DNA of 63,791 nucleotides, counting the filler, from Salisapilia sapeloensis CBS 127946 (taxonomy: Eukaryota > Protista > Oomycota): the NCBI GenBank assembly GCA_023334545.1. It is 6 parts of 6 records of this genome, joined end to end, with 100 filler letters (N's around TTAATTAATTAA, not from the genome) between each part and the next. Parts side by side here need not be neighbours in the genome. Positions count along the whole stretch, not along the records: positions 1 to 17,693 come from JAADVB010000335.1; 5 more parts are not named here. One strand, written 5' to 3'. Both the position numbers and the translations under genes were made by a program. The notes beneath the pieces were generated by a model. That model was given only the letters and a program-made list of their open reading frames with translations, searched no databases and had not been told where the DNA came from. Shown one piece after another: positions 1-63,791 of the stretch (positions are counted from its first letter, which is position 1; every line of letters starts with the position of its first letter).

Positions 1-1124
1 GAATATCCGTGTCTGCACCGGATACGAGCGGTCATCAACTGGCCTAACCTTCCGACCATACCTCTCCACATCGTCAACGCAAAATCCATACCCATATGTG
101 CATGTAGGTCATCACAAGATCAAGTCATAATATCCATCAAATGCATAATTAAGATAGATACATGGGTGTGGAATTTCAGAGTAGCGCACTGGGATATCCA
201 AAATACTGCGGGAAGTTTTAGCATGCTCTGCCTCACGCTTAGAATCAAGAAGACTGTGCATTCGCAATACAATAGCTACTATATTAGAGCAAGGCACTTG
301 CCTGTGAAGATAGAATGTATGAGGTCAGTTTAAAATCTGTCTACTTGACATGTCGTAACGCTTTAGTGGAATGCATCAGATACTGGTGAGTGGAATTATG
401 CTCAAACGTTATCCACCCTATATTTCACCACCCTTCTCTGGTCGATTCCAGAAACTAAGTAGATCCACATGAAGAATAATGCAGGTCATTCATAACTTTT
501 AAATCGAGTCGAAATACAGTCGCAAGCGATACGAAGCCCACTCTGCGTTTCTGGAAGAAATGGAAACACCTGATTGCAAATTTCTTGATTTCCATTCCAT
601 GGGAGTTAGTCAAGTGACAAGAAAGATGTGGACTTTAATAAAGCAGTTATTCTCTATGCGCATCGAGGGCAATGCTAGGCGACAGAAATCTAAAATACAA
701 TCAAGTCGTCGAAGGTTAAGCAGTTTGATTTAGCCCACCTCAGAGTGACGTGCTTACTTTCATCTCTTCGTGCTGCTTTGTGAACATTATCAGGAACTTA
801 AGCATGGAACGGGTGTCATCATCCGAATCGAAACTGTGGATAAGATAGAACAAAGGTAGCAGCGAGCGTCACGTGTCTGACATGGTACGGGCGGCAGGAA
901 ACGCTTGATGAGCTTCCAATATTCATTTATTTTTCCATCCTTCCTTGAACTATAGCTTCTAAGTTTCAATTCGAAGATAGGATACCAACAAAAAAGAGCC
1001 GGCGGGAGGTCACGCTTTCCACGAAACAAGTCTATAGCAAGCTCTCTGAGACCTTTGCGTAGTTATGTTGTCATTCTTCCTTTCACCCAGCTAAGCGAAA
1101 AGACCAGGTTACAATCGACACGGC

Positions 1125-3113
1125 ATGGCGAAGTTCGAACTCGGAATCTCGTCTCCTCTAACACAAAGTGAAGAAGACGAGGCAGTTGTGAGCTGGAATG
1201 CACACTCTCCATGCACGACCAACGAAAGAGGATCACTGTTGCTGTTAAACCTGTACGTATACGAGGCAAAAGATTTGTCGATTCGTCCACTCTTTCAAGA
1301 CACTTATGACCATCTTGGCATGCACCTTCGCTGTTACTTGTTCCAATGCAGTAATCAAACTGTGCTATCTAAGATTGTGGAATCAGAGAGCAGCATTCAA
1401 GGCGAGTTAGAGAGTCCAGCTTGGAGACTCGATGGTGAACAGCTTCAGTTTCCACTAGATGATATTTTATCCAAATCAAAACCACAAGAGTACGCGATGG
1501 ACCTGCGACTCGTTGTAGAGATCGTCTGTGGCATTTTTGTCGTCTCCAGCACATCCTTATCACTTCTTTCCTGTCTTGAAAAAGCGGGTGTGGACATTGA
1601 AAAGCTGCATGAACAACCACACGAGTTTGGAAGCCCAGTCGGTAAACAATGGACGAATCTTGGCGGAGGTGAGAGTGGCAGCCTGTACGTGGCATTCACT
1701 ACTACTGCCAACGACACGTTGCATCAGGACGATACAGCATCATCGTTGTCTATGGGCGAGTCGGAAGACATGGATGACGATGAATTTGAAAGAAAGTTTT
1801 TGTGGCAGGAAGAGATAACGGATTCAGTCTACGAAGACCCTCGTATTAACGATAGTGACGGTGAGGGTGAAAGCTCCATTCCGAACATACAAGGCAAAAG
1901 ACAACGCGATATGATGGACACAGACGTCTGGGACTTTTACTGCAACGGTCTAGCAAGGAAAAGCACGCTCGATGGCTCATCCTCACACAAGGATGCCGTC
2001 TACGTTACTCCATCCAAGTCGCCCTGTGATAATTCATTCCCCAGTTCCGACAATCGCGTGTCCAGCATAGCTGGGAGTGAAGTTTTCGCTTTTAATGAAC
2101 GTATTCAGGATCTAGAGAACGCTCTGATGGATATCAAAGTAGAGGACTCCAAGTCTCCAACGACCGAAACGGATGTCGGGTGTCAGACGTTTCCTCAGTA
2201 CATGTACAGCAATACCGCAAGAGAAGGCTCTGGTATCATGCTTTTCGATCCATCAATGCTCGCTACACGATCAGGAGGCATGGCTACTGTCGAGGCGATG
2301 AGCAAAGCCGTATCTTACTACCCGCCGAAGACGCCATCACAAGAGAAGAAGAAAGACGGACGACGTCGCTCACTTCCGATCAATGCACTATATGGAAATC
2401 GAAACTTGGTGCCAAAGTCAAAAGCGAGACCGAATGTCAATGGCGGGTACAAGAAGACACAGATGCCGAGCCCATACACTACAGCAGCGGCAACTGTCGG
2501 TACACCGAACGTTGGCAAGCTGCATGTGCTCTTGGAGGATCCTATTCCAACGGCGAGCGAGACACAGACAGAGGAAGGTAGGCAGCGCAGTGTCTCGATG
2601 CACTCTAATTCAGATCTGCATCGAACGACAAGATCGACCTCTTCCTCCTCCTCCTCCGTTCGTTCGAGTAATTCATCCACCACGGACGTCAAGACACATG
2701 CATTTGGACGAGAGCGTTGTTCAAGCAACACATCGTCGGTCAATTCAAAAGACAGCTATCGATATGGGAAAGACCAAAAATCACGACAAAAGGAGAAGCG
2801 AAAGCACGTGGACAACAAATGGAACCAAGTGGTGATTCGAGGCACATTGTTCACCGTTGGGAAGCTACTGACGATTGGAAACGTCCCTGGTGTGGTTCGG
2901 TATATTGGTCCGACGCACTTGGGTGGTGGCAAGTGGCTGGGAGTGGAGTTATGTCGGCCGAAAGAAGGCGGACACACGGGATCGATCGACGGCTACAAGG
3001 TACGCGACATCTTCCCATCTCCTCATTCCTATCTAACCTCTCTCTTGTAGTATTTTGAGTGTGCACCAGGTCGAGGTGTCTTTGTGCGAGCAAGTGAGTT
3101 GGAAGGCAAGTAG
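1125..3113 (+). CDS. CAP-Gly domain protein (C-terminal CAP-Gly, long low-complexity N-terminus), 2 exons
   Basis: 641-aa ORF ends in GVVRYIGPTHLGGGKWLGVEL...GSIDGYK. Intron 3000-3050 (GT..CTAAC..TAG) joins YFECAPGRGVFVRASELEGK*, completing the CAP-Gly fold. Confidence 0.85.
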
Positions 3114-3165
3114 TCTTATATAGACAACAAGGAAAAGAATTGTGGTCTTGCAAAGCGTTTTGATT

Positions 3166-4544
3166 CTAGTTGTAAACCATGTACTTGGGCGTACTGGAGA
3201 ACTTTTGATATCCTTTGATGACCTTTTCAACACTTTCGAGAAAGTCTTTCTCACTCACGCTCTTGCGTCGAGCTCGAATGGCAAACATACCGGCTTCCGT
3301 ACAGACCGAGTGGAGCTCAGCACCAGTCGTATTCGGACAGAGACGAGCGATGAGCTCGAAACGAATGTTCCGGTCGCAGTTCATGGACTTGGCGTGAATG
3401 CGGAGGATCTGCGTACGACCTTCGAGCTCCGGGAGGTTGAACTCGACCTTTCGGTCCAATCGACCTGGACGCATGAGCGCCGGGTCGAGCGTATCCGGGC
3501 GGTTCGTCGCCATGAGCACCTTAATGTTACCACGCGGATCGAAACCATCGAGCTCCGTGACGATCTGGAGCATCGTCCGCTGGACTTCATTGTCCGTGCC
3601 ACCGTCCTCTCCGCCACTTCGAGCGCCACCGATGGCATCGACTTCATCGAAGAAGACGATACACGCCTTCTTGCTTCGAGCCATGGTGAAGAGCTCTCGG
3701 ACCATTCGAGCGCCTTCGCCAACGTACTTCTGGACGAGTTCACTACCGATGACACGGATGAAGCAGGCGTCCGTACGGTTCGCAACGGCCCGAGCAGAAA
3801 GTGTCTTACCCGTACCGGGTGGACCGTAGAGCAGGACACCCTTTGGAGGGTCGATACCTAGGTTGACGAAGCGTTCCGGGTGGAGAAGAGGGAGCTCGAC
3901 GACTTCACGCAGCTTCTCCAGCGCGTCTTTCGCACCTCCCACATCGTCGTACGTGACATCCGGCTTGTCCTCAACCGTCTATAGTGGTAATCATGTCGTT
4001 AGTCGGTGTACAGTAAACGCTTTAGATGACGACGTACCATGAGAGAGACCGTTGGATCGATTTTTGGCGGCAACGGGATCTGGATCGCATACTTGGTACG
4101 ATCGACACCGACGCGCATACCTTCTTCAATATCGGTCGGCGCGACCTTTTCACCGAGGCCAACGACGAACTTGGCGATCTGCTTGACGTTGATCATGTAC
4201 TTGGCGTCGTCTTCTCCCGGGTTAATGATCTTGGTACAGCGAGCGACTTGGAGCGGCTGCTCTTCCTGCATCATCTGCTTGTCGGACACGAGATCCCACT
4301 GGCTTGGGAGACTGAGACCCGTGTCACTCTCTTTGATGCCCACGAGATCGTTGACTGCGTTCTGAGCTTTCTTAATGTCGTCCTCCACGCGCTTAATTAC
4401 GCGAGAATACGGCCCGAGACCGTACGTTTTCAAGAGAGCGATGTCGCCTTCATCCAGGACGTTCTCCGGTCCGGCCATCAAGTCGTCCTCTTCGTCGTCA
4501 TAGTCCTTGGTGTTGGTCGTCTGGACTTCGCCTCGCTGCGCCAT
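3166..4544 (-). CDS. PSMC2: 26S proteasome AAA-ATPase subunit RPT1 (regulatory subunit 7), 2 exons
   Basis: Motifs [25 protein letters not shown], and the C-terminus [12 protein letters not shown]. Intron 3979-4037 joins PTVSLM to [18 protein letters not shown] at 4544 (MAQRGEV). Confidence 0.97.
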
Positions 4545-4648
4545 GTCGATAAGATTTTTTTCTTTTATGTGGAGAAAGAGTGAGAAAGAAAGAAAAGAAA
4601 AGAAAAAGAGAATTGTGTTCGTTTTATCATTTCCAACTATTTCGGACG

Positions 4649-4960
4649 ATGGCATCGGAGGAGGTGTCTACGAAGGTTGTGATGGCCGAGAAAGAGGACC
4701 CCAAGGATGAAAAGGTCGAAAAGGAAGAAAATGATAGTGAACAAGATGATGAGAGTAGTGAAGAGGAGGAGGATAGTGAAGATGAAAGTGAGAGTGGGGA
4801 GGAGGAACCTGTTGGCTTGGCGTATTTGTACAAGGACATGACGAATGAAGAGGAGGAGGAAGATGAAGATTATGAAGATGAGGGAGCGCCACCAGATGAA
4901 GATATTCCGGAAGAGGAAGAAGAAGACCGTCCTTCTAAAAAGCAAAAGACGAGCGAATAG
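4649..4960 (+). CDS. Small acidic nuclear protein (103 aa) with ANP32E-like H2A.Z-interaction motif
   Basis: ATG 4649. D/E-rich protein containing [28 protein letters not shown] and a basic C-terminal NLS-like RPSKKQK. Inr-like TCATTTCC at 4627. Confidence 0.7.
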
Positions 4961-6054
4961 AAGGAAATAAAGACCAGACTCGAGCATTACTTTCTACCAA
5001 AGTTATCTCTTATTTTAGATGCATTTGCGATATATTCGCTGGTCAGTACATCGCTACCTCTCACCAATCTGCTGCTCCATCCTACGGACTTGTCTACTAC
5101 TCTTGCTTTCATCTATTGTTGCAAGACTTGGAAACGATTTCCATCTAGTAGGCATGTTCGTTAGCCAAGCGCATCTTGACAGTCAAATATCTGAAGGAAA
5201 CGACCGCAACCTGATATACCAAAATTCTAGAGAATATAATGCATATAGCTACTGTGTGGTTGGGTCCCAAGCATTGTATCGGCATCGTGACCACCGTGAC
5301 CACGCTTAACGAGTTGTATGAAATATTATGTTACAAGATTTTGGTAGATCGTTTGCACAGATTGAAGCTTGGGAGCTGGTAAAAGATAAGCCGTTTAGAT
5401 ATTATTTATAAGGAAACAGCGCCATTTAGTCAGCATCCGGAAACCTGGACTGCTCATCAAATGAGCCAACTGATCGTAGAGTTTCTCATTCTCCTTCCTT
5501 GAGAATGGTCCTCCAATAGCATTAAGCACTCAAAGAGACTTACGATCTCGGCAAAATGCTGGCGGATTGTGAAGACTACTTCTGGTTCCATAGGTCTGCT
5601 TATAGACCGCTCACCTAGTGTGGTCACCTTGAGCTCGTATAAAGTCTTCTTGCCAAGTCATCAACAACCGAGTTATTCTTTTGGTAGCCCATTCAGTCTC
5701 ATTAATCAAACAATCTACGTTGATTTTGTAAGGCCTTTGCATGACTGTAACGACACGTTTAGTTGATACCAACGCTTTCAACATCTCTTTTATTGTTTCT
5801 CCACTAAAATGTACCATGAAAGTCAATAATCTGCTCATATGTCTTATAGTAGATAGCGCCAACGTGTATATGCCAGATACAGTTAGGCTCTAAACATTAC
5901 TCATCGCTTATTGTTAACGAGTGAAATTGTTTCATTGGACTTACCTTGTGCGCCTCAGAATTTTCTCGACTTGCGCTACAGCGAGCAGAACTAGAACGAT
6001 ATTCTGGTATGCTATCTCGCCATGTTGTAGAAACTCAGGCTCATATCAAAGATG

Positions 6055-7469
6055 TCACTCGTACTCGTTTTTCACCAAAAAAAAGAAGCTTTCAAATAGT
6101 TTCCTCGCATTTGGATCCCAAGCCGTGCTAGCAAGATGATTTCCTTTGACACGGTAGACATACCATCTTCCTTTCTCGAAATACTCACTCTCTTGATTCA
6201 TACTATCTACAGATGTGTGCGTTTCACTGCGGGCGCGAAGCTTATGTCCAGATGGTGGCACCCCTTGCAACGCTGCTTCAGACTCGAGTAAAGGAGCTGC
6301 TGCTTCCTCAGTAGATTCCATAGCATGTTGCAGATCGGACGGTGATGGAAACCACGGGCAATCCATTGATTTGACATTGACGATTCCGTCGTTCGAATGC
6401 CAATCATCCGTAGTGCAGTGCTTAAAAGACTTTGGAACAGATTTCGTCACCTCACTCAGTAATCGGCCAACCCAATAGAGTGCCGATAACCACGAAAAGT
6501 TATGCTTCTTCGCCCTGCTCCATATATAAATTGATAATAGCGAAGTAACCAGTACCCGCTGAAGTGCATTGGCTTCCAACCACGCAGGGTTATAAAGTAA
6601 TAGCATGATTCCAAGGAATGCCAATACCTCTAGCTTTGGTGTATGTGCTGAATCGTATGATGTTGCGATGCTTAACAAGTAGATTTTGTCCATTTCTTGA
6701 AGTAACTGATTGCGCCGAACGCATTCACTAGGTAGGATGTTATGAAGTAGATTCTCTCTCTGCATCGTCGTATTGGCACTAACACCAATTAGATCGAAGA
6801 GTGAATGGTCTCTCCACTGCTCCATCCGCATATCGTACAAACACCGCAACGGTGGAAATATGGTGTACAATTTAAACCAAGAGAGAACGGCACCGCAGAA
6901 AACTTTGGCCCGAAGTTTAAATGGAGCTTCGGCGTCATGAATACCTAGGATGTATGGAAGTGTCGTGCCGGTCAATGGACTAGCAATACAAGTGATACTT
7001 CGAACCCATGAGGCGTCGGACCCTACACGAAAGAAATCTTCGCAAAGTAGCTGGTATAATTCCAAAGCGGCTGTGCCGCCACAGCTATGACCGACAAGAT
7101 GAACAGGAACTTGGCTGCTCCATTCGAGAAAGCCTTTGTCATAACTCAAGCCGTAGCGACGATGGCGATATTTCTTTGAATGCTTTTCTCCATAGTCAAC
7201 AGTACCGCCATACAGTTGATAGAACGCTTCGCATGCGCGATCATGGTTTGAAGTGAAAGCTCCACAATCAATCATGATACAATTTGGATTTAGCTCTTTC
7301 AAGTCATCTTCTGGCCAGTAATTGAACGCACGACCGTACAAAGGTCTAGTTTGTCCATACCCAAAGGCACCTACATTAAACTAAAGGTAAGTTCATTCGA
7401 TTGGGGAGACTGCAAAATATATTTTGCACCGTGGATGAGGACAACTGGGAACTTCGTCTTGATCGACAT
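6055..7469 (-). CDS. Lipase-like alpha/beta hydrolase, 2 exons
   Basis: Exon 1 MSIKTKFPVVLIHG, intron 7371-7429, then AFGYGQTRPLYG. Nucleophile elbow VHLVGHSCGG, NDGIV (Asp) and NHLAS (His). Confidence 0.85.
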
Positions 7470-8712
7470 GGTCTTGTCGCCTAAGAGGTATTTCGATTAC
7501 TGAATACGAGTTCAGCGACTTGATGTAAAAGACTAAAATAGAAGTTGAAACGGACGATGTTTATGTCGATACGACTTGCTCCATCTTGCATTGCAAGCCA
7601 TGAAGGCGTTCGCAAGTCTGATAAAACAGACCCTAGTCGGTAGACGGAGCCAGTCAGAAAGTAACCGGTTTCCTAGCTCTAATCTATGGAAACGAAACGC
7701 AGGCACGATGCTCAAATGCTAAAGTACAGGATCGAGTTTGCTTCATGAATGTAAACATTTATAGGACAAACTGGGCATTATCAATCATAACGGGAGCTCA
7801 CATTAGAAGGCAGGTATAGGGACTGAACAATGAATACATATACCATGGGATGTGATGGCAACAACAGCAGTGGTAACTTGGTATGTGAATACGCATATTA
7901 GTTTTTCACTTTTAATTCTTACCATCAGTTCAATTGTTTATCTAGACAAATATTTTGTTGATAGCAAGATGAAAAATCATGTAAATGTCGGTCCCTGCGT
8001 TGCTGTCAGCTTCACTTTAGTACTCTCTGCGCATCATGGACGTATGAGGTTTGTTGGTGGAATATAAATCTAATGTAGCCTTGTTAAAATTATCATTCAT
8101 CTTCGTTAGAATTCATTCGAGCATGTGCATGAACTGTTCAATTGGTTCCACTACTGTATAAACACTCGCTTACACTCATTTATTCTTACTTTATAACCCA
8201 CTGACAGGCAAGTCCAGTATCAGTCCTGTGAATCTGATTGAACCATTTTTTCGATCAGTCTTCATATTGGCCTATTGAAATTTATGTATCTCGTTGTCAT
8301 CGTTAGATTGTAGAGCAAGATTAGTCTATGATCACGTTATTAATCAAACATTCATATATTTATATTTATGAAATATATTAAATAAACATCCATACGGATT
8401 CATCCGTTCGTACCAATCTCGACCACTCTAATAATTGAATCCGCATGCTGTTCTATCCAAATAGGCACAATCACTACCGCTTATACCCAAACACAGCACC
8501 TCTACGATACCACAGAAAGTATCTATCTATTTCCTTCCGTTTAGATAAGTCCTACTCGTCCCTCTTGACACGTCTGTAGACAACTTCTTAGCTTTCATCC
8601 CACTAGTTCAAACGCAGTAGACAACAAAAACGACTTCTACTGGCGTCAAACGGAGTTCATTTCCATCTATTTCGCTCAGCACCTTATGCCACAAGTTCCC
8701 AAGTTTCTCTCG

Positions 8713-10231
8713 TTAAACTACTATTCGCTGATACGGAGTCTCACTCCCAGCCTCTAAGTCTTCTTTCAAAGGCGTCTTTTCATTCATCTCGTCATTCAAT
8801 CCTTTGTTTTTCTTGTACAAATTCGTTTGGGACGCACGATGGGACGGTGACAATGGCATGAACCCTCCAAAGTGGCCACTAGCAAATCTCCCTAGGCGGG
8901 AAGAATGTTCTGAAGTATTCCCATCCACATCCTCGTCGTCCTCTTCACCATGTTTTGCAAGTAGATATATCCCACCAATAATGACTAATAAGTCGTTAGT
9001 ACACTTGTCATTACCTTTGGTCGTATGATAAATACGTACAGACGAGGGCAATGGGGAGGCAGATCCATTCAAACATCGTAAACTCTCGATACTTTTCGTA
9101 AAAGACGACGCCACTGAGTACACTTGACTAGATCATGACATGAGTGTCGAGGGTAAAAGAGCTAGACATACGACTACGTACACCAATCCAAAAACACTGG
9201 AACATGGGAAATACCGACAGTGTGTCCCCCGTCATAATCGCTCGATTGAGCAAGTCCGTCTGTCCCACGAGCGTCGCGATCATGCCACCGACAAAGAGGT
9301 AGGTTGTAAAGTAGACAAATTGGTTGTCTCCTCGTAGCGTCAAGATCAGCAAGATCGATGCACACTACACACTCGTTAGCATGACCAGGAACAAAAGAGG
9401 AGAAGGATGAAAGTACTTTGGCGAGAAGAACGGAGAAGGAGCCGCAGATACCGGATGCTGTGGCGTACAGATAGGGAAGTGTCCTACGTGTGCTTTCATT
9501 GCCTCGAACGGGTAGACGGAGGACGGCCTGGATTTCAGCGAAGAGTCCGAACAAGATGCCTGCCATGATGGCGAGGTAGACGAGAAACGAGAGCTGTATG
9601 AACTGCCACTCGAGCTCTTCCAAGGACATAGGTTTGTCTGGCTTGTTCACGACTGTCGAAAGGACGACGCCGACGATGATGCACATGGTACCGATAATAT
9701 CGGATCGAGTTAATTTCTACTTGTCGGCATGAGAACATTGTAGTAGGGAAGAGAAATAGATGTGTACTTGTCCAAGCCACAAGTGTGCAAAGAAGACGTT
9801 GGCGAGGACTGTGCAGCCACCTCCGACGGACGCGACGAGCGCTTGGGGGGCAAACCTATTGACTAGCATGAGTTCCAAGACGACTGTATACGGAACAACG
9901 AGGCCAACCCGAGCGCTTCAAAGTCACCGACAGCACCAAGGACAATGAGAATCATGCCTATAATCCATATTGGCTGCGTATAGTACTGTCGACGCTTGTA
10001 TGCCGGCACTTTTTCTTCCTATTCCATTCAATCGAATGAATACAAGTACATGTACACCAATATGATGAGATGACATACGCGAACGTGAGATAGCTTCTGG
10101 ACGTTGACACCCAAGTTGGAAAGGATGGCTGAAACGATGACAATGATGAAGCCGATCCATTTATATAGCAAAGATGTGTCGTCATCACTAAAGCTGTCCT
10201 CTGGCGGCATGAATGTCGTCGGATCACTCAT
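8713..10231 (-). CDS. NIPA-family Mg2+ transporter (DMT superfamily), multi-exon
   Basis: IGFIIVIVSAILSNLGVNVQKLSH, ASGICGSFSVLLAK, QTDLLNRAIM and VIIGGIYLL are spread over exons with GT-AG introns. Internal exon boundaries were not all resolved. Confidence 0.85.
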
Positions 10232-10548
10232 TTCTTAACTAGGAAATGAAAACGAGCAAGTAAGTCGATAGGCTACTTGCGATTCTCGAGGTAACGATGT
10301 CTCAAACGAACTTTTCTCCCGCAAAAGACAAAGAGACCGAGGAGCAAGCGACAGACTGACCGACGAGCTCCAAGCGGACGATCTGGTTTGATCGTCTGGT
10401 GGTGCGTTTCCAGTATAATACTAACGGTTTATCATACAGCTTGTAAGGAAAATGCTACTATTTTTATTCTGAGTCCATGTTGATGGCATCCGAAAACCGA
10501 AAGTAGTGTGGACGACATACATTTGTCCAACTTGAAGTTGGCAAAGAG

Positions 10549-11154
10549 CTATAGAGCCTTAATGGGTGCCATGGCAGCTTCGATGCGAAGTACAGCTTCC
10601 TTGAGCTCTTTTAGATCTTTGGAAAAGTCTTCTCTTTCCATGTGGATGGCCCGTTTCCTCTCATGTAGCTCGCCCAAGACGATGGCATCGCGTCTTTTCA
10701 GGATTTCTTCCTGTACCTCATCCGCTCGGTTCGGTGCGAAGAGGTACGCTTCTGGAAATGGACTACCTTGTCCAGCCGTCTGGACTTCAATGCAGCAGAT
10801 ACCAAAGTATCTATGTAAAATCGACTGACGAACATTGACATCTTGGATACGGTCCAAAGGAATGAATTTCGAGGCATGATTGATAAAACCTCGTTCGAAA
10901 ATGAGTTTCGTATCCGTCAGACGACATTTTTGGGACGTCACTTCTTGTTGGATGAGCCATCGGGCAGCAAGGAAGAGAGCTGACATGAATATCGCTACTG
11001 GCCAGAAAATCACCACGACTGCAATCGTAATAAGTGACAAAGCGAGCGCCGTATGTGTCCAAACAAAGCTGATGCCTCCATCAAAGTCAAATGTGATGGC
11101 GTACGAGTTTTCGCTCGGAGATTCCAAAAGCAATGATGCGTCTTCCGTCGTCAT
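10549..11154 (-). CDS. Membrane protein with bacterial PH domain (bPH_2/YdbS-like)
   Basis: Two hydrophobic helices followed by LTDTKLIFERGFINHASKFIPLDRIQDVNVRQSILHRYFGICCIEVQTAG. Single exon, 201 aa. Confidence 0.75.
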   Translation of the reverse strand: MTTEDASLLLESPSENSYAITFDFDGGISFVWTHTALALSLITIAVVVIFWPVAIFMSALFLAARWLIQQEVTSQKCRLTDTKLIFERGFINHASKFIPLDRIQDVNVRQSILHRYFGICCIEVQTAGQGSPFPEAYLFAPNRADEVQEEILKRRDAIVLGELHERKRAIHMEREDFSKDLKELKEAVLRIEAAMAPIKAL

Positions 11155-11346
11155 GCCTCAGTCTTATGATTAAGATCAAGTAATGAACCCAACAATACCA
11201 AACTACGGAAAGACTACCGCTTTCAATAAAGAAATTCTCAAAATAGCCCTTTTATTCTTGGTCTTACTCTCCTTCTCCTGCACGAAGTGTACAGGACTTA
11301 CGGCGGATGGGCATTCACGGATATGCAGAAATGGAAATACGTTCAA

Positions 11347-11886
11347 CTACATGGCAAAAGCCAGTACAGCCGACGCGGCGACTGCAGCAACCGATACCAT
11401 CGCCGTCGTCGCCGAATCAGATCCATCCGGGTTGTCGGCCCCCCTCGAATCAGAATCAGATCCATTCTCGGACGACGCCGAGTCGCTGCCGACTTCGCTC
11501 CCCGAGTCGTCCGACCCGCTGAGACTGGGGAAGTCAAAGTCGTAGCTTGCAGAGAAGCTGGCGTCGGTAAAGGCTTTTTGCATGATTTTCATAAATTCTT
11601 CCTTGGTTAATTCGCCATCCTCCGGGTCAAACAGTGCCGTGAGTGCAGGGTCGTCCTTAATCTCGCTCTTGACGTAGTCGAGCATCGTTTCAAAGGCCTC
11701 ACTCGACACGTCGTCTAGAGTCGCCGAGCTACCACTTCCACCCAACAACTCGGAGAGCGACGAATCATCTCCGAATTTATCTTTTAGTTGGTTGATGAAA
11801 TCATTGTACCCGTCCTCGATGTCCGACCCAGCGGAGGACTGGGCGTACACGTTTGCAAAGAATAGCGTTAAGAAGAGCAGCTTCAT
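11347..11886 (-). CDS. Secreted, probably GPI-anchored acidic surface protein
   Basis: Likely start MKLLFLTLFFANVYAQ (signal peptide) at 11886, a Ser/Asp-rich stalk, and a hydrophobic C-terminus TTAMVSVAAVAASAVLAFAM. Confidence 0.75.
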   Translation of the reverse strand: MKLLFLTLFFANVYAQSSAGSDIEDGYNDFINQLKDKFGDDSSLSELLGGSGSSATLDDVSSEAFETMLDYVKSEIKDDPALTALFDPEDGELTKEEFMKIMQKAFTDASFSASYDFDFPSLSGSDDSGSEVGSDSASSENGSDSDSRGADNPDGSDSATTAMVSVAAVAASAVLAFAM

Positions 11887-12246
11887 CGCCTCCCAGGAAG
11901 TGCGGTTTTGGACGAACCTTCGCATCAAGCGGGTTAATTTTGCCCCTTTTCTACCAATCAACGCGCGTATGACACAGATTGCGCCAATTGAAACCGGCTC
12001 ATGCAAATTTCTAGCCATATGCGGTGGTATGGATTTTCCAGTACGATTTCTCGCGCTCACTCGAACCTTGTTTCCTGGCGCAATGGAGGGCTTGCATCCA
12101 ATGTATGCACCAGGTTCACAATAGATACCTTGTTGGCATGTATTTGCATCCATAACTACCATGGAATATGTTCAACACATTCTTCGGCGATCTGGTTGTT
12201 AAGCGGTACATATGTGGTACACTGGATCAAAACGACAAACTAAAAG

Positions 12247-13928
12247 ATGGCGCCGGTGATGGATGCCTTCGCCTACTTGGAGACGCTGCCAGGCGCAACT
12301 GTGGATCGACTATATGAAGATCCATGGGCGTGCCAAGCTGTGTTTCAGTCGCTCCCGTCCCTCGCACAGCAATTCTTACTTCGTCTACTCACTTGCGAGA
12401 CATCCATTTCGGTCCAAATGCTCCAAGCTTGGCTACGTCCAATGCCAACCGCAGACTCGAAACAAAAGGTTCCGCCAGCCTTCCAGATTGCTATCAACAA
12501 GCTACTAGCTCTACGTGTTTTCTTACAAGAAACACCAACTACATACCGACTAAATCAACACTTTGTCCAACAATTACGAGTAATCCTTCCTATCCAGTGC
12601 TATGCCGAGAGAGTGAGTCTAACACTAGCGTAGTACGCGTTGAGTCATTTAGGCGGATCACCGTGGGAAGCAGGGAGACAAAAGCTGCCTACAGACGGAG
12701 ACAAGTTCTCTCCTGCCGATCTGGAAAAATATGCTCGATCTAGATGGGACTCGGTGCTGCACTTCATGGTCGGTTCCACGGCCGTGAAAGACCCACCACA
12801 GCTAGTAATCGATATCTTACTTCGCACGGAGCTCATGCAGCAATCTGGTAATGGATCTGCGCTTCATATCACCAATACAGGATATGAGTTCATGCTCAAG
12901 GACGTGCATGCTCAAATGTGGACATTTATGCTGGAGTACATTAAAACAATCGATGAAGCCGGCATGCTCCAGAAGGAAGACATTCTCAATTTCCTCTTCC
13001 AGATTAGGTACACTTTCTTTTCTTTTTTACACTCGACGCACGTTCCCATCCTCTTTTGAGTGCAGTTATTGCCAGACGAATCAGTATTACGCGACATCCG
13101 ATCTGACAGAGCCGCAGCAGAGACTGCTGGGTGACTTTACCAACTTTGGTCTCTTGTATCGGCAACGACACGACTCGGATCGCTTTTATACCACAAGCTT
13201 TGCGGTCAACCTCATCTTTGGTGGCGCATCCGGTCAGATGAGAAATGTTGCGCCGAGTCTGGAGCAGGTAGCTATGGCTCGTTTCTTTCTCGATCTATTT
13301 GGTTCTTACAATCAATTAGGGCCGGGAGATGACTGCGGAAGAAGCAGTGGATGCTGGAGCAGAACTTCTGGTTGTGGTAGAGACCAATTTCAAGGTGTAT
13401 GCGTACACGACGTCGTCGCTGCACATTGCCATGCTGAGTGTGTTTGTGGATTTGGTGGCCAAGTTACCGAATCTCGCGATCGGGTTCATCACGCGAGAGA
13501 GTCTCCGATCTGCACTGATCAACGGCATCTCTGCACAGCAGATCTATGACTTTTTGATGAAGCACGCGCACCCGAAGATGAAACTCAACTCTCCCGTGAT
13601 CCCAGAGAACATTGCAGACCAAATTTATTTATGGGAGGTACGTAGCTCTCGTCTCTTGGCGGGAAAAATTCAAAGTTGCCGTTGGAATGCAAATGAACTG
13701 ACATTCACTCACATGTGCAATCCATAGAGGGAACGGAACCGTGTCCAGTTTTTCGAAGGATTGCTCTTCGATGGGTTCAACTCGAAAGAGGATTATGAAA
13801 AGGTGATCGAGTTTGCGAATAAGCACAAGGTACTCACGTGGAGCGATCCAGTGCACTTCAAGTTGACAGTGGCCACTGCAGGCGTAGATCGCGTTCGTGA
13901 CTTTATCCAGAATAATTTGACCGCTTGA
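12247..13928 (+). CDS. GTF2H4: TFIIH core subunit p52/Tfb2, 5 exons
   Basis: LYEDPWACQAVFQSLP, WDSVLHFMVG, ITNTGYEFML, VVETNFKVYAYT, ITRESLRSALINGISAQQI and IPENIADQIYLWE. Splicing gives the C-terminus RVRDFIQNNLTA*. Confidence 0.95.
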
Positions 13929-14845
13929 TTCCGTTTGCAATGACCGAATAGAAACTTTTCATTGTCTTTGCCTCGAGTTGACAAGTCGGTGTTGGTGCCA
14001 GGCAGACGCGATGACAAGTAGCAGTAATCTTAGCCCGTTTCCGCCACTGTCCGATTGCGTGGAACAAGTAGGGCGCCTACCGTGAGCATTAGTTGACGAT
14101 TGCACCTCGCTGACTTGACGCCCGTTCATGACCCGAGTGACGGTTGACTTGGGATGCTCGTATTCTGGATAGTCTAAATACTGGTTGTTTGTAGCTTTTT
14201 ATCTTTCATGCATGTGTCGGTTCGTTAAAACTGTCGCATTGGAAATCCAGGAAAGTTGGATCGCAAAAAAGGTCATGGAGGGTGGAGACCAGGGCCTCGG
14301 TTGACTGGTCTGGTAAACAATCCTGATATTCTGTCATAACTTACTATCTACTTTCAAGCCATGCAGTGTACTTTTGTCGAACAATTCGGTACAATCGCAC
14401 GGTCTGGCGGAAGAAAGGAGTTGAAAAGAACAGAAGGAAAGTTTCCTCTTCGTCGTGTTACCTCACGCGGCAACAAGTGTAGAAAGGGTCGTGAAACCAC
14501 CAGGCGTCGGGCACCTACTTACTCTCTGTGACTCTACGCGTCCACTCTCCAGCAGCCAAAAAGTATCATTCTGAAACGGATCGCAAACCCCCCAAACTCC
14601 ACTATCACTCGCGCCCTTTCACATCAAACACAGTCCGTCCATAAAAGCAAAAGGGAAACCCCGCATTTCTTCATTGCCTTCGAACCTCTGCCAAGGTTTC
14701 TACCAAAGACTCGATTTTTTCACGCCGACGGACATACCTACCTTTGAACGGCAGAGAGCACCGCTCCAAACTAGAGACAAGTCGAGAGATTTCCATCTCG
14801 ACGATTACACACCACATTCGCTTTATCGGCCGCGCGGGAAACACC

Positions 14846-16473
14846 ATGGAGGTACGCTCTTGGGCCAAGATCAACGCCCAAGGAGATGCCTACAGTCCGC
14901 GCACGGGCCACACCGTCGCTAGCAACGGTACGATGTTTCCCGCACTCTTTTTATAGTAACTTCAACCTTACCGTTCTGTGTCATGTAGACGGTAGAGTAT
15001 ACGTCTTTGGCGGCACGGATCGACGGCGTCGACAGCAAGATCTCTACCAGTTCGACATAGGTATTTCCACTTATATTCTTTGTACATTGGTCCATGCTAA
15101 CTTTGGAAATGTGATGCAGCAACGGGTCGCTGGTCGCAGTTGCAGGCAAGAGGTCCACTACCACCACGTCGTTCAGGAGCTCTTAGTGTTGTGCATGACA
15201 ATCGCATGTTCCTCTTCGGTGGATACGATGGCCGCGATGGCAACTACTTTAACGATCTCTTCTACTTTAACTTTGGTACGTCCGAGACTTTCCATGTGAT
15301 GGTTATCTTCTAATCTTCTTTACAGAGTCGCAGCGGTGGGATGAAATGCCTAGTATACCCGGAGACAGACCAGAAGCACGCACAGACCACATCATGGTTC
15401 TGCATCTCAATAGTATCTATATCTTCGGCGGATACAATGGCGTCAGTCGATTCAATGACCTCTGCCGCTATGACGTCAACCGCCGGCGGTGGAGACGTGT
15501 AGAGCCTCGCGGCACTGCTCCAACTAGACGCTTTGGACACAGTGGCGTCGTGCATGAAAGTTCTAACCGACTCATTGTCTTTGGTGGCTGGGATGGTCGT
15601 GATACCCTGAACGATCTTTACGAATACTCGTTCAGTTCGAAGGAGTGGAAGAAGATGGAAGCCTTTGGCACGAGCCCACCTCATCGGTATCGCCACACCG
15701 CTGTCATCTACGGTGACAACATGTTTGTGTTTGGTGGCGTCGACAAGGCACACAGCCGCTTTAACGACTTGCAGCGATTCGACTTGAAGACGAACACTTG
15801 GACGGAAGTGTGCACGAATGGGGCCATCCCTAGCAGTCGCACCTTTCACCGTGCTGTCGTCGTTCATAGCAGAATGTATTTGCTTGGAGGGTATGATGGC
15901 GCAGAGAGGCTCCAAGACCTCTACTCGATCAATGTTGGCGCAGTTTCTCCTCCTTCACTATTAGAGCTCTGTGCTGACAATGCGCGTCGAAACATCGACC
16001 CCATCTTGGCCACCACGACCTTCAAAGGCGTTCCAGACGGTACCTATGCCTTTTCGATATGTGATGTCGGCGGTATCTAACTTTGCTTTATAGATTTACT
16101 AAGTCACGTGATCTTCGCAAGAGACGACGATAACCAGTTGCGTAGCAAGTGCAAAGTGTGTCGTACTGGTCGCTGCCGAGTGTACTGCCCTCGTACACCG
16201 GATAACACATTTACAGGTAGTCGGGCGGATGCTTCGAGAGAAAAGTTTTCTCGTCGCGCAATGTGCTCTTGTGGTCATGGCGCGAACCATCATGAATTGG
16301 TGGACGAAGCGCGTTTATACGGCAAGCGTGCACCGGATTCAGCATCCAAAGTGATGATGCTGTGTGGCACGATTTACAAGCGACTCTTCGACGCCACAAA
16401 CCCTTCGTCGATGGTTTTATCATCTCCTCGTCGTCGGTTCTCGGACGTGAGTGCTGGCGACAAGGACTTTTAG
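14846..16473 (+). CDS. Kelch-repeat protein (KLHDC3/LZTR1-like) with BC-box-like motif and Cys/His C-terminus, multi-exon
   Basis: Repeated R-x-x-H...FGG units, SPPSLLELCADNA...VPDDLL after the propeller, and a last exon with CKVC..C..C..CSCGH..HH. Confidence 0.85.
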
Positions 16474-17125
16474 AGCAGAAGACTTGAAGCTGAGCGAAGG
16501 GAGCAAGAATCGCGTTTTGAGGACAAAGATTCGAAAGTTATGAGCGAGCACGAGCGGAATGCTGGCTGGTGCATTTTTCATTTTACTTTGAGATTCAAGG
16601 CTCTCTCGTCTCGTCTTTCCCAGACGAGTAAATTAGCGTAGAGAATACTTAGCTTAGATTGGGAAGATAAAGGGACGGGAGAGAAGCGGAGGTAATATCA
16701 TCGCAGGAGAACAATAGGAAACTACCGCTTTGCTTATTTTACTTTAGGGTTTCTCCTTGCTTGTACTTGATTCGGGTGAGTTGATAAAGTGACTAGCAAT
16801 CCAATTCGTTCATCAAACTTATAATTCTGATCACTAGAAGTACGTTCCTGCCATCTACCACGGCACTACTTACTGTAGATTAGACTACCTCTAGAAATTA
16901 TATACAGCAATGGGACCGCATTGAAGATAGAGGAGTATGTTGCTAGAGCAATTGGTAGTTCGCAGCTCGAATGTCGAATGATTGAGTCACTTTTAATTTA
17001 CTCATTTGGTGCCATTTCAGATCAACCTTCAAAATGGCTACTTTACATAGAATATAGCATTAACTTTTATAACTGTCTGCACTTGATGAATAAAAATTGG
17101 TCTCATTAAATTCGAGATGATACGT

Positions 17126-17693
17126 TTACTGCCTTTTGAGCCATGGAGGGAGGATGCTTCCGAATAGAGGAATTTTGATACTGTCCACTTCGCTTTTCAG
17201 CGGCACTCGCAGCAACGCATCATCCACAAACGCACTTTCGCGTGTTGGGACTTCAATTTCTCCCGTGCCGAGTTCTACCCACTGGGCTTGACGCTCTTCC
17301 ATGTCCACTGGTCCAATCTCCGTTCCCTTTTCTTGGAATTTCGGCGCTTCACCAACGTACAGCACTTTGCTTGCGCCCATGACGCTAGAGGAAAGAGTGC
17401 CCTTCGTTTGCACCACAGTGGTTCCGTGACCAGTTACATTGACTTTTGTCCAGTCGGACATGAGATCGGCACTGTCGACGAACCCACTGCCGATGATAGT
17501 AATCTTCTGCTTTCCCAGACCTTCGTGCTCTCGGTGGAGCATGCTGCTACTCCTGCGAGACATACGAGAGAGCATCTCGTCCTGCGACATGGCAGACCGA
17601 AGACGCACATCTCCTGAGCCAGCGATCGACAGCTTGCTCTTCTTCACACCAATCGTGTCTTTCGTCAGGATGTCGACGTTGCCAGCTCCTGCC
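17126..17693 (-). CDS. DUF2807 (GIN/adhesin-head-like) repeat protein, 5'-truncated by contig end
   Basis: AGAGNVDI, LSIAGSGDV, ITIIGSGFV, VNVTGHGTTVV and GTLSSSVMGASKVLYVGEAP repeats. The frame is open up to the linker. Confidence 0.7.
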
Positions 17694-17793
17694 NNNNNNN
17701 NNNNNNNNNNNNNNNNNNNNNNNNNNNNNNNNNNNNNTTAATTAATTAANNNNNNNNNNNNNNNNNNNNNNNNNNNNNNNNNNNNNNNNNNNN
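17694..17793. other. Artificial contig linker N44-TTAATTAATTAA-N44
   Basis: The same 100-bp six-frame-stop spacer occurs five times in the window. Confidence 0.99.
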
Positions 17794-18016
17794 CTTGTTG
17801 TACGTGACTTACGTCAATACCACAATGTCGACTCCTGGTTTGGAACGGACGCACCATCTGCACCCTGGAAATAATGACTGACCGAAGCCAGCCACCAGCC
17901 CAACACATTTTTCGGAAGCGACAAAGTCAATATACTCTAACTCGTTTTCGTTTGTATGGGTGATCGAGCTAGTTTGGAGGAGTGCAGATTGCTTTAAAAA
18001 AGTCCTACAGAGATGT
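17794..18016. repeat. Left copy of the inverted repeat bounding contig C2
   Basis: 17794-17934 is the exact reverse complement of 41978-42118. After an indel, similarity continues to about 18016/41862. Confidence 0.95.
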
Positions 18017-18030
18017 GTGTATTTTTCATT

Positions 18031-18537
18031 TTATATGAGCTGCTTTTGCACTCGATTCATTAAGCTCGCTGGTACAATGGTGATGGGCATTTTCAATCTG
18101 ACTTCCTTTGCCCAAGTAAAATGCAGTTTTACTCTGATAGAATAGTCAAGTTCCACCAGATAGCCGTCCACAGTTGGCTGCACTGCTTTTTTTCGAGCCC
18201 ATCGGTAAATGAATGTCGAAGTGATGAGCTCCATCAGAGGTCTCGCCCTTGTAACTTAGCGGGATTACTCTTGTGGAAATCTCCAAAATCTGCAAAATGC
18301 CGCCAACAGTATCAATGCGCTGATGCAATTCACCCCACAAAGAGACTGCCACGATCTTAAAGTCTTAAAATAAATAGCTTCGAAGGTTCACGAAAACTGT
18401 CGCTCGTGTTCGAACACCGTACACATCCCGATCGGTATGAGCATGAATATAGTAGTCCTTTTTCTCCACCAGAAGCAAGCGAATAACGCTGGCCTGAATT
18501 TTTTCGGCACAGACTTCATAAAATCCAGGGTTTCCGT
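18031..18537 (-). pseudogene. Arrestin-like pseudogene (C-terminal half only)
   Basis: Aligns to the two neighbouring paralogs (HTDRDVYG, HHFDI, KLHFTWAKEVRL). It has frameshifts in T-runs at 18187-18193 and 18499-18504, an in-frame TAA at 18365-18367, and no N-terminal exons. Confidence 0.85.
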
Positions 18538-19149
18538 ATGACGGGTATCTTTTTCTCGATTATGATGTGACGAAACCGAGTCTTAAGTATGCAGTAGGTT
18601 TAGGAATTTTCCTATTCATGTTCCTATTAATATCCACATATCATGGTCATAGTGAAAGGAAGTGAGAAATCATGTTATTACTCGAGGGCAAGTTGCCAGT
18701 GTGTCCAAAGTCAAACCGACAGAATAACCAAAAGTAAACAAGAATAGAAAATGTGTGCATGAATACACCGTTTAAGGTATCGTTTTAGTCCATGGAAAAT
18801 GCAGGACCCACTGCATTCTTGAGCCAAACTTAGACGTTAATGGTGTGTTCGTTGAGCGGATAGTAGGGTGTCAACCAGGGAGCATTAGGCTTTATATGAA
18901 CAAACACGCAGAAACTGTGATAAAAATCGGTGCCTAAGCCTTTGGCGGCTCGTCCTGCTCTTACATTGCTGTTCTTCTTTCTATTCCTATCCACGTATAT
19001 CGTCCGTTCTTCTATCATGCCTTGGCTGGGAATGGTGTCGAGCGTATTTTCAGAAGCCCTTCGGATTGAAGTTTCATTCGATTTACTCGCAACATTGAGC
19101 TTTTCGCCATTTTAGTGGGACGGAGTACAGTGTGTGTCACATATGTCAT

Positions 19150-19585
19150 TTAATTATTCCGTTCACCACTGTACTACGCCTGTTCCGAAATAATAGCGAA
19201 GAGCTCAATAACGCAAATAAATGGAAGAGCTCATCAAACCTCCCGCGCTTTTTCATATCTGCACATTTCGAGCACCAGGCGTAACCTAGAGCTTTTTCGA
19301 AGTTCGTTTCCTCGTGATTGCATCCAAGACGAAGACAGAGATAGATCAAAAAGAAGCAACGTCGTATTCGTTGCGAGGACAATCGGAGATTATGCGAGGC
19401 GAAATATGCACTATGAGAATGAGCATGTGCGAGCTGTGATCGGTATTGTGCCTCTTGAATCAGCCTGACTGAAATCGACGAAACGGTAGATAATGTCGAA
19501 GGGTAATCGATTCAGGTCTATGTCGCTCCAAGAATATTATTTATATGCTGTAATTCCCACACAGATCGTGCTACAGCGAGCATGA
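19150..19585. repeat. Dispersed repeat or relic gene, copy 1
   Basis: Shares blocks such as TGTTCCGAAATAATAGCGAA, GCACATTTCGAGCACCAGGCGTAAC and GCTACAGCGAGCAT with 49500-49850. Confidence 0.8.
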
Positions 19586-20130
19586 CAATGGAACCCTCAA
19601 TTACAACAGGATGGAGCTCGAGGGGCGAGATGTATTAACAATATGAAGCCACATCTCCACCGATTGCAGAGGCTACTCGCTTTGTAGTCCTCATTAGGCG
19701 GAAATTTTTTGTGGACATGTTATGAAAGATTCCAATGTCATGTAGCTAATCCGAATCGGCAATTCTAAGCGAATGTGGAGTTGCCCGATTCGATTATCAT
19801 GAATAGAATCACAAAAGCTGATTCCTTAATTTTGTCAAACTGGTATCTAGCGTGAGCACGGCCCTATTTAAGTTTGAGATTTGTTTTACCGACAAATATA
19901 CTAAGCTTGTGCAGGCCCCATGCGAAGCACTTCTCTCTTGCTATACGAATCGGAAGAATAGAGGATTGGTATAGGCGACATTAAGTTCTAGGACAACGAT
20001 CGGTGGCTTTTCACATTCCATCGATCGTTTTTGTAAAGCACTGAAAATACTGGACATAATAATCTACGTGAGAATCAAAACTTTCGATGTATAAACCAAG
20101 CCAAACTTTCTTTCGTATAGTGTCAATTAT

Positions 20131-21184
20131 TCACTTGGGCTGCATTTTCACTCGACCCAACAATTCCTTCGATATAAGGGTGACAGGTAGTTCCAGTCTG
20201 ATGTCCTTTGCCCAAGTAGCATGCAGCTTTATCCTGAAGACATACTCAAGATCCGTAAGGTTGCCTTCCATAGAAGGCTGCAAGTTTCCGTTTAAATCCA
20301 CAAGCGTTTGAATATCAAACGTGTGCTCTCCATCAAAACTTTCGCCCTGCTTACTTGGAGGGAATTCTTTTTCGGCAATCGAACGCTTTCCATTGCCCCC
20401 GTAGCCTCGACAGCGATAGTACGCCCTACCATACAGACCAACGGTCACGGCTTTAAAGTCTTGAGACGATTTATTTTCCACACTAAAGTAAAGTGTGGCT
20501 TTCTCTCCAGCAGCGTACACATCTCGAGCAGTATGAGCACGAACAATAAGTCCCCCTTTATCCACCACCAGCAAGCGAGAAACATTTGTCTGAATTTCAT
20601 CCGACAAGGGTTTCATAATGGCCGGTGGCTTCTGAAAGATCTGAACTTCTTTGTGGGCTTTAATGCTCCGAGCAAAAAACTTTGACACCTTTGCGATAGC
20701 TCGCAGTTCGTAATTCACTGTGGCTCTCCATGGAGGGTTGCTACCTAGAATCGTCCGCTTCTTTTCAAAGGCGTTCATGGAGCCAGGAAGATCATCTTCG
20801 AGTTGGTAACTGAAGGGAAACTCATATGATCCAGGCTCCAAGGTTTCTTCCTTGGCTGATAACATGTACTACGTAGATACTGTTAATAGATGTCCGTCAA
20901 ATATAAAGAGAGTGGAAATACCTTGAAATCTAGAACCACGCATGACTCGTAGATTCTACCTTTTTCCTTTTGCCGACTGGTATATTCCCATCCGAAAAAT
21001 TGAACATAGATCTCTACAACAATCAATTTATTAGACAATGCACGCACGAGTAGTAGTTCGTCTTGATGTCACTTTTGCATTCAAACGGCTTGATAATGTG
21101 GATGGTAATTTTGCCACTTATGACATCTCCAGCAGTATGCGTTTTCTGGTCCAGTTCGATGTTAATCGAGTTGGAAGGGCTCAT
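20131..21184 (-). CDS. Arrestin-like (Arrestin_N/Arrestin_C) protein, 3 exons
   Basis: MSPSNSINIELDQKTHTAGDVISGKITI, LEPGSYEFPFSYQLEDDLPGSM, YVFRIKLHATWAKDIRLELPVTL. Two GT-AG introns. Confidence 0.85.
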
Positions 21185-22141
21185 CTTGACTGCGCTGACA
21201 CTTGTCTACTCCGTGTCGAGTTTTAAAATGATGCTGGGCCAACTATCAAACCAATAAATCAAGTCGAGACCTTCAATTAATGCATAAACGTGTCCATTTT
21301 CATTACTACCAGAAACTTGGGAAATCAATTTTTCACGCGTTTTGATCGTGGACACAGCAGATACCCTCGGGAGAGAGGTGAAATTCGAGGTTTCGACGCG
21401 ATGCATGGAATAGACAGGTACATGAAGAAGGTTGCTTTCTATACAAAGCGTCATAATAAAGCGAGAACGGCGAGTTGGGTGCGGTCATCGGGGAGTAACA
21501 GAGACCGCACCTATCAACGAAATGAACCTACCGCGATACAGAGACGGTGCGGATATGAATGAAACAAGACAGTGACAGTTTCCGAGGAGGTTCATTTGTG
21601 TCTATGTAGAGCATCACCAACGATTGAACCTATAACAGGTTTTAACGCGGCCTTTTAGATCCCCAAAATAAAACAAAATCAATAGCATGGCCGTGCTTAC
21701 CACCGGTAGAGTTTTATATCATTATGGTGCTGGATATTAGTGATCGGTACTTAGTCTCATGTAAGACATAACGCAATATAACACAATTTCCCTTCTCCTA
21801 CAAGCAAAGAGTGTGCGAGTTGCTCTATCTCCGCCACTGACCATTCCGTTCCTTTGCCCATTTTGCTTCCCTTCAAATGAAATATCCTGTAGCTATGCTA
21901 TTTTAGATGCATGCCTGGTTGAGTCCAGGCATATCGAAGACTTAATTTGAGTTCCAAATTTAAAAATTTAAGACCTCCGCAGGTAAAAACATCTCTTATG
22001 ATTGATGGGTGCACATGCACTTGGATTTAAAAGCTGTTTTATAGGTTAAAACGTCAATAGATCCGACCAGTGGTGATGCTCTTAAAATTAACTAGATCTA
22101 TTTAAGGACTTCAATGTGCCACAGTTTGCGAGTAACAATTT

Positions 22142-23197
22142 TTATTCACTTGGCTGCAGCTGCACTCGACTCAGCAGCTGCTCTGGTACAATGACAATCG
22201 GCAACTCCAATCTGACGTCCTTTGCCCACGTAGCATGCAGCTTTATCAAGAAAAAATAGGCAAGTTCCACTCTGTCACCTTTCAAAGATGGCTGCAATAA
22301 CTTTTTTGAGTCTGTAGGCATTTGAATGTCAAATGTGTGTCTTCCATCCATACTTTTGCCCCGGTTGCTTGGAGGAATTTCCTTTTCGGCAATCGTAATC
22401 GTCTCCTTGCCCGTGTGGCCACCACAGCGCTGAGAGAGTCTACCACATAAACAGACTTTCACGGCTTTAAAGTCTTGTGATGAGTTGTTTTCCACACTAA
22501 AGCAAACGGTCGCTTGCTCTCCAAGGCCATAAACATCTCGATCGGTATGGGCACGAACGTGGCAATCGCCTTTCTTTATCAATAGGAACTGAGAAATGGT
22601 GGCGTGAATTTTATTCGACACAGGCTTCATAGTAGTCGGAGGTTTCTGTAGGATATGCAGCTCTTGCTTAGCTTTGATATTAAATGCAAAGATTTTGGAC
22701 GTCTCTGCGACTGCTTTCATCTTATAAGTCACTGTGGCATCCATTGCGGTGCTGCGGAAGAAACTCCGCTCCATGGCAGAGGTACTCATGGAAGCAGGAA
22801 TATCATCCTTGAGACGGTAATCAAAGGGATAAGTGTACGATCCAGGCTGAAAGGTACCCTCCGTACTTGACAATGCGATCTAAAAAAGTATGTAAGTGGG
22901 CAAGCAGTGAAAACGTAAATGTGGAGAGCATCGGTGCCTTGTCTTTTAAAACGTGGGTAGTACTTTGGACCGGCCCGTTCGAAGTGTGCTCTTCTACTAT
23001 TTCTTTTCCCCGGATCTCAAGATAAACACCTACAAATATCGACTTAGTTGGCGTACGAACGAGTCCGACGTGATCTTGAGATCACCTTTGCACTCAAAAG
23101 GCGTAGCCGTGTGCACAGTTATCTTGCCACTAATGAGCTGTCCACCAGTATACATTTCCTGGTCTAAATTGACGTCAATCCGATTCGAGGCGCTCAT
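22142..23197 (-). CDS. Arrestin-like protein, tandem paralog, 3 exons (intron 2 is GC-AG)
   Basis: MSASNRIDVNLDQEMYTGGQLISGKITV, FQPGSYTYPFDYRLKDDIPASM, YFFLIKLHATWAKDVRLELPI. Confidence 0.8.
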
Positions 23198-23516
23198 ATT
23201 GACTATTATGACTCGTATTTTCTTCTTCACGCGTGTTGAAATGATCTCTTAAGCAAACAGGAAGTTTAGACATTTGTAGAAACTTGGCCATCAAAAACGA
23301 AATTTATTTCGAATTTGTCCTAAACCCGAGATTTTTTATTTGGACATCCAAATAAATATTGACATAGCATCAAGTGATCGAAAATGGATTCTAAACACGA
23401 CTTTATATCGATTTAAGTAGGAGCTACTTTGGCTTAAGCTAGTCTCTCTCTCTTCTTCTCCACTTCCCATTACAAACGTCAGATAGCTTTCACGTTATTC
23501 ATATCAGGCTAGAACT

Positions 23517-25988
23517 ATGTTTGGATGGCGAAAGAGAGATCAGAAGGAGGACGACGTTGTGAATGACCAAGGAGATGTGGATATAGCCAAACTCCAGCGC
23601 CAATTCGGGATCGACACTGTTAGTGATAAGGATGTCGAGAAGGAGATGCAGCAGCTCTTGGGAGCGATGGGAAATGGCGAACACAGTCCAACGGCACAGA
23701 TCTTTGAATCTCTAAATAGTGATGAGGAAGAAGCAGCTATACTACGTGAGCTACAGCTTTCCAACGATGACGATGACGTGGATACGAAAGAAGAAGAAGG
23801 TCTCAATGAGGCTTCTGTAGCTGAGCGTGTGCAAGCACTAAAGATGGAAGCGCTGGAGCTAAAGAAAAATGGAGCTGTGTCCGAGTCTTTAGCTAAATTT
23901 AAAGAAGCGAGAGAGCTGCAGGTTCAGTCGGAGAAGGAAGCATCGAGTCGACAAGATGATAATACAGATCTCGATGGTACAGATGGTGGAGAGGAGGATG
24001 TTGAATTGACAGAAGAAGATATGCAAGATCCAGAGCTTTTGTCTCAGTTGGCTAGTATGGGGTATGCCGATATGAGTGAAAAGAATCAGGAGTCGACAGT
24101 GGAAGAGCTGGAGAAACAGGTACAGGATGCAAAGGTACAAGCTGTGATGATGAAGAAAGAGAATAAGATTCAAGAGGCGTTGGAATGGCTGCGCAAGTCG
24201 AAGGAACTAGAAGCCCAATTAAAAGAGATGAAAGCAGGAGACAGTGGAAAAGATGATGAGGATCAAAAGGAAGAAGAGCCTAGTGTGTATAATACACAAT
24301 TGGCGACGCATTCACCTGCTGAAGAAGAGGATGTTCAAGTGACGGAAGACGACATGAACGATCCTGCGTATGCAGAAGAACTCAGCCGACTGGGCCTAAA
24401 GGCCGAGCCTGTACAGGATCTGGATGGTGCAGACGTTCATTCGGGTAGTCTTGGCCCATCAACATCCCAGTACGTGCCACAGCGAGTCTCGTCAGTGGAT
24501 GATAACGACCTGATAGATGCATTCGAGTCTAGTGATGAGGAGGCGGAAGATCCTGTCGAAGAAAAATCTTCTCCTGTTGTGGAAGAACCACCTCAGCCAG
24601 AAGAAGAACAGAACGATGAGGTACGAAAGCTTGAGCAGCAATTAAAAGACGCGAAGATGTCTGCTCTAGAGTTGAAACGCAGTGGCAAGACGGAGGAAGC
24701 CGTCGATATGATGCGTCGTGTAAAACAGCTCCAGCAGTTGATTCAAATGAAGCAGAATCAACCTGCACCGCCAGTTCAGAGCTCGGCTGATCGACAGAAA
24801 TTCGACGAACTGGAAAAATTGCTCGTCAAGTATGCAAATGATGCAGCGAGTCAAGCACGAGAATGTCTTCAAACAAATCGAGCGAGAGCTAGTGAGCTCG
24901 TAAATCAACGAAAGGAGTACGTATCAGCGCTTGAAACGCTTCGACAAAAGCGTCAAAACCCTCTCCAACCTCCTCCAACTTATCACATCGAACGCACAGA
25001 CGTGGAGCAGTCGGTGGAGCTCACTCACATTCGTGAGAATGAGATTCATGTTCGACTACAGTCGATTTGTGATTTTGCTAAAGTAGCAGGAAAAGATTTA
25101 TTTGTAAAGTTTTCATTAAATTTCCCATCCTCTGCGCCTCATGAAGGAGCGACGGAGGCTGTGACGATGCCTGAATCACCTCCGCATGATGTCAATTTGC
25201 CAGAACAAGTGTATCGCTTTCCATTGAATCGTACGCGTGGCATGCAGCGTGTGTTTGAGATTAAAAAGGCTTCTTTCGAAGTATGGCGACAAAAGTCTTT
25301 CTTTCGAAGCCCAGAGCTTGTGGCAAAAGGATATCAAGAGCTGCGCCCATTGCTCTCTCGTTGTGAAGTGAAAGGAAAGGTGCTATTCGTTGGTTCCAGT
25401 CGAAAACCGACGGGTGGAAGCATCGACATGGCCATCTCGATGCGAAAGCCACTACGTGATAAAGAGACAAGAATAATTCAGATAGAAAAGCTGGTTGTTG
25501 GTGACTACCCGGATCTGAAGACTCCTCATCCAAAGGAGACGCCAATACCTCCAAAAGAAACGCCATTGACTCCAATGCCAAAAGCAGCGATTTCTCCTGC
25601 TCCACCACAGAAGAAAAAGGAGGTTACAAAGAGTGAAGGACAAGATGATCCGCATGATTTAAATCTAATCGTCAGCTACGACGTTCTTACAGAGGAGCTG
25701 GAGAAAGTCTCGGCTAAGAAAGCGTCACTTCCTGCTTCCCAAGCGATGCAACTGCGAGGGCAGGTGGAAGCGCTTTCGCAGAAAAAGCAGGCACTAGAAG
25801 CGGATATGGAAGCTGGTAGACTTACATTGGAGATGTACATTGAGCGACTGGAAAAGAGGATTGAGCTAGACAAGATACTGATCAAGGAGCTCATGGATCA
25901 AGGTCGAAAGGAGGATGCTGCCAGAGTCTTGCATCGAGTGCAGGTCATGGAAAAAGAAATGCAGATGGATGAGGAAGAGGAAGAATGA
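23517..25988 (+). CDS. CC2D1/Lgd-like coiled-coil and C2 domain protein (DM14-like repeats)
   Basis: Repeats such as ALELKKNGAVSESLAKFKEAREL and ALELKRSGKTEEAVDMMRRVKQL, and a C2 region FEIKKASFEVWRQKSFFRS...GGSIDMAISMRKPL. Single exon, 823 aa. Confidence 0.8.
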   Translation: MFGWRKRDQKEDDVVNDQGDVDIAKLQRQFGIDTVSDKDVEKEMQQLLGAMGNGEHSPTAQIFESLNSDEEEAAILRELQLSNDDDDVDTKEEEGLNEASVAERVQALKMEALELKKNGAVSESLAKFKEARELQVQSEKEASSRQDDNTDLDGTDGGEEDVELTEEDMQDPELLSQLASMGYADMSEKNQESTVEELEKQVQDAKVQAVMMKKENKIQEALEWLRKSKELEAQLKEMKAGDSGKDDEDQKEEEPSVYNTQLATHSPAEEEDVQVTEDDMNDPAYAEELSRLGLKAEPVQDLDGADVHSGSLGPSTSQYVPQRVSSVDDNDLIDAFESSDEEAEDPVEEKSSPVVEEPPQPEEEQNDEVRKLEQQLKDAKMSALELKRSGKTEEAVDMMRRVKQLQQLIQMKQNQPAPPVQSSADRQKFDELEKLLVKYANDAASQARECLQTNRARASELVNQRKEYVSALETLRQKRQNPLQPPPTYHIERTDVEQSVELTHIRENEIHVRLQSICDFAKVAGKDLFVKFSLNFPSSAPHEGATEAVTMPESPPHDVNLPEQVYRFPLNRTRGMQRVFEIKKASFEVWRQKSFFRSPELVAKGYQELRPLLSRCEVKGKVLFVGSSRKPTGGSIDMAISMRKPLRDKETRIIQIEKLVVGDYPDLKTPHPKETPIPPKETPLTPMPKAAISPAPPQKKKEVTKSEGQDDPHDLNLIVSYDVLTEELEKVSAKKASLPASQAMQLRGQVEALSQKKQALEADMEAGRLTLEMYIERLEKRIELDKILIKELMDQGRKEDAARVLHRVQVMEKEMQMDEEEEE

Positions 25989-26081
25989 AATTGAGCTAGC
26001 CCTTTGACTCATTTGATCGTGAATACATGCGCTAGTAGCCTTGGAAGACCATATTATATTATTTATCGTGTTGTATCCAAA

Positions 26082-29000
26082 CTAGTCCTCGATAACTGCG
26101 TCATGATACGAACGAAGATCGTTTAGCATGCTTTGGTACTGAATTGCCTTCATCTTGAAGTTGAGATGTAATGATTGAGGTGGATAGTAAGACACTAGGG
26201 CTGTGATGGCGTCTGATGACAATTTGAGTCCAACATGTTTGAACACGAGAGCCATCTTATCCTTGAATATCACTCCATATCGCTCTGAGTCCTGGCGTGT
26301 CAAGTACTCTTCCAATATTTCCAGCTGCGATAAAAAATCGACAGAACAGAGTTGAGAATACAGAGCACGAATAATGTCTTGCTTTCGTATTTGCGGTACC
26401 TGCCGACTTTCAGTACCTGCCTTCTCTGCAGGGCTAAGTGGAAACGGCATCACCTCAGCAGCTTGATTTTCCTCAGGCTGTTTGTACTGTGCGAGTGCCT
26501 TCAAGAAGAGCCGGTAGGCAAAGTTACCATCTCGGCGAACATCAAACAAGTGTCGAAGCGCGCGACGACTTGATGCATGGAGCGAACGTCCAAGTGATTG
26601 CTCCATGAATGTCCACATCGTAGAAGTTGATATAATGCCTTCTTGTGGCAAATCGTCGTACTCCTTGATCAGTTGGCTTAGACGTGCTACTTTTGGATGG
26701 CCTGAGCAGTCTCCAGAAGCTGAAAACAATTCAACAGCAAGTCTGTTAAGCGTAAGGAAGGCGTATGGAGCTAGTACAAAGCAGTCGAACTCTGTCCTTG
26801 TGAGTGTGTTGTTTTCAAGACGCATCATACTCATCTGACGGAATATGGTTATCGCTTGCGCTTCCGATATATCGTAGTTTAAAGCTGCTAGACCACCCGC
26901 CACGTTTCCTCGTGATAATAGTCCATTGTCATTTTCATCAAAGTGTTTAAAAGCCGCATCCAATTGTTTGTAAACTGAGCTGCCTACATATATCAAAGAG
27001 CCATCAAGTTCGGCTTTTCGTCGAATACGATAGCGAATGGACTCTACCAAAGCATCTGGTACCATGTGACTTGTACTTGGAGAGATAGCAAAAACAGCTT
27101 CGTTTATCATCGAAATATAGTCGACTGCATCCTGTTCATCTGAGATTCGATATTGACGAACAAGGATACCGATAACTTGGTCTGGAGCTTTCCATTTTAT
27201 ATGCTGCAAGACATCACTTGCCGTTATAATCTCTCGAATGTCCAGTGCACTGCAGTAGCCAGTGTATGAAGGATCTTGCTCTTCGAAACGAGATCGAAGA
27301 TCAATCCCATTTCGTTCAAGATTTCCGAGAAGCTCACCAAGAAGTTCACGAACATCAGTCGATACTTGTACATCAGCAATTGGTTTAGGCACTTGCGGAT
27401 CCATATTCAAGTTTGGACTATGTGAAGGCGACTTAACTGCTGGCGGTTTAGCTGGAGTCCGCGGTTTCTGTTCTTCTACCTCATTCGTGACCGATTCGTG
27501 TTTTTCATTATTTGGATATCTCGCTCGTTCGATCTGTACGGTCAAATAAAGTCTTAAGTATGCAAACAGGTCTTCCAAATTCACCAAGCGCTCATCCACA
27601 TCATCTTCATTATCACTTTCCTTTGCAAACTTTTGGACGAGTATTCCGGTAGTATGCTTTGAAATTACCCTTACCAAGCCACATTTCTCCATCTTCTTCC
27701 ACAACTTGGAGACACGGACGTCTCTAAAGTCGTACACTTCGCAAAACTCCCGAAAGCGTCGAATGGCTTGTCGATATTCATCAAATGCAGCCTCGACAAT
27801 AAACGACAGTGCTTTACACAAACGTTCTTCATCGGCTTCGCTCCATGTACGTGTTTCTTGTTTCTTTGGTGGAGGATTACATCCCAAAACATTTTCAAGA
27901 AACAAAGTTGCATCCAAGGTTTGGTAATTTGGTTTCTTGCCATGAAGTGCAAAGACAGCACGAACCTCTTCTTCAGACAACACAATGCCAAGTGACTTTA
28001 AGCAGAGTAAAAAGTAAGGTCCTTCCATCAGATTACTCTGCTTATTCGTGTAATTGTTGAAAGCTTCCAAGAGGCGATCTGGAGGTACTCTTAGCACATC
28101 CAATTTGTGTTGAATTTCTGAAATAACTTTCGAACCATCAACTTGTGCTGATGAGTTCGCGCTACCTCTAGACGTGCCTTGAACAAATTGTTTATAGTCG
28201 AGGCGTAAGAAAGCATTGTAGCCGATTGCATCCTCGAGTCGTGGGTCATATGCGTGCAGAACGACTTGCATATCGAGGTCACTCAAAGGTAGTTGGAGCT
28301 GATCAGTACATGCAAATACAAACTGGGATCGAGAAATATAGCCTGAATTCTTTTTGTCGATGGTTTGAAACGCTTTTCGCCAGATACTTAGCACATCCGT
28401 AAGTTGTAATCCAGAAGTCTGATTTGCTTGATTCAGTGCAACTTTCCGTACTTGGTCTTCTATCTCAAATACTGTTCGACCTTGTATTGGTGTTGTCCAC
28501 TCCAGAAATTTCATGTAGTTAATCCCGAATTGTCCATCAACTTTCGCACCGAAAGCTTTTCCGAGCAATTCAATTTGCCGATTAGTGTATAAAGAGAATC
28601 CAATATGCTTTGTGGTTGTCATGAACTCCTGGAGTGAGACTATGCCACGTTCACGCCAATCAAAGCGCTCGTATGCCACTTTCATCTCTGAAAACGGAGG
28701 ACAGGCAACTCGCCGAAGATTCCAGCCAATGCGCTGGAGCATTTGCAGCGAATATTTGTTTGCTAGGTAAACATTGGCTTCTTTTTCCCATTTTAAAGCT
28801 CGTTCCAGTCGAAGTATGAAGCTTTGAATAGGCAAACTAGAAGACAGTAATCCAGGATCGAGCATTTGATAGAGTAGAGTGGAATCCTCCTTGGTGAACT
28901 GGCAAGCGGACTGCTTCAAAAGTACTTCTTTCAGCTTTTCCTGCGTAAATTGGCCGTCCTTCGTGTCGACGTACAGTAACAATTGGTCGCGCAGAGTTGA

Positions 29001-32000
29001 TACACCTACCCGAGCGCACTTGGAAAGAGCAAGCTGCAGTTTCTGGCTATGCTCCATATTTCTTAAAGTGTGCAGTACGAGGTGGTACAGGACTTCATAC
29101 CCGTTCCAATCAAACAAGACAACAAGAAGTTGCAAGTCCTTTTCTTTCCATGGTAGCTGCAATCTATGTACTGCCTCCCGCAGTTTACCAATGGATATTC
29201 GACCTTTATTCGAGAAGTCACCAACCTTTGCTAAAGTATCAATGATATGGGAGGTATCGAGTGTCACCTTTGCCAAGCATTGCAGTAAAGGCTTCAGCTT
29301 TGCGTTAAATGTTTCCTTCCCTTCCCTTACTGAAGTGCAAATGAATCGATTCAAGGCTCGGTAGGATACAGGTGCTGCTGGATCTGTGGATCGCACTGAA
29401 AAATAATTCATAAGTTTTTGAAGGAGCTCAGGGGGAAGTGCGAGTCGAGGTACTTGAGATATAGCATAGATGAAAAGCTTTCGTGATATCGGCTTGCCAA
29501 CCTCATCTTGAGGTAAGTTACTTTCAATATGTTCCAGAACTTCCATATTCAGCTCCTGTAATTCTGCTATTGACCAACCTGAAAGTAGCGTCTGCAGCTG
29601 CGTATCTGCCGCGATAATTTCAACAGACTGCATTTGACGATGGGTATTTCTCAGCTGTTGATAATGCTGACGATAGGATCTTTGTACCGTCTTCGCAGCA
29701 TCTTCGTGTAGACTAGTTGGCGCTTGTAGTTTCGACAGTCTGTGTGATAGTACATCCAGAGGGCTTTGATGCTTTTTGGTTAGACTGCATACTGGAGCAC
29801 GACTGTTTCCTTGCTGGTTATTCTGCTGACTTTGCTGCAACAACGAGTTATACACAGCACTTCTGTTATTTCTTGCTGCCAATGACTGCATTCGCTTGTG
29901 GAACTCTTGTCGGCGACGTTCAAAGTCCGCCAACGCTGCATACGCGGGGTCTATTGTACTTGGCTCTTCTCCTGATGCCTCATTGTTTGGTACATTTTTT
30001 GCGCCTACGTTTGATGCTCCATCGAACATTACGTCATCTTCAGTTCTAACCTCAGTTCCTGCTCGCTCTTTTTCATCGTCAGCTTTCAATGGTTCTTCAT
30101 CAAGCTCAACGTCCGAAGTATCCTTCATTGGATCCTCACCTCGCATTGCGGCAGCCTGTTGCTTTCTCAAATAATCTTCGTACTGCTCGTCAACATCGAG
30201 GAGAGCAAACCCTAGAGCTGTTAAACACCGCTTAAACCGTCCACGACTAACATTACCTGTGCCATCAAAATCTTGTCTTGCGAATAATTCATCTGGTGAC
30301 AAAACTCTTGCTTCCGAGTTGTCCTCCTGTAGCTCCATGAGGTATCGTCGCATGGTATGAGAAACTTTGTGGCGAAGCAGTCGGCTGGCACAACTTGCAC
30401 GTGGGTTAATATGAATATGAAGGAAGTGGACATCGAGATCACAAGAGTCGAACGGGTTCGTTTCCACAGCTTCGTTGTCCTGATGCACTTTAGTCGATTC
30501 AGTCGCAAAGTGGTGACGAAGGAGGCTGACGTCATTGTCTGATAGGAAGATGCCATACGTCTCAAAATCATGCAAAAGTTTCTCGAGAGACAGCTTCCTG
30601 CCTCTTAAAGACACCGTTTCTTCAATACCGAAAGCTTCCACAACAGTTTTTATCTGTCCACCATCAATTGCATGATCCAGTGCGTCCTTAATTTTAGCTG
30701 AAAGCAATTCCAAAGCGTCAGGAGGCAGTGCGTACAGCAGAAACTGTCGGTAGTTGATTCGACTGTCTGCAATTGCATCAAACATGGTCAATAGTGCATG
30801 TTGTTGGTCAAAGTTAAGTGTATGCATCTCTGGTTCTCGTAAACCATTAGATTTGGTAGATATATTTCCATTAGCGACCTGTAATACTTGGAAAGGATCC
30901 TTCCATTGTATTAAAACGGAAATCTCACCGGCCGGTTGGTCGTCTTCACTAGTGAGTTGAAACCAACCACGCACACTTTCACCTTGAGTGAGGTCTTTCA
31001 GATGGAGACCACAGCGGCCAATAACACTGTCACTTCCACTGCAGTCGGACGTAATTTCTGCTTTATCATCGAAAACAGTCAACCAAAGGCAGAACTTGGA
31101 AAGGAAATGGAGTAAAGTCCCATCGACTTCCACGTCGAAAAATTGCTTGCTCGTGTCCAAATCGTATTCAGGTCGCGAAGTTTCAGGGACAATGTTTGTA
31201 AAGCTATCTCGATGTCCAAGAAGCTGGTAATGGACATAGGAAGAAGGAGGTGAAGGTTTCTGCTCTTTGTAGTGTTTGGACTTCAGATGTCTACACCCAA
31301 AAACTGTGATCTGTATTTCATTCTTTGGATGAATATCCTCATCTGTTGCGAATACCTTTTCGAAATCAGCCAGAGAAGGATAGCAGTCGATGTCTTTTGA
31401 TTCAATCAGCTCGGAATCTTGAGGGTAAGACTGAACATGAATTCGCCATATCTCACTAATTGGCATTGACAGGCGCACAACTACATGCAATGATCCTAAC
31501 TTTTCTTTCTGTGCCGGTTTGGTGCTATGAATAGCCAATGCTGAGTCTTTCATGGTTCCTCGGTTCTTTAATAGACTTGCAAGTCGCAGATGTGCTTGAC
31601 CAACCAACCGAAAGTCACCTTTGATGGACTGGTGAAGCTCAAAGCTGAGTGTTTCGGAAGCGAGGTAGCGGAGGAAGAAAGAATCAACCGTTATTTTAAA
31701 TGTCGACGCGAAATTAAACTTTGGACGGGAACCAACTGCCAACGGCGTTGCTTGGGACTCAAAGTCATAAAAATCCCATAAGAGGAACGTGGAAGCATTG
31801 GCGCCTACGATTGTCGTGTCCAACGTCGCATCGATGACGTACACCTCGAGTAATTGTTCGCCGGGTGCAAGGTCTCTTGCTGCCAATACTAGAGATTCCG
31901 AGATGGACACATCGTCACCTTCGTCTTCTGACGATGAATTCTCTATCTCACCAGTCTGTTCTAACCTTTTTAATAACCGATGTCTCGCATATTTTAACTG

Positions 32001-33635
32001 GCGAATTTGCGCTTCCAGTTGCTGTATCTGTTGCTTTTGTTCATCTGCCAGCCTCTCTGCCTTTTTCGCTTTAGATAGCAAAGCATCCATCGTCGATAAC
32101 TTCTTCTGTGTCAATTCCTCGACCTCTTTACCCAATTCTCGATTAATCTCAGCCTGTGCCTCGAGCATTTGTTCGCATCTCTCTGATTCTTTCAACGCTT
32201 TTAAATGTGCTACTTGAAGCACATGAATACGATTCCGTAGGTGTCGAACATCATGATCCGCGTCATCTAAAGACTCATCTGCAGCTTGAAGAGGATCTAA
32301 GTCACTGTCATAGGTTCTCGTCATCACTGTAATTGGGATGCCAAAGCTTGATGGTGCATTGGGTTTGGTTTTTACAGGAGAGGAGGCCATGTCACGCGTT
32401 TCCTTTCCTATGGAAGGCATAGGAGGTTCCGGTTTAATGGGATCTGGATTATTTCTAGGAGTCAGTGAACCTAGCTTCCTCAGCTTGTCCAGTTCTTCTT
32501 GTAATCGCAGTCGATGTTGTTCTTCTCGCTCTAAATCTCGCTTCAGCCTTTCAATTTCGGCATCCGACGAAGCTTTCATACTTTGTAGATATTTAATGTT
32601 GTTCTCTAGATCCTGTCCTTTTGATTTTAGATTTGCATTATCTTCTTTTAAACTTGTAATAGTTTCTTGTTGCTCCTGCGTTAATACTTCTAACTTGCGT
32701 AACTTTTCAAGACGTTCCTTCCGTTGGTATGCATCGTTGATGAAAGGGCTTTCACACAGCGACTTCATATCATCCTCTAGTTTTTTGTTCTCCTTTTTCA
32801 ATGCACTGCATTCCTTTTCAACGTCCGGTAATCTTGCGATTTTTACCTGCCAGTCCTCTTTCTCTACTTCAAGATTATGCACTTGAGTCCGAAGCTTGTG
32901 TACCTGTCGATTCATCGATTCCATTTCTTCTAGTGTTTTCTCATGTATCTCTCGCTCCGCTGCAGCATTCATCTCCGTGTTTTCATATCTAGCAGTGATA
33001 ATTGATAATTGAGCTTGTCGATCACGAAGTTCTCGACGTAATTGTTCGACATTCATCTTTTTGTCATTATTCCAATCGCTGTCGTAGCAATTGTTGTTGT
33101 CACTGTCCACCGCTTCCGTACTGCTGTGTCCTTGGTTATTGTCACCTCGAAGTCTAGCATTTTCCTTTTGTAACTTGACAAGCTGTCGCTCAGCTGTGAC
33201 AAGACGTTGCTTTAGCGCTGTTTCGAGCTCTGCAACATTGACATCGTGATGTAGAGGTCGATTACCACGAGTTTGTTTCGCACCTGTATCTGGCCCCGAC
33301 CTCATGGTGGAAGAGGTACGTGTCCCTTTGGTTGTTTTACGAGACAGCTCTTCCTTCAGCTGCCGATTCCTTTCCAGCAATCGTTTATTCTTTTTCTTCA
33401 AAAAGCCATTTTCGCGCTTCAATTCGTTCACGAAAGTATCTGTAGCTTTCTCCCGAATCGGACTAGGCTTGACCGACGCATCGACTTGGTTACCATCTCT
33501 CTTCTTCATATGCTCCTCAATCATCGCGAGTTTCGTCTGCATCCGCTTGATTGTCGCATCCTGTTCATTCTTCTTCTTCTTCAATGCAATATGCTCATCA
33601 CGCAGGACGAGATACTTTTCTTCAAAGTCCGCCAT
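26082..33635 (-). CDS. RPGRIP1L: RPGRIP1L/fantom-like ciliary transition-zone protein with extended EF-hand-rich C-terminus
   Basis: N-terminus EEKYLVLRDEHIALK...IKRMQTKL, coiled coils, a C2-C2_1-type segment (WDFYDFESQATPL...PKFNFAS...FLRYL), a second C2, then many EF-hand-like loops. 2517-aa single ORF. Confidence 0.85.
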   Translation of the reverse strand: MADFEEKYLVLRDEHIALKKKKNEQDATIKRMQTKLAMIEEHMKKRDGNQVDASVKPSPIREKATDTFVNELKRENGFLKKKNKRLLERNRQLKEELSRKTTKGTRTSSTMRSGPDTGAKQTRGNRPLHHDVNVAELETALKQRLVTAERQLVKLQKENARLRGDNNQGHSSTEAVDSDNNNCYDSDWNNDKKMNVEQLRRELRDRQAQLSIITARYENTEMNAAAEREIHEKTLEEMESMNRQVHKLRTQVHNLEVEKEDWQVKIARLPDVEKECSALKKENKKLEDDMKSLCESPFINDAYQRKERLEKLRKLEVLTQEQQETITSLKEDNANLKSKGQDLENNIKYLQSMKASSDAEIERLKRDLEREEQHRLRLQEELDKLRKLGSLTPRNNPDPIKPEPPMPSIGKETRDMASSPVKTKPNAPSSFGIPITVMTRTYDSDLDPLQAADESLDDADHDVRHLRNRIHVLQVAHLKALKESERCEQMLEAQAEINRELGKEVEELTQKKLSTMDALLSKAKKAERLADEQKQQIQQLEAQIRQLKYARHRLLKRLEQTGEIENSSSEDEGDDVSISESLVLAARDLAPGEQLLEVYVIDATLDTTIVGANASTFLLWDFYDFESQATPLAVGSRPKFNFASTFKITVDSFFLRYLASETLSFELHQSIKGDFRLVGQAHLRLASLLKNRGTMKDSALAIHSTKPAQKEKLGSLHVVVRLSMPISEIWRIHVQSYPQDSELIESKDIDCYPSLADFEKVFATDEDIHPKNEIQITVFGCRHLKSKHYKEQKPSPPSSYVHYQLLGHRDSFTNIVPETSRPEYDLDTSKQFFDVEVDGTLLHFLSKFCLWLTVFDDKAEITSDCSGSDSVIGRCGLHLKDLTQGESVRGWFQLTSEDDQPAGEISVLIQWKDPFQVLQVANGNISTKSNGLREPEMHTLNFDQQHALLTMFDAIADSRINYRQFLLYALPPDALELLSAKIKDALDHAIDGGQIKTVVEAFGIEETVSLRGRKLSLEKLLHDFETYGIFLSDNDVSLLRHHFATESTKVHQDNEAVETNPFDSCDLDVHFLHIHINPRASCASRLLRHKVSHTMRRYLMELQEDNSEARVLSPDELFARQDFDGTGNVSRGRFKRCLTALGFALLDVDEQYEDYLRKQQAAAMRGEDPMKDTSDVELDEEPLKADDEKERAGTEVRTEDDVMFDGASNVGAKNVPNNEASGEEPSTIDPAYAALADFERRRQEFHKRMQSLAARNNRSAVYNSLLQQSQQNNQQGNSRAPVCSLTKKHQSPLDVLSHRLSKLQAPTSLHEDAAKTVQRSYRQHYQQLRNTHRQMQSVEIIAADTQLQTLLSGWSIAELQELNMEVLEHIESNLPQDEVGKPISRKLFIYAISQVPRLALPPELLQKLMNYFSVRSTDPAAPVSYRALNRFICTSVREGKETFNAKLKPLLQCLAKVTLDTSHIIDTLAKVGDFSNKGRISIGKLREAVHRLQLPWKEKDLQLLVVLFDWNGYEVLYHLVLHTLRNMEHSQKLQLALSKCARVGVSTLRDQLLLYVDTKDGQFTQEKLKEVLLKQSACQFTKEDSTLLYQMLDPGLLSSSLPIQSFILRLERALKWEKEANVYLANKYSLQMLQRIGWNLRRVACPPFSEMKVAYERFDWRERGIVSLQEFMTTTKHIGFSLYTNRQIELLGKAFGAKVDGQFGINYMKFLEWTTPIQGRTVFEIEDQVRKVALNQANQTSGLQLTDVLSIWRKAFQTIDKKNSGYISRSQFVFACTDQLQLPLSDLDMQVVLHAYDPRLEDAIGYNAFLRLDYKQFVQGTSRGSANSSAQVDGSKVISEIQHKLDVLRVPPDRLLEAFNNYTNKQSNLMEGPYFLLCLKSLGIVLSEEEVRAVFALHGKKPNYQTLDATLFLENVLGCNPPPKKQETRTWSEADEERLCKALSFIVEAAFDEYRQAIRRFREFCEVYDFRDVRVSKLWKKMEKCGLVRVISKHTTGILVQKFAKESDNEDDVDERLVNLEDLFAYLRLYLTVQIERARYPNNEKHESVTNEVEEQKPRTPAKPPAVKSPSHSPNLNMDPQVPKPIADVQVSTDVRELLGELLGNLERNGIDLRSRFEEQDPSYTGYCSALDIREIITASDVLQHIKWKAPDQVIGILVRQYRISDEQDAVDYISMINEAVFAISPSTSHMVPDALVESIRYRIRRKAELDGSLIYVGSSVYKQLDAAFKHFDENDNGLLSRGNVAGGLAALNYDISEAQAITIFRQMSMMRLENNTLTRTEFDCFVLAPYAFLTLNRLAVELFSASGDCSGHPKVARLSQLIKEYDDLPQEGIISTSTMWTFMEQSLGRSLHASSRRALRHLFDVRRDGNFAYRLFLKALAQYKQPEENQAAEVMPFPLSPAEKAGTESRQVPQIRKQDIIRALYSQLCSVDFLSQLEILEEYLTRQDSERYGVIFKDKMALVFKHVGLKLSSDAITALVSYYPPQSLHLNFKMKAIQYQSMLNDLRSYHDAVIED

Positions 33636-33850
33636 CCCGCGAGCCGTCCTCCGCGACGCTTGATGGCAAACCGTCTGGCGATCATGTAGCCATGTAGTGG
33701 CATTTAGTGATTTTGGAGCGCTGCCAACCGATTCGAGTGCACGTACTCATTCGTCTGGAAAGCTACGGTGCACGAGTACTTAGGAGACGTATTTTTCAGT
33801 TCCGACGCAGTGTCGACATCGAGATCAGTTACCAGTCCAAGGATTTCAAT

Positions 33851-34675
33851 ATGAGCACGGATAGTGTGACAGAAGAGAAACCGGCCCAAGAAGTTGTGGT
33901 CGAGTCCACAGGAGACAAGCAAGCGCAAGTGGAAAACGATAGCGTAGAAACACAGACAGGTGCAGGAGAGGCCGACGATACGCCCAAGGTACATGCAATA
34001 CCATACATGCATCGCTACCAATTGTATCGAGCCAATACTTACTCTATATATATGTACGTATAGCACCCATTGCAACACAAATGGGTCCTATGGTACGATA
34101 ATCCGAAGAAGCGGAATGCGAACGAGTCGTGGGAAGAGAACCTGAAGCAAGTGTACACTTTCGACACGGTCGAAGATTTCTGGTGTCTCTACAACAACAT
34201 CCTCGCCCCGACGAAACTGTCAGTCGGCAGCAATTACCATCTCTTTAAAGATGGCGTACGTCCGATGTGGGAAGACGAGGCGAACACAAAGGGAGGCAAG
34301 TGGATCTTCACGAACCCTCGTGGTCGCCGAGCACGACTGGATGAGAGCTGGCTGCACGTCGTGTTGTCTCTCATCGGTGAGTCGTTGGAAGACGACGATG
34401 ACGTCTGTGGCGCCGTCGTCAGTGTCCGAAAGGCACAGGACCGCATTGCTATCTGGACTGCGAATGCTGAGAAGAAGGAGCTGCAATTGCAGATCGGACA
34501 GAACTTCCGTAAAGCACTCGTCGACGTTTCCAAGAACGAGACTTTGAAATTTCAGTCGCATGCGGATGCTGCTGCCAGTGGCTCGAGCTTCCAGAACGAA
34601 GTGTACGTCTCTCTCTACTATACACACCATACATGCACATAGACTAATTCCTTATATAGGTATTACGAGGCATAG
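33851..34675 (+). CDS. EIF4E: Translation initiation factor eIF4E (class I-like), 3 exons
   Basis: HPLQHKWVLWYD, SWEENL, TVEDFW, RPMWED, GGKW and IAIWT. Introns 33989-34063 and 34603-34659. Confidence 0.96.
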
Positions 34676-34834
34676 ATGACTTTCGAATGTACCAAACTAC
34701 AGGTTGTGCTAGGCAGTAGCTACATGAGACTACAAGTCTCATGTAGACTGCCGTCGGTCCAACCAAACTAATGTTAGAGGGATGAACAAGCTATCTTTTG
34801 TTTCTGTTTTTCTTGTCTTTTGGTATACTTGCAG

Positions 34835-36467
34835 CTATTCCGTTAAACGGAACAAGCGCAACGATGTGTCATCGCTACCGGTGAGAAGATGTAGGGACGG
34901 GTCGTTCGGCGCGGCAGACACTAGTGCCATATCTAGTACCATGTCTGTGTGTCCTGCCAGCATCTTGAGCTGCTCGCCAGTACGTGCGTCCCAGACGTAG
35001 ATCAGGCCTTCGACTGTACTGCTGTAGATGATCGGCACTGTCGGGTGCCACATCAGCTTTGTGACACCAGCAGGATGCTTCAGAACGTGTCGGCACTATA
35101 CACCACGATGAGAACAGACGAATAAAGTTAATCGGTTGTTGCGGCTTACCTGGTACGTGGACAGATCCCAGATGCGAACGTATCCACCGAGGCATCCCGT
35201 CGCCGCCCAGTTCATAGAAGTACAGAATCCACCACTAGAGACTTAATGAGTACAAGGTAGTTGCTAGGCCTGTACTAGACGCGTACCATTCGACAGAGTT
35301 GACAGTCTGCTCCACGTTGTCGTTGACCGTACCAGCCTGAGCATCGGACACGTCATGAGAAAACGCGGCAAGGACACGCTTGGCCTGTAGCTGTACAAGT
35401 CTTGCAGATCCATCTTGAGAACCACAGAGCATCAATGGTTGCTATGTCAGTCGTTAGATGTGAAACTGGTAGCTGTCTTAGTAGACACTTACGGAAGGAT
35501 GGCACGTAAGGAAGACGACTGGTCCTTCATGGAAATTACCACTATCCACATGTCTTAGATGCATACTTGTAGCGTAATTTGTAGGAAGCATACCCTCTGA
35601 ACACATGACTGCACTCGCCTGTCTTGGGGTTCCACATGCGGACACTACCATCCGCACTTCCCGATACAATCATCTATCTCGACATGAATATCTACCGCTA
35701 GTGTCTAATATACAAACGTCTGTACCTTTCCAGATCCAGTGAAGGAACCACAAGAGACACTGTCTTCATGTCCAGCAAAGACGTGCATGCAGTCGCCCGT
35801 GGTGGCGAGCCACATCCAGACGGTGCCGTCGCTTGATCCAGCCAAGATGACATAGCCCTTCTGATGCCATGCGATCCACTCAATCTCTTGCGACGGGCCT
35901 TCTAACGTCTGGACGACTGCACCAGTCGATACATCCCAGATCTTCACAATGCCGTCGTAGCCTCCCGTCGCAGCGTACTTGCCGTCGTAACTGAATTGGA
36001 CAGCGACGACCGAGTCCGTATGGCCGGATAGAGTGTGCAAGACATCACCGTCCGTTCGATTCCAGATGACAGCCTGGTCGTCTCCACCACCAGTGAGGAT
36101 GATTCTCGAGTCATTCGGATGGACACTAATGGCGTATACTGGTCCCTCATGCTTTTCAAAGATCTACGACGAGGATAAGTCGACGTACCCGTTGAACTAG
36201 AATATATGTCTTCTACCATTTCAGCATCGTCTCGAACGTCTGCGTCATCCGCTGTGATTCTATCCTCGTCTTCATCGTTCTCAACTGGGTTTTCCATGTC
36301 CTCATCTTCTTCTGTCCATCCAAATCAATTCATATATACATATTTGAATGATAACATTCATCCTACATACCTTCCATAGGTGCATCTCCAACATCATACT
36401 CTTGCACGGTCTCATCTTGCGTAATGAGCTCAATATTACTCTCTTCTTCCATCGTCTTATTCGCCAT
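34835..36467 (-). CDS. AAMP: WD40 protein SQT1/AAMP-like (uL16 chaperone), multi-exon
   Basis: Acidic N-terminus, FEKHEGPVYAISVHP..ILTGGGDDQA, GHTDSV, LEGPSQEIEWIAWH and GHEDSVSCGSFT. Confidence 0.85.
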
Positions 36468-36630
36468 TGCTTTCGTTCGAATTCAAGTCGAAGTAGTGTC
36501 TTCAGGTTGCACTAGTATATAAAGTTACCTTCGTGCAACCATAGCCTAGTGACGAAAATAACAGCGCCAAGCGTATTGGGATACCTGACGACGCATTGAC
36601 CTCGAGTGAGCTGCGTACTTGACGTCCGAG

Positions 36631-38049
36631 ATGCAATTCAATGTGTCAGGATTATCGGCTGTGATGACTTGCCTCGTCATGGCCAGCGGGTACGTTAGTG
36701 TGCTCTATATGCTGCCAAATACGATCCGAAGACTACCTCGCGACCATCCCACGCATGTGAGTGCAAGCATCAGAGCTCTATTTTATCTTAATGGGTATTT
36801 TCAATCGATTGAGAGGCATTGCTATCGACTAGATTGGATTTCCTCGTAGTCGCTATAGATAAAAACGTCAAATAGGATGCTAATGGTTTATGACGCTGTA
36901 GATTCTCGCGAGGTTCCTACTCATTTGTATCTTCTGTGCAATATGTCCATTCATACTCGCTCTCTACTATGACGATGTACAGTCCTATGCATTCCAGTAC
37001 ATGCGTAACAGTTACATGACTCTATTTGTTGTTAATAGGAAGATGTGCGTCTAACATTTGCCGAGTGGCTGGGCATTCGGTGGGATGGACTGGTTCCAGC
37101 AATAATTCTTCCTCTTGTCGTCACGAGCGTCCTCTTCCTTGGCTCTCTCGTTGCCAACTCCCTCCAACTCTTTCACACGTCCAAGCAATTCCGATCCAAT
37201 GGCGTCTGGTTTGCACTCAAGAACACAGCGCTCTATTACTCCCTCACACACGATTCGATGCCATCTCTTCGCAACTACATTCTCGTATGTATCTTTTAAA
37301 CCTGTCTTGAATCCTTCATCTTGACACTGGACTTCTAGGGTCCATTGACGGAAGAGTTTGTCTTTCGAAGCTGTATGATCCCACTACTCGTGTGTGCAGA
37401 CTTTGGTGTCAACGAAATCACCTTTGGATGTCCACTGGCCTTTGGCATCGGTACTCTCATATATTTGCTATGTACTCCACGATCTCTTATAATATGTTTT
37501 TGGTTGTCTAGCTCATTTGCATCATTTCTTTGAGCATATCAAGAGTGGACGTCCTATTGGAGAGGCTCTACTCATCGTCGGTACGATAAAAAGTATATAA
37601 ATCAGTTCTCAGGTCCTTTAACACATAGCTATCGAGTAGGTTTCCAGTTCTTTTATACATCCGTCTTTGGTGCCTACGCTACCTTCCTCTTCTTAAGAAC
37701 AGGTAGCCTCCTATAGACGTATTCTGTCTCGACAGCAAGCTCATATCCATGCTTCATAGGTCACTTCATCACCATCTTCACCGTCCACATACTGTGCAAC
37801 GTTCTCGGGTTCCCCGACCTTTCCTTCTATCACCCAGACAATGTCCTATATCCATTCCGAGGAGGTAGTTTATATGCTTCTCTACTTGACATAGTCATCT
37901 CATGCATGTGTCAAATAGTCATTCTCGCGAGCTACGTCATCGGCATCTACGGTTTCTACCTACTTCTCATGCCACTAACAGATCCAGACACATACGCATC
38001 GAACCTATGGAACGTCACGCTGTCGAGTGACAGCTTCGTCAGCTACTGA
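36631..38049 (+). CDS. RCE1: CAAX prenyl protease 2 (Abi/CPBP family), multi-exon
   Basis: RDHP near the N-terminus, PLTEEFVFRSC, FGIAHLHHF, and TGHFITIFTVHILCNVLGFPD after splicing. Confidence 0.88.
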
Positions 38050-38235
38050 TTGGCCAGTCGTCCGGCATACGATAGAAAGAAAGAGTAAGCCACGTTTGAT
38101 CTGAATCCTCCACGTTCCACATCGTGCACCCTACTTGTCTCGTCTATCTATACCTCTACTGACTCTCGACCGAGACCACAAGCCACGATGGAATCACCAG
38201 CTTCGTTTCTTTCGTTACTCTCTGTCCTACTTTGA

Positions 38236-41084
38236 TCACTTGGAACCTGGCCGTACTTCCTTCCCGAATGTCGTATGCTCCACAAGTCCATCCGCATCCT
38301 TATCCTCCAACCTATTGCTCGCACCATGACGCGCTTGACGTTGCAAATCCTCCACTAGTTGCTTGTTACTAGCTAACTCAGTCTCCATTGACTTGAGTCG
38401 AGCGTACAACTGCGACTGCTCCTGTGTCAACTGATCGACGAGCTGGTCTTTGCTCTGCAATCTCGCGCGCAAGTTCTTGTTCGCTAGTCGGAGCTCAGCT
38501 GCTAGTCGCCCTTCCCCAATCGTCAGTTCATTGTTCTTGTCTGCGCCCAGCACCTTCTTCTGGTTCAAAGCCCATGCTCGACGTAGCGTCGAGTGCGCCT
38601 CCAACGCCTGGCGCAGTCGCTCCGACTGTTGATCAAACATGTGCTGCATCTCACTCATCGACGGACTGAGGAAGAGCTCTCGTCCGTCCACTTCATCCAA
38701 GTCGTTTCCTTCCAGTCCACTCGACTGATCGTGCTTTCGTCTTGATAACGCCGTAAGCGCCGTCATGACGTCCGTGCCTTCGGATAATGTCAGTCCGCCC
38801 AATGGCGTCGATTGCACCTCACTCGTGTCCTCTGGATTCCGCATCATAAATTGCGGCACAGCATCGACGGTGCTTTCATTGTCACTCGAGTCATTTACCG
38901 TCGCGTACATGGCAGCAGACGTCACGAACGCAGTCCATTCATCCAATGACTTGGCACCAATGACACCCGTATTCGGTTTTTCTAACCGTCCTAACTCCTC
39001 TCGCCAACGAATCGGCCATCGCTTCGGCCACTTTGGATTGCCCCAACTTCCACTCGCGTGATCTTCGACTAACTGCTCTTGCGCCGAGTTACTCCACGCA
39101 CGACGGAGTTTCGTCTCGACAGCATCCAGCTTGCTCTTATGACTCTGCCATTGCTCACGACAAATGATCTTGATCGTCTGTGCAGCTTCTGCTAGTGGCG
39201 GCGATCGTGATCCGACGATCGCTAAGGCTCGAGACACGAGTGCATCGACGTCCTCGAGGAACTGACTCGAGCTATTGTACTCGAGTCGTCGGATCTTGAT
39301 GAGCAGCTTGAAGAGATCTGGTCGAGGCAAGTAGTCACTTACGTCGCCATCGATGCCAGGAAGCAGAGGCGAGTAGAAGGGAATGCCTTGACGATTCGTT
39401 GCCATGGTAGACCAGATCTTTTCCAAGAGCTTACCCAGCTGTACCTTAAGCGCCGCACTCGAATGGCAGTGAGGACAGACGAATGTCTTGGCTCGTTTCG
39501 AAGACTTTTGAGATGATGGAATGGGTGGGAGGACGTACTTGTCGATCGCGACAGGACACTTGCTACACTTCCAGAGCTCGTACTTTGTCACGAAACGACG
39601 TGGAGATGGTGTCTTGCCACTCACTGGAGCAGCACTCGAACGCTCTTCCACCGACTCGCATGTGCCGGTGAGGACACACATATGACGAGGGCAGTACCAA
39701 GGAGTATTCTCGCCTTTGACAATCGGGAAGGAGCCGAGACAGAACTGGTGATAGACTTTTGGACACCCGAGGAAGTCGCATACGATGACTTCTCCACCGT
39801 AGCCACAGATAAAGCACCGTTCGTCTGAGTCGGACATTTCTTCCGTCCCACCCTCCGCCTTCTTACTTCCATTCGCAGGAGATTTGCGCGTCGGTGCAGC
39901 ATCCGATACTTGTCCCTTGGCTTTTTTACTAGCAGACACGGATGCTGGAGGTGTATAGCTCTCCTCCTCATCCGCCGGAGCGGATGGCAATCGTCTTTTT
40001 AACGACTTTTCCTGACTTTTACCCTTGTCCTTCTTCTGCTTCTTACCAGAAGATGAGTTAGAGGTTGTAGGCGTTGAGCTGGATACAACCTTCTGAGACT
40101 TTTGTACTACTGGTTTGGACGCAGTGTCACCTTGGCTTGCTTTCTGCTTCCTCGCCTGTTCCTTGACACATTCTGGACAGTACCATTCGCCTTCTGGAAT
40201 CACGTCCAGAGGTGGAGATAGGCATTGGGTGTGGAACTCTCGATGACAGTCCTTGCCGTCGCACAGGATCAAAAGCGAGTAATGATCTGACACGCGGTTG
40301 CAACGTTCACAAGGCATGTCCATCGGCTCATCTTTTTCGTCCATCCTACATTTACGTACAAAGTAGTCAATATCGGCACTGGATCTTTCGAATAGCAGAT
40401 GGAAGAGATGTACGTACAGGTGGTCGTAGAATCGACGGCTCTGGTCGTCCATGGTCTCCAGGACCAACTTAGCTTCCTCCAGTCCATTTTCTAGTCGCAC
40501 TGGCGTGTACTTTTTGTTCGATTTGTACGCAGACGGATCTTCAGTAAATGACTTGAGCTGATTCTGTGGTACCCATCCACTATGTACAGTTCCACATTAA
40601 GTACCGGTAAAGCAAAGGAGAAGAGCATGGGACGTACTAGTTCCTTGTCCCAAAGAAGTAGACGCACGCCTGGTCGCCCTTCTTTCTAAATGACGACATT
40701 TTGGCAAACTCCCCTGGCTCGGCAAACTACGTCGCACCCCATCCATCCAGTTAGAATAGACTTGTTTCTTGGCCTAGGCTAGGATTAGAAGAGAGTCGAG
40801 ACATACCCTGGCTGGCCACGGATGCCCCCCGGATCGTGCTATTAACAACCCTCCATTTTCGTTCAATAACGTTTTTAGCAAGCTGCTTCTTTCCACCAAT
40901 TCTACTCCCAGTACCTTTCGTTAGTACACATTCGTTATTCCTCACTCCTTACTCCTCGTCCTACCGAGGATATAGGAGCCAGAAGAAGGGTATATAACCC
41001 AAAAATAAAGCGGAAAGACGTACCGTAATACTCCTTCTTCCGGAGCTCCAGCTCCTCGTCCTGCATCGCTCCAGACTGCGACAT
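38236..41084 (-). CDS. Chromatin reader: PWWP-like + PHD + NSD-type PHD/Cys-His + bromodomain-like + coiled coil
   Basis: Upstream exons give GGHPWPAR...VYFFGTRNYGWVP. Main exon has CERC..LILCDG..FHTQCL..WYCPEC, then CFICGYGGEVIVCD..CPKVYH..WYCPRHMC, then IPFYSPL..DLFKLLIKI..YNSSSQFLEDV. Start at 41084 is inferred. Confidence 0.75.
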
Positions 41085-41861
41085 GATGCTCGACTTGATC
41101 TAGACAAGTTCCTGCAGTCTTCCTTTCTAAATTTTGACCACGCACGGCGACTAGGGAGACGTGAGGTGGTCCGAGTAGAAGGTCTGGTTTCGATACCTAT
41201 TTTCTTACTTTGGTTTTTATTTTAAAGATGCCAGTCGAGTGGTCCAAATGATGCTCTGGTCACGAGATGATCAATTGGATCGTATCAAGTTCGTTTCGTT
41301 CGAATATGAAGGTCCGCGAAGATCAAAACTTGGATGAAGACCGCAGCTTGACGACGACCAGCGGACACCTTGCGCTACAGACGGAAAATTGTATACTGCC
41401 GACAAAACACAACGCCTAAAGTAGGCTACTTTTATATATTATTTACTTCTATGGTGACTATTTTTGGGTTTTAGATTGTAGATATAGTAATTTTTGGATA
41501 CTTGGGAGGAACGGAGGTTGCTAGTGGATGCATGAACTGGAGTTGGAGCGTGTGTCAATCGTCTCAAAGGATAAAGATGTTGAGATAAAAGAGTGATGCA
41601 GAAGGTGGTAGAAGACTAGTCTTTCGAAAATATAAAACGACGGATGAAAATGTGCCGCTACGTTGGACGAGATGATGAGACCATTATGTCCCAGGTAGCA
41701 TGATTGTACTGGGTGTTCTTTTACAAATGTGTGGATCACCATCTTTGAGTCTATAAGCCGTCTTGCGTATCGCTGTCAACGCGATATATATCAGCGGAAA
41801 GATATGTTCATGTGGAAGAGATTTTTGCATCAGTTACCACCAATCGACCTGGATCACTCAT

Positions 41862-42118
41862 ACATCTCTATACGACTTTTTAAAACAGTCTGCACTCCTC
41901 CAAACTAGCTCGATCACCCATACAAACGAAAACGAGTGCATCTTCGCTAGCGAGGACAGCGCATTTGTTGAGTAGACTATATTGACTTTGTCGCTTCCGA
42001 AAAATGTGTTGGGCTGGTGGCTGGCTTCGGTCAGTCATTATTTCCAGGGTGCAGATGGTGCGTCCGTTCCAAACCAGGAGTCGACATTGTGGTATTGACG
42101 TAAGTCACGTACAACAAG
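41862..42118. repeat. Right copy of the inverted repeat bounding contig C2
   Basis: Reverse complement of 17794-18016, with about 35 extra nt between two ACTC microhomologies. Confidence 0.95.
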
Positions 42119-42218
42119 NNNNNNNNNNNNNNNNNNNNNNNNNNNNNNNNNNNNNNNNNNNNTTAATTAATTAANNNNNNNNNNNNNNNNNNNNNNNNNN
42201 NNNNNNNNNNNNNNNNNN
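42119..42218. other. Artificial contig linker
   Basis: N44-TTAATTAATTAA-N44. Confidence 0.99.
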
Positions 42219-42372
42219 ATAACGGCTTCAACATATTAGCCTCTGGCAATTGGAATGATGACGCGTGCATCATCACTTCCGCCTCACTTCGTATGTATAT
42301 GTACGAAATCATCGGGAACAATTGTCATTGTGTCCCATGTAATGATTAGCCCATTACATCACCCTCCTCTTA
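42219..42372 (-). repeat. Polypurine tract (42359-42371) and start of the 3' LTR (TGTAATG at 42358, 140 bp to contig end)
   Basis: The minus strand reads AAGAGGAGGGTGA immediately followed by TGTAATGGGC. Confidence 0.8.
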
Positions 42373-42624
42373 AGGTTCAAGCCACGTCGTCTTCGTGTGC
42401 TTGATAGGCTTCTTCATCACCATCTTAACGGATCTTGTAAGCTTCCTGAGTCTTGGATTGTCCTTACTTCATTTTATGTATTCTTCACTTCAGAGCATCT
42501 CAAAGTTCTTTGTCCTTGCCCGGTGACTTGCGAAAACTAGGTTTTCAAAACATGTTCGAAATGTTCGAGCGTTTCGAACTTCGAGCGAATTGTCAACCAC
42601 TAGATGGTTCGACACAATTTTAAG

Positions 42625-42734
42625 CCAATCGTCGATTCAGAATGACCCTACTAGCCAATCGCTGATTTTGAACAATTTCAGCCATTCACCGAATTAGTGG
42701 CAGACAGGCCACTAAGGCTCATTTTGGAATTTGC
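42625..42734 (+). promoter_or_regulatory. Putative antisense promoter inside the retrotransposon: two CCAAT boxes plus oomycete Inr-FPR
   Basis: AGCCAATCG with CCAAT at 42625 and 42655. GCTCATTTTGGAATTTGC at 42717-42734 contains Inr TCATTTT and FPR AATTTGC. There is no ATG between it and 42978. Confidence 0.65.
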
Positions 42735-42977
42735 CTTGTAGTGCACAGCTCGGTGCAAACTTCGGGGATTGCTCGAAGCCATCGACTACGCGTCCTTAAT
42801 CATCGACCCTGTACTCCGTGGCACAGATCCAAACGAGTGGGTTGGTGAGACGAGGTTACCGTGTTCTTGTCGTTTGGAAGTAGTAAAGTTTCTTTACACA
42901 GAGTCGTCCAGCCAATAGTACGTTGTACTTAGGCATTCCAAATCGCTTTAGACTCCAAGTCAAGCGTCTCTGAAATA

Positions 42978-43997
42978 ATGAATTCTGGTCCGCAGCCAAA
43001 TCGGACTTCTAGTCCACCTCGGACTGAGAATAAGAGGAAGGAGCGATCGGACGATCCTCCACCATCAAACGAAAGCAACAAGCGACCGAAAGGTCCTTTT
43101 GCTTCCATTACCCTCTATGACATCTCCATGATCCACAACAACCGTGGTCGTGAATCATACTATCGCGATCGGTTCCATGCGTGGCGCAAGGTAAACCGAC
43201 GCGATGATCCAGACCAACCCATCGATGCTATGACTCAGTCATGGCGTACCTTTATTCGATTAGAGAACGAAGGTCACATTGACGTAATCTTGCGTCGAGG
43301 GACTGATCGGCATAACACCTCGTGGCGGGGTGTTAACAATGAGAGTCATACTCGCGAACGATATCCGGGACGTCGGCCAACAAGTTGGTCCGAGGCTCCC
43401 AGGTATCCTCGCTGGAAGGAAAGCCGCGCCAACGTACGCGATAGTAGCGTTGAGCGCTCGGCTTCATCCTTCGACCATTCTTCTTCTTACGCTTCAAGCG
43501 ATCCTCATGGTCCACAATCGCCTCCACGTTCCAGCGCTGATCACCATGGGAGTCAACCAATGGAGGTGGCACTGAACGGCGAAACCTTGGACCGTCTCCT
43601 TGACTGGAAGACTGATCACCAGAATCGGATGGACGACCTTGAACGTCAGAATCTTGAACTTCAGTCCAAGGTTGCTGATTGTCAGTTCGTGGTTCAGAAG
43701 TTGGAGCTGAAGAATACTGAGCTTGAGCAGAAGGATCTTGAGCGTGAGCGGGCTCATGCAAGGTTGATGGCGTCTCTTGAAGAGGCTGGTGCGACGATGC
43801 AAACTCTTCGTTCGGACTTGGACGTTCGTTTGCAGCGGCTCGAGAACGTCGAGACTCAAGCGTACGATGTGCTTCAGCGTATCCATGCTGAGAAGCAGAA
43901 CGACCGTCAAGAGATCGATTCTGTTGCAAACGAGGTGAAGAGGCTCGAGAAGAGGACTTCTCGAGTTGAGCATCACTTGGACTCGCGCCGTCGCTAG
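42978..43997 (+). CDS. Antisense ORF of the retrotransposon, 339 aa, NLS-like N-terminus and C-terminal coiled coil
   Basis: Uninterrupted ATG-to-TAG ORF with KRKER..KRPK and heptad-rich LERQNLELQSKV...LEKRTSRVEHHL, preceded by a core promoter. Confidence 0.7.
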   Translation: MNSGPQPNRTSSPPRTENKRKERSDDPPPSNESNKRPKGPFASITLYDISMIHNNRGRESYYRDRFHAWRKVNRRDDPDQPIDAMTQSWRTFIRLENEGHIDVILRRGTDRHNTSWRGVNNESHTRERYPGRRPTSWSEAPRYPRWKESRANVRDSSVERSASSFDHSSSYASSDPHGPQSPPRSSADHHGSQPMEVALNGETLDRLLDWKTDHQNRMDDLERQNLELQSKVADCQFVVQKLELKNTELEQKDLERERAHARLMASLEEAGATMQTLRSDLDVRLQRLENVETQAYDVLQRIHAEKQNDRQEIDSVANEVKRLEKRTSRVEHHLDSRRR

Positions 43998-44320
43998 GCG
44001 TTGGAGAACTACTTGGTAGGTATCTTTTTAGCCGACCAACATAGAACGTAGGGTGTAGCCTCATTGCAGTAGGAATGTCTAATTTGTAGGCATTTCCATT
44101 GCGCTTCAGAACCTTAAACGGTTCAATATACCTCGGAAGTAATTTGCTACTTCCCAAATGAGACACGCTTTGCTCTGGTAAACCGGCAGTACTCAATAAT
44201 ACAAGGTCGTTAACCTTGAAAATTTCTTCATTCCTTCTTCCTTGCTTATTGGCTTGCTCTTTTTGTGCGTCTTGTGCAGCAGCCATAGCATCTCGTACGA
44301 ATCGTATAATGGCTTCTGTA
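43333..44320 (-). CDS. Pol C-terminus: integrase GPY/F module, long linker and chromodomain (out of frame with upstream pol)
   Basis: KLLPRYIEPFKVL, HPTFYVGRLK, WNVEAIVDH...YRVRWRGFPSSEDTWEP..L. Confidence 0.85.
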
Positions 44321-47300
44321 TTAGGAAATCTTCCATAACTTCCTTATCTCTCGGGCGTGATTTGCTCAAAGGCGAAAAGTTCGCGTCAATAGCATGAGCA
44401 TCCGTCGCGTCCGTGCTGTTGGAATGCACGGGCGACGACCCTCCCCCACTTTGGGTAGGGGCAACCCCACCAAGCGCAGCAGCGGTGCGTGGGTGCCGAC
44501 CATTGTTGATATAGAACGGGGTCAGTCCTGTGGAGGCATGAGTCGAGTTGTTCACCGCAAACTCAACCAGTGGTAAGAACGACGACCACTCGCTGAATCC
44601 TGTCGCGTAACTGCGAAGGATATCTTCAATCACTCTATTCACACGTTCTGTTTGTCCGTCGGTCTCAGGATGGGCAGCGGTAGACATTCGCAATGTCGTG
44701 CCCAGTCTAGCAAAGACTTCACGCCAAATCGCAGCAGTGAAACGCGGATCGCGGTCCGAGACCAGCTCATCCGGAAGTCCGTGGAGTTTAAACACCGTGT
44801 CGAGGAAGGTCTGTGCCGATTCTTCGGCTGTGATTTCAGCGCGCACAGCAGCAAGGTGAACCATCTTGCTAAACCTATCGACCATGGTGAGAATGCCAGT
44901 ACGTCCCTGTGCATCCGATGGGAGTCCAAACACAAAATCAAGACTGACAGAGCGCCATGCATCCGATGGAACGGGTAAAAGCTGTAGTGGAGCCCTACTT
45001 GCTTGAGAAGGCTTCACTCGTTGGCAGATCTCACAAGTACGCACGTATTTGCGTATCCACTTGTACATATGCGGCCAGTAAAACTCTCTTGAAACGGCTA
45101 AGAATGTCTTCTCTCGGCCTAGATGGCCACCTGTCGGAACATCATGATGTTCGTAGATAATCTGGTCACGAAGATCACTATCGTTCGGAACGACAATTCT
45201 GCCTGACTCTGTCTTGTCTAAGGCATACCAAAGTAAACCATCTTCCAGGTAATATCGGTCCAAGCTTGCTCGAATGCGCGGAGGTAAATCCTTACCGTTG
45301 CTCTCGTTACTATTCGAAAGGAATCTGAGCAAAGCATTGTATGACGGGTCATGACGATATGCTGTTGCTATAGCCTGTCGCAGCGAAGATGTTCCCATCA
45401 CTCGGACTGCGTTTACCTCTTGCGTTGCACATGCCGTACAATTATCTGACGGTTGTCTTTCTTGACGTGGGTCGTAGTCTGGACGACGAGATAGCGCATC
45501 AGCAAGGATGTTACTCTTACCAGGCTTGTAGTGTACAACAAAGTTATACTCCGCGAAGAACGATAACCATCGTGCCATACGCTGAGACAGATGAGGTGTT
45601 TTAACAGCGGTTCGAAGCGAAGCGTGATCAGTGTAAATCACAAATTGCTGTTCACCAAGAAGATGCACTCGGAACTTGACCAGTGCATACTTCATCGCGA
45701 GCAATTCCTTGTCATGTACAGGGTAGTTCCTTTCGGCTGCGCGTAGTTGTCTCGACTCGTATGCAATGACACGCTCATGGCCATTCTTGTCATGTTGCAT
45801 AAGAGCGCAACCAATGCCGAAATCACTTGCATCGCATACAACGTGATACGGGCGATCGTCGTCTGGAAGTGCCAACACGGGCGCTTCTCTCAACTTCTGT
45901 TTGACTTGGTCGAAAGCAGCCTGTTGTGTCTCGGTCCAATTCCATGGAACATCCTTCTTCAACAATTGTGTGATCGGCTGCACCATTGCAGCATAATTAC
46001 GCGTGTATTTGTGGAGATAGTTGGCCATACCAAGCCATTGACGAAGCTGTTTTACGGATGTAGGTGTCGGCCATTCGTCAATTGCTCGAACCTTTTCTGG
46101 ATCAGCTCGAACACCATTCCTGCCAACGTAGCAACCTAGCACAAGGATCTCTGGTGCGCAAAATACACACTTCTTCAGGTTGCCATACAGCTTGTTTTCT
46201 CGCATGACCTCGAACACTTGACGTAGATGGCTAAGATGAACGTCCGTCTCTGACTTATTCCCTGTACCTGAGCTATGAACGAATATATCGTCAAAGTAGC
46301 TCGGTGCGAACGCTCGTAGGGGACGTAATAGATTCGTCACCATACGATTGAAAGTTGCTGGAGCATTTTTCAAACCTTGTGGCATCACAAGCCACTCCCA
46401 AAGCATACCGCTCGGTGTACTCACAGCAGTCAATGGAACATCTTGTTCCCTCATCCGAATTTGATAGAATCCATCCATCAAATCAATCGCACTGAACATC
46501 GTGCTTCCCGCCATTCCATTAATGATCATATCTTTTCGTGGAACTGGCGTTTGTGCTGGTATTGTCGCATCATTTAACTTATTAAATGCATGCACAATCC
46601 TCCAGCCTCCTGTCGCTTTCTTCACACAGAACGTAGGTGAGCAATGAGGAGACTTGCTCTCACGTACGTGTCCTGCCTTGCGTCGTTTTTCAAAGAACGC
46701 ATCTATTGCTTCCACCTGTTCCCGGGGTAGCGGCCACTGCCGCGTAACGCAATACTTCGTGCCATCACTCAAATCAATCTCATGACGAACTCCTCGGTCC
46801 GAGCGCAGTTCATCAGGCACGGCATCAGGAAAGATATCCTGGAACTCTCTTGCCAGTTCATATACTGGGCTCTTCTTCAAAGCTTCCCACGATTGAGTCT
46901 CGTATCGCTCAACTCGCTTGCTCTTTTCCAACACGTCTACGTCCAACGTAGATGACGTGTTGATCTCTTCATAGTCGTTCTTGATGGCGACCGAGCACAC
47001 TTGGGCAATATCACCGTTCCTAAGGGATTTCTTAAATTCCTTTACGCCCATCTCTCTCAAATCGAGAAGCTCTTTCAGGTCGGTTGGAGGACGTTCCAAA
47101 CCGATATCTTGCACGCGAACAACCCGTCCTTTGTTGTTACAAATCAACGTGCGAATTCTCTCCGTTGAAATTTCATGGCCTTTGAAATTTCCTTCACTAG
47201 TAGATAGCTTGATAATTGCATGGTCTTGATCAGGGATTTTGAAGTCGTTATTTTGTATATCCACTAATGGAATCTCATTATCGTCAACATGGTTTGCCGT

Positions 47301-47390
47301 CGAAGATGCGGGGCCATCGCTCGCCGGATCTTCATTGACATCACAGTTGGTAGTCTCCGTGTCTTCTTCTAATGCAGCATGTAGCCACAC
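44193..47390 (-). CDS. Pol polyprotein RT-RNase H-integrase core (runs out of frame near 44317)
   Basis: 1065-aa ORF with WRIVHAFNKLN, MPQGLKNAPATF, YFDD, CDASDFGIG and integrase D,D,E-type motifs. Confidence 0.95.
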   Translation of the reverse strand: MWLHAALEEDTETTNCDVNEDPASDGPASSTANHVDDNEIPLVDIQNNDFKIPDQDHAIIKLSTSEGNFKGHEISTERIRTLICNNKGRVVRVQDIGLERPPTDLKELLDLREMGVKEFKKSLRNGDIAQVCSVAIKNDYEEINTSSTLDVDVLEKSKRVERYETQSWEALKKSPVYELAREFQDIFPDAVPDELRSDRGVRHEIDLSDGTKYCVTRQWPLPREQVEAIDAFFEKRRKAGHVRESKSPHCSPTFCVKKATGGWRIVHAFNKLNDATIPAQTPVPRKDMIINGMAGSTMFSAIDLMDGFYQIRMREQDVPLTAVSTPSGMLWEWLVMPQGLKNAPATFNRMVTNLLRPLRAFAPSYFDDIFVHSSGTGNKSETDVHLSHLRQVFEVMRENKLYGNLKKCVFCAPEILVLGCYVGRNGVRADPEKVRAIDEWPTPTSVKQLRQWLGMANYLHKYTRNYAAMVQPITQLLKKDVPWNWTETQQAAFDQVKQKLREAPVLALPDDDRPYHVVCDASDFGIGCALMQHDKNGHERVIAYESRQLRAAERNYPVHDKELLAMKYALVKFRVHLLGEQQFVIYTDHASLRTAVKTPHLSQRMARWLSFFAEYNFVVHYKPGKSNILADALSRRPDYDPRQERQPSDNCTACATQEVNAVRVMGTSSLRQAIATAYRHDPSYNALLRFLSNSNESNGKDLPPRIRASLDRYYLEDGLLWYALDKTESGRIVVPNDSDLRDQIIYEHHDVPTGGHLGREKTFLAVSREFYWPHMYKWIRKYVRTCEICQRVKPSQASRAPLQLLPVPSDAWRSVSLDFVFGLPSDAQGRTGILTMVDRFSKMVHLAAVRAEITAEESAQTFLDTVFKLHGLPDELVSDRDPRFTAAIWREVFARLGTTLRMSTAAHPETDGQTERVNRVIEDILRSYATGFSEWSSFLPLVEFAVNNSTHASTGLTPFYINNGRHPRTAAALGGVAPTQSGGGSSPVHSNSTDATDAHAIDANFSPLSKSRPRDKEVMEDFLIQKPLYDSYEMLWLLHKTHKKSKPISKEEGMKKFSRLTTLYY

Positions 47391-47393
47391 GGA

Positions 47394-47493
47394 NNNNNNN
47401 NNNNNNNNNNNNNNNNNNNNNNNNNNNNNNNNNNNNNTTAATTAATTAANNNNNNNNNNNNNNNNNNNNNNNNNNNNNNNNNNNNNNNNNNNN
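47394..47493. other. Artificial contig linker
   Basis: N44-TTAATTAATTAA-N44. Confidence 0.99.
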
Positions 47494-49445
47494 AATAGCA
47501 TCTTTCTACCAAGTATCCTGTATACGGCTCAGTGGATAAGACCGTCAGCAACTCATCTAAAGCAACTTGAGAACATCCAGAAAAACTTTCTCTGGTATTT
47601 ACGACCGGAAACATCCGCTGGAAGACATCAGATTCCGACAGCGATCCTATATGCACCAAGATGGAAAGGAGGAGCAGGGTTACGACGAATAGACACGGCA
47701 ATCCAAGCACAAGCGGCGAGAGCAGCTATGAGATGGATAGCAGCTGAAGCTGACATCTATAAAGAGTGCTGGAGAGATCTTTGTGGACTACCTGCGCAAA
47801 CAACAGAAACAGCGCTACAAGTAATGCCGCAACCACCACCATTGAGAAGGAAAACACGAATAACACCAAAGACGACGGTTCATGAAATGGATCGATACTT
47901 GGTAGAACATCTATCGCATTATACGATGAAGAATAGAATGGACTGACCAGTTAGCGAAATTGGAAAGACTAGACAACTACCAAAATATGCCATTCAAAAG
48001 TATGATGGTAAAAGTCTGAAGATACAATGGAAGAAACACCGTATACCTATCAGTGAAAAAAGGCTTATACAAGAAACTGGCACCGACTAACATGGTACAA
48101 CAATCCGTTAATACTCAATCCAAATGGAAGAAGTATCGAACAAAAGGATTACTTGGAGCTAAGGCCATGCACATTGGGAGAGCTGAATATAACGAAAATG
48201 GGGAACCGAATGTATATACTGCAAGTCCCCCATCACGAGTCACAGAGCAGTATCAGGACACGAAAACTGGACAAATGGGCAACGACAATAATAAGCCAAA
48301 TACCAGAAGATCTGATCGATCAAACGGGCGAAAGAGACCAATGGAGCACTAGCGAACTATGGAAACTCCCTCATCCAGAATGGGCAGGTATGATGTGGAA
48401 ACAACCAGAGTCGTGAAGCATGCAAGGATATGATCACAAGAGATCATTGTGTCAAGTCAAGGTTCAGTTACGCTGGAACCCAGAGAAAGGAAAATGGATA
48501 CAGGAAGTGGGTGGGAAACCGAGAAGATATGATGTGAAAATGGATTCAGGGCTACAACAAATACTGGGATTACCAGCACTCAAACGAAACAAAGGAAGAG
48601 GAAAAGAACCATATAGATTCGAGCTATATACCTTTCTTCATGAAAAACAGTACAAAGCCCATGAAGCACTGGTGAACAGGAAAAATGAAAAAGCAGAACG
48701 AATACCCATATTAAAGGAATTACGAAAGCAGGAAGCCAGAGACGTGTGGAATGTTCCAGTAGGGATAACCGCCTACCAGCAGTGCTTCTGGTTCAGAATA
48801 TCTCATCATATTTTGAACCTACATCACAGTAATGAAGACTCTCCTAGACTCTGTCAGTATGACACCTGTCAGGAACAACAAGAATCACGCATGCACCTAT
48901 TCTGGACATGCAGAGTAATACGACCAGTGTGGATGCACTGGTGCAGAATATGGGGATTCAACACGGAACAAATTGAAACGGATCCACAGATACTAAGATA
49001 CGTCTGGCAATGAACGAAGCCTCCTCTTCCAACAGACCTGGTCAACAAGGTAAAAAGGTATACAGGATTCCTGACTCAAAAGCATTTCCAAGCCGTAGTG
49101 CACATATGGAAAGCCGGATGTACCATAGTAGCGGCGCAAAGTTGGTTACATAGGAATGACCAAATATACCGAACGCAGGACTGGTGTGGAAGACGCGCAA
49201 CAGAAATGATCTGGAAACGAGTCACGGCACAATTGGAAGGGACAGGACGTAGCACGCGATGGAACGGACAAGACATGCTAGTAGCAGCAAGCTATCGTGA
49301 CGTAACTTGGGCAATACGACAAGAACCGTTTGCAGGTTTCAGGGAGGAAGCAAAATAGCGAGCGGATGATCTAGCACCTACTGTCGACTAGACAGAAGAG
49401 TCCAAAACTTGGATTCCAAAGATAAATTTTAATAAAAATGAATGT
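47494..49445 (+). mobile_element. Degraded non-LTR retrotransposon (L1/Tx1-like), 3' part of ORF2
   Basis: QKNFLW...LYAPRWKGGAGL (post-RT region) and a zf-RVT-like CQYDTCQEQQESRMHLFWTC. Several stops and frameshifts. AATAAA lies near 49432. Confidence 0.8.
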
Positions 49446-49499
49446 TTGAAAAAAAGCTGTTTTATTAAGATGCACTACAGCGTGAGTCGGAGATATAGC

Positions 49500-49850
49500 C
49501 CAGTTATTTTGTCTGTCATTGTACTGTGTATGTTCCGAAATAATAGCGAAAAACTCAAGAGCGCAAGTAAAGCGAAAAGCTCACTGAGTCATTCGCGCGC
49601 TTTTTCAAATTTGCACATTTCGAGCACCAGGCGTAACTTGAAGTCTTCTAAAAGAGTGTTTCATCCCGATTGCATCAGAGACAAAGATAGAGATAACCAA
49701 AATCAAGTAAGGATGTGCCCGTTGATAGTACAATTAGGTATTATGCGAGACAAAGCATGCAATATGAGAACGAGCACGTGCGAATTGTGACAGGTATTAT
49801 ACCTCGATCATTCCTCTTGCATACAACTCATGCTACAGCGAGCATAGCAG
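49500..49850. repeat. Dispersed repeat or relic gene, copy 2 (more degraded)
   Basis: Colinear similarity to 19150-19585, with in-frame stops relative to copy 1. Confidence 0.8.
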
Positions 49851-50597
49851 TGAAAGCATGAATTTCTGCATAGGATGAAGCGTAAACGGTAAGCTGGGTC
49901 AAGAATATGAGGTGGTGTGTCCATTGGCACCACCAATCACTAGCATTTGTACTCTCAGTTTGGCAAGAAAGCTATATTGAAGTGCTACACTAGGTTTCCA
50001 ATGGAAAGTAGCAAAGCAAAATCGGCAATTCTCAACGACCACAGACATTGCCGATACAATCATAATAAATAGAATGGTAGCATGCGAATCCCCCATTTCT
50101 CTGAACACTCACTCAGCGCGAACACGATCTAGGTTTATATATCCAAGGCAATTCATGCAAAAGGGGTTGGCACTATCCTATGTTTCGTGGCACGCTGTTC
50201 AGTTTCTTGATGTGTATCTGACTGGAAATGATGGGCGTAGAAGTACAGCTATACTCCTTTGAATAACCATCATCGTTTCTGAAGCGGTTTCTCCACATAC
50301 ATGTTTCAACGACAACAAACAAAGCGGTGTAGCCTAGTCTAGAGGTATTGGTCACTCCATCATAGAAGTCATTGGCGACATACGCTCAGTGAAAGATGAC
50401 CTTGCAGCTCGAACCAAAGCCAACACATATACTCTGGAAGCACCGTCTATAAAGTTCCATCATGAAACACATTCTTAACAAACTCTACTCACAGTCAACT
50501 CCAGTTCCTTTAGCGCTGCTTCACTACTATTCATGCACCACGCTTCTCCTCTCTTTTGAACTATCCAGTAGTTGATTCATCCTGTCGAAGTCGTAGC

Positions 50598-50697
50598 NNN
50601 NNNNNNNNNNNNNNNNNNNNNNNNNNNNNNNNNNNNNNNNNTTAATTAATTAANNNNNNNNNNNNNNNNNNNNNNNNNNNNNNNNNNNNNNNNNNNN
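50598..50697. other. Artificial contig linker
   Basis: N44-TTAATTAATTAA-N44. Confidence 0.99.
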
Positions 50698-50888
50698 AAC
50701 TATATGCAGTCGTCCACGGTCTAAAGAAGCGAGTCTCGCTTTCAGAGCAAGAAAAGAGTGCAAACGCGCCAGCCATGTCCGATGAGCGAGACAGGAAGCA
50801 ACACTGTGGGCTAGATGACAGCGCATCTACCAACAGTTTTTTCAGCAGTGATGAAAACATGGATCTAGACGACCCCCAAGATGGGTAA
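50698..50888 (+). CDS. Probable 3' end of an unidentified gene cut by the contig start
   Basis: Open frame LYAVVHGLKKRVSL...DLDDPQDG* from the linker, converging on RMND5. Confidence 0.35.
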
Positions 50889-50969
50889 GCTTCAGCTTTA
50901 AAGCATTCGGATCATTCCGGTAATGCAACGGGGTCAGTTGGAATGGTCATTTTCATCTTTGTCTTCAGT

Positions 50970-52565
50970 TTAAAACATTAACTCTCGTGTCTCGTTTGCT
51001 GATTGCTCGGTCGGGCAGTACGGACACTTGAATCTCCTATTACATATTCGTGAGTTAAGATGAAGTAGGAAAGTAAGCACCGACATATCTACCTTGTTCG
51101 GTTGTGAGATATCTTGTCGACACAGTCACGGCAGATGGCGTGTCCACACCGCAATAGCATCGGTGGATTGTCCGGCGTGCATTCATCTTTGGACACTGGG
51201 CACGCAATGACGGAATGAAATCTGTGCTCGTCTTTCATCGGGAGCTCCACCTAGTTCTCAATCAAGTTTCGGATCTATAATGTCATAGGAATGCAGCGTA
51301 CCGGCAGCTCTTCCATCGTCTTCAGATCTTCCAGCTTGCCACTCATGATCTCAATCATCTTTCGCATGGCTGGAAGCGCAGTGATTCCAGCAGACAAACT
51401 ACCATGCACATGTTAGCTGCAATGTTCACAATGATTGACAGGCGAGATGACCATGTTCGGAGGTATGGCTTAGCAGGTACGTTGTGAATTCGGCAGCAAG
51501 CTTGCCGCAGCATCTTTTCCACATATTCCCATTGATCTTCTTCACACAGATCTTGGTATGGCGAAGCTTGAAGCTTATCTTTGTAAACAATGCAAGCGAG
51601 TAGTCTTCGGATCTCTACAGAAATCATTAGACGCAATCAAACAGAATGTATCAGGATACCTTACGCTTTGGGTAAGAGCTAAACAAGGGATGCAGAATGT
51701 CTTTGGCAAACTGAACTGCATCCTGCTGCGTGTTACATGCTTGCAGGTACTCCAGGAATTGCAGTTTGCGTAATCGGAAGTCGATGTCGAGCTCAAGCAC
51801 ATTTAGCCTCTCGCGATTCTCTTTCGTCCATCTACCAAGGTACGTTAGCGACCAGTTTTATTCATATATACTACAGTACGTACGTGATTGCCGGTTGGAG
51901 ATCCTTGTCCTTGAAAGCAGACAGCAGCTTCCTTAATGTAAGAAAGCACGTTCGATAATTGGGTGGTACTTCAACATTGGCTTCCTAGTCCGTGTTAAAA
52001 CTGCACCACTGCTCTGCATGGGATGGAAACGTACTTGGCAGAGGGAATCTCCGGCTTCAATCTGTCCGTCATGGTAGAGATATTCGGCTATCAGTCGGTA
52101 GATTAGCTTCGCATCGAACGCATCTGGATCACACATTTGCGCCACATCGTCCGGAAGTGTCTATTAGAAGTGCATGAGTAGGTGGGTAGTACGAGGAGAT
52201 CATGCATCGGACAGGACTTTTTTTATCTGATTGCCAAATTTCGATAGCGTCGCATGCACAGCCGTGAACTCGTCACTCATATGCCTCTTCAAATCTAGTG
52301 CTTGCACTCTTTTGACAAAGTCTCCAATAATGTGCTCGATTTCTGCATCCTCCTCCTCACTCTTCGATTCACGCTTTTCACTCTCTAGCGTTGAAGCATT
52401 CTTCTGTCGCTCGAGCTCTTCCTTCTTTGCTAGGAGCTCAGCTTCGGTGCTATCAACTTGGCGAAGAGCTTCATCGAGTAACTCATCTAAAGTACTAGCC
52501 CCACGGCGTTGGCGCTTTAAAGCACGGTCTGCACTCTTGTCGAGCGAAGACAGGTCGACCTTCAT
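50970..52565 (-). CDS. RMND5: CTLH/GID E3 ligase RING subunit RMND5/Gid2, multi-exon
   Basis: LisH (RLIAEYLYHDGQIEAG), CTLH/CRA segments, and degenerate RING FHSVIACPVSKDE..NPPMLLRCGHAI..FKCPYCP. Confidence 0.88.
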
Positions 52566-53014
52566 GTCCTTCTTGACGCTGTGTACTTGTATCTTTGAGA
52601 GGCACTTTAAAGGTTACGCTTTATAGAAAAAAAGGCATTTTAGAGTATAAAGTGGACAGAAATGAACGGCGTAGAGTGGAAAATAGTAGTAGGAAAACAA
52701 GTGAAATGACGATGATTGCAGACTGTTGCGCAGGGGTTTTGACCGGACCCACAGGGTCCCGCATGATACAGTACACTGCTGAACTATAGTTCAAACATTC
52801 CGATCACATGGTTGTCAGGAATTGATAGTACGACAAGAGCTTTGTGCACACGCAGGGGGCGTGGTAGCAACATTCCTTCCCGATGATTGGAACTCGTATT
52901 TAGCGTACTCGTAAATTAGTTAAGATCACTAAATTCAATCGGTACATTGTCGGTACTATTCGTATCTAACCCTTTAAGATCGCCAATCGTTCAGTAAGAC
53001 CGAGAAGAATCGCG

Positions 53015-56000
53015 ATGGAGGTAGAGGAAGACCCAAGCAGCCAATACGTCGATTATACGAACGCTACATCGCTCGAGTACTTTGTCTCTGACCTAGAGCG
53101 AACACTCCGATCATGGGGTCTAACGGATAAAGGGCACACGACGACAAACCCATCCGCTAGCAAAATTACACCATCGACATGCACCAAAGTGCTCGAATTT
53201 GGGGAGCATGGACACGTACCTACACGCCACTACGCTCTCACGCTATTCACACCGCCGAATCAGGAGCATGCAACAGCACTGCTTCCCTCCGACTCGTCTG
53301 TAAAGCCCACTTGGAGCTCTGGAATGGAACACTTTACACCGTCCATGCTCGATATTGCAGACAATTCGAGCGACTTTCTTTGGCAATACAATACCTCCAC
53401 CTCATCTAAACTTGCTCATCGGTTCGGTAGCTCCCAGTCTCTCGTTCAATCTACTCATCAAGCTTCTGAGACGGAATCCAGCACGACCGACACGTCCGTC
53501 CGTGAGAGCTCCTACTTTGACGAGGACGAACCCGAACTCGATCGTACTAGCTCTTACCTCCGATCTCGACAATGGTTTGGCGTAAAACAATTCCTGCTGC
53601 TTACAAAGTCCAACAAAAGGATTTATGCTAAGGCACAAGAATCTCTTTCCATTACCGACACGACTACGAACAGTCCCTGGGATGACATAGACATTCCTCC
53701 GCGATTGTTGGACGTATCGATTGACCCGAACGAGTCGAAGCTGCTTTTATCCGCGTTGATGATCGCACTAAACAACTGTGACTGTTCTCTCCCAGCGTTT
53801 GTACCTCGATTCGAACCGTCTCGAGGCTCTTGGCTCGGCTCTGCTGTTCCTGGGTCTAAAGGCAGTGTCTCGATGGAGTTGGAGACCGACCTTGTGCCTG
53901 AAATTAGCAGCAATCAAATGTGTATTAGTGGTCTCCTCTCGTTTTTCAAGCTCAAACTCCAGCTTCAACCATCCATCGAAGAAAAGTATCGATCTCAAGT
54001 ACTTGTCGATGACGACGCATCTGTCCAAGCCGGCATGTCTGTCTCGGCTTCTTTCTCCTACAAGTGGAACGCTGCGAAAGCGGAGGGAAAAGAGTGGAAA
54101 CTACATGTATCAGATAATCCTAGTCACACCATCCTTCAGACGGTATATGGGAAAACGATGGGCGATCTAGACGTCGGTGGACATGTGAATCCACTCGATG
54201 GACTAAGACTTACGACGCTCTGGCCGAATCTAAAGGAAGGTACGTACGTGGACAATGTCGTCCACTCGACGCTAGATCCGAATGAAGCACCGAACTGGGT
54301 CTTGGAAGCGCTCTTCTTACCTCGAGACTCATATCCATTCAGCTTGCCACTTACTCGACTACTTTCGAATCTCGTGCATGCATACGCAAAGTCCAAGCAA
54401 CTGAGTACAGGCTTGATCGTATCTGAGCTCGCGCCCGACACGTCTTCTTACAATGATACAGAGCATTCCCTTCCATCTGTACGCGGTGTTCGGGTACTCG
54501 GAGGCGCACTCGGCTCCCTAACTTCCTCCTTACTCTCGTCATGGAAAGGCGTGGACGTTGATAGTGTCCAAACGACGCTCTTTCAAGTCCTTGGTGGAGA
54601 TGAAAGGGACACGATGGACTCTGGCGTCGACCATGGAGTTCTCGTTAACAGTCTAGTCTCCCGCCTCGCCGCTCGCATGGCTCAGATCCGTATGCATCTA
54701 TGAAATTATACACACATTTGATACTCACGAGACTTGTAGGAGGCTTTAACAGCATGTGTCTCTTGTGGGTTGAGTTCTTAAAAGACTTGAGACACAGGTG
54801 GTCTCAGCTCGAACCACTTCCATTTACAACTAGCTTGGGGCTAGATGACGACCTCGCGCCTCCTGATACGACCTATTGTCTCTTACAACAACGTCTGGAA
54901 CTATTGAATTGCTGCATCCTTCGATATCAAAATGAAAAACAGAGTCGAGAAAGTGATGTTGACGAGTTCTTTGACACGGAGGAAGAAGCCGCATCCGATA
55001 GTCCGCAAGGTGTCCAAGCTCCATCCAAGCTCTACTACTTGCAATCGCACACTCGAGTGAATACACCACACTTGCAACCTTCGCTGCCTCTGACAGAGGA
55101 CAGCGCTAGCCAAGAAGCTCGTCTGCTCTCGCGTCTCGGCATCTCCCTCTCTTCCTCCCCTCACCGGCGACAGCTGAGCACTGCAGCCTTGCTGTCCGAC
55201 ATGCAAGCTTTCAAAGCTGCTAATCCAGAGTCCATTCTGGCAGACTTTCTCCGTTTCTATCTCCCAGACGACTGGATTCCATGGGACGACGACCAGGTTG
55301 CGTCCATCGCGTCTAGTCTACGGGAGGATATGCGGGAGGTCGATTGGTTCCCAGATCGTGGCGTCCTGTCCTCTCGCGTACGAACGAGTGTTGAGCAGTC
55401 GGACAGCATGTGGATGCAGATGTGGAGTATGAGCAGTCCTGTTCCTGCCATGAAGCAGAAACGACTGTTTGATCCGGCACAAGAGGCTGAGCGAGTGCTG
55501 CAGGACCTTGAGACCATGTCAGCTCCAGAGATGTTCCTTCAAATGATATCAGCAGCCCTTTCCAATGGCATCGCAACACTGTCTTGCGCACTACCAGTAG
55601 CTTTGACAGAGTTGTCGTCAGTTGAATGCAGCATTGAGGAAGCCAAGGAAGGCAGCAGCCTCGCCATTCATCGACTGGATAAAGTGCTTCGTCAAAGTCA
55701 GGAGCTCTTGCCATCGATAGGAAGTAGCGACGCAGTGCGTGCGAAAGCTCAGAGTGAGATGCAAGTGGCACAAGAAATGGCACTCGATGCTTGTTGGAGT
55801 GCGTTGCAAGCATTTGAAAAGAGCGAGTTCACTCTTGCCAAGGCCTCTAGCTTACTCGATGTCGTCGGGATGGAAGACAGGCAAGTGGAGCTAGTAGACG
55901 CTTTGTTGTCTACTAGTGGTCAATCAGGTCGAGGAACGAGCGTCGCAGAGCTCTTGGTAGAGAAGGAGCTCAAGGACAAGATCAGGTCGATTCTGTGGTC

Positions 56001-56178
56001 ACAAGAGGATGCGGACGGACTAGAAAAACGGGAATACGTGCTTCGATGTATCTGCCCTCGACCATTCGACGTGGACGACACGAATGATGAAAGTCCCCTT
56101 GTCGTCAATAGGATGTACGCTGCCTTCCGAGAACATACCGTCCGCTTCGCGTTGGCATTAGGCGAGTCGGAGTATTAA
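53015..56178 (+). CDS. RAB3GAP1: Rab3 GTPase-activating protein catalytic subunit, 2 exons
   Basis: DYTNATSLEYFVSDLERTLRSW and LLSDMQAFKAANPESILADFLRFYLPDDW. Intron 54690-54739. Confidence 0.9.
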
Positions 56179-56324
56179 TGATCAATCTAGTTATGCATTC
56201 AAGCTATCTCCTGCATCGCTTCATGATATCTGCTTGCAGCTTCAAGGATTGCGCGTTTTACACGTTCGTTTCGCAATCCGACGTGACATTCCAACTCCAC
56301 GACCGCTCAACAAAGAGAAAGATC

Positions 56325-57743
56325 ATGCTCGCCCGACAGGCCCTTCGTTCCGCTACCAAGCGTCTATCCACTACTAAAGTGTATGTCTCCCTCTTTTATA
56401 CTTGTATGACCATCCGTACCATCGACCCGCTTGATGCGTTCTAGGACGTCCAGTCGCCAGATCGGCTACTTGTCATCCCTCCCGGAGGAGCATGAAATGC
56501 TTCGTGACATGTGCCGCCAGTACGCGGACAAGTCGCTCATCCCGGTTGCTGGGAAGTTGGATAAAGAGCACAAGTTCCCAGCCGAGCAGATCAAGGAGAT
56601 TGGTGAGATGGGACTCATGGGCGTCGCTGTGAGTGACGAATACGGTGGTGCTGGGTTAGACTACCTGGCATATGCTATTGCCATGGAAGAGATCTCTCGT
56701 GGATGTGCTTCCACTGGTGTCATCATGAGCGTTAATAACGTACTTGTGTCACTTTATATACAGATGTAGCAAAGATACTTACAAAGATCTTCTAGTCACT
56801 GTACTGTGCTCCTGTGGAGAAATTCGGAACGCCGGAACAGAAAGTGAGTAGTAGAAACGTATCTATATCCACCTTGCACATGTACTCAAGGCAAGATACC
56901 CTCTAGGAAGCGCACTTGACGTCATTCGCGTCCGGCCAACAGCTCGGTGCTTTTGCTCTGAGCGAACCAGGCAACGGAAGTGACGCTGGCGCTGCGTCCA
57001 CGACTGCCAAAGCGACGTCCAGTGGATATGTCTTAAATGGCACCAAGGCTTGGATCTCCAATGCCCATGAAGCCGATCAATTCGTGGTGTTCGCAACGAC
57101 GGACAAGTCACTCAAACACAAGGGCATCAGTGCTTTTATCGTCCCGAAGGGCGCCAGTGGGTTCTCCCTTGGAAAGAAGGAAGACAAGCTTGGTATCCGC
57201 GCTTCTTCCACATCCAATTTGATCTTTGAAGACTGTGAGATCCCGAAAGAGAATCTGCTTGGAAAGGAAGGGGATGGTTTCAAAATCGCCATGGTGACGT
57301 TGGACGGTGGCCGCATCGGTGTCGCTGGGCAGGCATTGGGCATTGCCCAAGCGTCCTTAGACTGTGCCATTGACTACGCACATACGCGTAAAACCTTTGG
57401 CGAACCGCTTGCGAAGAATCCGATCATCCAGTCGAAACTATCCAACATGGCTACGGAACTCGAGGCGGCGAGACTGCTCACGTGGCATGCGGCAGCCGAG
57501 AAAGATGCTGGTAAACCGTACTCGAAACAAGCAGCCATGGCGAAACTCAAGGCGTCGGAAGTGGCCACCATGTGCTCCCATCAAGCCATCCAGATCCTTG
57601 GCGGCATGGGCTACGTTTCGGAGATGCCGGCGGAACGCCACTACCGCGATGCCCGGATCACGGAAATTTACGAAGGCACTTCGGAAATCCAGCACCTGGT
57701 TATCGCTGGAGCCCTTAACAAGGAATATGCTCAGACGCATTAG
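56325..57743 (+). CDS. ACADS: Short-chain acyl-CoA dehydrogenase, mitochondrial, 4 exons
   Basis: Arg-rich transit peptide, [33 protein letters not shown] and [17 protein letters not shown]. Confidence 0.93.
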
Positions 57744-58727
57744 CAGAAAGAATTCGAATACACAAACATCCTTTTAAAAACGACCTTACGTTTGGACTAA
57801 GAAGGATCGCCAACTGTGTCGAACAATATAGAGTCCGATGAGATGGCGCCACTGTCAGCCCTGTCCGATCTCTATATTAGATCGGAGTAACGTTCTAGCT
57901 ATCTACCACGCAGGTATGTTTCAAGTATCTGAGACCGAAACAGAAGATATGGAAACCTGGCAAAGTATATTTCAACGGGAGCTGTTGATTCAATGCACAA
58001 TGCATTCAGTTGCGTACGACTACACTCAAGCTTTCTTTCATAAAACTTCCACCGGCAACGCATACAAAGGGACCATCCGCTTGATTTTCTTTCGAGCAGA
58101 TTTTGCGTTCGTCGAGACCGAAGGCTTTACGATCGTGCGATCGCTGAGATTGTTGAACCCATGCTCTGACTGCAATTAAGGATGAACCAACTCGTGTGCG
58201 TCTTCTCGTTCTAATCCTCAATGTGTCCTTCATTGTGCTATGTGATCGACCATTACTGGTATCGATGTACATGAGCCTTTAGTGCTTTCAAGTTGCGATC
58301 GAAAGCTTACCAACAGGTCATAAGAAAGTGTTTAATGGATCATTCCTACGGTCGTCTGGACGACAGAGTTTTTTCGCGTGCGAACGAGGAGAAACTCGTC
58401 CAGAGCGAATCGGCCATCTAGCTCTAAGCAAATGGACGATGCCACGAGATTCTATCTTTTTAAACCGCCAATCGCCAACTTGCAGCAGGCTTGTCCATCC
58501 CCTCTACAGATCCATGTGATCGGTCGATAATTGGCGTTTAGTATGGAAATGGACCGACCGAAAACGAAAGTTTGTGATCCCAACAGCGTCGTGCCTTATC
58601 AAGAACTATCCAGCCGAAGCTATGACTTCCAACTAGGAAAATTCTCAAACAGCAACTGGCTACCTCGATCATCACAGGAGGGCATTCACAATTGAAAACT
58701 CTTACGACTACTCAAGTGCCTTCCAGC

Positions 58728-59927
58728 ATGAATACGCAACACGAACAACAATTCCTTGAGTCAGATTCACCAGTTGGTGAGCCTCTGACAAACGACCAAC
58801 TCTGCGAAGAGGTCTCACCAATTGATTATTTTGGTGTCAATCTGTCAGAGTATGATATAAATCTGTGCAGTACACTGGACGGCGCAGAAATGTGCTTCGA
58901 CGCTTGGCAAGCAAACTTTGGTCAGCTGCTTGATCAACCCCAGGACATGGCTTCTACTGATGTCCACGCGCTACCAAGCGATGTGCCTGGAAGCACACTT
59001 CCAGTTGTAAAGGGTAAATCGCCGGGTAACGTTTCTACTTCCGAGAGCGACAATGATAAAAAGAATAAGCGTAAAAACCAAACAAACGCAAACTCCAGAA
59101 AGTATCGTAAAACCCAAAGAGAAACTTTGAACTATCTGAAGGAACGAGTGCCGGAATTGGAACAAGAGAAACAGCGGCTTAAAGAGGATTTTGAAGAAAG
59201 TATTCGCAGTTTGCAACAGCAGCTGGACAGTCTGAAGGATGCACAAAAGCTTGAGATCAAGACCTCTGGCTTCTGCTGTAACATCGATGGCATTGTCGAA
59301 GAGACCAAGCATCACTTGAACTGGATCTCTTCTGCTCAAGAAGTACCAAAGGCATCGGTAAAAACTTGCGGTTGGCTCATTACATTTTGGATGCAAGATT
59401 GCAAACTCATTTCGAAAGCTACCAAAGTGATTCAAAATGTCAAGGCATTGGATGCAGCATGGGTGCTGTACTACAACAATGAGCAGCAATGCCCTCACAT
59501 GCAGGTTGAGACATGCTCTTACGCTATCACTCACAAAGTGAACAACTCTGTCCGAATCATAAAAGCGATCAAGCGCGTACCGGGGCAGAAACCTGTCAAC
59601 TCAAAAGATGTAGAGTTCATAGCCAAAGATGAACTCTCGGAGACACGTGCGCGATGGATGGTTGGGTCAAGAGTCATGATGACACCCACATGTGGCGAAA
59701 TGGTATGTACACCATATTCTAATGGCTACCTATTGGAAGATTCTACCGCCGGATGTGCTGTTCAAGCCATAACAATCTACGAATATAATGCGAATTGCTC
59801 GCTCGATATGATGCTTAAGTTGGCGGGGGCTGCTAACATCGGTGTCTCTGCGTGGGAGTCACATTTGCTTTCGACTGCATACGAATGTAGCAGCTTCGAT
59901 TATATGGACTTGCAGATCCCGTTTTAA
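58728..59927 (+). CDS. Oomycete-type bZIP transcription factor with putative START-like C-terminal domain
   Basis: Basic region KKNKRKNQTNANSRKYRK followed by the zipper LNYLKERVPELEQEKQRL. The ORF track starts at a TTG (58692), and the first ATG is at 58728. Confidence 0.7.
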   Translation: MNTQHEQQFLESDSPVGEPLTNDQLCEEVSPIDYFGVNLSEYDINLCSTLDGAEMCFDAWQANFGQLLDQPQDMASTDVHALPSDVPGSTLPVVKGKSPGNVSTSESDNDKKNKRKNQTNANSRKYRKTQRETLNYLKERVPELEQEKQRLKEDFEESIRSLQQQLDSLKDAQKLEIKTSGFCCNIDGIVEETKHHLNWISSAQEVPKASVKTCGWLITFWMQDCKLISKATKVIQNVKALDAAWVLYYNNEQQCPHMQVETCSYAITHKVNNSVRIIKAIKRVPGQKPVNSKDVEFIAKDELSETRARWMVGSRVMMTPTCGEMVCTPYSNGYLLEDSTAGCAVQAITIYEYNANCSLDMMLKLAGAANIGVSAWESHLLSTAYECSSFDYMDLQIPF

Positions 59928-60979
59928 GTCGACGGTGCAGCTACTTGGGCAGTCCGCACCACCAAGACTCTGTTTAATGAAGTTACATACATAAAAATGC
60001 ATACGTTGTTCAATAATCTTGTTCAAAGTATTCTGCGAGCAATCTCCTGAAGCCTGTGATAAAATAAGATACCATGCTCATAGGAGTTACAGAGTCTTGT
60101 TTGTTGTTAAACGATAAACTTACAAATTACGAAATCATGCATACAGTCGCTAGAGATGGTCTATCTGAATACACACTATAGATTTCTGTTTGGTGCCGAC
60201 TGCTCTGTGTTACTTTTATAAACGAAATCATCTCTTTTGCATTGGTAGTTTGTTCACAATTTATCCAGGGTGAACGCATCGAAAGCGTTATATGTGCCTG
60301 TCTACAAGTAGCATCAGCGAGAAATTTTGTTGATAAGATTACATTCCACACCTCAAGTCTTCCTCAAGTTACTGATAGTGGTCTGGGTGAGACGTGTCCA
60401 GGTCCCAAATGTGGAGGAAAATGCTAAAGCAGGATGGCTTGCTCGTCGCCATGAAGCATGCTTCACGTCTTATAGAAGATCAAAGGCAATTCTTTGTGAT
60501 GTCGGTATATGCCAAGATAATCAAATCTAGATGTACGCGACTCTCTCGATAGAGTCTTGGGTAAGTAGTTAATGCATTCATAGTAAAAATGTGGAATTCC
60601 TGTTTCGTTTGCTACAGATCTATCGTTTCCACTGTTCTAGCTCTCGAAACCAAACCAGAGTATTGGACCTAAGTACATTCCTAAAAACGCAAGCACGATA
60701 GAAGTACAACGGTTTAAAACAATTTGGTATGCATGCAAAAATCTTCATTTCAAGCGACGTGATCAAGCCGACTTTATTCTACTTGTTAGCACATCTATCA
60801 TAACATATGAGAAAGCTTACGCAGGGACCACAGTAACAAGCGTATATAACACGTCGTTTGCACGCTGATACGACGAACATTCTTTCGCGCAGCCTTGGTA
60901 GCTTCCGATTGACCTGATCGTCGATACGACAATTGCCATCGAAACGTCGCGACTCCACAAGATCGAAATCGTTCATGGA

Positions 60980-61079
60980 NNNNNNNNNNNNNNNNNNNNN
61001 NNNNNNNNNNNNNNNNNNNNNNNTTAATTAATTAANNNNNNNNNNNNNNNNNNNNNNNNNNNNNNNNNNNNNNNNNNNN
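60980..61079. other. Artificial contig linker
   Basis: N44-TTAATTAATTAA-N44. Confidence 0.99.
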
Positions 61080-61220
61080 CAATCGCGCGCCGACCTCACA
61101 GCCATAGTCGGTGTCGATAAAAACTGTACCTATCCGAGAAACCCGATCTAGAACAGGCGTTCGACGCCCAAGATACAGCGTCTCCTAGGTAGAACAGAAA
61201 TTTCAAGAAGGGTATCCTAC
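61080..61220. repeat. Left 141-bp inverted repeat of contig C6
   Basis: Exact reverse complement of 63651-63791. Confidence 0.97.
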
Positions 61221-63650
61221 AAGTGCGCAATGGTGATATTAAAACTCGGTACGATGTTTTTATCTTAGTCTATAGCACAGTCGAAGTTAAGTGAATCGCG
61301 TTGCGACCTCATGTTGCGCAAGACTAGGATACTCCTGCTATCTGAATCCTTTGCAATGCTTTAACGTATCTGATGTTGCTGTCTGTGAAACACGAGATCG
61401 TAGAACGCGTTATCGATGTCTATACATGGTGCTGGCTTCAATAATTCAGTTTGTATAAAGTTGGCGTGCAGCATGTGATCTGTTCGTAGATCGTAGTCAG
61501 CTTCCGGTTCAAGGAAAATGGCACTTTGCGTCTCATCGACTTAATGCTATCTTAAAAGACAAAACGCTGTGACAAAATTTAATGTTGACACGCGACAGCC
61601 GCAGCTACTTCACTACATTCAGCTCTCACCATGGATGGTTATTTCTATCTGAATATGCACTAGAGCCGACAGACAGAACAAGGCTTCGAGTTGCCATGAA
61701 GTAAAGCATAGCTGGCTTAGAGCAAGCTGGCAATTCATCGACTCTAGACTTTGTATATGAATTGTTATCGACGCTCTTCCATACGTATTGACTAGTCAGG
61801 GTCACGCATTGCATCACGATATATCAACATAGCACTTGTAGGGAAAGGTAGTTTATTTGCACAAACATTCGTTGCAATGAAAGCTCCCTCTATGGTCGTA
61901 GCTGGACACCACAGTAGAATTTGCTGGCTGTAGGAATGTCGTATCCGTGTCAAGATATCAGTTGAAGTTGCACGGTAGTACGCGATCGCGTCCATCAGTG
62001 TGAGGTGTTAAATGAGTTATCATGAGAATCAAAGGATGAAATGGAAACAGAGGCAGCGTACTGCACTTCGTATAGCTTTGTGCCTATCAACAGCAATGCC
62101 TTGCGCACTAATGATGATTATAGTTGCTTGTGTAGCCTTTAGTCATTGAAAACCTTTCGGATCAAGCGTATAATGATGCCATATCTTACTTTGAAGTTGT
62201 GTAGATATGACCGAAACAATTCTTACTATCCGGTATCTAATCTTCTGCAAAACTTGGTCGTCGTCAGCATGCCCTCATTGTATTTAAACTTTGCCTTGGG
62301 CATATTGCGAGGGGGCGCGATGAAAGCTAGTTACAGCACAAACGTATTTACTTTTAAGTAGAATTTCTATTTGCTCTCTGTCGCCAATCAGGATAGTATT
62401 CCCAAGGAAAATTACAGGCGAAGGCGGACGAATAGCACTCTGTAGTGTCAGCAAACAAATTTCTTTTTCTACGGTATCCACTTATGAACTGCCCACGAGA
62501 CTTCTACTAAGCTCGGTCGCCGCAGACGAAGACTGGACGCATATGAGCTTTGTAATAGCCAAAGCTAATCGTGATACCAATTCTTGCAACTCTACTTGTG
62601 AAATATTTACTTGCGTTGATTACTGAAAGCCGTGGCGTCACTGCCTTCACGGGGAACTCCGTATTTTAGGTGCCCTGACGTATTTACAGGATACAGATCA
62701 TATACAGCAGAAAGATAGAAAGATAGATACGCTGTAAGGATATGGTCCAATGCTATCACCTGTAAGCTTATGAATCACTATGAAGAGATTGCTATGGCTG
62801 TCTGACTGTGCAAATGCCAAGCAGTCAGGATATTTAGTTAGGATCTTTCGATCCGGACCAAAAGGGTTGGCTGCGTCTACCACAGGCACAGTTTGTTATT
62901 CTGTGAGCCCATTGCGTTCTCCAGATTGCTAACATGGCACACAACTGCAACAAACTTTTCATTCAGATGATCCAAGCTATGCTAATGAGAACTTGAGTCC
63001 AGTTCAAGGTTCACTTGTGTCGATTGTACTACTCATCTGAGCCTACGAAGCGAGCTTACATTCCGTCTCGTTGTTCTTGCACAAAAGCAAGGATAACTGA
63101 ATACGAAGGACAACGCGTAGAGTGGTATCCGCGGGCTTGAATGAGTCGTTAATACGTGCAGGCACGTTAGTCCACTAGCTTCGCATGCCAAATTTTCAAT
63201 TAGTAACAAGGTAGCAAAGTCTTCCCGGCGCTTCAAGCCTCAAACGACAATAAAAACCGCTCCATGCATGTGCAACAACTATCTCAAGGCCGTGATTATA
63301 CAGACTAAAACGATCGCACGTTCCCTACAGAGGTCGTCAGGCCACTTGGAGCCTTGCTAAACTGCTATACTACAGAATGGAAGCATAGATGACCTAGCGT
63401 CAGCGCCTACGTGCGACTTTCTGTACCCTCCGGCGTTATCACAAAATTTTATATGAAGCACGCGTCGATCCCTGCCTGTCTTTCATCCTTCCAGCCGCCG
63501 ATGCATACATCTTACACATCTCCTAGCGAATTCCACGTAGATACTGTATGCACATGTAACTCGCCACCTCTACTTTTTTCAAAGCGAGCAACTGCTTTTA
63601 TCACTTCACGATAAACGCGTAGGACACTCTCCTCCGGATAAAACAAGACG

Positions 63651-63791
63651 GTAGGATACCCTTCTTGAAATTTCTGTTCTACCTAGGAGACGCTGTATCT
63701 TGGGCGTCGAACGCCTGTTCTAGATCGGGTTTCTCGGATAGGTACAGTTTTTATCGACACCGACTATGGCTGTGAGGTCGGCGCGCGATTG
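63651..63791. repeat. Right 141-bp inverted repeat of contig C6
   Basis: Exact reverse complement of 61080-61220. Confidence 0.97.

Follow-up and report, generated by a model that had tools for sequence, protein, structure and literature searches.

We identified in the oomycete Salisapilia sapeloensis a small intron-less gene whose 103-residue polyacidic product bears a short segment resembling the H2A.Z-interacting domain (ZID) of the vertebrate chaperone ANP32E. The gene lies in a window of 63,791 nucleotides, by which we mean the whole stretch of DNA analyzed, composed of six parts of the genome of strain CBS 127946 joined with filler. RNA contigs establish it as a real and separate small unspliced transcription unit, and the similarity of its product to the ANP32E ZID appears to go beyond what an acidic composition would yield, although a scan of this size leaves its significance modest. 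We tentatively posit, with a confidence falling just short of even, that the protein might act as a small chaperone that binds dimers of H2A-type histones with H2B by means of a ZID-like helix and a DEF/Y anchor.

A small unspliced gene head-to-head with RPT1

The acidic gene and its immediate surroundings comprise the following features:

4649 to 4960, plus strand: coding sequence of the 103-residue polyacidic protein, from the ORF list, the sequence, RNA contigs with 0 differences and without joints, and a reading frame kept in the sister organism
4617 to 4972, plus strand: smallest span of the transcript, with 32 nt or more ahead of the ATG and some 10-12 nt past the stop, from RNA contigs, from which strand and true transcript ends are not derivable
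4966 to 4971, plus strand: AATAAA hexamer, seen in the sequence just past the stop; the RNA contigs stop at 4968-4972
3166 to 4544, minus strand: RPT1/PSMC2 (26S proteasome ATPase subunit 7), two exons, with the ATG at 4544-4542 and the intron at 3979-4037
4545 to 4648, no strand assigned: head-to-head intergenic region of 104 nt between the acidic gene and RPT1, from the sequence; RNA contigs of both genes enter it

The ORF starts with an ATG at 4649-4651 (position -3 being A and position +4 G) and continues without an intron through 103 codons to a TAG at 4958-4960; the start, the stop and the sequence are all as the initial annotation had claimed for this plus-strand ORF. That annotation had proposed RNA-seq as a check on the interval, and such support was obtained in the form of unspliced contigs in RNA assemblies from the same organism: those of X4 (354 nt, 4617-4970) and X2 (327 nt, 4631-4957) run over the ORF with no differences and no joints. 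Both behave as assemblies of RNA, for their contig over RPT1 passes from 3142-3978 directly to 4038-4650 and skips 59 nt, the RPT1 intron (3979-4037, GT..AG on the minus strand), which is spliced out in the RNA contigs of four runs. Contigs of X7 (4647-4972) and X6 (4665-4968) also cover the acidic ORF; these are RNA assemblies from other studies that carry a different organism label and represent a close relative, here termed the sister organism. Beyond the gene, RNA coverage is nearly nil from about 5030 to 5600, and a single low-depth contig is seen at 5007-5160. Contig depth over the acidic ORF, which is a poor measure, amounts to a third to two thirds of that over RPT1. The AATAAA hexamer at the downstream end may have a role in the formation of the 3' end.

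It had further been claimed that the LRR typical of ANP32 proteins is absent, with no room for it upstream, and both parts of this claim hold. A Pfam scan of the protein at E<=10 recovered no LRR or other domain, its sole output being a 9-bit noise match to GEMI5. The ATGs of the acidic gene and RPT1 are separated by 104 nt (4545-4648), the very distance that had been given, and hence no upstream exon fits. Moreover, the contigs on the acidic ORF are separate, short (327-354 nt) and unspliced, which points to a transcription unit of its own and thereby settles the absence of the LRR.

In the neighboring gene, exon 2 of RPT1 is 96% identical to its counterparts in Aphanomyces and Phytophthora, 94.6% to that of Albugo and about 90% to those of diatoms. 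The intergenic region contains a purine-rich low-complexity GAAA/GAAAA tract (4571-4616) that was skipped as repeats in the RNA mapping. Going by the contigs, the transcripts of RPT1 and the acidic gene may overlap head-to-head by ~20-30 nt. Certain deeper RNA contigs match RPT1 only at 3442-3522, 3453-3488 and 3798-3831, with 4-12 differences; these presumably stem from transcripts of paralogous proteasomal AAA-ATPases and make the depth at those positions too high.

The head-to-head arrangement with RPT1, along with the fact that the RNA assemblies with one of the two genes also contain the other, at a similar contig depth, raises the alternative of a Sem1/DSS1-like, proteasome-linked small acidic protein that is co-regulated with RPT1 via a 104-nt bidirectional promoter. 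Sem1/DSS1 is indeed a small, acidic and disordered protein, in whose family the conserved acidic segments contain Trp. However, the product of the S. sapeloensis gene has no tryptophan and gives no match to the Pfam family DSS1_SEM1 (PF05160) at E<=10. Further, the adjacency to RPT1 is missing in Phytophthora ramorum, Saprolegnia parasitica and Aphanomyces euteiches, whose RPT1 loci have different neighbors and no acidic ORF, and the pairing with RPT1 hence looks local and recent. We regard this alternative as barely credible.

Resemblance of the acidic protein to the ANP32E ZID

The protein is composed to 47.6% of D/E and to 9.7% of K/R, and features six S/T-x-x-D/E sites. Hydrophobic residues are few, and those of its C-terminal half gather in a single cluster, which together with a tyrosine further downstream (Tyr75) falls in the 30-residue stretch G50-G79. 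A single-sequence AlphaFold2 model is disordered (pLDDT 61, pTM 0.12), with residues 18-20 and 58-60 alone being helical at low confidence, the latter lying within the cluster. Three elements of the C-terminal half bear on the comparison with ANP32E:

4811 to 4840, plus strand: ZID-like hydrophobic core V55-G-L-A-Y-L-Y-K-D-M64, from PDB alignments and the residue roles reported by Mao et al. 2014
4847 to 4885, plus strand: acidic run E67-D74, followed by Tyr75 and E76-G79, which aligns with ANP32E DEEDDDDY235VEEG
4937 to 4948, plus strand: KKQK basic patch K97-K-Q-K100, from a regular-expression match to the monopartite NLS pattern K-(K/R)-x-(K/R)

A phmmer search of the whole protein against all of the PDB returned one match at E<=10, the ANP32E chain 4NFT_E (E=3.4). 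When the 35-residue core region (residues 48-82) was used against 177,635 PDB sequences, it recovered two matches, both of them ANP32E, namely 4CAY_C (E=0.014, 19 bits) and 4NFT_E; neither the reversed nor the shuffled core matched any PDB sequence at E<=10. The alignment with 4CAY_C pairs a 28-residue stretch of the query with HMEVGLSYLMKEEIQD-EEDDDDYVEEG, and the ANP32E sequence that the initial annotation had quoted agrees with the PDB chains. In Smith-Waterman comparisons with the 25-residue ZID the protein scored 66, against a mean of 36 (sd 4.3) for composition-preserving shuffles; this score was reached by none of the 20,000 shuffles of the query and by one of the 20,000 shuffles of the ZID. 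The outcome of these shuffles and controls shows that acidity does not account for the match to ANP32E. The chance level is of the order of 1e-4 per acidic protein, at which a scan of ~250,000 windows could yield such a match once or more.

At the level of individual residues, V55-G-L57-A-Y-L60-Y61-K of the core is aligned with V-G-L218-S-Y-L221-M222-K of ANP32E, such that L57, L60 and Y61 take the positions of L218, L221 and M222, two being identical and the third showing a hydrophobic substitution of Tyr for Met. In ANP32E, residues 214-224 constitute a short helix packed on the alpha3 and alphaC helices of H2A.Z (Mao et al. 2014, PMC3975505), to which L218, L221 and M222 provide the contacts: L218A and L221A lower the binding, and the double mutation L218A/M222A abolishes it (PMC3975505). 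The segment with this hydrophobic triad, by which a ZID is recognized, is accordingly represented in the acidic protein, residues 58-60 being its sole helical part in the single-sequence model.

The second element relates to a more widespread type of histone-binding motif. The DEF/Y motif is an uninterrupted run of D/E residues with a single aromatic residue after it; the latter enters a hydrophobic pocket of H2B, and the acidic residues cap an arginine finger (Wang et al. 2019, PMC6544321). As the initial annotation had stated, such motifs recur in other H2A.Z chaperones: they are common to ANP32E, YL1, Swr1, Spt16 and Chz1, and on their own confer no preference for H2A.Z (PMC6544321). The segment E67-E-E-E-E-D-E-D74-Y75 belongs to this class by the published definition. 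The distance from the first Leu of the core to the Tyr is nearly that of ANP32E: L57 and Y75 are 18 residues apart, where ANP32E has 17, a value that the sister organism matches through the loss of one Glu. Finally, an acidic region combined with a basic nuclear-import patch, as in the C-termini of ANP32-type proteins, is found in the acidic protein, where the KKQK patch near the C-terminus is predicted on general grounds to work as an NLS.

The initial annotation had presented the protein as an isolated ANP32E ZID. What stands of this is the specific similarity of the core, the identity of two of the three contact residues and the DEF/Y tyrosine; the implied shared descent fares less well, and the match more likely reflects a short linear motif that an acidic tail acquired by convergence. 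Published descriptions restrict ANP32E to higher eukaryotes or call it "mammal-exclusive" (PMC3975505, PMC6544321), which renders a convergent origin the more economical explanation. Moreover, as the acidic protein has no N-terminal LRR, it is not a member of the ANP32 family.

Divergence in the sister organism and the search for relatives

The contigs of the sister organism differ from the acidic ORF at 18-20 substituted positions and by a single 3-nt deletion that keeps the frame and takes out one Glu of the E67-E71 run. Fifteen of the substitutions are listed, the remaining three to five probably being near the contig ends; they give rise to K15E, E21K, K22R, S30K, Q32E, S37N, K62T and P82T, along with five synonymous changes. 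Their distribution is uneven: codons 6-37 (96 nt) account for 11 of the listed differences, and codons 38-103 (198 nt) for four (Fisher p=0.001). The lower frequency in codons 38-103 indicates constraint on the half that contains the basic patch as well as the motif with its Tyr anchor; within the ZID-like core itself K62T is the sole listed change. The N-terminal half, in turn, drifts at about the neutral rate with its charged character kept.

The overall pattern of divergence bears on the alternative that the gene is an orphan of recent origin and rapid evolution. Its transcript would then either act as an RNA or encode an acidic product that lacks a specific partner, and the observed conservation would reflect nothing other than a short divergence time. 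In line with this, the nucleotide divergence of the acidic ORF is about 6% as against 2% for RPT1, and six of the 15 listed differences fall in third codon positions, with no overall third-position excess, whereas all listed differences in RPT1 are at third positions. Further, one close relative alone is known to share the gene, which is not in public protein collections. However, the indel is in frame, the start codon has a good context, the RNA contig depth, poor measure though it is, reaches a third to two thirds of that over RPT1, and the differences are significantly fewer in precisely the half that bears the motif and the DEF/Y anchor together with the NLS. Taken together, we consider an orphan of this kind quite improbable.

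Searches for more distant relatives were conducted at several levels. An exhaustive phmmer search of the acidic protein against 1.84 billion representative proteins gave 0 matches at E<=0.001, a weak test for an acidic query of 103 residues, and a word-index protein search with residues 38-90 produced 1443 candidates, none of them at E<=10. Exact-sequence look-ups of the ORF, of a longer GTG-initiated ORF and of ten 5'-extended partial versions showed these to be absent from public protein collections. In the ESM Atlas, both the whole protein and residues 46-103 retrieved sub-threshold prothymosin-like and unnamed plant clusters only. A protein-based metagenome scan revealed no relative, and the degenerate DNA pattern for VGL[AS]YL[YF]K[DE] was found in metagenomes in no acidic context among the at least 120 matches listed. 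No such acidic ORF is present at the lipase-like loci of Pythium oligandrum and Plasmopara halstedii either. These negatives are weak, coming from a short low-complexity query with E-values scaled to billions of sequences and, in the other oomycetes, from the loci of the neighboring genes only.

Thus, as regards the conservation in related oomycetes on which the initial annotation had staked its proposal, the core is kept in the sister organism, while no homolog was found in the protein databases, or in the vicinity of RPT1 and of the lipase-like gene among five other oomycetes (Phytophthora, Saprolegnia, Aphanomyces, Pythium and Plasmopara). Conservation of the acidic gene is established for one close relative only.

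The lipase-like gene that served as the second landmark in these comparisons (6055-7341, minus strand; Pfam Lip_C) is tail-to-tail with the acidic gene. Its best matches are oomycete proteins of ~41% identity, which often occur there as tandem pairs. Together with the RPT1 identities, this marks the source as an oomycete-like stramenopile to which nothing in the protein collections is closely related. The listed TTG start of the lipase-like gene is not real, and the coding region probably begins at an internal Met or in an upstream exon. In Plasmopara halstedii an annotated 92-residue gene (L134 12197-12475, minus strand) occupies the matching position, tail-to-tail with the lipase-like gene; we rejected it as a counterpart, its product being hydrophobic and unrelated.

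Predicted function and other genes of the region

The acidic protein is intrinsically disordered and probably nuclear. We envisage that its hydrophobic cluster V55-M64 would fold upon binding into a short helix, from which L57, L60 and Y61 would pack on alpha3/alphaC of H2A.Z in the manner of L218, L221 and M222 of ANP32E. About 11 residues downstream, the acidic run and Tyr75 would provide the DEF/Y anchor, with the Tyr inserted into the H2B pocket and the acidic residues capping the arginine finger. The flanking Glu/Asp/Ser tracts, which bear the six S/T-x-x-D/E sites, might mimic DNA and cover the DNA-binding face of the dimer, and KKQK would direct nuclear import. H2A.Z is pan-eukaryotic, and its extended, glycine-less alphaC helix, the feature through which a ZID prefers H2A.Z-H2B, is reported to be conserved in all species (PMC3975505); hence the target surface should exist in this organism. 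Insertion of a glycine into alphaC weakens the binding of ANP32E.

Two features count against a ZID-type function, namely the presence of Tyr in place of Met at the third contact position and the K62T change inside the motif in the sister organism. A genuine preference for H2A.Z over H2A is the weakest step of the scheme, plausible but on balance doubtful. The comparison with SET/TAF-I beta offers both a precedent and a reason for caution. In that protein a stretch of the acidic C-terminal tail was likewise spotted by its similarity to the ANP32E ZID, and its deletion abolishes histone binding; however, the stretch is required for H2A and H2B as well as for H2A.Z, which counsels care regarding the H2A.Z specificity of the acidic protein. 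Unlike the latter, SET has a folded NAP domain.

The closest parallel remains the ANP32E ZID itself (4CAY chain C, 4NFT chain E). In both cases an acidic tail features G-E-E-E-(x)-V-G-L-[AS]-Y-L-[MY]-K, followed by an acidic run with a Tyr 17-18 residues past the first Leu, then E-E/D-G, and a basic import patch near the C-terminus, with two of the three mutation-sensitive hydrophobic residues being identical. In contrast to ANP32E, with its 268 residues, the acidic protein has 103 and no LRR; Met222 is replaced by Tyr and Ile226 is without an exact counterpart; and the protein comes from a stramenopile, its histone binding being a prediction from sequence. With the other DEF/Y binders (Chz1-C, YL1/Swc2, Swr1-Z and the Spt16 C-terminal domain) it shares a D/E run with one aromatic residue (E67-D74, Y75) set in a disordered acidic region, but it has neither a CHZ motif (PF09649, Chz1/HIRIP3) nor another such domain at Pfam E<=10. 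These binders are regarded as evolutionarily unrelated, and thus constitute a class defined by function rather than a family.

A different picture emerges if the protein is instead a generic polyanion of the prothymosin-alpha type, which would escort or buffer basic proteins, such as the linker histone, core histones and ribosomal proteins, mainly by charge, with the ZID match being a coincidence in a Glu-rich sequence. Linker histone H1 is a known partner of prothymosin. The acidic protein resembles prothymosin alpha and parathymosin in its similar size (103 residues), in being roughly half acidic (about 48% D/E) and fully disordered, and in its C-terminal basic patch of the KKQK(T) type; human prothymosin alpha ends in ...TKKQKTDEDD. 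Its closest clusters in the ESM Atlas are those of prothymosin/parathymosin, at 0.83-0.84 and below the threshold for evidence, and both the near-neutral rate of its N-terminal half and the lack of a wider family in the protein searches accord with a protein that acts by charge. Against this stand the lack of a match to Pfam Prothymosin (PF03247) at E<=10, the location of the hydrophobic/aromatic cluster and Tyr75 in the better-conserved half, and the similarity of that cluster to ANP32E far beyond composition. Prothymosin is not known to contain a hydrophobic cluster or any aromatic residue. We therefore hold this alternative to be unlikely, though far from negligible. Were the match coincidental, the gene would simply be one more unannotated acidic nuclear protein.

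Returning to the chaperone proposal, its fullest form is that this stramenopile lineage has a free-standing H2A.Z-H2B chaperone of ~100 residues, which unites a ZID-type helix, a DEF/Y anchor, DNA-mimicking acidic tracts and an NLS; we offer this as a possibility with the odds lying appreciably against it. Chaperones devoted to H2A.Z have been described in fungi (Chz1) and vertebrates (ANP32E), whereas reviews state that no dedicated H2A.Z chaperone or ANP32E ortholog has been reported in plants, and a survey of Physarum found neither Chz1 nor ANP32E. What is at issue is the escort and eviction of H2A.Z in the majority of eukaryotes, apart from the action of the SWR1 and INO80 remodelers. If a chaperone of this type is present, the ANP32E mode of recognizing H2A.Z would work without a folded scaffold, and would either have arisen independently outside animals or be far older than thought. 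If the binding occurs via the two contacts used by ANP32E, the recognition module would be a portable short linear motif with no need for the LRR scaffold. Such motifs could then emerge in any acidic tail, and small acidic ORFs overlooked by annotation and homology searches might conceal histone chaperones in many lineages. The protein would also offer structural studies of how H2A.Z is recognized a natural peptide of very small size.

Certain other ORFs of the region merit mention in their own right. A 641-residue Ser-rich ORF at 1125-3050 (plus strand) codes for a C-terminal CAP-Gly domain (E=2.7e-8), its exact sequence being absent from the public gene collection. On the minus strand, the ORF at 10549-11154 contains a bPH_2 (bacterial PH) domain (E=3.7e-14) and that at 17126-17647 a DUF2807 (putative autotransporter adhesin head GIN) domain (E=1.5e-8). 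Both domains are usually bacterial, and these two ORFs could represent either horizontally acquired genes or families typical of the lineage.

Follow-up and report, generated by a model that had tools for sequence, protein, structure and literature searches.

A predicted antisense gene conserved opposite the chromodomain end of pol in oomycete Ty3/Gypsy retrotransposons

In HIV-1, the antisense gene ASP overlaps a sense gene, and Ty1 has antisense RNAs. Antisense transcripts without coding capacity are found in Drosophila micropia (PMC7264820), and the HBZ protein of HTLV-1 is an antisense product that is nuclear, dimerizes through a coiled-coil-type zipper and regulates its element (PMC7264820, PMC11963269). 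In plants, the Retand/Tat elements have antisense ORFs between pol and the 3′ LTR, including Grande (gene23), RIRE2, Retand and PvRetro13. These ORFs are kept in most copies, have their own promoter where this was studied (Grande), and mostly encode a TRP28 domain; their function is unknown, and some of the products are nuclear (PMC7264820, PMC11963269). The word "overlap" is absent from the treatment of the plant antisense ORFs in both papers (PMC7264820, PMC11963269), and antisense ORFs are not mentioned in the study of oomycete retrotransposons of PMC5348765. The preliminary description of the locus presented here knew of no such gene in oomycete chromoviruses, and the literature searches made for this analysis also found none.

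The locus belongs to Salisapilia sapeloensis CBS 127946 (GCA_023334545.1) and lies in a stretch of 63,791 nucleotides, filler included, in which parts of six records of the genome are joined end to end (the window, from whose first letter all positions are counted). The genome piece examined (42219–47393) carries on its minus strand the 3′ two thirds of a Ty3/Gypsy pol (43333–47390, cut on the 5′ side by the edge of the piece). Pfam places in it RVT_1, RT_RNaseH, Integrase_H2C2, rve, SH3_Tf2-1 and a C-terminal Chromo domain, including the order of RT, RNase H and integrase expected of Ty3/Gypsy elements. The Tf2-1-like SH3 domain of the integrase C-terminus (PF24626, E = 4.7e-14) is at 44020–44208, minus strand, and is followed by a low-complexity linker (43534–44019, minus strand; 28% amino acid identity among lineages) and by the chromodomain (43342–43533, minus strand; 63% amino acid identity among lineages), which is found in the final 66 residues of pol (PF00385, E = 7e-13). 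No second (archaeal-type) RNase H was detected in pol by Pfam, and the element thus appears unlike the Chronos group of PMC5348765. The piece leaves out the 5′ LTR, the PBS and gag, and the placement of the element among the chromoviruses, by its domain content, is putative. Beyond the pol stop at 43333 there is an internal region of 960 nt (42373–43332), which includes the upstream region of the antisense gene and its first 118 codons. It reaches to the polypurine tract (PPT; 42360–42372, minus strand), a purine run directly inside the LTR edge that is kept across lineages, and beside the PPT is the TG... edge of the 3′ LTR, present in its inner part (42219–42359, minus strand) and cut by the edge of the piece. 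The pol linker between the SH3 domain and the chromodomain had been called unusually long; its 162 aa in the window compare with 119–181 aa in eight oomycete relatives, and the length is a clade-wide property, not one special to this element.

On the plus strand, an ORF of 339 aa plus stop (42978–43997) begins with an ATG in the 960-nt 3′ region. Of its 1020 nt, 665 (43333–43997) overlap the minus-strand pol tail, where neither frame is interrupted; in this the coordinates confirm the preliminary description. The pol chromodomain faces the predicted disordered residues 113–200 of the antisense protein, and the linker, at 43534–43997, faces its coiled coil. The antisense gene had also been described as intact, which is correct for the ORF; pol of this copy, however, is frameshifted once, upstream of the overlap, which gives two reading frames in the piece, and the insertion may therefore be dead. 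As in the plant Retand/Tat elements, the internal region carries near its 3′ end an extra gene antisense to gag-pol, and its start is between pol and the 3′ LTR, yet two thirds of the oomycete gene is dual-coding with pol, unlike what the plant descriptions give. The plant hosts of such genes are non-chromovirus Tat/Retand elements with 3–6.5 kb from pol to the LTR, whereas here the element is from an oomycete, has a chromodomain and has 960 nt in this place. Pfam also finds no Transposase_28/TRP28 domain (PF04195) in the antisense protein. Because of the missing TRP28, the chromodomain, the 960-nt region and the two-thirds overlap, the gene is not considered a member of the plant Retand/Tat class, which it resembles in position and orientation.

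The pol linker is rich in S, P, Q and R, and a G+C-rich region of this kind may be poor in stops on either strand, so that the antisense ORF could be a product of chance. Two more frames are partly open there, a 160-aa ORF on the minus strand (43494–43976) and an 81-aa ORF on the plus strand. The antisense ORF lies in a stop-free run of 354 codons, and none of the remaining non-pol frames of the piece stays open for more than 177. When the synonymous codons of the pol tail were permuted, the antisense frame was open over the 221-codon overlap in a fraction of 5e-5 of 20,000 trials (P = 5e-5 with the codon order of the pol tail permuted), and it was open at P = 3e-3 when codons were drawn from pol-wide usage. 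For the 118 open codons that abut pol in the non-coding part, a first-order Markov null gave P = 0.008. Simulation therefore did not bear out the concern, raised in the preliminary description, that ORFs of this length arise readily from the codon usage of the pol linker (P = 5e-5 to 3e-3). The 160-aa frame is accounted for as a by-product and not a gene: it is the codon-aligned antisense of the coiled-coil frame, has no Pfam match, and escapes stops since TTA, CTA and TCA do not occur among the codons of the coiled coil; a comparable by-product ORF is present in two related loci, L003 and L004. The RSCU correlation with pol is weak (r = 0.30 for the whole antisense ORF and −0.07 for its non-overlapping part) and is based on too few codons to inform. 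The chance reading is refuted by these nulls together with the homologues, their conserved layout and the codon-position substitution patterns presented below, and its probability is considered negligible.

A word-indexed protein search for homologues with the single antisense sequence as query gave no match, and an exhaustive HMMER search gave 19 representatives, the best of which is also 339 aa long (39% identity, E = 1e-41). The profile built from these matches led to 57 clusters. The named members are almost all annotated as "hypothetical protein" of 330–360 aa in Globisporangium splendens (GCA_006386115.1), where about 235 member sequences were counted in clusters of up to 78, and the remaining ones are unnamed Logan, JGI and ENA proteins. 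A metagenome scan with the single antisense protein as query returned no relative, and one with a small alignment returned four loci. In the alignment of the family, a basic N-terminus is followed by ~65 well-conserved residues, among which aromatic and basic positions are invariant; the middle is variable and rich in S, R and P, and after it a conserved helix-start motif leads into a long helical region. Look-ups of the exact antisense protein and pol tail sequences matched no contig, and a scan of viral contigs was empty. Sequence searches found no sister copies of the window's own element family, the closest antisense protein being the one 39% identical, and the conservation of the antisense gene described here is that between lineages and not within this element family.

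DNA was available for 12 loci of the family, L001–L008 (Logan, NCBI) and L011–L014 (JGI metagenomes). In all 12, the family ORF faces the end of a pol with a C-terminal chromodomain; its start lies past the pol stop, and ~700 nt of it overlap the chromodomain and linker. It is full and uninterrupted in eight of the 12 and shortened or once interrupted in the other four, as expected of decaying copies. The phase between the antisense and pol frames, checked from the ORF coordinates, is identical in the window, L001, L003 and L004, with antisense codon positions 1, 2 and 3 paired with pol positions 1, 3 and 2, respectively. The LTR edge and the PPT are common to the window, L003, L004/5, L007, L008, L011 and L014, and the antisense ATG is 65–75 nt away from the LTR edge in the G. 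splendens-like lineages and ~620 nt away in the window and L007.

Three G. splendens gene models (P0124, P0125 and P0132) fuse the family protein to other sequences. In these models the antisense gene appeared to be on the pol strand, and for P0132 this arrangement was rejected from the DNA of L008, where two neighbouring elements in opposite orientation had been joined by the annotator. P0124 and P0125 resemble P0132 by sequence; the DNA was checked for P0132 only. Fused models of this kind could speak for a captured or domesticated host gene that merely lies beside element fragments. This origin is regarded as extremely improbable, since the P0132 fusion arose in annotation, from two adjacent elements in inverted orientation, the gene has a constant position and phase inside the element at 65–620 nt from the conserved PPT/LTR edge, and it exists in hundreds of copies, with no single-copy host homologue among the 1.84 billion representatives covered by the HMMER search.

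For the analysis of selection, codons were threaded on the antisense protein alignment of six and then seven lineages, and the differences were counted by codon position. In the N domain, which has no pol overlap, the differences at antisense positions 1/2/3 are 0.33/0.29/0.56, with the peak at the antisense wobble position. Opposite the chromodomain the values are 0.22/0.46/0.22, and the peak at position 2 corresponds to the pol wobble position; in the coiled coil opposite the pol linker they are 0.40/0.33/0.57, and the peak is again at the antisense wobble. A frame-blind nucleotide alignment gives matching position values. In the alignment threaded on pol, the SH3 and chromodomain regions peak normally at the pol wobble, and differences in the linker are most frequent at pol position 2, the wobble position of the antisense frame. 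The antisense-frame pN/pS (NG86) is 0.22–0.65 in the N domain and 0.31–0.82 in the coiled coil, below 1 in 21 of 21 pairs, and 0.86–1.77 opposite the chromodomain; as synonymous sites are saturated, these values overstate dN/dS. Selection is thus detectable in each frame, with a wobble signal that switches strand by region, and both frames are open and both proteins alignable across lineages in a fixed phase. By this comparison of sequences, the antisense ORF is a protein-coding gene under purifying selection, and the constraint alternates between the strands along the overlap. The latter agrees with the alternation of structured parts between the strands that had been noticed in the preliminary description.

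The functional product could instead be an antisense RNA, regulatory or dsRNA-forming, with the ORF incidental. Micropia and other elements have non-coding antisense transcripts (PMC7264820), and a transcript from this locus would be complementary to the genomic RNA at its 3′ end. The antisense transcription predicted here would cover the 3′ part of the element and might be regulatory, and is in this respect like that of micropia and Ty1; unlike those RNAs, however, the oomycete antisense transcript would have a protein frame under purifying selection. An RNA product does not predict antisense-frame wobble substitution or an N-domain pN/pS below 1, nor does it predict a protein family at 30–45% identity or a heptad pattern, and it is disfavoured as very improbable. 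Insertions decay neutrally, and conservation between diverged lineages therefore means that the elements leaving descendants carried the gene intact; selection across diverging element lineages, in turn, implies that the gene acts for the element. The antisense ORF is thus very probably a real third, element-encoded accessory gene that is kept by element-level selection.

The architecture of the antisense protein was predicted with AlphaFold2 from the family alignment. Residues 1–44 (42978–43109, plus strand) form a basic low-complexity N-terminus of low pLDDT, with 9 K/R in 44 residues in two clusters; it resembles an NLS, is common to the homologues, and may provide nuclear import. Residues 45–112 (43110–43313, plus strand), outside the pol overlap, are predicted as a conserved three-helix N domain (pLDDT ~90; helices 59–72, 82–98 and 101–110), having as invariant columns I, G, Y, F, W, P, W and L. 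Next is a disordered S/R/P-rich stretch, residues 113–200 (43314–43577, plus strand; pLDDT ~40), mostly opposite the chromodomain. Residues 201–339 (43578–43994, plus strand) are a continuous heptad coiled coil opposite the pol linker, modelled as a single helix from 201 to 338 (pLDDT 98). The family-averaged hydrophobicity in this part has at period 3.5 a power of 1.87, against 0.14 in shuffles (reached in 0 of 5000), and the heptad register is nearly continuous, with one shift near residue 292. The model agrees with the preliminary description, which had proposed an NLS-like N-terminus, a small globular segment and ~130 aa of coiled coil, and gives a basic N-terminus, a three-helix domain and ~138 aa of coiled coil.

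Pfam has no family at threshold for the window antisense protein or for four homologues. Matches to sequence profiles of the PDB were limited to weak, generic coiled coils (GCN4, E = 0.027; 6fia, E = 0.55), and Foldseek searches of the PDB and BFVD, with the N domain and with the full model, gave sub-threshold coiled-coil noise only. An HMG-box relationship was rejected, having a few Foldseek rows that are non-significant (E ~6). The predicted N domain therefore appears to be a new domain without a recognisable relative in Pfam, the PDB or Foldseek. The order of L1 ORF1p, a coiled coil followed by RRM and CTD, is reversed here, and no RRM was detected. In its logic, HBZ is the closest analogy, as a regulator that is encoded antisense near the 3′ end of its element, is nuclear and dimerises by a zipper; neither HBZ nor ASP has similarity to the antisense protein in sequence, Pfam or fold searches. 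A bZIP domain is also absent, with no Pfam match and no basic region before the helix.

The oomycete core promoter includes an INR (YCAYTYY) and an FPR (MWTTTNC) with a 2-nt spacer (PMC3599244). The combined pattern YCAYTYY-NN-MWTTTNC matches exactly once in the piece, on the plus strand at 42719–42734, as a perfect INR+FPR match and a candidate promoter and start for the antisense gene, 244 nt upstream of the ATG. This distance exceeds the range of P. infestans leaders, 32–144 nt (PMC3599244). The INR+FPR block is conserved with L007 and L001, which have 1–2 mismatches, and the lineages with a short upstream region have an imperfect INR-like block (1–2 mismatches) ending right at the ATG. Additionally, a non-coding block upstream of the ATG (42813–42841, plus strand) is near-invariant in the window, L001 and L007, and is limited to the long-upstream lineages. 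Tandem Repeats Finder reported nothing in the antisense upstream region. The motif positions point to a candidate promoter that would be internal to the element and not in the LTR. HBZ differs here, as its promoter is in the LTR, and its host and element lineage are unrelated.

A wider oomycete pattern is suggested by two more loci. Among pol relatives for which DNA was available, L009 is the closest (69% identity in integrase). Its antisense ORF, of 378 aa, matches in place and phase: the start is past the pol stop, and the chromodomain and the linker are overlapped. In L010, from Phytophthora fragariae, there is a homologue of this ORF, interrupted once, and the two share an extra Cys-containing middle segment (BLASTP 4e-13). 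Between the N-terminal segment of the L009/L010 proteins and the N domain of the window family there is an in-register alignment, which is suggestive but non-significant (hhalign E = 0.0028, probability 11%). Whole-protein hhalign between L009/L010 and the window family aligned only the chromodomain-facing stretch, and this alignment was discounted because it follows from chromodomain conservation. The one copy of L015 (P. cinnamomi) that was fetched has neither a chromodomain nor an antisense ORF, and says little on distribution.

Here it is proposed, as the probable best overall explanation, that this is a selected antisense gene with a trans-acting accessory role. The two genes share DNA by partitioned constraint: the folded chromodomain is paired with a tolerant disordered spacer of the antisense protein, and where the antisense protein requires its coiled coil, pol has only a tolerant low-complexity linker. 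The gene would be transcribed from its own promoter inside the element (INR+FPR at 42719–42734), and the product may oligomerise by a parallel heptad coiled coil of ~138 residues and thereby display its small three-helix domain, basic and aromatic, in several copies. The protein probably enters the nucleus via its basic N-terminus. By analogy, the most likely role, offered tentatively, would be that of a trans-acting accessory factor for the expression of the element, its chromatin state or the integration complex; the specific biochemical role is a guess, because similarity to proteins of known function is absent. A nuclear role in anti-silencing, in the particle or in targeting, as put forward in the preliminary description, is likewise conjectural.

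The main rival to this helper role is self-restraint, in which the coiled-coil protein would control copy number by interfering with its own particle assembly or integration, in a logic like that of Ty1 p22. The evidence for a real conserved gene serves this rival equally, and the data presented here do not separate a helper from a restrainer. Coiled-coil oligomers can poison assemblies, and G. splendens tolerates hundreds of copies; however, an inhibitor would be harder to keep by element-level selection across lineages at 30–45% identity, and the protein has no similarity to Gag or capsid in Pfam. Self-restraint is therefore rated as unlikely, and a gene acting on behalf of the element is preferred.

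In its broadest form, the preferred reading of an element-serving gene would make it an ancient third gene, overprinted on the strand antisense to the flexible linker between integrase and chromodomain, and standard and required in a large clade of oomycete chromodomain retrotransposons that includes the Phytophthora subfamily. Its product would be a nuclear coiled-coil factor of a new kind, which would serve the element by acting on the chromatin or the silencing of the host. This extension is possible, and is put forward with more doubt than belief. If true, these elements would be three-gene "complex" retroelements, analogous to complex retroviruses, with textbook-clean partitioned dual coding.

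Antisense accessory genes, known from the plant Retand/Tat elements and a few retroviruses, have for the most part no settled role. The gene described here adds a new setting, in another supergroup of eukaryotes and another lineage of elements, and a new protein family, so far annotated as hundreds of "hypothetical proteins" and several mis-fused G. splendens models. Constraint is divided between the two strands with unusual clarity, which is useful for understanding how overlapping genes arise and persist. Furthermore, oomycetes are plant pathogens with genomes shaped by Gypsy elements, and the finding suggests that a conserved gene of these elements is systematically overlooked in oomycete genome annotations and TE libraries.

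The pol frame of the window copy (43333-47390, minus strand) carries one break, a frameshift, and the piece ends before the element's gag, protease region and 5' LTR are reached. Despite this single pol frameshift, the antisense ORF of the same copy is intact. A third open frame was also found opposite the coiled coil of the antisense protein, as its codon-aligned complement, at window 43494-43976 and in two related loci carrying the same antisense family, L003 (10559-11035) and L004 (983-1699), always on the minus strand. This frame, which recurs in relatives, was rejected as a gene and attributed to the codon choice of the coiled coil, which leaves its complement open.

Upstream of the antisense ATG, a match to the oomycete INR+FPR core-promoter motif, following the supramotif definitions of PMC3599244, is present on the plus strand at window 42719-42734. 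It is the sole match in the piece, lies 244 nt 5' of the start codon, and sits in a block conserved with the related contigs L007 and L001. The lineages with a short upstream region (L003, L004, L005, L008, L011 and L014) have an INR-like block 17 nt upstream of the ATG, with one or two mismatches to INR+FPR and its end abutting the start codon; if this block is used, the leader would measure only about 14 nt.

A second non-coding block, nearly invariant, lies upstream of the antisense ATG (window 42813-42841, plus strand; L001 209-235; L007 about 421-432; L002 1-12), and is confined to lineages whose upstream region is long, about 620 nt. The start of the L002 contig falls exactly within this block. 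On the polypurine tract side of the upstream region, short repeats containing TTCGA form loose clusters (window 42540-42600, L007 about 60-160), for which Tandem Repeats Finder gave no report.

Hundreds of members of the antisense family carry no annotation beyond hypothetical protein. In Globisporangium splendens, the public gene model P0132 joins pol pieces from one element with the antisense ORF of an inverted element next to it, as the DNA of locus L008 shows, and the models P0124 and P0125 look alike from their sequences. The short-read-derived contigs with the antisense gene (L001, L002, L004-L007, L011-L014) are all 1.2-1.8 kb long, starting roughly at the LTR edge or in the upstream region and ending a few hundred nt beyond the antisense stop. 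Among them, the six from Logan (L001, L002, L004-L007) showed no poly(A) at the contig ends inspected.

In other oomycete chromodomain elements, the corresponding place is taken, with the phase unchanged, by a second antisense ORF family, at most a putative relative of the window's (L009 2157-3293 and L010 6645-7971, both minus strand). The L009 and L010 ORFs have a Cys-containing middle segment in common. The L010 element belongs to Phytophthora fragariae, and its antisense ORF is interrupted once. In the Phytophthora cinnamomi relative L015 (6600-9000), pol ends just past the SH3 domain, with neither chromodomain nor antisense ORF; it represents either truncation of this copy or a lineage lacking the antisense gene.

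Eight oomycete relatives were examined for the length of the linker that separates the SH3 domain of integrase from the chromodomain (P0003, P0006, P0010, P0015, P0073, P0078, P0091 and P0063), and in every one it falls within 119-181 aa; the long linker is thus clade-wide, as expected if an antisense gene sits opposite it.
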